52,470 nt of DNA, taken from assembly GCA_003567625.1 (NCBI GenBank), contig PWZB01000181.1, positions 1 to 52,470 on the forward strand. Direction: 5' to 3'. The notes beneath the pieces were generated by a model. The model was not told the DNA's origin. It saw only the letters and a program-made list of their open reading frames with translations, and did not search any database. This document shows positions 1 to 52,470 of the stretch, piece by piece; within the stretch, counting starts at the first letter, position 1; each line of letters opens with the position of its first letter. The stretch comes from Bacteroidales bacterium (lineage in GTDB: Bacteria > Bacteroidota > Bacteroidia > Bacteroidales > UBA7960). A program made the translations under genes and the position numbers.

Positions 1-157
1 GTGCAATTTTCAGCTCTTTTACGATATCACAACTGTAACAACAGGTATTCATTCCTGACAATTTCTTAATAATATAAACCCTGACAGGATGACTCAATGC
101 CTTGGCAAATTTTGATATACGCATAATATCATTGCTGTATTTGAATTTTTCAGACAT
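1..157 (-). CDS. ArsR/SmtB family transcriptional regulator, 5' part only (runs off the window start)
   Basis: Not in the ORF track. Manual translation from ATG at 157 gives MSEKFKYSNDIMRISKFAKALSHPVRVYIIKKLSGMNTCCYSCDIVKELKIA, with the ArsR KALxHPxR motif and a Cys cluster before the HTH. Confidence 0.85.
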   Translation of the reverse strand, partial: MSEKFKYSNDIMRISKFAKALSHPVRVYIIKKLSGMNTCCYSCDIVKELKIA

Positions 158-192
158 GTTCTTAGATTTGTTAACGACAAAATTACAAAATC

Positions 193-220
193 ATTTCGTT
201 ATTTTGCAAAACTACGAAAT
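193..220. promoter_or_regulatory. Imperfect palindrome, putative autoregulatory operator of the ArsR gene
   Basis: ATTTCGTtaTTTTGCAAAActACGAAAT is 24/28 self-complementary and lies about 35 bp upstream of the ArsR start codon. Confidence 0.55.
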
Positions 221-589
221 AATATTTTGCAAAAAACCGTGATTTCACCAAAATATTTACCACGCAATTCCTGCTTTTTTTAAAAACAGACAAATCAGGT
301 TATGTTTAATACATAATTTCCGATAGCCAAAGTTGCCGTCATCATCTTATTTTAGGGAGATTCAATTTTTCAGCAAGAAAATTACCTAAAAAATTATCGG
401 TTATTATTGTTGCAGTGAGGTGTTAAATGGAAATTCAAAAAAATATCTCGCAGGGTAAATCAGTGAAACCCGGGATAACTGATATTTTTGGTATATTTTC
501 GGTGGACTCAAAAAAGATAAGAATGAAATGAAGTTCAAAAAGCTAATTACACTAAAATATTTTATAGAATAATCACCATCTTTGCACTC

Positions 590-1672
590 ATGCACAATCA
601 GATTAAAAAACAAGACATACGCAAACTGACCCGGGAGCAGTTAGCCGGATTTTTTCGCAAATCGGGCAAGAGTTCATTCAAAGGGAAACAGGTATGGGAG
701 TGGTTGTGGAAAAAACACGTTCTTGATTTTGATGATATGACAAACATCTCGCTCAATGAGCGAAATTTGCTGAAGGAGAACTTCCTTGTAAAACATACAA
801 ATATCAAAGATTACCTGGTCAGCAAAGATCAAACTATTAAAGCCGCTTTTCTGCTTTATGACGGTCAATCAGTTGAGGGGGTATTAATACCTGTCGGCGG
901 TCGAATAACAGCGTGCATCTCTTCGCAGGCAGGATGCTCATACAGTTGTGTTTTTTGTGCAACCGGTCAGATGGGGTTTATCAGAAACCTTGGTTATGCA
1001 GAAATATATGACCAGGTGGTCAGGCTCACAAGCCTTTCAGTTGAGAAATACAATAAAGGGCTCAGCAACATTGTTTTTATGGGCATGGGCGAACCTCTTG
1101 CGAATTACAGTAACGTTATCAGTGCCGTCAATCTTATATGTCATAAAAACGCCCTGTCCATGTCTCCCTCCCGTATTACCCTGTCAACGGCAGGTATAGT
1201 AAAAGGAATTAATAAACTGGCACAGGATAAGGTAAAGTTCAACCTCGCAGTATCATTGCATTCGGCTGAAAACGATAAAAGATCCCGGCTGATGCCCCTG
1301 AACAAAAAAAACAACCTTCAGGACCTGGCATCATCTCTAAAAAACTTTTACCGGGCAACAAACAAAAGGATAACAATAGAATACCTGTTGATTGATAATT
1401 TTAATGATTCGCCCGATGATGCAACCGCACTTGCAAAATATTGCAAACAATTTCCCGCAAAAATTAATATCATTGAGTATAACCCGGTGAAAAACAAACC
1501 TTTCAATAAACCATCAAAAAATAAAATTGAAATGTTCATAAAAACCCTGGAGAAATTCAATCTGATCATTAATATTCGTAAAAGCAGGGGTAGCGATGTA
1601 AATGCAGCGTGCGGGCAATTGGCAATACAGGGGTTGTTCAATTCCGAACAAATTATCACAAGTAATGAGTAA
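590..1672 (+). CDS. rlmN: 23S rRNA (A2503-C2)/tRNA methyltransferase RlmN (radical SAM)
   Basis: CISSQAGCSYSCVFCATG (CxxxCxxC), VFMGMGEP and the C-terminal AACGQL motif. Confidence 0.95.
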   Translation: MHNQIKKQDIRKLTREQLAGFFRKSGKSSFKGKQVWEWLWKKHVLDFDDMTNISLNERNLLKENFLVKHTNIKDYLVSKDQTIKAAFLLYDGQSVEGVLIPVGGRITACISSQAGCSYSCVFCATGQMGFIRNLGYAEIYDQVVRLTSLSVEKYNKGLSNIVFMGMGEPLANYSNVISAVNLICHKNALSMSPSRITLSTAGIVKGINKLAQDKVKFNLAVSLHSAENDKRSRLMPLNKKNNLQDLASSLKNFYRATNKRITIEYLLIDNFNDSPDDATALAKYCKQFPAKINIIEYNPVKNKPFNKPSKNKIEMFIKTLEKFNLIINIRKSRGSDVNAACGQLAIQGLFNSEQIITSNE

Positions 1673-1799
1673 TGAGTGATTGGTGACGGATGGGAAGTTT
1701 TTTATAAAAATTAAATTGCCGGTTATGTTATTTATCTCATTAAAAAATTATAATTTTACATTGTAAAAATAAAACAACATATAAGTGATTTTAGCAAAC

Positions 1800-2465
1800 A
1801 TGCTGGTAAAATATCTCATAAACGACTCCGTCATCCCATTGAGAACATCCGACACGGCGGTTACTGCGCTAAGTTTGATGGAAGATTTAAGGGTGTCACA
1901 TCTTCCTATAGTAAACAACAAGAATTTTCTTGGCCTTATTTCCGACACAGACATATATGACCTCAACAAGCCTGATGAACCCCTGGGAAACCACAAATTA
2001 TCACTTATAAGGCCTTATCTGTTGTACAGCCAGCACTTCTACGATGCTATTAAACTGGTTGCGGAACAAAAGCTCACAATCATACCCGTACTCGACAATA
2101 ACAATAATTATCTCGGGTGTATAACTCTTTTCGGGCTAACCGAAAAGATGGCCAAAATAATCTCTTTTGACCAGCCGGGCGGAATAATAGTAATTCAGGT
2201 TAACAGTATTGACTACTCGCTAAGCGAAATCTCAAGAATCGTCGAATCAAATGATGCAAAAATTCTAAGCAGCTATATTACTTCGTTTGAAGATACCACC
2301 AAATTTGAAGTAACAATAAAAGTTAATAAAATTGATATCTCTCCTATAATACAAACCTTTAACCGCTATGATTATATAATTACTGCAACTTTTTCGGAAG
2401 AAAGCGATTATGATGACCTGCTCAATGACCGTTATAACCAGTTGATGAAATACCTGGATCTCTGA
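1800..2465 (+). CDS. CBS-pair domain protein with C-terminal ACT-like domain (AcuB-like)
   Basis: Two CBS motifs (VSHLPIV, LTIIPVLD) and a C-terminal YSLSEISRIVESN segment. ATG at 1800 is preferred over the track's GTG at 1785. Confidence 0.8.
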   Translation: MLVKYLINDSVIPLRTSDTAVTALSLMEDLRVSHLPIVNNKNFLGLISDTDIYDLNKPDEPLGNHKLSLIRPYLLYSQHFYDAIKLVAEQKLTIIPVLDNNNNYLGCITLFGLTEKMAKIISFDQPGGIIVIQVNSIDYSLSEISRIVESNDAKILSSYITSFEDTTKFEVTIKVNKIDISPIIQTFNRYDYIITATFSEESDYDDLLNDRYNQLMKYLDL

Positions 2466-2491
2466 TATACAATTGAGTTGATATTTTATAG

Positions 2492-3475
2492 TTAACTAAT
2501 ATAGCCGTATTGTTTAAACCAATCTAAGCAATCTTCAACAGCTTTACTAACCGGTGTCTGCGGCATATCAAGTTCTTTTACGGCTTTCTGAGGGGAATAA
2601 TAGTTCTTTATAAACATGATTCGTGTATTTACCCTGTTAAAAGGGTTATTAAAGCCCATCACAGCAAAAAAGCTCCCGATATTTCCGGCTAAAACAAAAA
2701 CAGGTGATGGGACCTTAACAAACAACTTTTTGTTTCCTGTTACCTGTTCTATAAGTTTAAAGAATTCAAAATAGCTCATATTTTCTCCTGCCAGAAGATA
2801 ACATTCACCATTTCTGCCTTTATCAATGGCATTGCATGCAGCCACGGCAACATCACCGGCATGTACGAAGTTTTTGCCTCCCGGGGGAACCGGTATTACT
2901 TTTCTCTTATAGCCCAGCAATACAAGTTTGCCGGAGCTTGGCTTAGCATCGCGCCGGCCAATCATAAAGGTTGGGTTAACAACTACTATTTCGGGTTTGG
3001 CATTTTCGGCATATTTTAGTACGGCATATTGTCCCGCTTGCTTGCTTACAGCATAATTTGACACCGTAAAAGGGAACCTGGGCGGTAAATTTTCCGTACC
3101 GGGATCTTCAATGCTCCCGTGTCCGAAAGCATTGGCTGAACTTACATAAACTACCCTTTTAACGTCATTTTCTTTGGCAACTTTCATAACCGTTTCAGTT
3201 GCATGAACATTAACCGGCAGGTAATCTTCAAAAGAGCCATGATGCTGGCTGGTATCAGCCGCGGCATGAACAACAATTCCACAACCTTTAACTGCCCGTT
3301 CAACATCCCGGTAACTGGTAATGTCACCATAAACTTTTTCAAATTCAATACCCCGGAGCGAAAGCAAATTGCTCGTCCGGCGAACCATGCCCCTGACAGC
3401 AAATTTCCTTTTTGTAAGTTCAAATATTATATTGGATGCCAGCAGCCCATTGGCTCCCGTCACTAATACCTTCAT
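2492..3475 (-). CDS. NAD-dependent epimerase/dehydratase (dihydroflavonol reductase/HpnA-like extended SDR)
   Basis: VLVTGANGLLA Rossmann motif, HAAA, YAVSK (YxxxK), VNPT and NFVHAGDVA. Confidence 0.85.
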   Translation of the reverse strand: MKVLVTGANGLLASNIIFELTKRKFAVRGMVRRTSNLLSLRGIEFEKVYGDITSYRDVERAVKGCGIVVHAAADTSQHHGSFEDYLPVNVHATETVMKVAKENDVKRVVYVSSANAFGHGSIEDPGTENLPPRFPFTVSNYAVSKQAGQYAVLKYAENAKPEIVVVNPTFMIGRRDAKPSSGKLVLLGYKRKVIPVPPGGKNFVHAGDVAVAACNAIDKGRNGECYLLAGENMSYFEFFKLIEQVTGNKKLFVKVPSPVFVLAGNIGSFFAVMGFNNPFNRVNTRIMFIKNYYSPQKAVKELDMPQTPVSKAVEDCLDWFKQYGYIS

Positions 3476-3489
3476 AACGACTGGCCTTA

Positions 3490-4296
3490 TTATTGCTGTG
3501 TTTGAATTTCGCGTCTTACCTTATTCGAAAGAACTGATGTTTTTATTGAGTCAGGTAAGGCTTTAAGTAAAAACCAATTTATGTAGTTGCCAAATCCCGG
3601 AACAATTACCGGCTTGCGTTTAAACATTCTGCGTACCGCTGTGGCTGCTACCTCTTCGACAGAACACAATCCCATCTTTCCAAAAAAACCCTGCCTTCTG
3701 ATCCGTTTCCTTACATCAACATTCGTCCTCATAGGCCCCGGATGCAAAACACTAACCGAAATACCGCTTCCCTTCAGTTCCTCATTCAACCCTCTCGAAA
3801 AATAATAAATAAATGACTTGGATGCAGGATATATGGTCTTATATCCAATCGGGCTAAATGATAACATACTCGAAACATTAAGAACATAAGCATTATGATG
3901 TGTTCTTAACCCCGGAAGCAACTGGCGGGTTAATAAAACCAGCGCCCTGATATTTAAATTAATAATGTTTTCCAGGTAATCAATACCCGACTTATCAAAA
4001 ACCATGGTACCCCCAACTCCCGCATTATTTATCAAAATATCCACTTTATAGTTTGCCGACACCCAGCCGGTTATCCTTGATATATCCTCTTTCTTTGTCA
4101 GATCAGCCTCCAGGTAATCAGATTTAACCCCAAACTCATCTTTGATCTGTTCGCACAAATAACTCAAACCTTCACCAGGCAACGAAATAAGTAAGACGTT
4201 AATTTTTCTGCCGGCAAGTTCAAAAGCCAATGCTTTACCCAAACCCTTGCTTGCTCCCGTAATTAAAGCGTAAACGCTTTCCGGACCATCCATCAT
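3490..4296 (-). CDS. Classical SDR family oxidoreductase
   Basis: ALITGASKGLG, LINNAG, NVSS, catalytic YPASK and HPGPMRT. Confidence 0.88.
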   Translation of the reverse strand: MMDGPESVYALITGASKGLGKALAFELAGRKINVLLISLPGEGLSYLCEQIKDEFGVKSDYLEADLTKKEDISRITGWVSANYKVDILINNAGVGGTMVFDKSGIDYLENIINLNIRALVLLTRQLLPGLRTHHNAYVLNVSSMLSFSPIGYKTIYPASKSFIYYFSRGLNEELKGSGISVSVLHPGPMRTNVDVRKRIRRQGFFGKMGLCSVEEVAATAVRRMFKRKPVIVPGFGNYINWFLLKALPDSIKTSVLSNKVRREIQTQQ

Positions 4297-5028
4297 AAAC
4301 TATTCTTATATGAAGTTCTTCAATACAAATTATATTTTTACGGTAATTACAAACTAAACAAAACATGTAAGATAAATATCCTCTAAAAAGGGAAAAGGCA
4401 AAAAACTATCCCCACCCTGCTTCAATATTTTTACTAAATCTCCCCGGCAAATATTAAATATAAGTTTCAAATAAATTAAAAATTGAACTTTCAGACAAAA
4501 ATACACAATCTTTATAATGAATAAAAGAGAAAAAAGAAAAAATATAACTCATTATAACCAGGAGTACAAAACTGCCGCAGCCAAAAAAATTAAATGAAAT
4601 GAAATTATAGATGTAAAAACATGATTTGGCATTTTGAAAATTGATAGTATGAGTAGCCGAAACCAAAAAATTTTTGCCCTTTCAAACATTATAACAACAA
4701 TCTTCAAATAATCTAAAGCTATAAAAAATAACAAAAAACCTCATTACGCCTGGCCCTGATTTTAATATTGCGCGGAATTTTTCCATGTAAAGACAACAAA
4801 GTAAAATATTTACAACCTAAATTGTTTTGAGTTTTTATCTGACATACTGATATTAAGTGTTTTTACCTTGTTTCGGTTAAGTTTTATTTTAGATTTTAGG
4901 GCTTATAATAATGCAAAAGAAAATAAAAGATATGATCTCCATATTATTTTATTAATAAAAATTGGGATAATTTCCTGATAAAATTATAAATTCGCTGGTT
5001 GATTTCAATTAATAAACATTACACAAAA

Positions 5029-5103
5029 ATGATCTATTATTTATATAGTTTTATTAACTTCCTTTACATCAATATTAAACGCAGGGACTCTTACTTCTTT
5101 TAA
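5029..5103 (+). CDS. Putative 24-aa leader peptide upstream of tryptophanase
   Basis: ATG 5029 to TAA 5103 reads MIYYLYSFINFLYINIKRRDSYFF. The start context is A-rich (ACACAAAAATG) and the ORF ends 70 bp before tnaA. Confidence 0.3.
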   Translation: MIYYLYSFINFLYINIKRRDSYFF

Positions 5104-5173
5104 TACTATCAGACTGTTGAATATATTATTTATTTGATCAAAAATCATTTTAATTTCATTTAAAAAAAATATT

Positions 5174-6550
5174 ATGGAATTGCCGTATGCTGAACCGTAT
5201 AAGATAAAAGTAATAGAATCCATTCGCAGGAGCACATTTTTGGAACGTGAAAAATGGATTAAAGATTCAGGATATAATCTTTTTAAGCTTCGTAGCGACC
5301 AGGTTTTCATTGACCTGTTAACCGACAGTGGTACGGGTGCAATGAGTGATGAGCAATGGTCTGAAATAATGAAGGGGGATGAAAGCTATGCTGGTTCTGA
5401 ATCATATTTTAAGCTGTTTGATGCTGTTAACGGATTGCTGGGTATGCCCTGTTTTTTGCCTGCACATCAGGGCAGGGCGGCTGAAAATGTTTTATTTTCT
5501 GCACTTATCAAAGCCGGTGATATAATTCCGGGCAACTCACATTTCGATACTACCAAAGGCCATATAGAGTTTCGCAAAGCGACTGCAATTGATTGCACAA
5601 TAGATGAGGCTTTTGACACATCAAGTTTTCATCCATTCAAAGGCAATGTTGATTTGCAAAAGCTTGAAGATATATTTAAAAAATATCCAAAAGAAAGGAT
5701 TCCTCTTTGCATAATCACAATAACGTGCAATACGTCGGGCGGGCAACCTGTTTCATTGAAAAACATAAAAGCAGTATCCGAATTATGTAAAAAATACGGT
5801 ATCAGGTTGTTTTTCGATGCTGCCAGGTTTGCTGAAAATTCATATTTTATAAAAAAAAGGGAAGAGGAATATAAAGATGTATGCATCAGAGATATTGTAA
5901 AAGAGATGTTTTCATACGTTGATGGTGCTACTATGAGCAGTAAAAAAGACGCTATAGTAAATATCGGAGGATTTATTGCTTTACGCGAAAAGGAGTTATA
6001 CGACAAAACTATTGTTTATAGCATATTGTATGAAGGATATCTAACATATGGGGGTATGGCAGGCAGGGATATGGCTGCATTGGCACAGGGGCTCAGGGAA
6101 GGAACAGATTTTCACTATCTTGAATCCAGGATAGAACAGGTTGCCTATTTAAGCCGGAAGCTAAAGGAATTTAATATTCCCGTTCAGGAACCCGCCGGAG
6201 GTCATGCAGTATTCGTGGATGCCAGACGCTTTTTATCCATACTGCCAAAAGAGCAATTCCGGGCTCAAACCCTGGCTATAGAACTTTATAAAGAAGGAGG
6301 GGTAAGAGGTGTTGAGATAGGAACATTGTTAGCTGACCGCGACCCCGAAACCAGAAAAAACCGTTACCCGAAACTGGAACTGCTGAGGCTGGCAATACCC
6401 AGAAGAGTTTATACCAACAATCATATGGACTATGTGGCAACTTGCCTGGCTAATATATACGAAAGACGAAATGAAATAACCACAGGATATAAAATAGTTA
6501 AAGAAGCTCCAATTATGAGACACTTTACAGTTGAACTGGAAAAAATATAA
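5174..6550 (+). CDS. tnaA: Tryptophanase (PLP-dependent beta-eliminating lyase)
   Basis: IDLLTDSGT, HQGRAAE and PLP lysine motif MSSKKD. It has tryptophanase-type residues FDTT, EIG and RHFT rather than tyrosine phenol-lyase FTTT, ERG and RFFT. Confidence 0.88.
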   Translation: MELPYAEPYKIKVIESIRRSTFLEREKWIKDSGYNLFKLRSDQVFIDLLTDSGTGAMSDEQWSEIMKGDESYAGSESYFKLFDAVNGLLGMPCFLPAHQGRAAENVLFSALIKAGDIIPGNSHFDTTKGHIEFRKATAIDCTIDEAFDTSSFHPFKGNVDLQKLEDIFKKYPKERIPLCIITITCNTSGGQPVSLKNIKAVSELCKKYGIRLFFDAARFAENSYFIKKREEEYKDVCIRDIVKEMFSYVDGATMSSKKDAIVNIGGFIALREKELYDKTIVYSILYEGYLTYGGMAGRDMAALAQGLREGTDFHYLESRIEQVAYLSRKLKEFNIPVQEPAGGHAVFVDARRFLSILPKEQFRAQTLAIELYKEGGVRGVEIGTLLADRDPETRKNRYPKLELLRLAIPRRVYTNNHMDYVATCLANIYERRNEITTGYKIVKEAPIMRHFTVELEKI

Positions 6551-6752
6551 AAAAGCATAATTCTGTTTTTTACAACAGATAACCCACAGAAAACAGAAGC
6601 TGAAAAGGTTTTCTGGCTTCAATTATACATACTAAACACATTACAAGCATAACGGAGAAAAATTAAAAATTTTTTTGTTTTTTTCATATCTTTACATATT
6701 GGCAAAAGCAAAAAATAATTTGTGTTTTTACTGCTATTAAAAAAAAGAAACT

Positions 6753-7310
6753 TTGGAACTAATTACTATTTTGATCCTTTCACTCGGCCTGTCAATGGAT
6801 TGTTTCGGCGTTTCCATCATAAATGGCATGGCTCCCGAAACATTACAACCGGGCACAAAGCTTAAAGTGGCTTTATCTTTTGCCATAGCGCATGGCATTA
6901 TGATCATGGCAGGGTTTTACCTCGGGGGGACTATTGAATCGCTTGTGAAAAACATAGATCACTGGATTGCTTTTTTAATATTGAGTTTCGTGGGATTAAA
7001 AATGATTGTCACCAGCATCAGGTCAAATCCTCTTACAAAAGCTTTTGACATCAATAAGACCGGGGTGATTTTAAGTTTATCCGTCGCTACCAGTATAGAT
7101 GCACTGATCGCAGGTACCAGCATACCGTTTTTGCATTACCGGATCGGCTTGACAGCTCTCATTTTAACAGTAGTTGTTTTTATAATTACATTTATAGGTA
7201 TTCATACAGGGCAAAAGATAGGGCTGCTTTTTGGAAAAAGAGCCGGGGCTGTCGGCGGAATATTCCTTATTGCAATTGGAATAGCAAACCTCCTGCCGCT
7301 ATTAATATAA
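6753..7310 (+). CDS. mntP: Manganese efflux pump MntP family protein
   Basis: LSMDCFGVS, IDHWIAF and ATSIDAL motifs, about six hydrophobic segments, TTG start. Confidence 0.85.
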   Translation: MELITILILSLGLSMDCFGVSIINGMAPETLQPGTKLKVALSFAIAHGIMIMAGFYLGGTIESLVKNIDHWIAFLILSFVGLKMIVTSIRSNPLTKAFDINKTGVILSLSVATSIDALIAGTSIPFLHYRIGLTALILTVVVFIITFIGIHTGQKIGLLFGKRAGAVGGIFLIAIGIANLLPLLI

Positions 7311-7389
7311 TACTTAAATTTCTAAATTGAAATTTAACAAATAACAATAAAATAAGAATAACCAAATAACAAATTACAAATAACAAATT

Positions 7390-7633
7390 ACTGCCGAGCG
7401 GAGCGAGACAACGAACACATATAAAAAAATTAAACATTATGTGAGTAAATAATATCCAAATTTCAATTATTCAAATTCCAAACATATTTGTTTTGGTAAT
7501 TGAGATTTTGATAATTGAGATTTATTTGAAATTTGGGATTTGAGATTTGGGATTTATTTTGAGCTTGGGATTTGGTATTTACTCACAGAGTGTTTAATTA
7601 TATTGTGTTCGTTGTCTCGCTATGCTCGGCAGT
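7390..7633. mobile_element. MITE-like element with about 60-bp inverted arms around a heptamer-repeat core
   Basis: Left arm ACTGCCGAGCGGAGCGAGACAACGAACAC...TGTGAGTAAATA pairs with right arm TATTTACTCACA...GTGTTCGTTGTCTCGCTATGCTCGGCAGT. AATT flanks both sides (7386-7389, 7634-7637). The interior has GAGATTT/GGGATTT heptamers. Confidence 0.7.
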
Positions 7634-7676
7634 AATTTTTTATGATTCATTTTAAAATTTTAGGTAATAATTAATT

Positions 7677-8687
7677 CTAAACGACCATAAGATTGCATCC
7701 CCTCATTTCACTATGGTCCATACGCCCCAATACTTCAAAGGTCTGATCGGGGTTTTGTTTTCCCAGATCATGTGTAGCTAAAAAAGAGCATGAAAAAACA
7801 TTAGCAAGGTCAATCACATTTATTACACCGGTACGCCCGGGCACAACATCAGAAAAAGGATCGTTAATATCTCTAAAGACCACTTTCATCCATGGCGGCG
7901 TTTTAAATTTACCATTATTTAATGCATAAGCCTGAGACAATAACTCTGTCATACCATACTCTGAATGAATTTCATCAACACCAAAAGCGCAAAGAAGTTT
8001 ATCGTGAAGTTCTTCACGTACCATCTCTTTTCTCATACCTTTCATACCGCCTGTTTCCATAACAACAGTGTTTTTCAGCTGTAAAGGGTATTTCCCGGCA
8101 AAATCCAGCAATGCATAACTCACACCTGTTAATAATATTTTTTCTCCCCGTGTTATCAAACTTTCAAGCCTTTCTTTCAATGCTTTGTGATTGTGCAGGT
8201 AAAACCCGTTGTCTTTATGGCTACTGCTTTGCATCAGCCTGTCGATCATATACACCAGTGACGAATTAACTCTTTCCACATAACCAGGCAACAACGCCAG
8301 TATACAATACCCGGAAGGATCACCGTAAAAAAGCCTGAAACACCTGGTTATACTTTTATTATATATTCCCGAATATTTTATATAGTGTTTTGAAGCAACA
8401 GCCGACGTAGTTGTACTGCTGTGAAAGCACAATTCCGGCTTTCCGGATCCACATATTAATTTATGGTTACGAAAAAAATCTGCAGGAATAAAGGGTATAT
8501 CCTCAAGGTTTTGAATATTACCGGGAATACGATGCAATATATCACAAAACTTTTTGTAAACAGGGCAATTGTGATATTGATAATTAAAAACAGAAAGAGA
8601 AACTTTTTCAAAATCATGAAAATCCTTTATTCCAAATATACATTCAACAAGTTCTTCGATATCCATTTTCTCTATTTGTCGGATCAT
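7677..8687 (-). CDS. LuxE/PaaK-like acyl-protein synthetase (ANL superfamily)
   Basis: FHSSTTT P-loop-like motif, METGGMKG, IHSEYGMTELLSQAY, DLG and RGCNL. Confidence 0.85.
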   Translation of the reverse strand: MIRQIEKMDIEELVECIFGIKDFHDFEKVSLSVFNYQYHNCPVYKKFCDILHRIPGNIQNLEDIPFIPADFFRNHKLICGSGKPELCFHSSTTTSAVASKHYIKYSGIYNKSITRCFRLFYGDPSGYCILALLPGYVERVNSSLVYMIDRLMQSSSHKDNGFYLHNHKALKERLESLITRGEKILLTGVSYALLDFAGKYPLQLKNTVVMETGGMKGMRKEMVREELHDKLLCAFGVDEIHSEYGMTELLSQAYALNNGKFKTPPWMKVVFRDINDPFSDVVPGRTGVINVIDLANVFSCSFLATHDLGKQNPDQTFEVLGRMDHSEMRGCNLMVV

Positions 8688-8887
8688 TTTGCATGCGTGA
8701 ATTTAAGGTTTTTTACTTTATTTATTTCGAATCTGTTTTTTATAATGTTGGAAAATTACAAAAATCTTTATTGATTAGTCAGAAAAAAGTTTAAAATTTT
8801 ACCAAAAACAAGATTACAAAAAGTAATAACATAAAAATAGTTCCTGGGGTTTTATTAATTTAGCAGAATCAATAGAATATTTCGGAC

Positions 8888-9913
8888 ATGAACAAGAACC
8901 TTGATCCCACATCGCAAAATCTCACTTTTGAAGAGAGGGAGTTTGAGAAGGCTTTACGCCCTGATACTTTCGGCAGTTTCACTGGTCAAAAGCAGGTCGT
9001 TGACAATCTTCGTGTATTTGTCAAAGCGGCCCGTCAGCGTAATGAAGCTCTCGACCATGTTTTATTGCATGGCCCGCCGGGGCTGGGTAAAACCACTCTT
9101 GCCCATATCATTGCCAATGAAATGAATGTAACGATAAAACACACATCCGGGCCTGTTCTGGACAAGCCCGGCGACCTTGCCGGATTACTTACCAACCTGG
9201 AAGCCAGTGATGTTTTGTTCATAGATGAAATACACCGCCTGAGCCCCGTCATAGAAGAATACCTTTACTCGGCTATGGAAGATTACCGCATTGACATAAT
9301 GATAGAAAGCGGCCCTAACGCCAGAAGTGTCGAAATAAAACTAAACCCTTTCACATTAATTGGCGCCACAACACGTTCGGGGCTTCTGACATCACCCCTT
9401 CGTGCACGATTCGGTATAACCTCAAGGCTCAATTATTACGATGCCGGCTTATTAAAAAAAATAATCACCAGGTCGGCTTCAATTCTCAAAGTCAATATCA
9501 GCGACAATGCTGCGGAAGAGGTATCACGCCGCAGCCGTGGCACCCCGCGAATTGCCAATGCTTTGCTCAGAAGAGTCCGTGATTTTGCACAAGTAAAAAA
9601 CAAAGGCAGCATTGACCTTGAAATATCACTTTTTGCCCTGAATGCCTTAAATGTTGACAAACACGGCCTTGATGAAATGGATAACAAAATATTAAACACC
9701 ATAATTGATAAATTTAAAGGAGGGCCGGTCGGGCTTAACACCATATCTACCGCCGTCGGTGAAGATCCCGGAACCATAGAAGAGGTTTACGAACCGTTCC
9801 TCATACAGGAAGGTTACCTGCAAAGAACTTCACGCGGTCGTGAAACTACTGAAAATGCTTACAAACACCTCGGAAAAACAAAACACCCGTCACAAAAATC
9901 TCTTTTCGACTAA
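8888..9913 (+). CDS. ruvB: Holliday junction branch migration helicase RuvB
   Basis: [33 protein letters not shown] and EPFL motifs. Confidence 0.97.
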
Positions 9914-9935
9914 TTTCCGGGAATATATTAAATAT

Positions 9936-10898
9936 ATGAAAGACAAATACCCAAATAATAACATTATCAATTCGCAAATAATTAAAAAAAAAGCCAAAAA
10001 TCTTGGATTTGACTTTTGCGGAATAGCGCCTGCCTCCAAACTTACAAAAGAAAAATATCTGTTCGAAAAATGGCTCTCAATGAAATGCCAGGGCAAAATG
10101 AGCTATCTTGAAAAAAATTCAGAATTGCGATTTAACCCCTCTCTGCTTCTTAATAACGCCAAATCAGTTATATCATTAGCTCTGAATTATTACCCCAAAA
10201 AAAAACAAAACCCCAAAACCAGGTATAAATTATCAAAATATGCATATGGAAAAGATTACCATTTGATTATAAAAGAAAAACTGTCAGCTCTGCTCAAATA
10301 TATACGCGAAAAAACCGGCAATGCTGATGGCCGTGCTTTTGTTGATTCGGCACCTGTTATGGAAAAATTATGGGCGAAAAAAGCAGGACTTGGATGGATA
10401 GGTAAAAACTGTTGTTTTATTATCCCACAACATGGCAGCTACTTTTTCCTGTGTGAATTAATAGTTGATATTGAACTACAATATGACAACCCCTTTGAAA
10501 AAAACTATTGCGGTAATTGTACCCTTTGTATTGATAATTGCCCCACACAGGCTATAAGTGAAGAGGGATTCGTAAACGCAAAAAAATGTATCTCATACCT
10601 TACAATCGAAATGAAAGATCCTGTTGACAAAATCTCAAATCCTCCCGAACTCAAAAACTGGATCTTCGGATGTGACATTTGCCAGGATATTTGCCCATGG
10701 AACCGTTTTGCAAAACCGGAAAACAAAAATCTTTTCCAGCTTAATGAAACAATACTTGATTATAACGATAATAAATGGGAAAACTTTACCATGGAACAAT
10801 ACCTCGCCGTTAAAAAATCAGGTTCGCCAATATCCCGGATAAAATATGAAAAACTAAAAAACAATATTGAATATGTCAAAAATAGCAAATCCGTTTGA
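9936..10898 (+). CDS. queG: tRNA epoxyqueuosine(34) reductase QueG
   Basis: YAYGKDYH, FVDSAPVMEK, GLGWIGKN, CGNCTLCIDNCP and FGCDICQDICPWN Fe-S motifs. ATG 9936 avoids overlap with ruvB. Confidence 0.93.
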   Translation: MKDKYPNNNIINSQIIKKKAKNLGFDFCGIAPASKLTKEKYLFEKWLSMKCQGKMSYLEKNSELRFNPSLLLNNAKSVISLALNYYPKKKQNPKTRYKLSKYAYGKDYHLIIKEKLSALLKYIREKTGNADGRAFVDSAPVMEKLWAKKAGLGWIGKNCCFIIPQHGSYFFLCELIVDIELQYDNPFEKNYCGNCTLCIDNCPTQAISEEGFVNAKKCISYLTIEMKDPVDKISNPPELKNWIFGCDICQDICPWNRFAKPENKNLFQLNETILDYNDNKWENFTMEQYLAVKKSGSPISRIKYEKLKNNIEYVKNSKSV

Positions 10899-11462
10899 TA
10901 CGTATTCGCAAAACTCTTTTCAGGTATAGCAATCAAGTCTCACGTTCTAAGCCAGGAAGTAATTGACCTTAAATGTTACAAAACAGATTAAATCTGCAAC
11001 CGGAATAAACTTGCCCAAACGAAAAATTTAAAAGTTTTAACTTTTTAAGTATAATTACTTATTAAACGCATCAAAAGGTAATCTATCTTTGTTTTTCAAT
11101 ACTAAATATAAACCATATACAGGAAATAAAAAACAATAATTTTGTAAGGAATACTTTACCTGCATATTTTGCATTTGCAATAAATACAGTATATTTACGG
11201 ATAAAAATTTTTACAAGTCATCATATTTTTGTCTGCTTTTTATTTAATTAAACTACACGTTCTGTCTTTATTTACAGAATGTTATGTTCTTTGAATACTT
11301 GAAATCAAAAAACAACGACGGATTACTTTTTTGGTAATAAAAAATTTGTTGTATTTTTACACTCTTTTTTACATCATTATAATAATTAACATTTTTGGCT
11401 GTTTTAATTAATAATTTTAGTTTTTGCCATATTTTTTTATTATCAAAGAAGAAAAAGCATAA

Positions 11463-12416
11463 ATGGTTAAAAGGATTCCAGCGTTGATATTCTGTATGTT
11501 TCTTGGTTTTAACTTAATGTCTCAACAGGATGTGCAATTTAGCCACAATATGTTCAACATAATGGGTTTCAATCCGGGATATGCAGGTGCACGTGAAGCT
11601 ATATGTGCAACGGCTCTTGCCAGGCAACAATGGGTAGGATTTCGCGATGAAGAAAATACACGTGTTCATCCCCAGACTTACAGTCTTAATGTTGATGCAC
11701 CGGTTCCTATTTTAAGAGGCGGATTATCGGCAGGTTTTTTACAGGACCAGTTAGGATTTGAAACAAATTTAGGTGTAAAAATAGGATATGCTTATCATGC
11801 ATCGTTAGGCTTAGGCAATTTAGGAGTTGGGTTTCATGCAGGCTTCCTTGATAAAAACATTGATTTTGACCAGTTTAATCCAATAAATGAAGGAGATCCG
11901 GCACTTACAGGTGCAAGTGAAGAGTCAGCAATGTTTTTTGACGTGGCACTGGGCGCTTTCTACGAACTGGATGATTGGTGGACAGGTATATCTTTTTCTC
12001 AAATAGTCCAAAGCGGCCGGGAAATAGGAGGAGGAGAAGCTGTTTATGAGCTCAAAAGACACGCTTATTTAGCCGGAGGGCTTAGTTTTCCTTGGCCGGA
12101 TCATCCGAAATTCGTTATAAGCCCATCGGTGTTGTTAAAAACTGATATCAATTCAGCCCAGGTTGATATCAATACACTGGTTACATACAACCAAAGGGTG
12201 TGGGGAGGATTGAGCTATCGTTATCAGGACGCTGTTGTTGTTTTTTTAGGTCTTAACATAGATCAAATAAGTATCGGTTATTCCTATGATATATCAACTT
12301 CTTTCATAGGCCGTCATGGAAGAAGTTATGGAAGCCATGAAATTATGTTACAATACTGCTTCGATCTGGAAATTGAGAGAATACCAAGACCCCACAGAAC
12401 AACAAGGTTCTTGTAA
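11463..12416 (+). CDS. porP: T9SS outer membrane protein PorP/SprF
   Basis: Signal peptide, QDVQFS, NPGYAG, RQQW, GYSYD and GSHEI motifs; directly upstream of porK. Confidence 0.9.
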   Translation: MVKRIPALIFCMFLGFNLMSQQDVQFSHNMFNIMGFNPGYAGAREAICATALARQQWVGFRDEENTRVHPQTYSLNVDAPVPILRGGLSAGFLQDQLGFETNLGVKIGYAYHASLGLGNLGVGFHAGFLDKNIDFDQFNPINEGDPALTGASEESAMFFDVALGAFYELDDWWTGISFSQIVQSGREIGGGEAVYELKRHAYLAGGLSFPWPDHPKFVISPSVLLKTDINSAQVDINTLVTYNQRVWGGLSYRYQDAVVVFLGLNIDQISIGYSYDISTSFIGRHGRSYGSHEIMLQYCFDLEIERIPRPHRTTRFL

Positions 12417-12547
12417 AGTATAAAAATTGTTGTCATACGATGTAACAATATAAATAAAATGACGTTTAAACCTTTAAAGCCTTAATAAGAAACAAAACAA
12501 ATAATAATTTGAAAAAATTAAGTGGTTATAAATAAACAAATTCAATC

Positions 12548-13846
12548 ATGAAAAAATTAGTCTTATTCACACTGATAATTATTTTATTAGCCAGTTGTGA
12601 CCGGAGGCATGGCGGTCACTTAACCGGTGTGGAAGACAGACCCAGATTCCATGAAATCCAGTCTCCAGGAATGGTTTACATACCGATGGGAAGTTTCTTG
12701 ATGGGCCCTTCAGATGAAGATCCGGCTTATGCACATAACGCAATATCAAAAAGAGTTTCAGTTTCATCATTTTATATGGATGAAACTGAGATAACCAATA
12801 ACCAGTATCGCCAGTTTGTTTATTGGGTGAGAGACTCTTTGGCCAGGCTGCTTTTATCGGAAATTGATGAAGACTATCTGATTTTGATGGACGAATACGG
12901 CATGGATATAGATCCCCCGCTGCTTAACTGGAGGCCCAGGATCAGGTGGGACGGTGAAGAAGAAAGGGAACAATTAGCCGAGTTATACCTGCCAGAACAC
13001 GAGAGGTTTTTCCGTCGCAGAGAAATTGATTCGAGAAAACTTATTTACCGCTATCATATAATAGATCTTGCCAGAGCCGCCAGAAGAGATGAGCGGGATA
13101 CTCCAAGGCAAGAATTTGTCAGAGAATGGGAAACACATATTTATCCCGATACCCTGAGCTGGATACATGACTTTAGTTATTCTTACAATGAACCTATGAC
13201 CAAAATGTACTTCTGGCATCCTACATTTGACCACTTTCCTGTTGTAGGCGTCAACTGGCTGCAAGCACGTGCATTTACAGTATGGCGAACCCAGTACCTG
13301 AACAGCTACCTGCAAAGGCGGGGACAACCTTTTGCCATGGATTTCCGGCTGCCAACCGAAGCAGAATGGGAATACGCGGCAAGAGGCGGCCTGGAACTTA
13401 ACCCATATCCATGGGGAGGACCATACACCAGAAATATTGACGGCTGCTTCCTGGCTAATTTTAAACCTATGAGAGGTGACTACGTTTCAGATGGAGGATT
13501 TCAAACCGTCATAGTCGGGCATTACCCGCCTAATGATTTTGGCCTTTACGATATGGCAGGAAATGTATCGGAATGGACACGAAATGCATACGATGAGTCG
13601 TTTTATATATACGGACATGACTTGAATATGGATTACCATTATGAAGCAGAAGAAGATGACCCTGAAACACTTAAAAGAAAAGTAGTAAGGGGTGGCTCGT
13701 GGAAAGATGTAAAACACTTCCTGCAAGTGAGTACACGTACATACGAATACCAGGATACAGCAAAATCATATATCGGCTTTCGTACCGTGCAGGATTTTAT
13801 GGGAAGAGAACGAGGCCCGGGCGCAGGAACTTCAAACGTATATTAG
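12548..13846 (+). CDS. gldK: T9SS/gliding lipoprotein PorK/GldK (FGE-sulfatase fold)
   Basis: Lipobox LLASC, FYMDETEITNNQYRQFVYWVRDS, RLPTEAEWEYAARGG and GLYDMAGNVSEW. Confidence 0.93.
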   Translation: MKKLVLFTLIIILLASCDRRHGGHLTGVEDRPRFHEIQSPGMVYIPMGSFLMGPSDEDPAYAHNAISKRVSVSSFYMDETEITNNQYRQFVYWVRDSLARLLLSEIDEDYLILMDEYGMDIDPPLLNWRPRIRWDGEEEREQLAELYLPEHERFFRRREIDSRKLIYRYHIIDLARAARRDERDTPRQEFVREWETHIYPDTLSWIHDFSYSYNEPMTKMYFWHPTFDHFPVVGVNWLQARAFTVWRTQYLNSYLQRRGQPFAMDFRLPTEAEWEYAARGGLELNPYPWGGPYTRNIDGCFLANFKPMRGDYVSDGGFQTVIVGHYPPNDFGLYDMAGNVSEWTRNAYDESFYIYGHDLNMDYHYEAEEDDPETLKRKVVRGGSWKDVKHFLQVSTRTYEYQDTAKSYIGFRTVQDFMGRERGPGAGTSNVY

Positions 13847-13937
13847 TATCATTCGTTATATAGTTATATTTAATACAAAAAATAATAAAATATAATATAA
13901 TAAAAAATTAGTAAATAACAATTAAACCTTATTCAAT

Positions 13938-15008
13938 ATGAAATTCACCCACACAAAATCCTTTAAGAGTTTTATGGTCAAAGCATACGGATTTGGAGCA
14001 TCCGTTGTGCTTTTAGGTGCGCTGTTTAAAATACAGCACTACCCGGGAGCAGATATCATGCTTATTGTCGGTATAGGTACCGAAGCTTTTATATTTTTTC
14101 TGTCGGCATTTGAACCGGTCCATTCCGAACCGGACTGGTCTTTGGTTTATCCTGAGTTAGCCGGTATGGACAGTATTGACGAAGAAGAAAGAGAAAGAAG
14201 AAAATCATTAAGAGAACCCGGCAGTGCTGCGGCAGCACCAGTAACTGCACAAAGCATAACACTGTCAAGCAACCTGGATAAATTACTTGAAGAAGCTAAC
14301 ATAGGCCCGGAGTTGATAGAAAACCTCGGACAAGGATTAAGAAACCTTAGCGAAAATACCCAAAAACTTGCAGATATCTCTAATGCTGCCATAGCAACAA
14401 ATAATTATATCCAAAATATGGAGTCGGCTTCTCAATCGGTACTCGAGCTTAGTGAATCATATAAAAGCACCGCCGAATACCTGAAGCACGACTTAAGCCT
14501 CAGTGAAGAATATGCCAACAGCTTGCAAAGTGCAGTTAAATCAGTCAACGAAATCAGCGATTCATACAAAAAAACCGCTGAAACAGCAAAAGAAAACCTT
14601 GATACTACTAAAGAATATACCGAAAGCCTTAAAAGTATAACAGGACATACAAATAAATTAGCAGAAGTTTATGCTAACAGTGCCGAATCAATAACTAAAA
14701 CAGTTGATGCATTGCAAAAATCAAGCCAAGGCGGGCAAGAGTTCAGTAATCAACTGAAAGAAACCGTTGAAAATTTATCCGCCCTTAATGCAGTATATGA
14801 ATTACAACTGCAATCATCTAATGAGCAGTATCAGCATACCAGCAAACTTCATGAGACTATGTCATCACTTATTGAAAATATCAATAATTCTGCAAGTGAT
14901 ACTCAAAAATACAGAGAAGAAATGAATAAGCTGACAAGCAATATAACCGCTTTAAACAACATCTACGGCAATATGTTGTCAGCTATGAATATTAATATGA
15001 ACAAATAA
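13938..15008 (+). CDS. gldL: T9SS motor subunit PorL/GldL
   Basis: YGFGASVVLLGALFKIQH, TEAFIF, PDWSLVYPELAG and the C-terminal LNNIYGNMLSAM. Confidence 0.93.
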   Translation: MKFTHTKSFKSFMVKAYGFGASVVLLGALFKIQHYPGADIMLIVGIGTEAFIFFLSAFEPVHSEPDWSLVYPELAGMDSIDEEERERRKSLREPGSAAAAPVTAQSITLSSNLDKLLEEANIGPELIENLGQGLRNLSENTQKLADISNAAIATNNYIQNMESASQSVLELSESYKSTAEYLKHDLSLSEEYANSLQSAVKSVNEISDSYKKTAETAKENLDTTKEYTESLKSITGHTNKLAEVYANSAESITKTVDALQKSSQGGQEFSNQLKETVENLSALNAVYELQLQSSNEQYQHTSKLHETMSSLIENINNSASDTQKYREEMNKLTSNITALNNIYGNMLSAMNINMNK

Positions 15009-15062
15009 AGTAATTGTATAAAACGATCTGAATTTATTTTTTAATTAGTAAAAACCTAACCT

Positions 15063-16649
15063 ATGGCTAAAGAAACCAACCGTCAAAAACTGGTTAAACT
15101 AATGTATCTCGTCTTTATAACATTAATGGCGCTTAATGTTGACGTCTCAATACTCAATTCTTTTGCCTATGTTGATGACGGATTAGCTGAAACCAATGTC
15201 AACTTTTCGCGAAAAGTAGATATGGTATATGACGATTTCAGGCAACAAAGAGCTATTTCGGAAGAATTAGTTTATCCTTATTATGGCAGGGCATTTGAAG
15301 TAAAAGCATTTTCCGACTCGTTAATGAATACAATACGAAGGCTCAGAACCGAGACTATAGCATATGCTGATCGCATTGAATTTGAAAAAGCCGACACTCT
15401 TAATCTTATGGACCTTAAGAACAAAGACAATTACAGCAGACCCACCAGGTTCTGGATGAGAGAAGGTAAAGTTAATCCTGCTGCTGAAGACGGTACAGAA
15501 GGTACAAGAGCTTATAAGCTCCGTGCAATGATAGAGGAATATAAGGAAAAAATTACAGACATTGTCGGCCCTGAATACCGGGAATTCCTTCAGCTTGGCC
15601 TTGATACGGAAGGACCTTTTTATTCGGAAGGCGGTGAAGAGATAAACTGGCAACAGGCAATGTTTGACCGTGTCGCCCCGGTTGCTGTAGCTACAAACCT
15701 CAGCAGACTGATCACGGAAGTACGTAATGCCGAATTTGATGCTATATCAATACTTTATGATGCCATAACCGAAGGTGATTTCCGATTCGACGAAATAGCC
15801 GCAAGAGTCGTACCGCAAAGTCAAATAGTTATGTTAGGCGATCACTACGAAGCTGATGTCTTTGTTGCGGCATACGACTCCAGGCAACAACCTACTATCA
15901 TAGCAGGCGGACGGGAAATACCGACAGAAGATGGTATCGGAAAACTTAGAATCCCCGCTAGAAGAGAAGGCACAGCCAGGTATGAAGGTGTTATTAAAGT
16001 TACCTCTCCGGCTGGTATTGTCCAGGAATACCCTTTTGAAGGCCAGTATGTAGTTCAAAGACCTTCCGTTACCGTCTCAGCCGATGCAATGAACGTTTTT
16101 TATGCAGGTATTGATAACCCGGTCTCTGTTTCAGCCCCGGGAGTGCCTCACGAAAATATTCGAGTATCAATTTCACCCCAGGGTTCAATAACCCCAAGAG
16201 GAGGTGGAAACTACAGCGTCAGAGTGCCCGGAGATATAAGCGAAGTAAGAATTAATGTTTCGGCAACGGTCTCAGGAACAACACGTTCTATGGGCAGCCC
16301 ATCATTCAGAATAGCCAGGATCCCCGACCCGACACCAACGATCGCTGGACGTAGCGAAGGTGAAATTGACAGACAAAGAATATTAGCCAGCCCCAGAATT
16401 GCTGCCTCTGTTCCGGAAGATTTCCACTTTGATATGGATTTTGAAGTTGCATCTTTTTCCATGCAAACTATTACCGCAGGACTATTATATGAAACATCAA
16501 CAACCGGTAGCAGGCTTAGCCAGGAAATGATTGACAGAATACAAAGATTACCCAGGGGAACCAGGATATATTTTACCGATATAAGAACAGAACGCGCTGC
16601 CGATGGATTAACCAGAAACCTCCCGGCAATCAGTGTCAGAGTAAGATAA
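15063..16649 (+). CDS. gldM: T9SS motor subunit PorM/GldM
   Basis: RQKLVKLMYLVFITLMALNV transmembrane motif, MNVFYAGIDNPVSVS and IPDP. Confidence 0.93.
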   Translation: MAKETNRQKLVKLMYLVFITLMALNVDVSILNSFAYVDDGLAETNVNFSRKVDMVYDDFRQQRAISEELVYPYYGRAFEVKAFSDSLMNTIRRLRTETIAYADRIEFEKADTLNLMDLKNKDNYSRPTRFWMREGKVNPAAEDGTEGTRAYKLRAMIEEYKEKITDIVGPEYREFLQLGLDTEGPFYSEGGEEINWQQAMFDRVAPVAVATNLSRLITEVRNAEFDAISILYDAITEGDFRFDEIAARVVPQSQIVMLGDHYEADVFVAAYDSRQQPTIIAGGREIPTEDGIGKLRIPARREGTARYEGVIKVTSPAGIVQEYPFEGQYVVQRPSVTVSADAMNVFYAGIDNPVSVSAPGVPHENIRVSISPQGSITPRGGGNYSVRVPGDISEVRINVSATVSGTTRSMGSPSFRIARIPDPTPTIAGRSEGEIDRQRILASPRIAASVPEDFHFDMDFEVASFSMQTITAGLLYETSTTGSRLSQEMIDRIQRLPRGTRIYFTDIRTERAADGLTRNLPAISVRVR

Positions 16650-16739
16650 TAAAATAAAACACAAAAACATTTTTATATAACGAAACACAAAACAAGCTAA
16701 ATAAGTCATAAAAACTTGGAAAACAAAAATATAAGTACC

Positions 16740-17576
16740 ATGAAAAAAATATGTGTTCCACTATTCACAGGAATTTTATTGTTGTCGCTGTTTTCTCCAA
16801 TTGTTAATGCTCAGCCGATGGAGGCTCCACGTGACGGGTTTTATGACAGATTGTATATTGAACAAAAAATACCGGTCGAATTGCCCTATATCAGGGAAGC
16901 CGATATATTATATTCCAAACGAGTCTGGCAGCGAATAGATCTGCGTGAAAAGATCAATCAAACATTGTATTTCCCAACAGAGCCTGTCGGAAAAAGAAAA
17001 AGCCTTACACAGATCTTGTATGACGCGGTTATAGAAGGAAGAATTACGGCATATCACGGGCATTTCGATGACTTCAGCGAGCCACTTACACCCGAACAAG
17101 TAATTAACAGCCTCGAACGTGTTGAAACTTTAACCCTCGAAGACGGTACTGATACAACCTATACCGTGCCATTTGACCCTACAAGGGTTACAAGATTTCA
17201 TCTGAAAGAAGACTGGTTCTTTGATTCTAAAAGATCAGTGCTTGATGTGAGAATTTTAGGCATATGCCCGTTAAGAGAAAGACATGATCCTGAAACAGGT
17301 GAATTTATAGCTTTTGAACCAATTTTCTGGATATATTATCCGGAAGTAGTTGATATACTGGTTAACGAAGAAGTATATAACAGGCATAACGATGCACACA
17401 TGGTTTCATTTCACGATATGTTCCTGCGTCGAATGTTTAACAGTTATATATATAAAGAATCAAATGTTTACAACCGTAGCATTGAAGAGTATTATACCGG
17501 CCTGGATGCACTGTTGGAAGCCGAAGAAATTAAAAACGAAATCCGGTACTTTGAACATGACCTTTGGGAATATTAA
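16740..17576 (+). CDS. gldN: T9SS periplasmic protein PorN/GldN
   Basis: READ, KRVWQRIDLREKIN, KEDWFFD and FEHDLWEY. ATG 16740 gives a clean signal peptide. Confidence 0.92.
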   Translation: MKKICVPLFTGILLLSLFSPIVNAQPMEAPRDGFYDRLYIEQKIPVELPYIREADILYSKRVWQRIDLREKINQTLYFPTEPVGKRKSLTQILYDAVIEGRITAYHGHFDDFSEPLTPEQVINSLERVETLTLEDGTDTTYTVPFDPTRVTRFHLKEDWFFDSKRSVLDVRILGICPLRERHDPETGEFIAFEPIFWIYYPEVVDILVNEEVYNRHNDAHMVSFHDMFLRRMFNSYIYKESNVYNRSIEEYYTGLDALLEAEEIKNEIRYFEHDLWEY

Positions 17577-17639
17577 TTTGTTTTTTCACAGGTGATGAAC
17601 CTGTTTGTTTTACAATAATCATTTCATAATATAAAAATT

Positions 17640-17698
17640 GTTGCTTGTAGTACAATTTCAGGAAAGCTGACCCTTAATGACTACAAGCAACTTTTTTT
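17640..17698. terminator. Putative bidirectional terminator between gldN and fumarase
   Basis: GTTGCTTGTAGT...ACTACAAGCAAC 12-bp stem with A/T tracts on both sides. A second small hairpin ACAGGT/ACCTGT lies at 17588-17604. Confidence 0.6.
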
Positions 17699-17708
17699 AT
17701 AGACAATA

Positions 17709-19328
17709 TCACTGCTTCCTACTGTAAAAGTCATTCCCCTTATCATCAACCAAAATGAAAGCCGGGAAATCTTCCACTTCAATACGATAAATGGCTTCCA
17801 TTCCCAGTTCGGGATATTCTATCAGTTCAACTTTCTTAATGTTTTCCTGCGCGAGTATAGCTGCCGGTCCACCAATACTTCCAAGGTAAAAGCCTCCGTA
17901 CTTTTCGCATGCATCGGTTACAGCCTGGCTCCTGTTGCCTTTAGCTATCATAACAAGGCTGCCGCCGTGCTGCTGAAACAGGTCAACATATGAATCCATC
18001 CTGCCGGCTGTTGTCGGGCCAAAAGAACCAGAAGCCATGCCTTCAGGAGTTTTTGCCGGACCTGCATAATAAACAGGATGGTCTTTTATGTACCGGGGCA
18101 ACCCCTCACCTTTATCCAAACGCTCTTTCAGCTTGGAATGTGCAATATCGCGCCCGACGATAATAGTTCCTTTCAGTGATAAACGAGTACCCACAGGATG
18201 TTTGGTCAACTCAGCCAGTATCTCTTTCATCGGATGGTTAAGGTCAATATTGACTGCTCCCGAATCATCGGCTTCGCGATACTCTTCAGGAATAAAACGA
18301 CCCGGATCATCTTCAAGCTTTTCAACCCATATTCCATCCTTATTGATCTTTGCTTTTATGTTTCTGTCTGCAGCACATGAAACTCCCATACCCACAGGAC
18401 ATGAAGCACCATGGCGCGGGAATCGTATAACCCTTATATCCAGGGCAAAATATTTTCCCCCAAACTGGGCTCCTATTCCCAGATCATAAGCCGCGTTCAA
18501 AACTTTCTCTTCCAACTCCCTGTCGCGAAATGCCTGACCTGCCTCATTCCCCTTATCCGGCAAATTATCAAGATATTTTGCGGATGCCAGTTTTACTGCT
18601 TTAAGGCACGCTTCACCTGACGTACCACCAACAACAAAAGCAACATGATAAGGAGGGCATGCGGCAGTACCCAACGACTTTAATTTCTCTACCAGGAATT
18701 GTTCAAGCTTCCCGGGATTAAGTAAAGCTTTTGTCTGCTGGTAAAGCGCCGTTTTATTTGCCGACCCCCCGCCCTTTGCAACAAACAAAAAATGATATTC
18801 ATCACCCTCTGCAGCAAAAATATCAATCTGGGCCGGCAGGTTAGTACCAGAGTTTTTCTCCTTATACATGTCAAGAGGAATAACCTGTGAATATCTCAGA
18901 TTTTCCTCAGTGTATGCCTTATAAATGCCTGATGACAATGCTTTGGCATCGTTTGCGCCGGTCCATACATTCTGTCCTTTCTTAGCGATAACAGTGGCTG
19001 TACCGGTATCCTGGCAAAAAGGCAATATACCTTTGGCAGAAATTTCAGCATTGCGAAGCATGGTCAAAGCAACATATTTGTCATTCCGGCTGGCATCAGG
19101 ATCATCCAAAATCGCAGCAACCTGCTTTATGTGTTCCATACGCAACATGAAAGCACTGTCGCGCATAGCCGCCCGTGCAAGCTTTGTAAGCCCCCCGCTA
19201 TCCACCTTTAGCACTCCCTGTCCTTCAAAGTCAGAAAGTGAAACATGATCTTTTGTCAATAAATAGTATTCAGTAGTATCCTTCCCCAAAGGAAAAAGCT
19301 CCTGGTAATGAAATTCAGGTGTTGACAT
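17709..19328 (-). CDS. fumA: Class I (Fe-S) fumarate hydratase
   Basis: [28 protein letters not shown] and GPTTAGRM. Confidence 0.93.
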
Positions 19329-19443
19329 AATGAGTATATTTTTTTTGATTAATAATAGTTTTACTTAAAGGTGATAAAAATAATCAAAAAAAATGACAAA
19401 TAAAGATTCTTAAATCCGACAAAAACATTCCGCATTTTTGTTA

Positions 19444-19451
19444 TATCTTTG
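19444..19451 (+). promoter_or_regulatory. Bacteroidetes sigma-A -7 element 5 nt upstream of the rbfA ATG
   Basis: TATCTTTG matches the TAnnTTTG consensus. Confidence 0.55.
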
Positions 19452-19456
19452 TAATT

Positions 19457-19792
19457 ATGGAAACAACAAGACAAAACAAAGTATCAAGGCTTATTCAAAA
19501 AGACCTGGGTGAAATATTCCAGAGAAATGAAAAGAGTATGTTTGCAGGAGCAATGATAACCGTCACAAAAGTCAATATTACCCGCGATCTTTCCATTGCA
19601 AAAGTATATTTGAGCATCTTTGGCAAAAATCCCCAAAATATTATTAAGATAGTAAAAGCTTCTACCAAAGAAATAAGAAGACTCCTGGGAATGAGAATAA
19701 AAAACCAGGTTAAAGCTATCCCGGAGCTAAGATTTTATATTGACGACAGCCTTGATTATATTGAAAACATTGAACGGCTGTTGAAAAAGTAA
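19457..19792 (+). CDS. rbfA: 30S ribosome-binding factor RbfA
   Basis: DLSIAKVYLS and IPELRFYIDDSLDY. Confidence 0.95.
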   Translation: METTRQNKVSRLIQKDLGEIFQRNEKSMFAGAMITVTKVNITRDLSIAKVYLSIFGKNPQNIIKIVKASTKEIRRLLGMRIKNQVKAIPELRFYIDDSLDYIENIERLLKK

Positions 19793-19804
19793 CCTGCCAT
19801 TACT

Positions 19805-20614
19805 ATGCACTACGAACCGGTTAAAAAAAAATTAGGAAAATTTTTCGGCTCATCAGTCTTTATGAGAAAAGTTTTTTACAGGTTGCTCAATATTTTACTA
19901 TTACGAGCCTGGTATATTCATAAAGAATTAAATTGTTTCAGGAAAAAGCATAAAAACAGGGGAAATATATCGGTTCTCGATGCCGGCAGCGGATTTGGAC
20001 AATATTCATATTATCTTGCCAAAAAAAATCCCCAATGGAATATTGACAGTGTTGATATTAAAACCGGCGAAATAAACGATTGTAAGATATTTTTTAAAAA
20101 AACCGGGCTGAAAAATGTTATACCTATAGCTGCAGACCTTACTTCATATTCAAATAATTCAAAATATGACCTGGTACTCTCAATAGATGTAATGGAACAT
20201 ATCGAAAATGACAAACTTGTTTTTCATAATTTTTATAATTCCATGAAGGAAAACGGAATGCTTCTGATAAGCACACCTTCTGTTTTGGTTGATTCCGGCG
20301 CAACCGGCAAGAACCGGGGCTCTTTTACCGAAGAGCATGTAAGAGACGGCTACAGCAAAGAAAATATTGCAAGCAAGCTGAAAGAGGCTGGGTTCAATGA
20401 TATTGACACTTATTATACTTATGGGAAATACGGGAATATAGCATGGCGTTTATCAATAAAATATCCTTTGCTCCTGGGAAAAAATAAATGGATGTTACCT
20501 TTATTGTTTTTTTATTATATAATTGTAATGCCTTTTTGTTTATTATTGAATTTTGCAGATACAAAAATTAATAATAAGAAAGGCACGGGTTTGATCGTTA
20601 AAGCTTATAAATAG
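19805..20614 (+). CDS. Class I SAM-dependent methyltransferase
   Basis: VLDAGSGFG motif I, YDLVLSIDVMEHI, LLISTP and EEHVRDGY. Confidence 0.85.
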   Translation: MHYEPVKKKLGKFFGSSVFMRKVFYRLLNILLLRAWYIHKELNCFRKKHKNRGNISVLDAGSGFGQYSYYLAKKNPQWNIDSVDIKTGEINDCKIFFKKTGLKNVIPIAADLTSYSNNSKYDLVLSIDVMEHIENDKLVFHNFYNSMKENGMLLISTPSVLVDSGATGKNRGSFTEEHVRDGYSKENIASKLKEAGFNDIDTYYTYGKYGNIAWRLSIKYPLLLGKNKWMLPLLFFYYIIVMPFCLLLNFADTKINNKKGTGLIVKAYK

Positions 20615-20625
20615 TATCGCATTTC

Positions 20626-20721
20626 TCCCGCAGATATCGCAAATGTGCGCAGATTGATGATTAATGGCCCTTTAAACCAAATATAATAAATTATCAGCGA
20701 AAATCTGCGTGATCTGCGGGA
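20626..20721. repeat. REP-like imperfect palindrome (CCCGCAGAT family), copy 1
   Basis: TCCCGCAGATATCGCAAATGTGCGCAGATT...ATCAGCGAAAATCTGCGTGATCTGCGGGA. The reverse-complement homolog is at 22172-22261. Confidence 0.75.
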
Positions 20722-20754
20722 TGCAATTTAAAACCGCTAATTAAAATACAAACA

Positions 20755-21984
20755 TTGAAACTGATATTATTCATAGCAAAAAGATACCTTCTGGCGAAAA
20801 AATCGCACAACGCGATCAATATCATCACCCTGGTCTCTGTAATTGGCGTAGCTGTTGGCACCATGGCACTTGTAATAGTTCTTTCGGTTTTCAACGGTTT
20901 TGAAAAGCTTATCATGGGGCTTTTCAATGCTTTTAACCCTGATATTGAAATAACCGTTAAACATGGGAAAACATTCCATATCGAAGAATTCCCCGCAGAA
21001 GACCTTAAAAACATTCCCGGTGTTGCAGAATACAGCAAAGTATTGGAAGAGACAGCCCTGCTTACCTACAGGGAGCGCCAGCATCTTGTGAGATTGCGTG
21101 GCATTGACGACAATTACACAAAAGTGACCGGGGTTGACACAATGATGGTTGAAGGTGAGTTCCTCCTGACACATGGCGACGGAAATTACCTTGTTCTCGG
21201 ACAAGGTGTCGCCCACGTACTCAATGCCAATGTGAATGATTACCTCAATCCCTTAACCATATATATACCACGAAGAGGCCCTGGCGTAACTATGCATCCC
21301 TCTCAAGCATTTAACGCGAGCTCCAATTTCGCCTCCGGCGTGTTCGGTATGCAATCAGAATACGATATGGAATACGTGTTTGCACCAATAAGACTGATGA
21401 ACCACTTGCTCGAATACGAAAACCGCGTGTCAGCCCTGGCTTTATCCGTTGATCCCGGTTATAACGTAAACAGGGTTCAAAGGCAAATTGAAAATCTGGC
21501 AGGCGAAAAATACGAAGTGAAAAACCGCCTCCAACAACAGGAATTTCTATATAAAGTTATGAGATCGGAAAAATTTGCGATATTCCTAATTTTAACCTTT
21601 GTCCTTGTTATTGCTACCTTCAATGTGATCGGCTCCCTCACAATGCTGGTAATAGAAAAAAAGAAAGATATATCGGTCTTGTGGAGCATGGGTGCCAGAA
21701 AAGAACTTATAAGAAAGATTTTCTTCGCAGAAGGTATGCTGATAAGCACTACAGGCGCTATTACAGGCCTGTTTTTAGGATGGCTGGTCTGCTTTCTGCA
21801 AATACATTTCGACCTTATTACAATTCAAGCTGCCGGAACATACATAATAGACGCATACCCCGTTGATATGCGATGGACAGACTTTGTATATATCTTTTTT
21901 ACAGTCATACTAATAGGTTTCCTTTCCGTTATTTTACCCCTGAAAAGACTGTTCGTGATGATACAAAATATTCGCCCGGAATAG
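20755..21984 (+). CDS. LolC/E-type ABC transporter permease (MacB/FtsX domain)
   Basis: FIAKRYL, VLSVFNGF, large periplasmic domain, IEKKKDI..L.SMGA and DAYPV; TTG start. Confidence 0.85.
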   Translation: MKLILFIAKRYLLAKKSHNAINIITLVSVIGVAVGTMALVIVLSVFNGFEKLIMGLFNAFNPDIEITVKHGKTFHIEEFPAEDLKNIPGVAEYSKVLEETALLTYRERQHLVRLRGIDDNYTKVTGVDTMMVEGEFLLTHGDGNYLVLGQGVAHVLNANVNDYLNPLTIYIPRRGPGVTMHPSQAFNASSNFASGVFGMQSEYDMEYVFAPIRLMNHLLEYENRVSALALSVDPGYNVNRVQRQIENLAGEKYEVKNRLQQQEFLYKVMRSEKFAIFLILTFVLVIATFNVIGSLTMLVIEKKKDISVLWSMGARKELIRKIFFAEGMLISTTGAITGLFLGWLVCFLQIHFDLITIQAAGTYIIDAYPVDMRWTDFVYIFFTVILIGFLSVILPLKRLFVMIQNIRPE

Positions 21985-22150
21985 AGATAATGAATTCAGG
22001 ACTCATGATCCCATTACTGAATATCAATAAGTTATAATTTTTATGTCGCAATAAATAACAAATTACAAACCAACCAGCCCGGATTGTTTTGGTCATTGAA
22101 GTTTTGAAAATTGAATATTATTTGATTATTGATATTTGATTATTGATATT

Positions 22151-22292
22151 TGAGTACACTCTAAAAAGTATTTTCCCGCAGATGACGCAGATTTTCGCTG
22201 ATAAATATGATTGATTATCAGGAGTATATAATCTGCGCATATCAGCGAAATCTGCGGGAAATAATATTTTTGGACTTTTTAGAGTGGACTCA
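22151..22292. mobile_element. MITE with 19-bp terminal inverted repeats and 4-bp target-site duplication, carrying a CCCGCAGAT palindrome
   Basis: TGAGTACACTCTAAAAAGT / ACTTTTTAGAGTGGACTCA match 18/19. TATT flanks both sides (22147-22150, 22293-22296). The element interrupts a TTGATTA/TTGATAT heptamer run. Confidence 0.8.
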
Positions 22293-22462
22293 TATTTGAT
22301 TATTGATATTTTTTATAATAAAAATACGACATTTAATTTTACGACAGGTAAGGAGTCCTGAAATTATTATACTTTAGCTTAAACTTAGACCGGAAATTTG
22401 TAGTTTTGTAATGTTAAAATAAAAACCCTCTTTAGCATTTCCGACAACTAAAAATTGTCAAA

Positions 22463-25400
22463 ATGAAAAAAAATTTACTTCAACACCTTTTTTATAAAAC
22501 TGTTATTATCGTTTTGCTGGTGTTTGGGTTTAATCAGTTATTTGCCCGATCACCTGATATTAACTTTGAGCCCGAAAGAAGTTTTTCGGAAGTAACTGTT
22601 AACGATTTTGAATCAACACGGATCAAATTTGCTTTTGAAGGTCTCTATTATATACATGTAGAAACCCGCGAAGGTATGTTCACCGAACTGATCATGCCCC
22701 GTGGTTATAGCGTTGGGGATTTGGGAACTCCCAAGCTCCCGGCCTCAAAAAAGCTCATAGAGATTCCTTTTGGCGCGGAAGTCAGCGTAAAAGTGAAAAG
22801 CTATACTACTGAAGAATACCGTCTTTCGGATTTTGGAATTGAGCATCCGCTGATGCCGGTACAACCTTCTCTGCGCAAAGACCAAAACATTGATGAAGTA
22901 CCTTTCAGATACCGCGCTGACCATTACGGCAAAACCGGTTTTATTGAACCCGGGCTGGCATCGGTTGAAATTCTCGGAGTAATGAGAGGACAGCGCCTGG
23001 GGCGTCTCACCGTTGCACCGGTACATTACAACCCCACCGAAGGTACTATCATGGTATATAATAATATAGTGGTTGAGATTCAATACACGGGAGCGGATAA
23101 AGCTCTCACCCATTACATCAAAGCCTCAACATATTCGCCCTATTTTGATGCGGTTTACAACCAGGTTATCAATCCCTTCGATACAAGGGATATATTTGAA
23201 GATTACCCCGACCTCACCAAATACCCCATAAAAATGGTAATCGTTTCCCATCCCGATTTCAAAGAATCCTTGCAGCCATTCATTGAATGGAAAACCATCA
23301 TTGGATTCAAAATAATAGAAGCTTATACCGATGAAATTGGCAATACAGCGGCTGCTATTAAAAATTTCATACACGAGCAATACCACGAGGGAACCCCCGA
23401 AGACCCCGCCCCCACTTTTGTTATTGTCGCAGGTGACCCCGGCAAATTGCCGGCTTCCGGCATAGGTGGCGCTTCAGAACAGGTTACCGACCTGTACTAT
23501 GCCTCCGTTGACGGCGATTATTTCCCCGACATGTATATAGGACGCCTGTCTGCCAGAAATGTGCCGGAACTGCAAAACCAACTGGATAAAATACTTTACT
23601 ACCAGAAATATGAATTTGATGATCCTTCTTTCTTAAATGATGTTACATTAATAGCGGGTGCAGATCATTTATCCTGGAACACGAAAATAGGCCAACCGAC
23701 AGTACAATATGGCACCAACTATTACTTTAACACAGCTAACGGTTTCGTTAACGTCAATGCATACCTGGCTAACTACGCAGGCTGTTATGATGAAGAAAGA
23801 ATCTCGGTAAGTCTGATTAACTACACTGCACATTGTTCACCAACCAGTTGGTCAAATCCTTCCCTAACCGTTAGTAATATACACAATATGACCAATACAG
23901 GCAAATACCCGTTAGCCATTGGAAACTGCTGCATGAGCGCCCTGTTCAGCCATTCCGAATGTATCGGGGAAGCATGGGTAAGAGCTAAAGATAAAGGCGC
24001 CGTTGCATATATTGGCTCCGCACCCAACACCCATTGGTTTGAAGACTTCTACTGGTCAGTAGGCGCTTTCCCTATTGAAGGCCAAAATAACGGTTATGTG
24101 CCGGATACCGTTGAAACAACGCTTGGAGCATATGATGCACCTTTTGTTTCCGATTACAGGGCAATAGCTTCCTTAAAATTTGTCGGCAACCTGGCTATCA
24201 CCGAAGCACACCTGCAAGGATACCCCACTCACTCCAATGTGCAATGGTACTGGGAAGGATATCATACATTCGGTGACCCTTCAACAATTATATATCTGAC
24301 CGAAGGTGATGAAAATACAGTTGAACATATGGATTACTTGCCTGCCGGTGTTGATCTTTTCACAGTTAATGCCAACCCGGGCTCTTATGTAGGCATATCA
24401 AAGGATGGGGTTTTACACGGAGCAGCACTCGTGGATGAAAGCGGCCAGGCGGATGTCCCAATAGACCCCCTGCAGGATGAAGGATATGCTACCATTGCCG
24501 TCACCAAACCGCAATATATACCCTACGTGCAGGAAATACCCGTTAAAGGATATAATACCGTCACCTTTGATATTAAAGATAAAAACGGAGATGAAATAAC
24601 CGGGGCTGTCGTAACTTTCGACGGCCAAACAAACGACCCGGGTGATTATATATTCAAAAACATAGAAGAGGGCGATTACGAATACAAGGTAGAAAAAGAA
24701 GGATACTTCACAAAAGAAAGCGAAGTTACCGTGGAAGATGACACCACGGTTGATGTTACTATGATCGGAGCATACGTCGTTACCTTTGAAATCGAAGATA
24801 AAGATGGTAATGAAATACCCGATGCTGTCATTACTTTCGACGGCAATACATACGACCCGGGCAATTATGTGTTTAAAGAGCTTGAAGCCGGAACATATGA
24901 ATACGTGGTAGAAAAAAACGGATACTTCACCTTTGAAAACGAAATTGTTGTAGAGGAAGATGTTACTGTAAATATTAAACTGGCCAGAGCATATATCATT
25001 ACCTTTGAAGTTGAAGATGTTAAAGGTGATGAAATAACCGGGGCTGTTATTACTTTCGATGGTGTTGAATATGAACCGGACGAATATATATTTGAAGACA
25101 TAGAAGGCGGAACTTATGATTACAAAGTGGAAAAAAAGGGATTTTTTACCGTTGAAAATGAGATTACAGTGAAAAGCAATGTTTTTGTAAAAGTTATAAT
25201 GGAATTCGATGACACTTATGTTGATATGGTGACGGATGCCGAACTGTCAGTATTCCCCAACCCCGCACGAAACAAGTTTACCGTCAGATCAAACGAAATG
25301 ATCAAACAAATAAGACTGTTTGACATCAGCGGACAAACAGTTAAAGATATAACTGTAAATGAATTAAGTTCAGAAATAAAAATAAGCAATCTGAATACAG

Positions 25401-25468
25401 GTATTTATGTTATGCAAATCCGCACCGCCGGGAACGTAATGACTAAACGTGTCCGGATTGTACGTTAA
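22463..25468 (+). CDS. Lys-gingipain (Kgp)-like C25 cysteine peptidase with propeptide, three acidic Ig-like repeats and T9SS type A CTD
   Basis: Signal peptide, C25 propeptide, NYTAHC...LAIGNCC catalytic His/Cys, AYIGSAPNTHWFEDFYWSVGA, FGDP and the CTD VFPNPA...GIY...KRVRIVR. Confidence 0.88.
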   Translation: MKKNLLQHLFYKTVIIVLLVFGFNQLFARSPDINFEPERSFSEVTVNDFESTRIKFAFEGLYYIHVETREGMFTELIMPRGYSVGDLGTPKLPASKKLIEIPFGAEVSVKVKSYTTEEYRLSDFGIEHPLMPVQPSLRKDQNIDEVPFRYRADHYGKTGFIEPGLASVEILGVMRGQRLGRLTVAPVHYNPTEGTIMVYNNIVVEIQYTGADKALTHYIKASTYSPYFDAVYNQVINPFDTRDIFEDYPDLTKYPIKMVIVSHPDFKESLQPFIEWKTIIGFKIIEAYTDEIGNTAAAIKNFIHEQYHEGTPEDPAPTFVIVAGDPGKLPASGIGGASEQVTDLYYASVDGDYFPDMYIGRLSARNVPELQNQLDKILYYQKYEFDDPSFLNDVTLIAGADHLSWNTKIGQPTVQYGTNYYFNTANGFVNVNAYLANYAGCYDEERISVSLINYTAHCSPTSWSNPSLTVSNIHNMTNTGKYPLAIGNCCMSALFSHSECIGEAWVRAKDKGAVAYIGSAPNTHWFEDFYWSVGAFPIEGQNNGYVPDTVETTLGAYDAPFVSDYRAIASLKFVGNLAITEAHLQGYPTHSNVQWYWEGYHTFGDPSTIIYLTEGDENTVEHMDYLPAGVDLFTVNANPGSYVGISKDGVLHGAALVDESGQADVPIDPLQDEGYATIAVTKPQYIPYVQEIPVKGYNTVTFDIKDKNGDEITGAVVTFDGQTNDPGDYIFKNIEEGDYEYKVEKEGYFTKESEVTVEDDTTVDVTMIGAYVVTFEIEDKDGNEIPDAVITFDGNTYDPGNYVFKELEAGTYEYVVEKNGYFTFENEIVVEEDVTVNIKLARAYIITFEVEDVKGDEITGAVITFDGVEYEPDEYIFEDIEGGTYDYKVEKKGFFTVENEITVKSNVFVKVIMEFDDTYVDMVTDAELSVFPNPARNKFTVRSNEMIKQIRLFDISGQTVKDITVNELSSEIKISNLNTGIYVMQIRTAGNVMTKRVRIVR

Positions 25469-25485
25469 CCATTTTCAGATAATAT

Positions 25486-25520
25486 AAACCCTGGAAGTTT
25501 TAATAACCTCCAGGGTTTTT
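25486..25520 (+). terminator. Intrinsic terminator or stabilising hairpin after the Kgp-like gene
   Basis: AAACCCTGGA...TCCAGGGTTT followed by T. Confidence 0.7.
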
Positions 25521-25560
25521 AATTAAACATCTTTTTATTAACCAAATTTCGTTAGATGTT

Positions 25561-28011
25561 ATGAAAAAATTTAAATTATTTATTTCAAAACCTTTTATTT
25601 GCTCAGTTTTTATAAGCTTTATTGCCGCCATTTCTGTACAAAGCATTGATGCGCAGGAGCTTAAAGGCAATTCACAAAACAACACTGAAAATTCCCGGGT
25701 TAAAACAGGGAACAGCCCGGCTCTTGATTTAAAAAACATCCCCGAAGAAGCATACCATCCCGGTATAATACGGATACAATTCAACCGGGATTTTGAAAAC
25801 AGCCTTGAAAAAATTGATTTTGAGATCACCGGTAATGACTATGTAAAAACAGGCATTCCTGCTTTGGATAAGCTCAACAAAGCTTTTAGAGTACATGAAT
25901 ACAAACCCATGCTGAAAAATCTTTATAGGGTTTCAAAAGCATCGGTCAGGAACAGGGAAAAACACAAGGAATGGGGATTTCACCTTTGGTATGACCTGAA
26001 ACTTGACAATACGGCTGATGTAATTAAAGCTGCCATTGACTTCAAAAAGCTTGAGGAAATAAAAATTGCTCAACCCGTTTTAAAAACACAACTTATTGAG
26101 ACTGTTGACAGCAAACCTGCAAAAGAAAATGACGGGGGTTCAAAATGGACTCCCAACGACCCTTTATATAAAGATCACCAGTGGCATTTTAATAATACCG
26201 GCCAGATAATCGGTGGGCAACCCGGCCTGGTAGGAATGGATTGCAATGCCGAAGCCGCCTGGGATATTGAAACAGGCAATCCGGATGTAATTGTTGCAAT
26301 TATAGATTCCGGGATGGAATACTATCACGAAGATCTGGAAGGTAATATGTGGGATTTGATAGGTCCGGATGGTACTGCAACCATACCCGACCTTCATGGT
26401 ACTCTCATCGGAGGGATATTGGGTGCCGTTACAAACAACAATACCGGGGTTGCAGGCTTGGCAGGAGGCAGCGGCTCCGATGATGGTGTCAGGCTTATGA
26501 GCATTGATATTATTAATGGAAGCTTATCACCACCTGGGGCTTTTATCTATGCTGCCGACAATGGGGCTGCAATAGCCCAAAACAGTTGGGGTTATGCTTT
26601 ACAGGGCAATTTCCCGCCGGAAACAAAAGACGCTATTGACTATTTTAATGAAGAAGGCGGTGGCGACGCATTAGACGGCGGAATAACTATCTTTGCCGCC
26701 GGTAATAACAACGATAATGGAGAGTATTACCCGGCATACTATGAAGGAACAATAGCTGTTGCCGCTCACGACAACCAGGGTGCCAAATCAGTGTTCTCTA
26801 ATTACGGTGACTGGATTGATATTATCGCCCCTGGAACAGATATTACAGCCACAATACCGGACAATGAATATGGAACCTATTGTGGTACTTCAGAAGCTTG
26901 CCCGCATGTCTCCGGCGCAGCAGCCCTGGTTGTTTCAAACGCATACGGCATGCTGACAAACACTGAACTATGGGATATATTAATAGAAAGTACTAACGAT
27001 GACATCTATAACTATAATCCAGGTTATACCGGAATGCTCGGAAGCGGCAGACTCGATGCCTATGCCGCCCTTTTGCTGCTCAAACAAGAGTACACCGTTA
27101 CTTTTAATATCACAGATGAAGACGGTGATGAAATAACAAACGCAATCGTTACTTTCGATGGTGTTACAAACGACCCGGGTGATTACATATTTGAAGAGAT
27201 AGAAGAAGGAAATTATGATTATATAGTAGAAAAAGAAGGATACTTAACAGAAGAAGACGAAGTGTACGTTGATGATGATATTACTGTGGAGGTTATAATG
27301 ATTGCGGAAACATACACCGTTACTTTCAATGTCAAAGATGAAGACAGTGATGAAATAACAGACGCAATCGTTACTTTCGATGGCGTAACAAACGACCCGG
27401 GTGATTACGTATTTGAAGAGATAGAAGAAGGAACTTATGATTATATAGTAGAAAAAGAAGGATACTTAACAGAAGAAGACGAAGTGTACGTTGATGATGA
27501 TATTATTGTGGAGGTTATAATGATTGCGGAAACATATACCGTTACTTTCAATGTCAAAGATGAAGACAGTGATGAAATAACAGACGCAATCGTTACTTTC
27601 GATGGCGTAACAAACGACCCGGGTGATTACGTATTTGAAGTGATAGAAGCCGGAACCTATGATTATAAAGTGGAAAAAGACGGATTCATCACTGTTGAGG
27701 ATGATATTATCGTGGATAGCGATACCGTTGTTGAAGTAGTAATGGAAATTGATGACACTTTTATTGATATGGTGGAAAACGCGGAACTGTCAGTATTCCC
27801 AAACCCCGCACGTGACAAGCTTACAGTCAGATCAAACGAAATGATCAAACAAATAAGACTGTTTGACATCAGCGGGCAAACGGTTAAAAACATAACTGTA
27901 AATGATTTAAGGATAAAAATCAACATAAGCAACCTGGAAACAGGAATTTATGTTATCCAGGTACATACTGCAAGAAACGTTATAAACAAACGTGTCCGGA
28001 TTGTGCCTTAA
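25561..28011 (+). CDS. S8 subtilisin-like serine peptidase with N-terminal prodomain, three acidic Ig-like repeats and T9SS CTD
   Basis: Catalytic triad IIDSG / LHGT / GTSEACPH, oxyanion AAGN, SNYG and a CTD starting VFPNPA. Confidence 0.9.
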   Translation: MKKFKLFISKPFICSVFISFIAAISVQSIDAQELKGNSQNNTENSRVKTGNSPALDLKNIPEEAYHPGIIRIQFNRDFENSLEKIDFEITGNDYVKTGIPALDKLNKAFRVHEYKPMLKNLYRVSKASVRNREKHKEWGFHLWYDLKLDNTADVIKAAIDFKKLEEIKIAQPVLKTQLIETVDSKPAKENDGGSKWTPNDPLYKDHQWHFNNTGQIIGGQPGLVGMDCNAEAAWDIETGNPDVIVAIIDSGMEYYHEDLEGNMWDLIGPDGTATIPDLHGTLIGGILGAVTNNNTGVAGLAGGSGSDDGVRLMSIDIINGSLSPPGAFIYAADNGAAIAQNSWGYALQGNFPPETKDAIDYFNEEGGGDALDGGITIFAAGNNNDNGEYYPAYYEGTIAVAAHDNQGAKSVFSNYGDWIDIIAPGTDITATIPDNEYGTYCGTSEACPHVSGAAALVVSNAYGMLTNTELWDILIESTNDDIYNYNPGYTGMLGSGRLDAYAALLLLKQEYTVTFNITDEDGDEITNAIVTFDGVTNDPGDYIFEEIEEGNYDYIVEKEGYLTEEDEVYVDDDITVEVIMIAETYTVTFNVKDEDSDEITDAIVTFDGVTNDPGDYVFEEIEEGTYDYIVEKEGYLTEEDEVYVDDDIIVEVIMIAETYTVTFNVKDEDSDEITDAIVTFDGVTNDPGDYVFEVIEAGTYDYKVEKDGFITVEDDIIVDSDTVVEVVMEIDDTFIDMVENAELSVFPNPARDKLTVRSNEMIKQIRLFDISGQTVKNITVNDLRIKINISNLETGIYVIQVHTARNVINKRVRIVP
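27091..27756 (+). repeat. Three tandem 222-bp (74-aa) intragenic repeats
   Basis: Units start at 27091, 27313 and 27535. Long stretches are nearly identical at DNA level. Confidence 0.9.
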
Positions 28012-28155
28012 AAAGAGTATGCAAATTGCAGGCATTCAGTATCTCATAGTATGTTCTTTCGGGCGTATTCCCGGCAGACTTCTAAATTTAGTGATCTTTT
28101 ATGACAGTACAATATTTTTATTAAAATTTAATTATGAATCTAAAAAAGTAATATT

Positions 28156-30873
28156 ATGAAAAGAACTATTTATTTAATTGTTTTCTTAATGGCGGGTATG
28201 TTTTTTACCGCCAACGCACAAAGCAACTGGGCAGGTATTAACAGTTACGAATCTGTTCCTGCAGATGTAAGGCTTGTACAGAGCAACATCCAGAACACCC
28301 GGATACAGTTTTCGCTGGATGGATACAAGGAAACACCTTTGGAAACGCCGCGCGGAACTCAAATGGTGATCAGTGTCGGGGAAGGAGTACAAATAATTGA
28401 AAAAGGCAAGCCGGATATGGCAAAGCTGGCCTCTACCATCATTATTACCGACATGGATGAAATGGAAGTAAATGTGGTCAGCTATGAATACCAGGAATTT
28501 ACCGGTGTGGAAGTAGCGCCTTCGAAAGGGCATTTCGTAAGGAGCATTAACCCCGACGACGTACCCTTTACTTATGGTGAAGTTTACCAGGCCGATGCTT
28601 TCTGGCCCGGCGAACTAGCTCAGCTTGAAGACCCCTTTATCATGAGGGATTTCCGCGGCCAAACCGTGACGATATTCCCGTTTCACTACAACCCCGTTAG
28701 CAAAACTCTCAGGGTATATACCGACATAGTGGTGGATGTATCCTCCACAGGCAACATTGGAGAAGACCCATTTATGCGCACCCGGGATGAGATAGTCTTG
28801 GAACCTGAATTCGGCAGGATTTATGAACGCTTCTTTTTGAACATGGAGGCGGCCGAAAGAAGCTACCCAATGCTCGAAGGAGAAGAAGGCAGCATGCTGA
28901 TTATCTGCTATGATGATTTTATGGATGCAATGAAGCCATTCGTTGACTGGAAACGTACAATAGGAAGAAAAACCGAAATTGTGCCCCGGTCAGAAGCAGG
29001 AAACACATGGCAACAAATAAAAAGCTATGTGGAAGATTATTATGACCAAAACGAAGACTTCGCCTACTTGCTGCTTGTTGGCGATGCACCAAATCAAATA
29101 CCCGCAGGAATAGGCACATATGGAAACGACTCCGACAATATATATGGAATAATATCCGGGATGTATAATGACATTTTTGTCGGACGTTTTTCAGCCGAAA
29201 CCGTTGCTCATGTCGAAACACAGGTGCAACGTATGATAGAATATGAAAGAGACATTGACGAATCCGACACATGGTTAAGCAACGGCTTAGGCGTTGCCCG
29301 CAATGAAGGTCCCGGTCATTACGGGGAATACGACCATGAACACATGAATTTTATCAGGGATACCCTGCTTAACTTTACCTACGACGTGGTTCACAGTTGT
29401 TATGACGGACCGGGGCACCACACTACCGCTGCTGAAATTTCAGGGCATATCAACGATGGAGTCTCTACTATCAACTACTGCAACCATGGCTTTGTTACCG
29501 CGTGGAGTGTTGCCGGTTACGCAATATACCATGTAAACCAGCTTACCAATGTAGGCAAGCTGCCATATGTCCAATCGGTAGCCTGTGTAAATGGTGATTT
29601 TGTGAACCAATTCTGTTTCGCGGAAGCATGGCTACGTGCCACACATGACGGTGAACCTACAGGAGCTATAGGCTTTCTGGGAGCTACCATCAACCAGCTA
29701 TGGAATCCTCCCATGTGCGGACAGGACGAAATGGTAAGCATCAAAACCGAAGAAAGTATCGCCCACGGCAGTACTATTAAAAGAACATACGGCGGTGTAT
29801 CCACCAACGGCAGTATGTTTATGATACCTCAATACGGTGGCTCAGGTATTGACACCCATGAAACATGGATACTATTTGGCGACCCGTCACTGATGGTCAG
29901 AACCGACGTGCCCACACCTTTCGAACCCGAATACCCAAGCGAAATCAGCATGGGCGACGAGTCATTCACGGTTACTTCGATTGATGACGGAGCCACAGCA
30001 GCCCTCTCATACATTGATGACAACGATGAAGTAATAATACTTGGCACGGCTATCGCACAAGATGGCACGGCAGAGATCATCTTTGACGAACCCCTCGAAG
30101 AAGAAATAACAGCTACACTCGCAATTACCGGCTTTAATAAAGTAACCTATATCAACGATGAAATTGAAAGCCTCGCAAATTACACCGTTACCTTTGAAAT
30201 CGAAAATGAAGATGGAAAGGAAATCACAGACGCCATAATTACTTTCGACGGCAGTGAATACGAGCCCGGCGAATATGTAATTGAAAACGTGGAAAAAGGA
30301 AACTACGACTATCTGGTGGAAAAAGACGGATTCTTCAACGTTGAAGATGATGTTACAGTGGAACAAGATATCACGGTTGAGGTTATAATGATCGGGGCAT
30401 ACATAGTTACATTTGAAATTGAAGATGAAGATGGTAATGAAATCACCGATGCGGTCATTACTTTCGACGACGTTAAATACGACCCGGGTGAATATGTAAT
30501 TGAAGATATTGAAGCCGGAACATATGATTACAAAGTGGAAAAAGAAGGATTCTTAAGCGTTGAAGACAACACTGAAGTAGATGACGATGTTACTGTAAAA
30601 GTAATAATGGAAACTGATACTTACGTTGATACACCTGTTGCCGTCGAACTTTCAGTATTCCCGAATCCTGCACGCGACAAGTTTACCGTCGAATCAAGCG
30701 AAATGATCAAACAAATAAAAATAATTGATATCAGCGGGCAAACGGTTAAAGATATGGCTGTTGGTGGATTGCGCTCCGAAATCAGCGTAAACAACCTGAA
30801 AGCAGGGGTTTACTTTATGCAAATCCATACTAAACAAAGCATAATAACCGAACGCGTCCAGATTGCACGATAA
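28156..30873 (+). CDS. Arg-gingipain (Rgp)-like C25 cysteine peptidase, paralog 1, with two acidic repeats and T9SS CTD
   Basis: APSKG..R propeptide loop, FIMRDFRGQ, FVGRFSAE, NYCNHG and SVACVNG catalytic motifs, CFAEAW, PPMCGQDEM, FGDPSL and CTD. Confidence 0.9.
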   Translation: MKRTIYLIVFLMAGMFFTANAQSNWAGINSYESVPADVRLVQSNIQNTRIQFSLDGYKETPLETPRGTQMVISVGEGVQIIEKGKPDMAKLASTIIITDMDEMEVNVVSYEYQEFTGVEVAPSKGHFVRSINPDDVPFTYGEVYQADAFWPGELAQLEDPFIMRDFRGQTVTIFPFHYNPVSKTLRVYTDIVVDVSSTGNIGEDPFMRTRDEIVLEPEFGRIYERFFLNMEAAERSYPMLEGEEGSMLIICYDDFMDAMKPFVDWKRTIGRKTEIVPRSEAGNTWQQIKSYVEDYYDQNEDFAYLLLVGDAPNQIPAGIGTYGNDSDNIYGIISGMYNDIFVGRFSAETVAHVETQVQRMIEYERDIDESDTWLSNGLGVARNEGPGHYGEYDHEHMNFIRDTLLNFTYDVVHSCYDGPGHHTTAAEISGHINDGVSTINYCNHGFVTAWSVAGYAIYHVNQLTNVGKLPYVQSVACVNGDFVNQFCFAEAWLRATHDGEPTGAIGFLGATINQLWNPPMCGQDEMVSIKTEESIAHGSTIKRTYGGVSTNGSMFMIPQYGGSGIDTHETWILFGDPSLMVRTDVPTPFEPEYPSEISMGDESFTVTSIDDGATAALSYIDDNDEVIILGTAIAQDGTAEIIFDEPLEEEITATLAITGFNKVTYINDEIESLANYTVTFEIENEDGKEITDAIITFDGSEYEPGEYVIENVEKGNYDYLVEKDGFFNVEDDVTVEQDITVEVIMIGAYIVTFEIEDEDGNEITDAVITFDDVKYDPGEYVIEDIEAGTYDYKVEKEGFLSVEDNTEVDDDVTVKVIMETDTYVDTPVAVELSVFPNPARDKFTVESSEMIKQIKIIDISGQTVKDMAVGGLRSEISVNNLKAGVYFMQIHTKQSIITERVQIAR

Positions 30874-30875
30874 AA

Positions 30876-30919
30876 AACCTCTTTAATAACTTGGTTTTCA
30901 AGTTATTCTTTTTGAGGTT
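30876..30919 (+). terminator. Hairpin downstream of Rgp-like paralog 1
   Basis: AATAACTTG/CAAGTTATT inner stem followed by CTTTTT, with outer AACCTC/GAGGTT. Confidence 0.55.
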
Positions 30920-31189
30920 GTTAAAGCAATATATAATAAGCTATCAGGTTTCTGATTTTTAAGCACTTATAAAATCAAAAATCGTTAATCGATATTCGTT
31001 AATCAAAAAAGTTTGGCATTAGCGTTATAAAAAAACTATTATCTTTGTATTACTAAAGTTCTTTAAAACGAGAATGTTTTAATCAACAACCCCGATATCC
31101 TTAAATCCACTTATTTTTAACCGTTTTTTATACGAAGTATTATTGCTATAGTTTTTTATTTAATTATCAATCAAAAAAGTAAAATTATT

Positions 31190-34141
31190 ATGAAACGAAC
31201 TGTTTATTTAATTGTTTTTTTATTTGCGGGTATGTTTTTTTCATCGAATGCACAAAGCAACTGGATGGGAATTAGCAGCTACGAGCCTGTGCCGGCAGAT
31301 GTAAAGCTTGTACAGAGCGACATCCGGCAAAGCCAGGTGCAATTCTCGCTGGACGGATACAAGGAAACACCTTTGGAAACACCACGCGGAACACAAATGG
31401 CAATCAGTGTCGGAGAAGGCGTACAAATAATGAAAAAAGGCAAGCCGGACATGGCAAAGCTCACATCAACCATTATCATTCCCGACATGGATGAAATGGA
31501 AATTAATGTAGTCAGCTATCAATACCAGGAATTTACCGGTGTGGAAGTAGCACCCTCGAAAGGGCATTTCGACAGGAGCATTAATCCCGACGACGTGCCG
31601 TTTACATACGGAGAAGTTTATGAAAAAGATGCTTTCTGGCCCGGAAAGCTCGCCCGGCTCGAAGACCCCTTTATCATGAGGGATTTCCGCGGGCAAACCG
31701 TTACCGTATTCCCGTTTCACTACAACCCGGTGAGCAAAACATTAAGGGTATATACCGACATAGAGATTGAAGTAACTTCCACAGGCAGAACAGGCGAAGA
31801 CCCCCTGACCAGAACAAGGGATGTGATAGTGGTAGAACCTGAATTCGGCAGAATCTATGAACGCTTCTTTTTGAACATGGAAGCAGCCGAAAGAAGCTAC
31901 CCGATGCTCGAAGGAGAAGAAGGCAGCCTGCTGATTATCTGCTATGACCCTTTTATGGATGCAATGAAGCCGTTCGTTGACTGGAAGCGGACTATCGGCA
32001 GGAAAACCGAGATAGTGCCAAAGTCGGAGGCAGGAAACACATGGCAACAAATAAAAAGCTACGTGGCAGATTATTACGACCAAAACGAAGACTTCGCCCA
32101 CCTGCTGCTTATCGGCGATGCGCAAGCTCAAATACCCGTAGCCATAGGGCATCAGGGCGGTCAATCCGACAATATGTACGGGTTCCTGGAAGGGCACAAC
32201 TCATTTAACGACATCTTTGTCGGGCGTTTCTCAGCCGAAACCGTCGCACATGTCGAAACACAAGTGCAACGCATGATAGAATATGAAAGAGACATTGACG
32301 AATCCGACGCATGGTTAAGCACCGGCTTGGGAATTGCACGCAATGAAGGTGGCGGTATGGGGCATCATGGAGAAGCAGACCATCAACACATGGACTTTAT
32401 CAGGGATACGTTGCTTAACTATACTTACGACGTGGTTCACCGTTGTTATGACGGACCCGGCTTCAGCACCTCTGCCGCTATAATTTCAGGGCATATCAAT
32501 GACGGTGTTAGTGCCATTAACTTCTGCAACCACGGTTATGTCACCGGGTGGAGCGTCGCCAACTACAATATCAATCATGTTAACGCTCTTACAAACGTTG
32601 GCAGGCTGCCATATATCACTTCGGTAGCTTGTGTAAACGGTGCTTTTGTGAATCAATTCTGTTTTGCTGAAGCATGGCTGCGTGCCACACACAACGGCGA
32701 ACCCACAGGTGCTATTGGCATGATGGCAGCTACTATCAACCAGCCATGGCAGCCCCCGATGTGCGGACAGGACGAAATGGTAAGCATCAAAACAGAGGAA
32801 AGCATTCCTCTTGGCCCCACAATCAAAAGAACATACGGCGGTGTTTCTGCCAACGGCAGTATGTTTATGATACCCCAATACGGTAGTACGGGTATAAATA
32901 CCCACGAAACATGGATACTCTTCGGCGACCCGTCACTGATGGTCAGAACCGACGTGCCCACACCTTTCGAACCCGAATACCCAAGTGAAATCTCGTTCGG
33001 AGATGAATCATTCACGGTTACATCGGTTGACGACGGCGCTACAGCAGCCCTCACATACATTGATGACTACGACGAAGTGATAATACTTGGCACGGCTATC
33101 GCACAAAACGGCACGGCAGAGATCGTCTTTGACGAACCCCTGGAACTGGAAGAAGGAACCGTTACACTCGCCATTACCGGATTTAATAAAGTAACTTACA
33201 TTAACGATGAAATTGAAATCATGGCAGGATTTACCGTTACCTTTGATATCGAAGATGAAGACGGCGATAAAATCACAGATGCCATAATTACTTTTGATGG
33301 CATCGAGTACGAGCCCGGAGAATACATACTTGAACAAGTAAAAGAAGGAACCTACGACTATATGGTTGAAAGAGACGGATTTTTCCCCGTTGAAGATAAA
33401 GTTACCGTACAAGACGATATGACGGTTGATGTTACTATGATCGGAGCATACGTTGCTGCTTTTGATATCGAAGATAAAGAGGGTGATAAAATCACAGATG
33501 CCATAATTACTTTCGATGGCGTTAAATACGAGCCAGGCGAATATGTGTTTGAAGACCTCGAAGCAGGAACGTATGAATATGAAGTTGAAAAAGACGGATT
33601 CTTCCCCACTGAAGACGAGATTAAAGTGGAAGAAGATGTTACGGTAAATGTAACACTGGATAAAGCACATACGGTTACTTTCGAAGTTACAGATATAAAA
33701 AATAATGAAATCACCGATGCTGTCATTACTTTTGATGGTGTTGAATACGACGAGGGGGAATACATTATTGAAAATATTGAAGAAGGAACATATGATTACA
33801 AAGTTAAAAGAGATGGATTCCTTCCAGTTGAAAACAACATTGATGTGGATCGTAATGTTTTCCTGAAGGTAATAATGGAAGGCGAAACTTATGTTGATAC
33901 ACCTGTTGAAGTTGAATTGAAGGTATTCCCCAACCCTGCACGCGACAAGTTTACAGTTGAATCAAGCGAAATGATCAAACAGGTCAGGCTGATTGATATC
34001 AGCGGACAAGTGGTTAAAGAAGTATTCGTTGATGCATTACGCTCCGAAATCAACGTAAGCAACCTGCATACAGGAGTCTATTTTATGCAAATTCAAACTG
34101 CCGAAAAAGTAATAACCAAACATGTTCAGGTAGCACGATAA
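31190..34141 (+). CDS. Arg-gingipain (Rgp)-like C25 cysteine peptidase, paralog 2, with three acidic repeats and T9SS CTD
   Basis: Same motifs as paralog 1 (NFCNHG, SVACVNG, FGDPSL) and colinear with it at DNA level. Confidence 0.9.
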   Translation: MKRTVYLIVFLFAGMFFSSNAQSNWMGISSYEPVPADVKLVQSDIRQSQVQFSLDGYKETPLETPRGTQMAISVGEGVQIMKKGKPDMAKLTSTIIIPDMDEMEINVVSYQYQEFTGVEVAPSKGHFDRSINPDDVPFTYGEVYEKDAFWPGKLARLEDPFIMRDFRGQTVTVFPFHYNPVSKTLRVYTDIEIEVTSTGRTGEDPLTRTRDVIVVEPEFGRIYERFFLNMEAAERSYPMLEGEEGSLLIICYDPFMDAMKPFVDWKRTIGRKTEIVPKSEAGNTWQQIKSYVADYYDQNEDFAHLLLIGDAQAQIPVAIGHQGGQSDNMYGFLEGHNSFNDIFVGRFSAETVAHVETQVQRMIEYERDIDESDAWLSTGLGIARNEGGGMGHHGEADHQHMDFIRDTLLNYTYDVVHRCYDGPGFSTSAAIISGHINDGVSAINFCNHGYVTGWSVANYNINHVNALTNVGRLPYITSVACVNGAFVNQFCFAEAWLRATHNGEPTGAIGMMAATINQPWQPPMCGQDEMVSIKTEESIPLGPTIKRTYGGVSANGSMFMIPQYGSTGINTHETWILFGDPSLMVRTDVPTPFEPEYPSEISFGDESFTVTSVDDGATAALTYIDDYDEVIILGTAIAQNGTAEIVFDEPLELEEGTVTLAITGFNKVTYINDEIEIMAGFTVTFDIEDEDGDKITDAIITFDGIEYEPGEYILEQVKEGTYDYMVERDGFFPVEDKVTVQDDMTVDVTMIGAYVAAFDIEDKEGDKITDAIITFDGVKYEPGEYVFEDLEAGTYEYEVEKDGFFPTEDEIKVEEDVTVNVTLDKAHTVTFEVTDIKNNEITDAVITFDGVEYDEGEYIIENIEEGTYDYKVKRDGFLPVENNIDVDRNVFLKVIMEGETYVDTPVEVELKVFPNPARDKFTVESSEMIKQVRLIDISGQVVKEVFVDALRSEINVSNLHTGVYFMQIQTAEKVITKHVQVAR

Positions 34142-34177
34142 GCAAGACTGAAACCTTAATAAGGTTTACTTTTAATT

Positions 34178-34214
34178 AAAAAAAGGGAAGGACAAGACAG
34201 CCTTCCCTTTTTTT
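34178..34214. terminator. Bidirectional intrinsic terminator between the protease array and recG
   Basis: AAAAAAAGGGAAGG-loop-CCTTCCCTTTTTTT between convergent genes. Confidence 0.88.
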
Positions 34215-34245
34215 ATACAAATAAAACAACACATAAAATATAGTT

Positions 34246-36354
34246 TCAGCTGATCTTACCCCACGATTTTTTGGTCAGATAAAGCTCTTCATATCGTTTT
34301 CGCAGCGGATAATTTCCCGGTTTTTCAAGCATCGGGTCTTCCTCTGTTATTTTAACGGCATAATTTCTGGCAGTTTTAAGTATTTTTTCATCTTTAATAA
34401 TATCGGCAATTTTCATTTCCAGTATTCCGCTTTGTTTTGTTCCTTCTATATCGCCCGGTCCGCGCAGCTTAAGGTCTGTTTCGGCAATTTTAAACCCGTC
34501 GTTAGTTTCAACCATTATTTTTATGCGTTCTTTTGCCTCATTGGTCAGCTTATTGCCGGTCATCAGGATACAGTATGATTGTTCTGCTCCGCGCCCTACG
34601 CGTCCTCTCAGCTGGTGCAACTGGGAAAGACCGAAACGTTCGCTGTTTTCAATAACCATGACCGTAGCATTCTGAATATCAACACCAACTTCTATTACCG
34701 TTGTTGATACCATGATCTGTGTCTCGCCACGGGCAAAACGTTCCATTTCATAATTTTTGTCAGCAGATTTCATTTTACCATGAACAATGCTTACCCCGTA
34801 CTGAGGAAGAGGAAAAGCCCTGGCTATGCTTTCATAACCATCTTTAAGGTCTTTCAGGTCAAGCTTTTCCGACTCCTCTATTAAAGGATAAACAACATAT
34901 ATCTGCCTGCCTTTTTTGATCTGATCGCGCATAAAGCCGAACACCTTCAAGCGGTTACCATCATATTGATGGATTGTTTTTACTGCTTTTCTGCCCGGAG
35001 GTAACTGATCAATCACCGATACATCCAAATCACCATAAACGGTCATTGCAAGTGTGCGGGGAATGGGAGTAGCCGTCATTACCAATACATGAGGAGAAAT
35101 AATATTATTTTTATACCATAACTTCGCACGCTGGGCAACACCAAAACGGTGCTGCTCATCAATAACCACAAAACCAAGATTCCTGAATTTTACCACCTCT
35201 TCAATTAATGCATGGGTGCCGATCAAAAAATGTAAATCGCCGTTTATTAAATCTCTCAAAATATTTTTCCTTTCCCCGGCTTTTGTCGAACCCGTTAATA
35301 AGCCAACCTTAACACCTGTTTTTCCAAGCGATTTTAAGATAACTGAATAATGTTGCTGCGACAAGATCTCCGTTGGCGCCATTAAACAAGCCTGGTAACC
35401 ATTGTCTATTGCCAGCAATATCGACATAAGCGCAACAACAGTTTTGCCGCTCCCTACATCACCCTGCAACAAACGATTCATTTGCCTGCCCGATTTAACA
35501 TCGTAGCGTATCTCCCTGGTAACTCTCTTTTGAGCATCCGTAAGCTCAAAATCAAGAATATCATTATAATAGCGATTGAAAAATGACCCGACCTGCCCGA
35601 AAATAACTCCACGTGCCTTTTCTGTCCGCAGTTTTTTCAATCTTAACAAATTCAACTGTACAAAAAACAGCTCTTCAAACTTCAGCCTTGTGCTGGCACG
35701 ATCAAGCAAATTATTATCATGTGGAAAATGGATATTAATCAGAGCATCATGCCGGTTCAAAAGTCTTAAACTTTCTGTAATCCCCAAAGGAAGGGTTTCC
35801 TCAATTTTCAGCCTCCGATCATCAATTAAAGTTTTTATCAATTTGTTGATCCCCTTGCTGCCAAGCCCTTTATTTTTCAGCTTTTCTGTTGAGCTATACA
35901 CAGGCCTCATTCCCGGGCTTTGACTAATATGCCCCTCAACAACAGTTTCCACTTCCGGATGAGCTATATTTATTTTATTTCCATACCAGGCAGGCTTACC
36001 AAAAATAATATATTCAACACCGGGCTTAAAAGCATTTTTCAACCACCTGAACCCTCTGAACCAAACCAGCTCCAAACTGCCCGTCCCGTCGGAAAAAACA
36101 GCAGTCATGCGGGTAATACGTCTTTTGCCATGAAATTGTATATTGGATATATAACCCTTTAACTGAACATATGCCTCTGCAGAAACTATTTCACTAACCT
36201 TATAAAAACGGCTCCTGTCAACATAACGATAAGGGTATAACGAAAGAAGATCTTCAAGCGTATTGATGCATAACTCATCCCTTAAAAGCTTCCCGCGTTC
36301 CGGGCCAACCCCCTTCAGGTATTCAATGGATGTTTTTAAAAAATTGTTTGTCAT
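34246..36354 (-). CDS. recG: ATP-dependent DNA helicase RecG
   Basis: RLLQGDVGSGKT, IDEQHRFG, MTATPIPRT, QLHQLRGRVGRG and DLKLRGPG. Confidence 0.97.
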   Translation of the reverse strand: MTNNFLKTSIEYLKGVGPERGKLLRDELCINTLEDLLSLYPYRYVDRSRFYKVSEIVSAEAYVQLKGYISNIQFHGKRRITRMTAVFSDGTGSLELVWFRGFRWLKNAFKPGVEYIIFGKPAWYGNKINIAHPEVETVVEGHISQSPGMRPVYSSTEKLKNKGLGSKGINKLIKTLIDDRRLKIEETLPLGITESLRLLNRHDALINIHFPHDNNLLDRASTRLKFEELFFVQLNLLRLKKLRTEKARGVIFGQVGSFFNRYYNDILDFELTDAQKRVTREIRYDVKSGRQMNRLLQGDVGSGKTVVALMSILLAIDNGYQACLMAPTEILSQQHYSVILKSLGKTGVKVGLLTGSTKAGERKNILRDLINGDLHFLIGTHALIEEVVKFRNLGFVVIDEQHRFGVAQRAKLWYKNNIISPHVLVMTATPIPRTLAMTVYGDLDVSVIDQLPPGRKAVKTIHQYDGNRLKVFGFMRDQIKKGRQIYVVYPLIEESEKLDLKDLKDGYESIARAFPLPQYGVSIVHGKMKSADKNYEMERFARGETQIMVSTTVIEVGVDIQNATVMVIENSERFGLSQLHQLRGRVGRGAEQSYCILMTGNKLTNEAKERIKIMVETNDGFKIAETDLKLRGPGDIEGTKQSGILEMKIADIIKDEKILKTARNYAVKITEEDPMLEKPGNYPLRKRYEELYLTKKSWGKIS

Positions 36355-36423
36355 TTCCCCGTAATAGCATTTATAATAATTTTCCCGGAGAAAATGAAAT
36401 TAATAAAAAAAATATAAACTATT

Positions 36424-36999
36424 CTATTGTTCGTTTATTTTTTTTGCATTTATCTCGGCCTTAAGAATGAAAAATTCATTTTTTTCGTCTAACGGCAAAA
36501 ACTGGTAAATAAGCTTGTTCCTTGTTCGTTTGGCAACTTCAATAAGTCCTAAACCGGCACCACCCTTTTCCGAAACACAACCCTCGGTGATCTGCTGTTT
36601 ATACATCATCTTCAACTCATCACGGTTGGCTTTATTTACCTGCTTTATAGTTTCTTCCAGGTATTTCTTCTTCTGAGCCGTAACCTTATTGGCAGTTATT
36701 ACATAATAAATGTCGTTTCTTTTCCCAATCAAAAAAAGACCTTTCCCTATGTGAAATTTATCAATTATTTCATCCGAATGTTTCGTTATATTCTGCAATG
36801 TCTCGACCATTACCGAATATACCTTGCGGATTGTTGACCTCTCTTCATCCTTTCTGCCCATATCTTCCTCGGCCATACGGGCAAACATCTTTGTGATCTG
36901 GTGATGAAAACCCCCTAAATATACAATAGATATACCATTTTCAGCCATTTCATCGTATATATTCAACACCGATTTAATAAATCCAACTGTGAGTTTCAT
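36424..36999 (-). CDS. SiaB-family protein kinase (GHKL-like)
   Basis: VMVETLQNITKH (N-box) and KGGAGLGLIEVA (G-box) in a 191-aa stand-alone protein. Confidence 0.75.
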   Translation of the reverse strand: MKLTVGFIKSVLNIYDEMAENGISIVYLGGFHHQITKMFARMAEEDMGRKDEERSTIRKVYSVMVETLQNITKHSDEIIDKFHIGKGLFLIGKRNDIYYVITANKVTAQKKKYLEETIKQVNKANRDELKMMYKQQITEGCVSEKGGAGLGLIEVAKRTRNKLIYQFLPLDEKNEFFILKAEINAKKINEQ

Positions 37000-37549
37000 G
37001 TATTTGTGGTTTTAATTTAGGATAATAATATCATAACTTTTTAATATAGGAAATAAAAGTAAAAACAGTAAAAATATTTTACGTTTATTGTACGCTAAAG
37101 TAACAAAAAAATAATACTGATTAATCAGTGTTTTACACATTGTTTTCATATTTAAAAAATTATCACAACCGAAAAATTAATCATTAAGTCTAAAAAGCTG
37201 GTTAACTGCAAATTATGTCTTTTGTTCGTGTTAAATATTTTTTTTAACATTATTATGGCAGTATTAACCCGAATTATTTGTAAAAAAACACTAAAACCAA
37301 AAACTGACAACAATAACCAGATTAACGTTGCAATTTTATAAATAAATCAGATCAATAAAATTATTTATTTAATACCTTTTTTATCCGATTACCGTTTTTG
37401 GTATATATTTTGAAAATAATAACGCAATTCAAAGCAAAAAATATCTTTTGCATAAATTAACACAATGATATTAAAATTAGCTTTTTTCTTGTTTAACTTT
37501 GCGATGCTTCAAGTTGTTTCAGGTTTTTTGTTCAAATTGATCAAACAAA

Positions 37550-39892
37550 ATGTTCAGGATAAAAATATTCATTTCTTACATATTACTTGTTTTTACAACC
37601 ACTGTCGTTTCGGCGGAATCATATCAAAGGCACACCCTGAGGGGTTACATTCGTGATTCTTCGAGCGGCGAGGATCTTTCCGGTGCGACGGTTCGCATAA
37701 GGGAGTTATCAACCGGAACCACCACAAACCGTTATGGATTCTACAGCATCAGCCTTCCGGAAGGATCATATCAGTTGAAAATATCATACATAGGGTACAA
37801 TACAAAATATTATGACGTTGAATTGGATTCAAACAAAACAATTGATTTTGAATTAAAGCCTGAAGAAACGCTGCTTGATGAGGTTGTCATTACCGATGAA
37901 AAAGCTGATCGCTGGATATCGGAAGTACGTATGAGCACTACACAACTACAGATGGATATGATCAAATCACTTCCTTCATTTATGGGTGAGGTGGATATAC
38001 TCAAAACATTGCTTTTGCTGCCCGGTGTGTCGTGGGGAACCGAAGGCAGTACAGGTTTTTTTGTCAGGGGCGGTGGCCAGGACCAAAATATGGTATTGCT
38101 TGATGAAGCTACCGTATATAATGCTTCGCATTTGATGGGCTTTTTCTCGGTTTTCAATCCCGACGCCATTAAAGACCTTCAGCTTTATAAAGGTGGTATT
38201 CCCGCCCAATATGGCGGCAGGCTATCATCCGTACTCGATATACGCATGAAAGAAGGAAACAACAGGGATTTCAGCGGATCAGGCGGCATAGGCAGCATTT
38301 CAAGCCGCCTTACAGTTGAAGGCCCCCTGCAAAAAAATGTAAGCAGCTTTATTGTATCAGGAAGACGTACCTACGCCGATTTGTTCCTGCCTCTTTCAGC
38401 AGATACCAACATAAGAAAAAACCGGCTCTATTTTTATGACCTTAATGCCAAAGCCAACTACCGCTTTAGCGATAAAGACAGGATATTTGTCTCCGGTTAT
38501 TTTGGCAGAGATGTGTTCAGATTTGATGATATCTTTGGTTTTGAATGGGGCAATACCACAACTACAATGCGCTGGAACCATATATTTAACAGTAATATAT
38601 TCTCAAATTTCACACTTGTTTACAGCAATTACGACTACAATATGTCATTTGCCGATGATCTGCAATCTTTAGACTGGATTTCAAATATTCAGGATATTAA
38701 TTTTAAAGGCGATTTTACCTGGTATCCCAATCCTGAAAATACTATCAGATTTGGCCTGCACTCATCTTACCATTCAATTGATCCCGGACATGTCAAAGGC
38801 AATTTTGATAATTCAACGCAAACAGATTATAAAGTTCCCGACAACAACGTTTTACAACACGCATTATATGCGTCAAACGAACAACAGCTGTCAAAAAACA
38901 TTACAGTTGAATATGGATTACGTTATTCACTGTTTCAAAACATCGGTAAAGGAACCGTTTATTCATTAGATGACGAATACCGGGTAATTGACACAACCAC
39001 ATATGCTGCCGGTGAAATATTTCATAATAACCACGGCCTTGAGCCCCGGATAAGTGTCGTTTACCAGGTTGACTCACGGCAAAGCTTTAAAGCCAGCTAT
39101 AATCGCATGCGACAGTATCTGCACCAGGCAACCAATTCAACAACAGCAACCCCGCTGGATATATGGTTTCCCACAAGCCCAAATATTGAACCGCAAATTG
39201 CCGACCAGGTAGCTGTAGGATACTTCAGAAACTTCATGGATAACATGTTCGAAAGTTCCCTGGAAGTGTACTACAAGAATATGGAAAACCAGATAGATTT
39301 CCGCGATCACGCGGTATTAATTTTAAACCCAAGGCTTGAAAGCGAAATAAGGACAGGAAAAGCATGGTCGTATGGTTTGGAGCTCATGATAAACAAATCC
39401 AAAGGTGATTTTACGGGATGGCTAAGCTATACATGGTCAAAAACCAGGCGGAAAATACCTGCCATAAATAACGGAAAACCCTACCCCGCTCCACATGACC
39501 GCCCGCACGATATTTCAATTGTTTTATCTTACGACATTAGCGACCGCCTGAACATAGCAGCCAACTGGGTATATAACACCGGCAGGCCCGTTACCCTGCC
39601 AACAGGCAGATTTGAATACGGCGGAATGATATTACCAGTATATTCCGATAGAAACGCAGAAAGATTGCCCGATTACCACAGACTTGACCTCTCGGCAACA
39701 ATTTATACAAGAACCAGGCCCGACAGAAACTGGCAGGGAAAATGGAATATCTCGGTTTATAATGCATATCACAGGAAAAATGTCTTTTCATACTATTTCA
39801 GACAACACGATGATAACCCCTATGAAACACAGGCATATAAAATATACATGTTCGGTATTGTCCCGGCAATTTCTTATAGTTTTTCATTTTGA
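37550..39892 (+). CDS. TonB-dependent receptor with N-terminal carboxypeptidase-regulatory-like domain
   Basis: GTTTNRYGFYSI, GEVDILK, LPGV, VRGG..DQN, YKGGIPAQYGGRLSS, YHRLD and C-terminal Phe. Confidence 0.9.
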   Translation: MFRIKIFISYILLVFTTTVVSAESYQRHTLRGYIRDSSSGEDLSGATVRIRELSTGTTTNRYGFYSISLPEGSYQLKISYIGYNTKYYDVELDSNKTIDFELKPEETLLDEVVITDEKADRWISEVRMSTTQLQMDMIKSLPSFMGEVDILKTLLLLPGVSWGTEGSTGFFVRGGGQDQNMVLLDEATVYNASHLMGFFSVFNPDAIKDLQLYKGGIPAQYGGRLSSVLDIRMKEGNNRDFSGSGGIGSISSRLTVEGPLQKNVSSFIVSGRRTYADLFLPLSADTNIRKNRLYFYDLNAKANYRFSDKDRIFVSGYFGRDVFRFDDIFGFEWGNTTTTMRWNHIFNSNIFSNFTLVYSNYDYNMSFADDLQSLDWISNIQDINFKGDFTWYPNPENTIRFGLHSSYHSIDPGHVKGNFDNSTQTDYKVPDNNVLQHALYASNEQQLSKNITVEYGLRYSLFQNIGKGTVYSLDDEYRVIDTTTYAAGEIFHNNHGLEPRISVVYQVDSRQSFKASYNRMRQYLHQATNSTTATPLDIWFPTSPNIEPQIADQVAVGYFRNFMDNMFESSLEVYYKNMENQIDFRDHAVLILNPRLESEIRTGKAWSYGLELMINKSKGDFTGWLSYTWSKTRRKIPAINNGKPYPAPHDRPHDISIVLSYDISDRLNIAANWVYNTGRPVTLPTGRFEYGGMILPVYSDRNAERLPDYHRLDLSATIYTRTRPDRNWQGKWNISVYNAYHRKNVFSYYFRQHDDNPYETQAYKIYMFGIVPAISYSFSF

Positions 39893-39939
39893 AAAAAACA
39901 TAACAATTTATTAAACCAAATGAATAAAAAAACAAACAG

Positions 39940-40755
39940 ATGAACAAAATATATTTATCATTGATTTTAATCCTATTCGTCAGCCTTTCATCATGCGTCG
40001 AAGAGATTGACCTTATTCTTGACGGAGATGATCGAAAACAACTGGTCGTTGACGGGATGATAACAACCGACACTACATCACACATTGTAGATCTTTCCAA
40101 AACAGCCCCCTACTTTTCAAAAGAACAAACAGAAAGGGTTTCAGGAGCTGAAGTAACAATAAGTGATGATCTCGGAAATGTTTTTTACCTATATGAAACC
40201 GAACCCGGTATTTATAAAACCGACACAAATGTTTATGGCTTGGCAGGACGAACATATACTCTTAATATAAATTACGACGGCGAATCATATTATTCCGAAT
40301 CAACCATGAAGCGGGTTATGGAAGCCGATTCGCTGAGCTATAAATGGGACGAGGTGCGCGAACAATATATCATCTTGTTTTACGGACAAGAACCAAAAGG
40401 CAAAGGCGACATTTATATGTGGCATCTCTATAGAAACGGGAAGTTGATAACCGATACTATCAATAAAGTATTGTTTACCGATGATGAGTTTTTTGACGGC
40501 ACCTATATAGAAGGGTGGGAAATAAACCACTGTAGCCACGATTACAATATTCAAAAATATGATACTGTTACGGTTGATACACATTCAATTACAGAAGATG
40601 CCTTGTTGTTCTTCACAGGGCTGCTTTCCGAATCCGGCTATAGCAGTAACCCGTTCAGCCCCCCGCCGGCAAATATTCACAGCAATATTTCAAATGATGC
40701 ATTAGGCCTGTTCCTTGCATCGGCAATCAACAGGAAAACAATAATTATCGAATGA
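39940..40755 (+). CDS. DUF4249-like lipoprotein partner of the TonB-dependent receptor
   Basis: Lipobox LSSC, LVVDG.IT, SGAEV.I and C-terminal SNISN.ALG.F; usual position behind this receptor type. Confidence 0.75.
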   Translation: MNKIYLSLILILFVSLSSCVEEIDLILDGDDRKQLVVDGMITTDTTSHIVDLSKTAPYFSKEQTERVSGAEVTISDDLGNVFYLYETEPGIYKTDTNVYGLAGRTYTLNINYDGESYYSESTMKRVMEADSLSYKWDEVREQYIILFYGQEPKGKGDIYMWHLYRNGKLITDTINKVLFTDDEFFDGTYIEGWEINHCSHDYNIQKYDTVTVDTHSITEDALLFFTGLLSESGYSSNPFSPPPANIHSNISNDALGLFLASAINRKTIIIE

Positions 40756-40954
40756 GTACGGGGTAAAATAACAGGGTCAACAATTTAAAATTTTTTTATT
40801 TTCTTATGGTCTTGGCCTGATGAATAAAAATTGCATTTTATAAGCTTCAAAAAAGTGCAAAAGTCAGGAAAAAATATCATTTGTTTCTTATTTATTAAGG
40901 ACTTTGATAACGAAAATGATTATTTTTGAAGCAAACTATTATCAATCTATTATA

Positions 40955-41926
40955 ATGACTTTAAATGAAATAAAAGCTCCCATCAAGAATCACATTAAAG
41001 AGTTTGAACACCGGTTCAGAAACTCCATGAAAAGCAAAGTACCGTTGCTTAATACTATTACAGGATACCTTGTAAAAAGGAAGGGCAAACAGATGCGCCC
41101 GATGTTTGTCTTTTTTTCCGCAAATATGTGCGGAGGCATCACGGAAAAAACATACAGGGCGGCTTCATTGATAGAACTGCTGCATACAGCAACGCTTATC
41201 CACGATGACGTGGTAGATGATTCCAACGAACGGAGAGGATTTTTTTCGCTTAATGCTCTTTGGAAAAATAAAATTTCGGTACTTGTCGGCGATTATCTCT
41301 TATCCAGGGGTCTGTTGCTGGCACTCGATAATAATGATTTTGAACTTTTAAAGATCGTTTCCAACTCCGTGAGAGAAATGAGCAAGGGAGAACTGCTGCA
41401 GGTAGAAAAAGCCAGGGTGCTCAATATTAAAGAAGAAATATATTTTGAAATAATAACAAAAAAAACAGCATCCCTGATTGCCGCATGCCTATGCAGCGGC
41501 GCAGCATCAGCACAAGCAAGCAATGAAACAATCGAAAAAATGCATCAAATAGGAATAAACATTGGAATTGCATTCCAGATTAAAGATGACCTGCTCGACC
41601 TGAATAAAAAATCCAAAACAGGCAAACCATCAGGAATGGATATCAAAGAACGGAAATTGACTTTGCCGCTCATATATCTTTTAAATAATGCAGGATTCAA
41701 CCAAAAAAGAAAAATAATCAATATCGTGAAAAACCATAATCATGACCCCGAAAAAGTTAACACTTTGATAAATATGATTAATGAAAGCGGCGGTTTTGAA
41801 TATACAAGAAATAAAATGACTCACTTTAAAAATGAGGCGCTCAAAATCCTGAACAGCTTTCCCGACAGCCAATCAAAACAATCTTTGGAAAAACTGATCA
41901 TTTTCACTATTACAAGAGATAATTAA
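40955..41926 (+). CDS. Long-chain trans-polyprenyl diphosphate synthase (IspB/HepT-like)
   Basis: GKQMRP, FARM LIHDDVVD..RRG, KTA and SARM FQIKDDLLD. ATG 40955 is preferred over TTG 40904. Confidence 0.9.
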   Translation: MTLNEIKAPIKNHIKEFEHRFRNSMKSKVPLLNTITGYLVKRKGKQMRPMFVFFSANMCGGITEKTYRAASLIELLHTATLIHDDVVDDSNERRGFFSLNALWKNKISVLVGDYLLSRGLLLALDNNDFELLKIVSNSVREMSKGELLQVEKARVLNIKEEIYFEIITKKTASLIAACLCSGAASAQASNETIEKMHQIGINIGIAFQIKDDLLDLNKKSKTGKPSGMDIKERKLTLPLIYLLNNAGFNQKRKIINIVKNHNHDPEKVNTLINMINESGGFEYTRNKMTHFKNEALKILNSFPDSQSKQSLEKLIIFTITRDN

Positions 41927-42034
41927 TCAGGCCCAATATCGTTATTTTAAGAAAAAATTGCCGCAAACATTACACTGAACTTGACATGTTGCGTTCTTGA
42001 AATTCAGCTATTAACCAGATATAAAAAAATAAAG

Positions 42035-43747
42035 ATGGTGTTCAAAACCTTTTCATTTATTATAATTCTTTTATCACTTTTTGCATTAAACCCTTTGACA
42101 TCTCAAAATATTCCTTTTTCAAACCGGCATGAGCAGTTGCACGGACAGGGAGATACTCTCGACGGTGAAAAACAGGGAAAATGGGTTTACTTTGATGAAA
42201 ACAATAAATTACGCAAAAAAGGCCGTTATGATTCCGGAAAAAGAACCGGCATCTGGGAGTTCTATGAAAACGATACGTTAAAAAAATCTGACTTCGATTA
42301 TGATAAGAATAAATACACCGGATATTATAAAGACGGAATAGTAAAAAAAACAGGATATTGGCACGAACCGGGCAAAGAAGGAAGATGGAAATACTACCAT
42401 GACAACGGGAAGAAAAAGTCTGAAGGCAATTATAAAAACGGCACAAAAACAGGGCTTTGGAAATTTTGGACATCATACGGTACTTTGAAAAGACACTATG
42501 ACCATGATACCGGTAAAACGGAAACTTTTTATCCGAACGGCAACACCAGAAAGAAAGGCACGCTTGTGGATGGCCTTAAAACGGGTAAATGGACATACCG
42601 GTATGAATCGGGCGCCATATGGTCGCAAGGTAAATACGAAGAAGGTGAAAAAACCGGAATGTGGGAACACTGGTATGAAGATGGGACAAAATGGTCGGAA
42701 ATCCAGCACGAAGAAGGTCTGTCAAGGGGCTGGCATCCAAACGGCAGGCTCGAAAGAAAAGGCTATATCAAAAACGGATTAAAAAACGGTATATGGGAAT
42801 TTTACCATGAAAATGGAGAACTTAAAGAAAAAACTGCCTATGCACAGGGCAAAAAATGTGGCGAAAGCAAAAAGTACTTTGAAAACACCATTTTAAAATT
42901 TGAAAGAACGTATAAAAAAAACCTGCTTCACGGTTATGCAAGATGGTTTTATGAAAACGGGAATCCGGAAATGGAAGGCAACCTTGTTGAAGACCTGCAG
43001 GACAGTACCTGGATCTTTTATCATGAAAACGGCAATATAGCCAGCAAAGGTGATTTTAAAGCCGGTATTCAACATGGTGAATGGACTTATTTTTACACTT
43101 GCGGCAACAAATTGCGCCGGGGACAAATTGAGAATGGTAACCGTACCGGTCTCTGGACTACCTGGTATGAATCCGGAGCCAAAAGCCATGAAGGTCGTTT
43201 CAAAGACAATATGGAAAACGGAGTCTGGATAAGCTGGTATAAAAACGGCCAAATGAAAGACCGTGGCACATTCAATATGGGCAAAATGGACGAAGTGTGG
43301 GAAGGATGGTTTGAAAACGGCCGTAAAAAATACATTATTAATTATAAAAACGACGCCCGCCATGGCCACACTCAACACTGGTACGATAATGGAAATAAAA
43401 GATATACAGGCACCTATAAAAACGGACTTTTGGAAGACAAATGGAAACAATGGTATAATAACGGTAATTTAATGGAAAAAGGGCTTTACAAGGAAGGACA
43501 AAAACAAGGCAAATGGTCATTTTATTGTAAACGGGGCGCTATAGCACAGGAACAGGAATTCAAAAATAACCGTCCGCAAGGTAAATTCACATCGTATTAT
43601 CAAAATGGTAATAGAAAACAATCCGGAAATTTCAAAAACGGAAAACGTACGGGAAGATGGATAATTTGGGATGAAACAGGAAACAGACTGCAACTCAGGG
43701 TATACGATGATAACGGTAACCTGGTCAGTCAAAGAGATTACAACTAA
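42035..43747 (+). CDS. Exported MORN-variant (YwqK-like) repeat protein
   Basis: Signal peptide after ATG 42035 and many roughly 24-aa G.W..YY.NG repeats. Confidence 0.82.
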   Translation: MVFKTFSFIIILLSLFALNPLTSQNIPFSNRHEQLHGQGDTLDGEKQGKWVYFDENNKLRKKGRYDSGKRTGIWEFYENDTLKKSDFDYDKNKYTGYYKDGIVKKTGYWHEPGKEGRWKYYHDNGKKKSEGNYKNGTKTGLWKFWTSYGTLKRHYDHDTGKTETFYPNGNTRKKGTLVDGLKTGKWTYRYESGAIWSQGKYEEGEKTGMWEHWYEDGTKWSEIQHEEGLSRGWHPNGRLERKGYIKNGLKNGIWEFYHENGELKEKTAYAQGKKCGESKKYFENTILKFERTYKKNLLHGYARWFYENGNPEMEGNLVEDLQDSTWIFYHENGNIASKGDFKAGIQHGEWTYFYTCGNKLRRGQIENGNRTGLWTTWYESGAKSHEGRFKDNMENGVWISWYKNGQMKDRGTFNMGKMDEVWEGWFENGRKKYIINYKNDARHGHTQHWYDNGNKRYTGTYKNGLLEDKWKQWYNNGNLMEKGLYKEGQKQGKWSFYCKRGAIAQEQEFKNNRPQGKFTSYYQNGNRKQSGNFKNGKRTGRWIIWDETGNRLQLRVYDDNGNLVSQRDYN

Positions 43748-44010
43748 ACTATGTCAACTGCCGATTTTAGATCTGGCGACAGCGAAATCCCGGCACTTCA
43801 GGACTGCCGGCTGAAAACCAACCCGTCATTGTTACTACTCCCTTCGGTAAAAAAAATCGCTCAACTAAGTTCATCTTCTTTTATGAACGCTTTGTGAAGA
43901 AAGGAGGTTTTCATTAAAGAATATCAGGCATGGATTTTGCTGCAGAATTTTGTAAAACACAACCAAAAGCAAATCACAAACAGATTTAAAAATAAAGTGA
44001 GTTTTCAGGT

Positions 44011-45867
44011 GTGAATCAAATAAAAACTTTAACCTTAGTTTGTTTCAGCTTTTTTTTAGCTGTTTTTTCTTTGCACGGTCAAACAAAATTTATTCAGGGT
44101 TATGTGATGGATGAAAACAGCGGTGATCCTTTGCCTTTTGCCCATATTGTGCTGGAAAATACGGGTTTTGGCACAGTTTCAAACAGGGAGGGATATTTCA
44201 GGTATAACCTGCCTGAAAACATAAATTTTCCGGTTAAAGTCTCTGTTTCCTTCGTTGGGTACGCAAACATGCATATGAAAATTGATGATACAAGACCCCG
44301 CATATTTAACTTGAAACCCGAAGATGCGGTTTTGTCTGAAATAGTAGTTGAAGCCGATTTTGTTATTGAATTGTTGGAAAATACCTTTAATAAAATTGCC
44401 GAAAATTATCCCGATGATGATTCAAGGTATAAGGGATTTTACCGTCAAACTATATACAAACACGATACCGTGGTTTACATGGGTGAAGCTTTTATTGACT
44501 CCTACAAAAGCTCATATAAAAGACCTGTAATGGACTCTCAAATTGAAATATTAAAATTCAGAAAATTTACCAGCCTGCCAAATTATGAAGACAGTATAAA
44601 GTTTTATGGTGGGGTTTTTAATACTTATTTAGCCGACTATGTAAAGCTAAAGGCTCACTTTTTAAATCCGAGATTTTTTGACAAATTTGATTACACATAC
44701 GAAAAAAAAATATCTTACGCAGGTGAAATGAATTACAAAATAGACTTTGAACATACCGAAACTGACGCAGGTGGTACTATTTTGATAAATGAAAATGGCC
44801 TGGCTATTACAAATATTTATTTCGAAACTATTGACAGTGTTTATACGGAATCATTTTTCAGGGGATTTTCCTCGGCAAACGTTAACTACGCTAAATTAGA
44901 TGGCAAATATTATCTTAATAATTACGATATAAAAATTCATTATGTTAATATATTAACAGGGGAGAAATTCGTCTTTAATGCTGTTTATGCTGTTTCTGAA
45001 GCTTTTTTAAATGATGCTTCTCCTATCCCATACAGAAAAACCGCAAAATACAGAGACATATTTATGGACAGCCCCGTTGATACCAGCAGCACATTTTGGG
45101 AAAATTACAATATCATTGAAGATGATACTCAAATAAAAAGTTTTACATCGAAATATGAACCCGACCCCCCGGCAGTTAAAACAAACCTTCTAAGAAACCT
45201 GCCGGGATTACTTGAAAATTTCTCTTTCCAAGTCGGAGCCGGCAATACCTGGACGAGCAATTATCTTTATCCCAACGAATTGATAGCATATGAACATTCC
45301 GATAGTGAAACTGAAAAAGCAAGATATGTATATGATGATAAGCCTGTTAATAATTTGTTGTTTTCCATGAGTTATAATATAACGAGGTTACTATCTGTCA
45401 ATTATAACTTTGCAATGAACTTTTTTTCAAAAGACAGTTATATCGGTCATGAGCTTTCCTGTTTATACAAAGCCAGGATAAAGCATTATGGTAATCCGAT
45501 GTTTATAGATGGAGGCTTGGGGTTTTCCTCTTTCACATACAAAAAACATCCTGAATTTGAGAAAAGGTCTCAGACTTATCCTTTTATTTTTCGAAGCGAG
45601 GATATATATTATGCAGGAATAGAAGGCAGAGCTTATTTTTTAGAAGCGCAACTGACTTACTTCCCGGAAAGGTTTATAGGTGTGGCGTTGAGCGCCAAAC
45701 TAGCTTATATAGCCGAATATAGCTGGTTCTACAAGCACAATGAAGACAGGATACATGATCATACATACCGGGCTTTCAACATACATCATGAAAATATCTT
45801 TTTCAAAGACCGCCTAAAACCATCCGTATCAATAGGTATAAGATTCCATCCTTTTGGAGCATTCTAA
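44011..45867 (+). CDS. Exported protein with carboxypeptidase-regulatory-like N-terminal domain and probable C-terminal beta-barrel
   Basis: Signal peptide, PLPFAHI..GTVSN.EG.F, SFVGY, FWENYNII, alternating aromatic strands and terminal Phe; GTG start. Confidence 0.7.
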   Translation: MNQIKTLTLVCFSFFLAVFSLHGQTKFIQGYVMDENSGDPLPFAHIVLENTGFGTVSNREGYFRYNLPENINFPVKVSVSFVGYANMHMKIDDTRPRIFNLKPEDAVLSEIVVEADFVIELLENTFNKIAENYPDDDSRYKGFYRQTIYKHDTVVYMGEAFIDSYKSSYKRPVMDSQIEILKFRKFTSLPNYEDSIKFYGGVFNTYLADYVKLKAHFLNPRFFDKFDYTYEKKISYAGEMNYKIDFEHTETDAGGTILINENGLAITNIYFETIDSVYTESFFRGFSSANVNYAKLDGKYYLNNYDIKIHYVNILTGEKFVFNAVYAVSEAFLNDASPIPYRKTAKYRDIFMDSPVDTSSTFWENYNIIEDDTQIKSFTSKYEPDPPAVKTNLLRNLPGLLENFSFQVGAGNTWTSNYLYPNELIAYEHSDSETEKARYVYDDKPVNNLLFSMSYNITRLLSVNYNFAMNFFSKDSYIGHELSCLYKARIKHYGNPMFIDGGLGFSSFTYKKHPEFEKRSQTYPFIFRSEDIYYAGIEGRAYFLEAQLTYFPERFIGVALSAKLAYIAEYSWFYKHNEDRIHDHTYRAFNIHHENIFFKDRLKPSVSIGIRFHPFGAF

Positions 45868-45907
45868 AAAAAATTCAGTCAAAAATTTACACTGTAAAAT
45901 TTCTTAT

Positions 45908-46269
45908 CACTACTGTCTGATTAAAATTAATTATAGCCACTAAGTATTCGGGAGGATTGAGCCTCCAACCTCAAAAACAGATAACTTTGCAAAAAAGCAG
46001 CTTCAACACTGTGATAAAAAATACTGTAAGTCAACGATTTAGAAAGAGTTATATAGGAGGCACCAGGACACTAAGAAACACAAAGTTGATAGTATTGATT
46101 GTCTGGTTCTTAGAGTTATTTCACTTCGTTCAATACAAGCTTTGAGTTTTTGAGTCTTTTAGTGGCATAAAAGAAATATAAATATTACCATCTAAATAGT
46201 CAATTTTAATGAAATTGTTATCAATATTGATATTCATGAGTTTCAAAAGATTTTAACCGGACAGTAGTG
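45908..46269. mobile_element. 362-bp MITE with terminal inverted repeats and 9-bp target-site duplication (IS4-like ends)
   Basis: CACTACTGTCTGATTAAAAT / ATTTTAACCGGACAGTAGTG match 18/20. A perfect ATTTCTTAT direct repeat lies at 45899-45907 and 46270-46278. No transposase inside. Confidence 0.88.
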
Positions 46270-46391
46270 ATTTCTTATATAAAAGCCTTATTTCTTCCTT
46301 AGCAGAATGAGCAGTATTCCGCGATTATACGACCTTATTACCTTATATTAATCAGGTCTGATCTTTATATTATAATACCAGGTTAAATACG

Positions 46392-46439
46392 AAAAAGAGA
46401 GATTGTTTTAATAAAAAAAGTTATTAACAATCCCTCTTT
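46392..46439 (-). terminator. Putative terminator of the ArsR gene
   Basis: AAAGAGAGATTGTT...AACAATCCCTCTTT stem with a U tract on the minus strand. Confidence 0.55.
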
Positions 46440-46467
46440 AAAATTCAAAAATCAATCTTGTTTGAGC

Positions 46468-46764
46468 TTACTGATTACATTTATCAATACACTCAATAAT
46501 GGTTTTTAACGCATTGTCTTTCAATGAATAAAAAGTATTTTTCCCGCTTCTTCTGCTTTCAAGAACACCTTTACTCTTTAAAATGTTCAGGTGATGTGAA
46601 GCTGAAGCCTGCTCAATTTTCAACTTTTCATAAATTGAGGTTACATTCATTTGCTTGTTCTTATCAAGCATCTCGATAATCGCTATTCGCATCGGATGCG
46701 CAATAGCACGCAATTTACTTGCTGCATCTTCAAGTTTTCTTGCGTCAAGTTTCTGATTTGCCAT
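46468..46764 (-). CDS. ArsR/SmtB family transcriptional regulator
   Basis: LRAIAHPMR, EQASASHHL and RSGKNTFYSL. A TACCTTTG -7 element lies upstream on the minus strand (46810-46817). Confidence 0.88.
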   Translation of the reverse strand: MANQKLDARKLEDAASKLRAIAHPMRIAIIEMLDKNKQMNVTSIYEKLKIEQASASHHLNILKSKGVLESRRSGKNTFYSLKDNALKTIIECIDKCNQ

Positions 46765-46915
46765 AGTTTTATCTAGTTTATAGTTATCAAAAAAAACATT
46801 TTCAACCTCAAAGGTATAAAATATTTAGATATTAATTATAGCTTTTTGCCTTTTTGTTGCATTTTTTTATTGTTTTATGATTATCGGCAAAATATTTAAC
46901 ATTTATTATATATAT

Positions 46916-47671
46916 TTATTCGACTTTTTGTTTGCAAACTTTTGCTTTAAAAAATTCGCGATTCATTTTGGCAATAAATTCAACCGGTATTCCTTTAGGG
47001 CAATCATGCTCACAACTATAAGTATTTGAACATCCGCCGAAGCCTGATTCATCCATTTTCTTGACCATTTTCTGAACCCTTTCGGCAGCTTCAGGCTTAC
47101 CATGCGGAAGCAATGCCATTTGAGATACTTTAGCGGCTACAAACAACATAGCGGAAGAATTTTTACACGCGGCAACACAGGCGCCGCAACCTATACATTC
47201 GGCAGCATCAAACGCTTTATCCGACAAATGTTTGCCGACAGGAATAGAATTTGCCTCGGGCGCCGAACCCGTATCAACGCTAATATATCCGCCTTGCCTG
47301 ATGATCTCGTCCAAAGCCGTACGGTCAACCATAAGATCCTTGATAACAGGAAAAGCCCTCGAACGCCAAGGCTCAACAACAATAGTGCTGCCATCCTTAA
47401 ATGAACGCAAATGCAACTCACATGTGGTAGTCCTCTTCTCAGGACCATGCGCCCGCCCGTTTATGTACAAACCACAAGCTCCACAAATCCCCTCACGACA
47501 ATCATGATCAAAAGAAACAGGGTCTTCACCACTTTTAATTAATTGCTCATTCAAAAAATCCAGCATCTCCAGAAAAGACATCTCAGGAGATACGTTTTCA
47601 AGATTATATTTAACAAAACGCCCCTTCACTTTAGCGTTTCTTTGCCGCCAAATTTTTAACGTGATCTTCAT
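46916..47671 (-). CDS. sdhB: Succinate dehydrogenase/fumarate reductase iron-sulfur subunit
   Basis: [21 protein letters not shown] and GGCSNTYSC...CPK. ATG 47671 ([10 protein letters not shown]) is preferred. Confidence 0.95.
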
Positions 47672-47714
47672 GATTTTATAAAATGTGTTTAACAATTATT
47701 TTTAAAAAAAACTT

Positions 47715-48046
47715 GACTTTATAGACAAAGTCTAACTTAAATTTAAAAAAGCACCAAGAACAAACAAGCACCAAATAACAAGCACCAAATAACAAGCACC
47801 AAATAACAAGCACCAAATAACAAACAAATTCCAAAAATCAATTTTCAAAATTCCAAACCAATCCGTCTTGTTGTTTTGGTCATTGAAATTTTGAAAATTG
47901 GAATTTATTTGAGATTTGTCATTTGAGATTTGGTATTTGAGATTTGGTATTTGTTCACATATTATATAATTTATTAGGTGTTCACGAGCTCACTTTGTTC
48001 GGTTCATTATTGCAATTATTAGATAAATGTTCGACTTTATGGACAG
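47715..48046. mobile_element. Composite repeat element between sdhA and sdhB
   Basis: Contains the heptamer-armed core shared with 7488-7517 and 22084-22113. Its right part 47948-48046 is the reverse complement of 52330-52464. Confidence 0.7.
47765..47820 (+). repeat. Four perfect tandem copies of the 14-mer CAAGCACCAAATAA
   Basis: Units start at 47765, 47779, 47793 and 47807. Confidence 0.95.
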
Positions 48047-48076
48047 GGAGCAATCAGTCTCTTGGTCCCTTACTCT

Positions 48077-49996
48077 CTATTTATAACTTCTCTGCCCAGG
48101 TTTAACAAATTCAAAATTCAGGTCTTCTTTATGAAAATCATGCTTTTGCCCCTCGCCTTTATATTCCCAGGCGGCAACATAAGCATACTCCTTATCGTTT
48201 CGTAATGTCTCACCGGTCTCGGTCTGCGACTCTTCCCTGAAATGCGCCCCGCATGACTCATTACGATTCAATGCATCCTGGCACATTAACTGCCCGATCT
48301 CAAAGAAAGTTTCAACCCTCAGTGCCTTTTCGAGCTCCTGGTTAAGCTCGTTGCCGTTACCCGGTATTCGTAATTTATTATAAAACTCTTCCTCCAACTC
48401 CTTTAATAGCTTTACGCCTTTTTTAATTCCTTCTTCGTTCCTTATCATCCCACAATAATCCCACAATATTTTTCCTAATCTCCTGTGAAATGAAGTGGCC
48501 GTTTCATCGCCTTTTATGGCGATAAGCCGGTTAATCCGTTCATTTATAGCCTTTTCGGCCTCATCAAATTCGGGTGTATCTGTTGGAATTTTGGAAGTAG
48601 CGATCTCTCCGGCAAGGTAATCGGCAATTGTATAAGGCAGTATAAAATATCCATCGCCCGCGCACTGCATTAAAGAGTTAGCGCCAAGCCTGTTAGCACC
48701 ATGGTCGGAAAAGTTGGCTTCGCCGATAGCATATAGCCCGTTGATAGTGGTCATAAGATTATAATCTACCCAAAGCCCTCCCATAGTATAATGACCTGCC
48801 GGGTATATTCTCATGGGCTCATCATAAGGTATTATACCTGTGATCTTCTCATACATCTCAAACAAATTCCCATACTTATTTTGTATAGCTTTCTTTCCTT
48901 GTTTTTCAATAGCACCTTTAAAATCGAGATAGACAGCCAGGCCGGTATCGCCTACTCCATATCCCGCGTCGCATCTTTCTTTGGCAGCCCTTGAGCCTAC
49001 ATCGCGGGGAACAAGATTACCATAAGCCGGATACCTGCGTTCAAGGTAGTAATCACGTTCATCTTCGGGAATTTCATTCGGATGGCGTTTGTCGTTTTTG
49101 GCTTTCGGAACCCATACCCTGCCGTCATTACGTAGTGATTCGGACATTAATGTCAGCTTTGACTGGTATTCATTAAGAACAGGCACGCTGGTGGGATGAA
49201 TCTGAATAAAGCTAGGATTGGCAAACAATGCTCCCTTTTTATGCGCAACCCATGCAGCCATAGGATTCGAGGCCAAAGCCAGGGTTGACAAATAAAAGAC
49301 AGTGCCATAACCCCCCGTTGCAAGTACAACGGCATGAGCCGAGTACCTCTCAAGCTCGCCGCTAACAAGATTACGGGCTATTATACCGCGCGCCTGACCG
49401 TCAACTATGACCAGGTCAACCATTTCACGGCGAGAATACATTTTTACCGTTCCCTTGCTCACCTGTCTGCTCAATGACGAATATGAGCCAAGCAAACATT
49501 GCTGACCCGTCTGGCCTTTGGCATAAAAAGTCCTTGAAACCTGGACACCACCAAAAGACCTCGTATCAAGCATTCCACCATAATCATGGGCAAAAGGAAC
49601 ACCAACAGCCGTATAATGGTCTATCACATTATTGCTTACCTCTGCAGCACGATAAACATTCGCCTCACGCGCACGATAATCACCGCCTTTGATAGTATCA
49701 AGAAACAAGCGATAAACACCATCCCCGTCATTTTTATAGTTCTTTGCAGCATTAATGCCTCCCTGTGCCGCCACCGAATGTGCCCTGCGAGGTGTGTCCT
49801 GGAAACAAAAAACCTTCACATTATAACCCAGCTCACCCAAAGAGCTTGCAGCAGAAGCCCCGGCAAGGCCAGTGCCAACTACTATTACATCAAGCTTCTT
49901 ACGATTTGCCGGACTAACCAACCTTAAACCCGTCTTGTATGACTCCCATTTATCAGCTAAAGGACCTGACGGTATTTTTGAATCAAGTTTTATCAT
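48077..49996 (-). CDS. sdhA: Succinate dehydrogenase/fumarate reductase flavoprotein subunit
   Basis: [21 protein letters not shown] (covalent FAD His), QIHPT, HYTMGG and [11 protein letters not shown]. Confidence 0.96.
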
Positions 49997-50024
49997 AATT
50001 CAATACTTTCTGAGTTGATCAATT

Positions 50025-50696
50025 TTAATTATAAAAAAATAAAAAATATATCGGAATAGTTGCAAAACCAACTGAAATAACAATTGCATATATCGTTCCT
50101 ATTACCTTGATCGCGGGTGTGTATTTGTTATGACTTAAACCCAGCGACTGAAAGGCTGACTGAAAAGCATGCTTAAGATGAAAAGCCAAGAACACAAAAG
50201 AAACAAGGTATATTATTGAATATAAAGGAGTCTGAAAAATGGCTGCTGCCATCGGAAAAAAATCATGCTTGCCCGAAGCCACCGGAGGAATATCAACAAA
50301 TCCAAGCTTTACATAGAAAAAGTGAAAAAAATGAATGAACAGAAAAATAAAAATTATAACCCCGGTATGTATCATATATTTTGAAAACATTGACTTTTCC
50401 GTTTTTAACGACCTGGAGTATTTTACAGGCCGCGCACGATAGTTGGACACTTCCATTATCACGCCTATCAAAATATGAATAAAAAAGCCGCCAAACAGAA
50501 CATACTCCATTATCTTTATCAACGGATTGGTTATCATAAATTGTACAGCCTGCCCGAAAAGCTTGCCGTCATCTCCAACTATCATAAGTATGTTAATGCT
50601 CAAATGAACTAAGAGGAAAAGCATCAAAAAAATGCCCGCCAATGCCATAATATACTTCTGGCTAACCGTTGTAACTCGTGTCTTTTTATCACCCAT
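50025..50696 (-). CDS. sdhC: Succinate dehydrogenase cytochrome b558 subunit
   Basis: KYIMALAG, heme-ligand His residues (LVHL, FIHI, FIHF, FHLKH), SAFQSLG, five TM segments; first gene of sdhCAB. Confidence 0.92.
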   Translation of the reverse strand: MGDKKTRVTTVSQKYIMALAGIFLMLFLLVHLSINILMIVGDDGKLFGQAVQFMITNPLIKIMEYVLFGGFFIHILIGVIMEVSNYRARPVKYSRSLKTEKSMFSKYMIHTGVIIFIFLFIHFFHFFYVKLGFVDIPPVASGKHDFFPMAAAIFQTPLYSIIYLVSFVFLAFHLKHAFQSAFQSLGLSHNKYTPAIKVIGTIYAIVISVGFATIPIYFLFFYN

Positions 50697-50933
50697 CGCT
50701 TTTTATTAATATTATAATATAAAAACATATTGACTAACCCGTAATGTAAAATCACAATATTACACTTTTTTAAACTTCATTCAAAATTTTTCAAATAATT
50801 TTAATCAAATTCGATAAGTTTAAATTATTATTGCATAAACATTAAATTCATTCTATAACAATTTGTGTGGGTAAAAATATAAATTTGTATTACCGGAATC
50901 CTCAATTAAAAAAAATAATTAAAACCGTAAAAT

Positions 50934-52322
50934 ATGTTTGATAAAACCACATACATTAACAGACGCGAAAAGCTGAAACAAAAAGTTAAAGATGGTATAA
51001 TTCTTCTTCCCGGCAACGACCACTCTCCGATGAATTATGCAGGAAACACTTATAGATTCAGACAAGACAGCTCGTTCTTATATTTTTTCGGGCTTGATAT
51101 TCCCGGGCTGGCAGGCATAATTGATGTCAACAACAACGAAGATACGCTGTTTGGAGATGATGCCACCCTTGATGATATTGTCTGGATGGGCCCGCAGCCA
51201 TCACTGAAAGAGAATGGTGAAAAAGCCGGGATAAAAAAAACATTTCCCTTAAAAGAACTTTCCGCCAAACTACGTGAAGCTGTCAGCAAGAAACGCGCCA
51301 TACATTACCTTCCGCCATACAGAGGTGAAAACAAGATCCTTCTTTATCGATTACTGAACATACCGATCAATGAGCAAAAGGAAAAAGCTTCCGCCGGGCT
51401 TATCAAAGGTGTGGTAAGTTTACGCTCAATAAAGGAAAACCAGGAGATAAAAGAGCTGGAAAGAGCAATGGACACCGCATACCTGATGCATACCACAGCT
51501 ATGAAAATGGCCAGGCCCGGAGTTTTTGAAGGGGATATTGCAGGGGTAATTGAAGGCATTGCCCTTTCCTCGGGTACAATGACATCCTTTCCCGTTATAC
51601 TGACAAAACACGGCGAAACACTTCATAATCACGATCATAGCAACAAACTCGAAAAAGGCGATCTTCTGCTCGTGGATGCAGGCTGCGAATCGCCATTGCA
51701 CTATGCTACCGACCATACCAGGACAATACCGGTCGGCGGAAAATTTTCCCCGCTGCAAAAAGATATCTATCAGATAGTGCTCGATTCCCAAATAAAAGCT
51801 ATTCAATCAATAAAACCGGGTATTACCAATCTGGACATCCATATTAAAGCTTGCGAAGTAATAGCTTCGGGGCTTAATGACCTGGGGTTTATGAAAGGAG
51901 ATGTAAAACAAGCAGTCGAACAAGGCGCACACGCCCTGTTCATGCCCCACGGGCTTGGGCATATGATTGGGCTCGACGCACATGATATGGAAGACCTCGG
52001 CGAAAACTTTGTCGGATACAACAATGAAGTGAAAAGAAAAAATATTTTCGGAACAGGCAACCTGCGCCTCGCCAAAAAACTACAGGAAGGATTTGTAATT
52101 ACAGTTGAACCCGGAATATATATCATCCCGCAACTTATACAAAAATGGGAAAAAGAAAAAAAGTTCACAGAGTTCATTGATTATGAAAAAACAAAATCCT
52201 GCATCGGCTTCGGAGGAATACGTATTGAAGACGATATACTGGTTACTGAAGACGGCTGCCGTGTACTCGGAAAACCAATCCCAAAATCCGTGGAAGAAGT
52301 GGAAAATATAGTACAAGGCTAA
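50934..52322 (+). CDS. pepP: Xaa-Pro aminopeptidase (M24B)
   Basis: FRQDSSFLY, LLVDAG, TDHTRT, HGLGHMIGLDAHD, TVEPGIY and GGIRIEDD. Confidence 0.92.
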   Translation: MFDKTTYINRREKLKQKVKDGIILLPGNDHSPMNYAGNTYRFRQDSSFLYFFGLDIPGLAGIIDVNNNEDTLFGDDATLDDIVWMGPQPSLKENGEKAGIKKTFPLKELSAKLREAVSKKRAIHYLPPYRGENKILLYRLLNIPINEQKEKASAGLIKGVVSLRSIKENQEIKELERAMDTAYLMHTTAMKMARPGVFEGDIAGVIEGIALSSGTMTSFPVILTKHGETLHNHDHSNKLEKGDLLLVDAGCESPLHYATDHTRTIPVGGKFSPLQKDIYQIVLDSQIKAIQSIKPGITNLDIHIKACEVIASGLNDLGFMKGDVKQAVEQGAHALFMPHGLGHMIGLDAHDMEDLGENFVGYNNEVKRKNIFGTGNLRLAKKLQEGFVITVEPGIYIIPQLIQKWEKEKKFTEFIDYEKTKSCIGFGGIRIEDDILVTEDGCRVLGKPIPKSVEEVENIVQG

Positions 52323-52329
52323 TTAATGT

Positions 52330-52470
52330 CTGTCTATAAAGTCGAACATTTATCTATAATTGAATAATGAACCGAACGTGCCGACCAACGGGAGACCACG
52401 ACCGAAGGGAGTAACATTGTGAGCTCGTGAACACCTAATAAATTATATAATATGTGAACAAATAACAAAA
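52330..52470. mobile_element. Left end of a further copy of the composite repeat element (truncated by the window end)
   Basis: 52419-52464 is a 46/46 reverse complement of 47948-47993, and 52330-52377 matches 47997-48046. Confidence 0.75.

Follow-up and report, generated by a model that had tools for sequence, protein, structure and literature searches.

A cluster of predicted gingipain-related secreted proteases in a Bacteroidales genome

Introduction

Research on gingipains has dealt with them almost exclusively as virulence factors of a single oral pathogen, Porphyromonas gingivalis. As far as the available excerpts of two papers go, the only Porphyromonas reported to have gingipains are P. 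gingivalis and its closest relatives (PMC10394638, PMC8861167). The window analysed here, a 52,470-nucleotide stretch of Bacteroidales DNA (contig PWZB01000181.1 of assembly GCA_003567625.1), carries genes for three relatives of these enzymes next to a subtilase gene, which raises the question of whether the four genes form a gingipain-like system and what such a system would do outside Porphyromonas.

Results

Four protease genes form a same-strand cluster

ORF calls place four protease genes on the + strand at 22463-34141: gene 1 (22463-25468) encodes a Kgp-type C25 cysteine peptidase zymogen of 1001 aa, gene 2 (25561-28011) an S8 subtilase of 816 aa, and genes 3 (28156-30873) and 4 (31190-34141) Rgp-type C25 peptidase zymogens of 905 and 983 aa, with intergenic gaps of 92, 144 and 316 nt. 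All four proteins combine a Sec signal peptide and a prodomain with a 73-aa beta-sandwich repeat, present two or three times, and a T9SS C-terminal domain (CTD). The original prediction of Kgp-like, subtilase and two Rgp-like genes in tandem thus agrees with the ORFs and the Pfam domains, and the three profiles proposed for checking it (Peptidase_C25, Propeptide_C25 and Por_Secre_tail) were found in all three C25 proteins. Judged by sequence, the cluster is a gingipain-related set of predicted secreted proteases, one Kgp-type, one S8 and two Rgp-type.

Gene 1 has a signal peptide at about aa 1-28, a prodomain that ends at R242 and bears inhibitory-loop Lys K139, catalytic and IgSF domains at aa 243-697 (D401/H457/C490, with S1 Asp D528), three 73-aa repeats (24554-25210) and the T9SS CTD (25250-25465). 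It matches Propeptide_C25 (2.2e-19), Peptidase_C25 (1.2e-53; PF01364 183 bits against a cut-off of 23), Peptidase_C25_C and Por_Secre_tail. When compared with solved structures it is far closer to Kgp (3.6e-117, 395.6 bits) than to RgpB (9e-25, only 89.7 bits), and its prodomain matches that of Kgp at 7e-43. A long protein of another genome, G196, was considered as a stand-in for Kgp and set aside, as at 360 bits to Kgp it is no closer than gene 1. Residue equivalences were counted along HMMER alignments to the solved structures, and the positions were then checked. By this count K139 (codon 22877) is the counterpart of the loop Lys in chain 5mun, numbered K129 by chain counting. R242-D243 (23186/23189), D401, H457 (23831), C490 (23930) and D528 (24044) correspond to R228-D229, D388, H444, C477 and D516 of Kgp, the last four of which are given as functional sites in the consulted part of one paper (PMC13708565). 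The predicted Kgp hallmarks, namely the Lys of QPSLRK, the R-D site, the TAH..GNCC pair and the Asp of WFEDFYW, are therefore all in place and match Kgp. K139, D401, H457, C490 and D528 are invariant in 12 sequences of 33-54% identity. By homology, gene 1 is predicted to encode a Lys-specific clan-CD cysteine endopeptidase.

Genes 3 and 4 match Propeptide_C25 (about 1e-38), Peptidase_C25 (about 1e-50; PF01364 171 and 177 bits against the same cut-off of 23), C25_C and Por_Secre_tail; PF08126 (prodomain) and PF03785 (IgSF) are above their cut-offs in genes 1, 3 and 4 alike. Here the likeness is reversed, gene 3 scoring 4.6e-97 (329 bits) to RgpB versus 8e-11 (44 bits) to Kgp, and gene 4 scoring 4.8e-95 (322 bits) versus 41 bits, with prodomains that match that of RgpB at about 1e-43. 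R129, R235-S236, E384, D393 (codon 29332), H444 (29485) and C477 (29584) of gene 3 are the equivalents of RgpB R126, R229-Y230, E152, D163, H211 and C244, and gene 4 likewise has R129, an R235-S236 junction, S1 Asp D397 (32378), H448 (32531) and C481 (32630). The roles of Asp163, Arg126 and Arg229 in RgpB are described in the consulted parts of two papers (PMC4357240, PMC4138498). Both genes carry the expected loop Arg, R/SYP site, NHG..VACVNG pair and GExD Asp, and across the three C25 genes every predicted codon coordinate for a catalytic, S1, loop or maturation-site residue is right, with residues that align with those of solved Kgp or RgpB. Gene 3 has two 73-aa repeats (30181-30621) between its IgSF domain and its T9SS CTD and gene 4 has three (33230-33889) ahead of its CTD; their pro and catalytic parts are 83% identical. 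Both are predicted, again by homology, to be Arg-specific clan-CD cysteine endopeptidases.

In gene 2, a signal peptide is followed by Peptidase_S8_N (aa 68-214), a catalytic domain at aa 242-481 with the Asp motif IIDSG (247-251), the His motif LHGT (278-281) and the Ser motif GTSEA (442-446), three 73-aa repeats (27091-27756), the first two of which are 95% identical in DNA, and the T9SS CTD. Pfam matches are Peptidase_S8_N, Peptidase_S8 (2.7e-33; PF00082 at 116 bits, above cut-off) and Por_Secre_tail. In the PDB it matches the thermitase-like AK.1 protease (8.7e-35), with the Asp/His/Ser triad aligned, and gene 2 is accordingly annotated as a putative thermitase-like serine protease of predicted broad specificity.

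No Cleaved_Adhesin (PF07675) match was found in any of the four proteins at E<=0.01, in keeping with the claim that the locus lacks haemagglutinin/adhesin domains; such domains are present on other proteins of the same genome. Since gene 1 has no such match, it is Kgp-type in its protease part only and not a Kgp polyprotein.

The four genes have a common C-terminal cassette for T9SS export

The 73-aa repeats are PEGA/CarboxypepD_reg-like, and their 11 copies over the four genes are positionally homologous. The CTDs are 60-80% identical across the cluster, reaching 80% between the Kgp-type and S8 genes, whereas the pro and catalytic parts of the Kgp-type and Rgp-type genes have only 25% identity and the S8 fold is unrelated. 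The same repeat and CTD cassette is carried by 15 ORFs genome-wide, and it has probably come to be common to the four genes through recombination. The proteins have the features of type-A T9SS cargo, with a C-terminal Por_Secre_tail/TIGR04183 domain and the export machinery encoded in the genome: a profile search found PorU (1260 bits), PorU2 (760), the SprA/Sov translocon (SprA, 2694) and PorV (501), along with 57 Por_Secre_tail matches, 53 of them above cut-off.

Noncoding elements surround the genes as well. The 478-nt gap upstream of gene 1 holds an unstranded palindromic dispersed repeat of about 150 nt (22150-22295), MITE/REP-like, with an RNA fold of -59.3 kcal/mol over 22140-22300; blastn places further copies (>=90% identity, >=94 nt) on 12 other contigs, in several cases at contig ends; it likely sits in the promoter region of gene 1, outside the protease system itself. 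A perfect palindromic hairpin with a 14-bp stem and a following T run (25486-25518) lies 18 nt past the gene 1 stop and is terminator-like. A G+C-rich hairpin with A and T runs on its flanks (34180-34215), in the space that separates gene 4 from the convergent RecG gene, looks like a bidirectional terminator; it was read by eye, its loop exceeding the limit of the terminator scan. Terminator-like hairpins follow genes 1, 3 and 4, which suggests separate transcripts and not one operon, in a region whose 12 terminator-like sites are no enrichment over the 11.9 of shuffled sequences; a sigma-70-type promoter scan found 41 sites against 32 +/- 6.1 in shuffles. A sequencing-run search listed no RNA runs and two DNA runs with a small share (0.11 of words).

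Kgp-type and Rgp-type genes recur as a tandem across the order

The original prediction described a one-Kgp-plus-two-Rgp set like that of P. gingivalis. The MAG holds eight C25 genes, among them a third Rgp-type gene, which on another contig (C58) neighbours a second S8 gene, two further propeptide-bearing C25 genes, PorU and PorU2; the third Rgp-type paralogue bears PKD and other domains. With at least three Rgp-type genes and two S8 genes beside Rgp-type genes, the genome therefore does not have such a set. Nor is the arrangement unusual: of the 401 genomes sampled from the order, 211 have a Kgp-type gene, and of the 61 informative loci, 27 have an Rgp-type gene after the Kgp-type one. Rgp-type genes were found in 65 of 151 sampled genomes.

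Where the two adjoin, they are 12-333 nt apart; 26 of these 27 pairs keep a single gene order, and several families are represented. In four genomes (G003, G007, G014 and G020) the pair follows genes for fumarase, RbfA, a methyltransferase and an FtsX permease, and in G035, from another family, methyltransferase-sized and FtsX-sized ORFs precede it. The order Kgp-type, S8, Rgp-type is found again in G056 and G421, at 41-53% identity. In a tree from a quick search, the Kgp-type and Rgp-type genes form separate clades of matching branching order with PorU and PorU2 outside; because this tree has no P. gingivalis sequence, orthology to Kgp and RgpB rests on pairwise scores. These comparisons suggest that the Kgp-type and Rgp-type pair is an old co-inherited unit, and that in this genome an S8 gene was probably gained between its members and the Rgp-type gene recently duplicated.

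The prodomain junctions bear on whether the paired zymogens act on each other. Among 120 Kgp-type relatives the aligned junction residue is Arg in 43, Lys in 23 and another residue in 54, so the Kgp-type maturation site is not to be taken as conserved. In six tandem pairs from close relatives, the Kgp-type junction has Arg and the Rgp-type junction Lys, the pattern expected for reciprocal cross-activation; the window and P. gingivalis have Arg at all junctions. We tentatively propose, as a possibility on the doubtful side, that the pair is an ancient two-enzyme module of free-living Bacteroidales, made up of mutually activating zymogens, and not an invention of a periodontal pathogen, with S8 genes recruited repeatedly and the stalk and CTD exchanged.

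It is also conceivable that the four genes are uncoupled, independent secreted proteases brought together via shared cassettes and local duplication at a recombination-prone spot. Coupling is indeed not obligatory, as 34 of the 61 informative loci lack an Rgp-type gene after the Kgp-type one and G002 carries the two on separate contigs, and the terminator-like hairpins between and after the genes and the genome-wide spread of the cassette over 15 ORFs also fit independent genes. Set against this are the adjacency of the pair in a near-constant order across several families, the congruent branching of the two clades, the reappearance of Kgp-type, S8 and Rgp-type genes in two genomes at such low identity and the Arg that the Kgp-type zymogen has at its aligned junction, and we consider uncoupled genes unlikely.

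Specificity residues are conserved and the proteins are distinct from PorU

A further reading keeps the gingipain fold and supposes that P1 specificity has drifted or that the enzymes have a narrow processing role, for example in maturing other T9SS cargo. A processing role is known for one C25 enzyme, PorU, and our check of the pocket covers its S1 Asp and a few other residues. The S1 Asp and the His/Cys pair are present in 120 of 120 relatives of each type (Glu in 119 of 120 Rgp-type), and the substrate-mimicking loop residue is Lys in 119 and Arg in one of the Kgp-type sequences and Arg in 119 and Lys in one of the Rgp-type sequences. Scores to Kgp and RgpB are high, at 395 and 329 bits. 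Identity of genes 1, 3 and 4 with PorU is rejected by scores of 27-43 bits to NF033707/NF052324, far below cut-offs of 420-450, where the genome's own PorU reaches 1260 bits. Grouping with PorU, raised beforehand as a possible refutation, was also looked for, and the genome's own PorU and PorU2 fall outside the Kgp-type and Rgp-type clades. We regard drifted specificity or a narrow processing role as improbable.

Least probable is a role in virulence, with the set serving a host-associated pathogen as the gingipains serve P. gingivalis. The likeness to the gingipains, which are the main virulence factors of P. gingivalis according to the consulted part of one paper (PMC4138498), is close, but the family occurs in roughly half of the genomes sampled from the order, the closest loci among the best 80 listed are from uncultured MAGs, the four proteins have no haemagglutinin/adhesin domains, and C25 genes dominate the predicted exported peptidases of estuarine sediment, making up 41-45% of signal-peptide-bearing peptidase genes in the portion available of a metagenomic study (PMC6752024). 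A scan of genome contigs found no Porphyromonas locus among those best 80, and all of the closest ones come from Bacteroidales MAGs, in line with the predicted non-Porphyromonas host.

Discussion

We think it probable that the locus encodes four separately made, T9SS-exported surface or extracellular proteases, one Lys-specific, two Arg-specific and one thermitase-like, that work as follows. In the periplasm, by analogy with the solved P. gingivalis enzymes, the prodomain would keep each C25 enzyme latent by placing Lys139 or Arg129 of its inhibitory loop in the Asp-lined S1 pocket. After export, PorU would remove the CTD and anchor the protein on the cell surface, with the 73-aa repeats serving as a stalk. 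The Rgp-type enzymes would mature by self-cleavage at Arg129 and Arg235 and would also cleave the prodomain of the Kgp-type enzyme at Arg242, and together with the broad-specificity S8 enzyme the set would turn environmental proteins into peptides for uptake. Activation by the Rgp-type enzymes at Arg sites, as originally proposed, is plausible by homology, there being Arg at all three aligned junctions. The most likely function would accordingly be that of surface-anchored zymogens that break down protein for nutrition and, as in P. gingivalis, are activated at Arg sites.

The find is real, but with such gene pairs common in the order it is one unremarkable instance of a widespread family that has been little studied. 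Relatives are labelled only 'C25 family cysteine peptidase', 'T9SS ... sorting domain-containing protein' or 'hypothetical protein', which bears out the claim that the locus is uncharacterised, and we found no report of a Kgp-type/Rgp-type tandem outside Porphyromonas in the main texts of open-access papers and bioRxiv preprints (gene lists may be in their supplements). Some modest extra interest may lie in the conserved tandem, the common C-terminal cassette and the possible cross-activation. The complete apparatus for Lys/Arg specificity and latency is present and strongly conserved in about half of the sampled genomes, recurrently as a tandem, which suggests that the gingipain system arose in the environment, for nutrition. 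The family also offers many natural Lys- and Arg-specific variants, which are useful as proteomics reagents, and suggests a zymogen cross-activation circuit that is testable.

Comparison with known systems

With P. gingivalis Kgp (PDB 4rbm, 4tkx, 5mun), a protein of about 1,700 aa, gene 1 has in common the triad, S1 Asp, loop Lys, Arg-Asp junction and T9SS CTD, but it has three 73-aa repeats instead of Cleaved_Adhesin/haemagglutinin domains. Ser precedes the loop Lys in the Kgp chain, whereas gene 1 reads PSLRK, with the Arg that precedes this Lys in 103 of 120 Kgp-type relatives. Gene 1 also adjoins Rgp-type genes, while in P. gingivalis the genes kgp, rgpA and rgpB are scattered. Genes 3 and 4 keep the Glu/His/Cys, S1 Asp, loop Arg and junction Arg of RgpB (PDB 1cvr, 4ief) and its adhesin-free pro-catalytic-IgSF-CTD layout, and differ in the two or three extra repeats between IgSF domain and CTD and in the presence of three paralogues in the MAG. 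PorU is of the same Pfam family (PF01364) and another subfamily.

The KLIKK peptidases of Tannerella forsythia have a common C-terminal extension. They are likewise several T9SS-secreted peptidases of different catalytic classes in one organism, as the consulted part of one paper describes (PMC9890683). Mirolase (8ehe), a subtilisin of this set, is among the weaker PDB matches of gene 2 (6.1e-19). The catalytic classes and common cassette of the KLIKK set are not those of the window, and no potempin-like inhibitor gene precedes the window genes, the gaps holding no + strand ORF of >=100 aa. Environmental reports, in the parts consulted, treat C25 as a single Arg-preferring class with no Kgp/Rgp split and no tandem, and one notes a dockerin-bearing C25 and an S8 in Cloacimonadota (PMC8542988). 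Exchange of the repeat and CTD cassette in the window may be likened to the repeated adhesin regions common to kgp, rgpA and hagA.

Organization and genomic surroundings of the protease cluster

The four protease genes occupy 22463-34141 on the + strand with gaps of 92, 144 and 316 nt between them, and the N-terminus of each product is signal-peptide-like, with a basic stretch followed by a hydrophobic one. Based on Pfam and NCBIfam models, the Kgp-type gene 1 (22463-25468; 1001 aa) encodes Propeptide_C25, Peptidase_C25, Peptidase_C25_C (IgSF), PEGA/CarboxypepD_reg-like repeats and Por_Secre_tail, and this domain order recurs in the Rgp-type genes 3 (28156-30873; 905 aa) and 4 (31190-34141; 983 aa). 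Gene 2 (25561-28011; 816 aa) encodes an S8 subtilase in which Peptidase_S8_N and Peptidase_S8 precede the same repeats and Por_Secre_tail. As originally predicted, haemagglutinin/adhesin domains are missing from the cluster, the Pfam search having found no Cleaved_Adhesin in the four window proteins.

Housekeeping genes surround the cluster, those for fumarase, RbfA, methyltransferase and FtsX-type permease upstream and a convergent RecG gene downstream. The window corresponds to contig C135 in a 2.38-Mb metagenome-assembled genome (G000) of 199 contigs and 88.9% completeness. A few kb downstream, at 37550-40755, we noted the gene for a DUF4249 protein preceded by one for a TonB-dependent receptor whose N-terminus carries a CarboxypepD_reg domain; the pair may be tied to peptide uptake. 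A scan placed a hairpin with a perfect 14-bp stem and a T run after gene 1 (25486-25518), and hairpins with T runs were found by eye after genes 3 and 4; the transcription-signal scans gave no enrichment over shuffles, and a search for RNA data returned none. Upstream of gene 1 lies a palindromic element of about 150 nt (22150-22295; fold -59.3 kcal/mol; partial copy at 20626-20721) bordered by 'TTGATTATTGATATTTGA' repeats. Twelve other contigs carry copies with at least 90% identity over at least 94 nt, and several of these copies sit exactly where a contig ends; the element resembles a dispersed repeat of the MITE/REP type at which the assembly breaks.

Specificity residues match those of Kgp and RgpB

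Among solved structures, gene 1 best matched the Kgp catalytic and IgSF domains (3.6e-117, 395.6 bits) and the Kgp prodomain (7e-43), with RgpB reaching only 9e-25, while gene 3 matched RgpB (4.6e-97) and its prodomain (1.3e-43) ahead of Kgp (8e-11) and gene 4 matched RgpB (4.8e-95). By counting along the printed alignments of these matches and then checking the positions, we equated gene 1 residues K139, R242|D243, D401, H457, C490 and D528 with Kgp K129, R228|D229, D388, H444, C477 and D516, the number 129 of the Kgp loop lysine being based on counting along the chain. By the same procedure, gene 3 residues R129, R235|S236, E384, D393, H444 and C477 correspond to RgpB R126, R229|Y230, E152, D163, H211 and C244, the gene 4 equivalents being R129, R235, D397, H448 and C481; all codon positions originally predicted for the gingipain residues proved correct. 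Passages of published work list Asp388, His444, Cys477 and Asp516 as functional sites of Kgp (PMC13708565) and, for RgpB, describe Asp163 as the ligand of the P1 Arg, an inhibitory loop that puts Arg126 into S1, and autoprocessing at Arg126 and Arg229 (PMC4357240, PMC4138498). For gene 2, alignment to thermitase-type enzymes (AK.1 protease, 8.7e-35) shows the Asp, His and Ser motifs to be retained.

The loop, pocket and catalytic residues of the C25 proteins are highly conserved. In a Kgp-type set comprising gene 1 and all 119 of its listed best relatives, the loop residue is K in 119/120 and R in 1/120, and the Asp of the S1 specificity pocket, His, Cys and D401 are each present in 120/120; K139, D401, H457, C490, W525, E527 and D528 are moreover invariant in 12 sequences that are only 33-54% identical. 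The Rgp-type loop residue is R in 119 of 120 sequences and K in one, with S1 Asp, His and Cys in all 120 and Glu in 119. No other sequence evidence speaks as strongly for the predicted Lys and Arg specificity and gingipain-style latency as this match between loop residue and type of pocket. The junction between prodomain and catalytic domain is less constant, the aligned P1 of Kgp-type proteins being R in 43, K in 23 and another residue in 54 of 120; a motif search of 120 Rgp-type junctions gave R in 49, K in 49 and no motif in 22.

The cluster is distinct from PorU and part of a larger C25 complement

A PorU-like identity of genes 1, 3 and 4 is ruled out by model scores and tree position. The NCBIfam PorU/PorU2 models score these genes at 27-43 bits against cut-offs of 420-450, and in a 38-row quick-search tree built without P. 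gingivalis sequences, PorU and PorU2 fall on long branches outside the Kgp-type clade (16 rows; SH-aLRT 99) and the Rgp-type clade (18 rows; 94). The genome's own PorU (contig C180) scores 1260 bits, and a PorU2 paralogue of 1659 aa (C85, locus L010; 760 bits, NF052324) is present in addition to the canonical PorU-PorV pair of C180. [quoted passage not shown]

A PF01364 search recovered eight C25 genes in G000 (three in the window, PorU, PorU2, a Rgp-type gene on C58, and one each on C158 and C40), and the proposed set of one Kgp and two Rgp enzymes is therefore incomplete. The C58 gene (locus L012, 3-6401, - strand) is a third Rgp-type gene, lying directly after a second S8 subtilase gene (813 aa, 60% identical to gene 2); its product exceeds 1264 aa, is cut by the contig end, is 85% identical to genes 3/4, and has PKD and InlB-B-repeat-like domains in place of 73-aa repeats. 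In the quick tree, genes 3 and 4 group with the C58 copy and the single orthologue from genome G003 in one 4-row clade (97), so the Rgp expansion is recent. On the short contigs C158 (L011) and C40 (L004) lie two paralogous C25 genes of a third type, whose products carry a propeptide and a long C-terminal region. Their score to RgpB is only 47 bits, and in the quick tree they are sister to the Kgp-type clade. Five PF07675 matches fall on other G000 proteins that are separate T9SS cargo (C179, also C48, C47 and C73), among them a 1281-aa ORF (C179, 29281-32259, - strand) with two Cleaved_Adhesin domains, 73-aa repeats and a T9SS C-terminal domain (CTD); the adhesin module is thus present in G000, unfused to proteases.

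Kgp-type and Rgp-type genes are widespread and recur in tandem

Of 7998 candidates scored against the whole gene 1 protein, 1619 are relatives at E<=1e-3. The top 119 share 52-77% identity over 65-79% of the query and are mostly 1200-1650 aa long; those that have a name go only by 'C25 family cysteine peptidase', 'T9SS ... sorting domain' or 'hypothetical protein'. For the Rgp-type pro+catalytic part, scoring of 8000 candidates gave 3420 relatives, of which the best 118 apart from genes 3 and 4 are 45-81% identical. At E<=1e-80, the Kgp-type pro+catalytic part occurs in 211/401 sampled genomes of the order (130/237 genera), and the Rgp-type part was found in 65/151 sampled genomes (65/149 genera). 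A scan of species-representative genomes confirmed at least 591 Kgp-type loci (591/600 candidate stretches), and the best 80 of these are nearly all from metagenome-assembled genomes titled 'Bacteroidales bacterium'. Some bear the names Lentimicrobiaceae, Rikenellaceae, Tenuifilaceae or Draconibacterium instead, a few come from bins labelled Cloacimonadota, Marinimicrobia or Chlorobiota, and Porphyromonas is absent from these 80. Eight loci (L076, L081, L084, L086, L088, L090, L094 and L103) carry Kgp-type genes of 50-55% identity (best segment) in bins assigned to Cloacimonadota, Marinimicrobia/Neomarinimicrobiota, Ca. Celaenobacter or Chlorobiota, reflecting either lateral transfer or mis-binning. 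In passages of earlier studies, C25 'gingipain-like' genes dominate the predicted exported peptidases of estuarine sediment (PMC6752024) and vaginal species are reported to lack gingipains (PMC8861167).

Gene order is also conserved. Four genomes of the same family (G003, G007, G014 and G020) have the fumarase, RbfA, methyltransferase and FtsX genes followed by a Kgp-type and then a Rgp-type gene; Kgp precedes Rgp too in G035, of another family (there with 269-aa-like and 409-aa-like genes upstream), and in G037, of a third. Of the best 80 loci, 27 have the two types side by side (26 Kgp>Rgp, 1 Rgp>Kgp; gaps of 12-333 nt), 34 have them non-adjacent despite at least 1500 nt after the Kgp-type gene, and 19 are uninformative. 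The window's order, with S8 between Kgp and Rgp, recurs in G056 (L121, C11) and G421 (L075+L119, C69), where the proteins are 41-53% identical to those of the window; G147 (L122, C13) has the order Kgp>Rgp>Rgp, and G002 has the two types on separate contigs.

Taken together, the observation behind the original prediction is confirmed, and its interpretation is borne out in part. Sequence analysis establishes the domain architectures, the intactness of the catalytic and specificity residues, the signals for export, the T9SS machinery and the conserved tandem, and the mode of action would follow by homology. Lys139 or Arg129 occupying the S1 pocket would keep the zymogens latent, the Rgp-type enzymes would self-process at Arg129/Arg235, the Kgp-type zymogen would be processed at Arg242, and PorU would remove the CTD and mediate surface anchoring; the role of the enzymes is probably nutritional. 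A bolder reading comes from six tandem pairs of relatives (L040, L046, L048, L049, L051 and L071) with Arg at the Kgp-type and Lys at the Rgp-type junction, sites mapped by motif only; this is the pattern expected if the two enzymes were to cross-activate reciprocally. With this cluster, an already known and very widespread kind gains a new, uncharacterised member. Its conserved Kgp>Rgp tandem, recurrent S8 insertion and shared C-terminal cassette are worth noting, and we found no report of them in the main texts of the open-access papers and bioRxiv preprints searched.

A C-terminal cassette shared among cargo genes

Genes 1-4 contain eleven copies (3, 3, 2 and 3) of a 219-222-nt unit encoding 73 aa, a repeat found on fifteen ORFs of G000. 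A repeat resembles the one of equal rank in another protein more closely than its neighbour in its own, the last repeats, for instance, being mutually 64-66% identical; only repeats one and two of gene 2 (90% identical in protein, 95% in DNA) depart from this. The four CTDs are 60-80% identical, with the Kgp-type and S8 CTDs at 80%, whereas identity between the pro+catalytic parts of the Kgp-type and Rgp-type proteins is only 25% and the S8 fold is unrelated. These comparisons indicate that cargo genes have exchanged a stalk and CTD cassette. Such sharing resembles that of P. gingivalis kgp, rgpA and hagA, for which passages of published work describe repeated adhesin regions in common and discuss gene conversion (PMC5266723).
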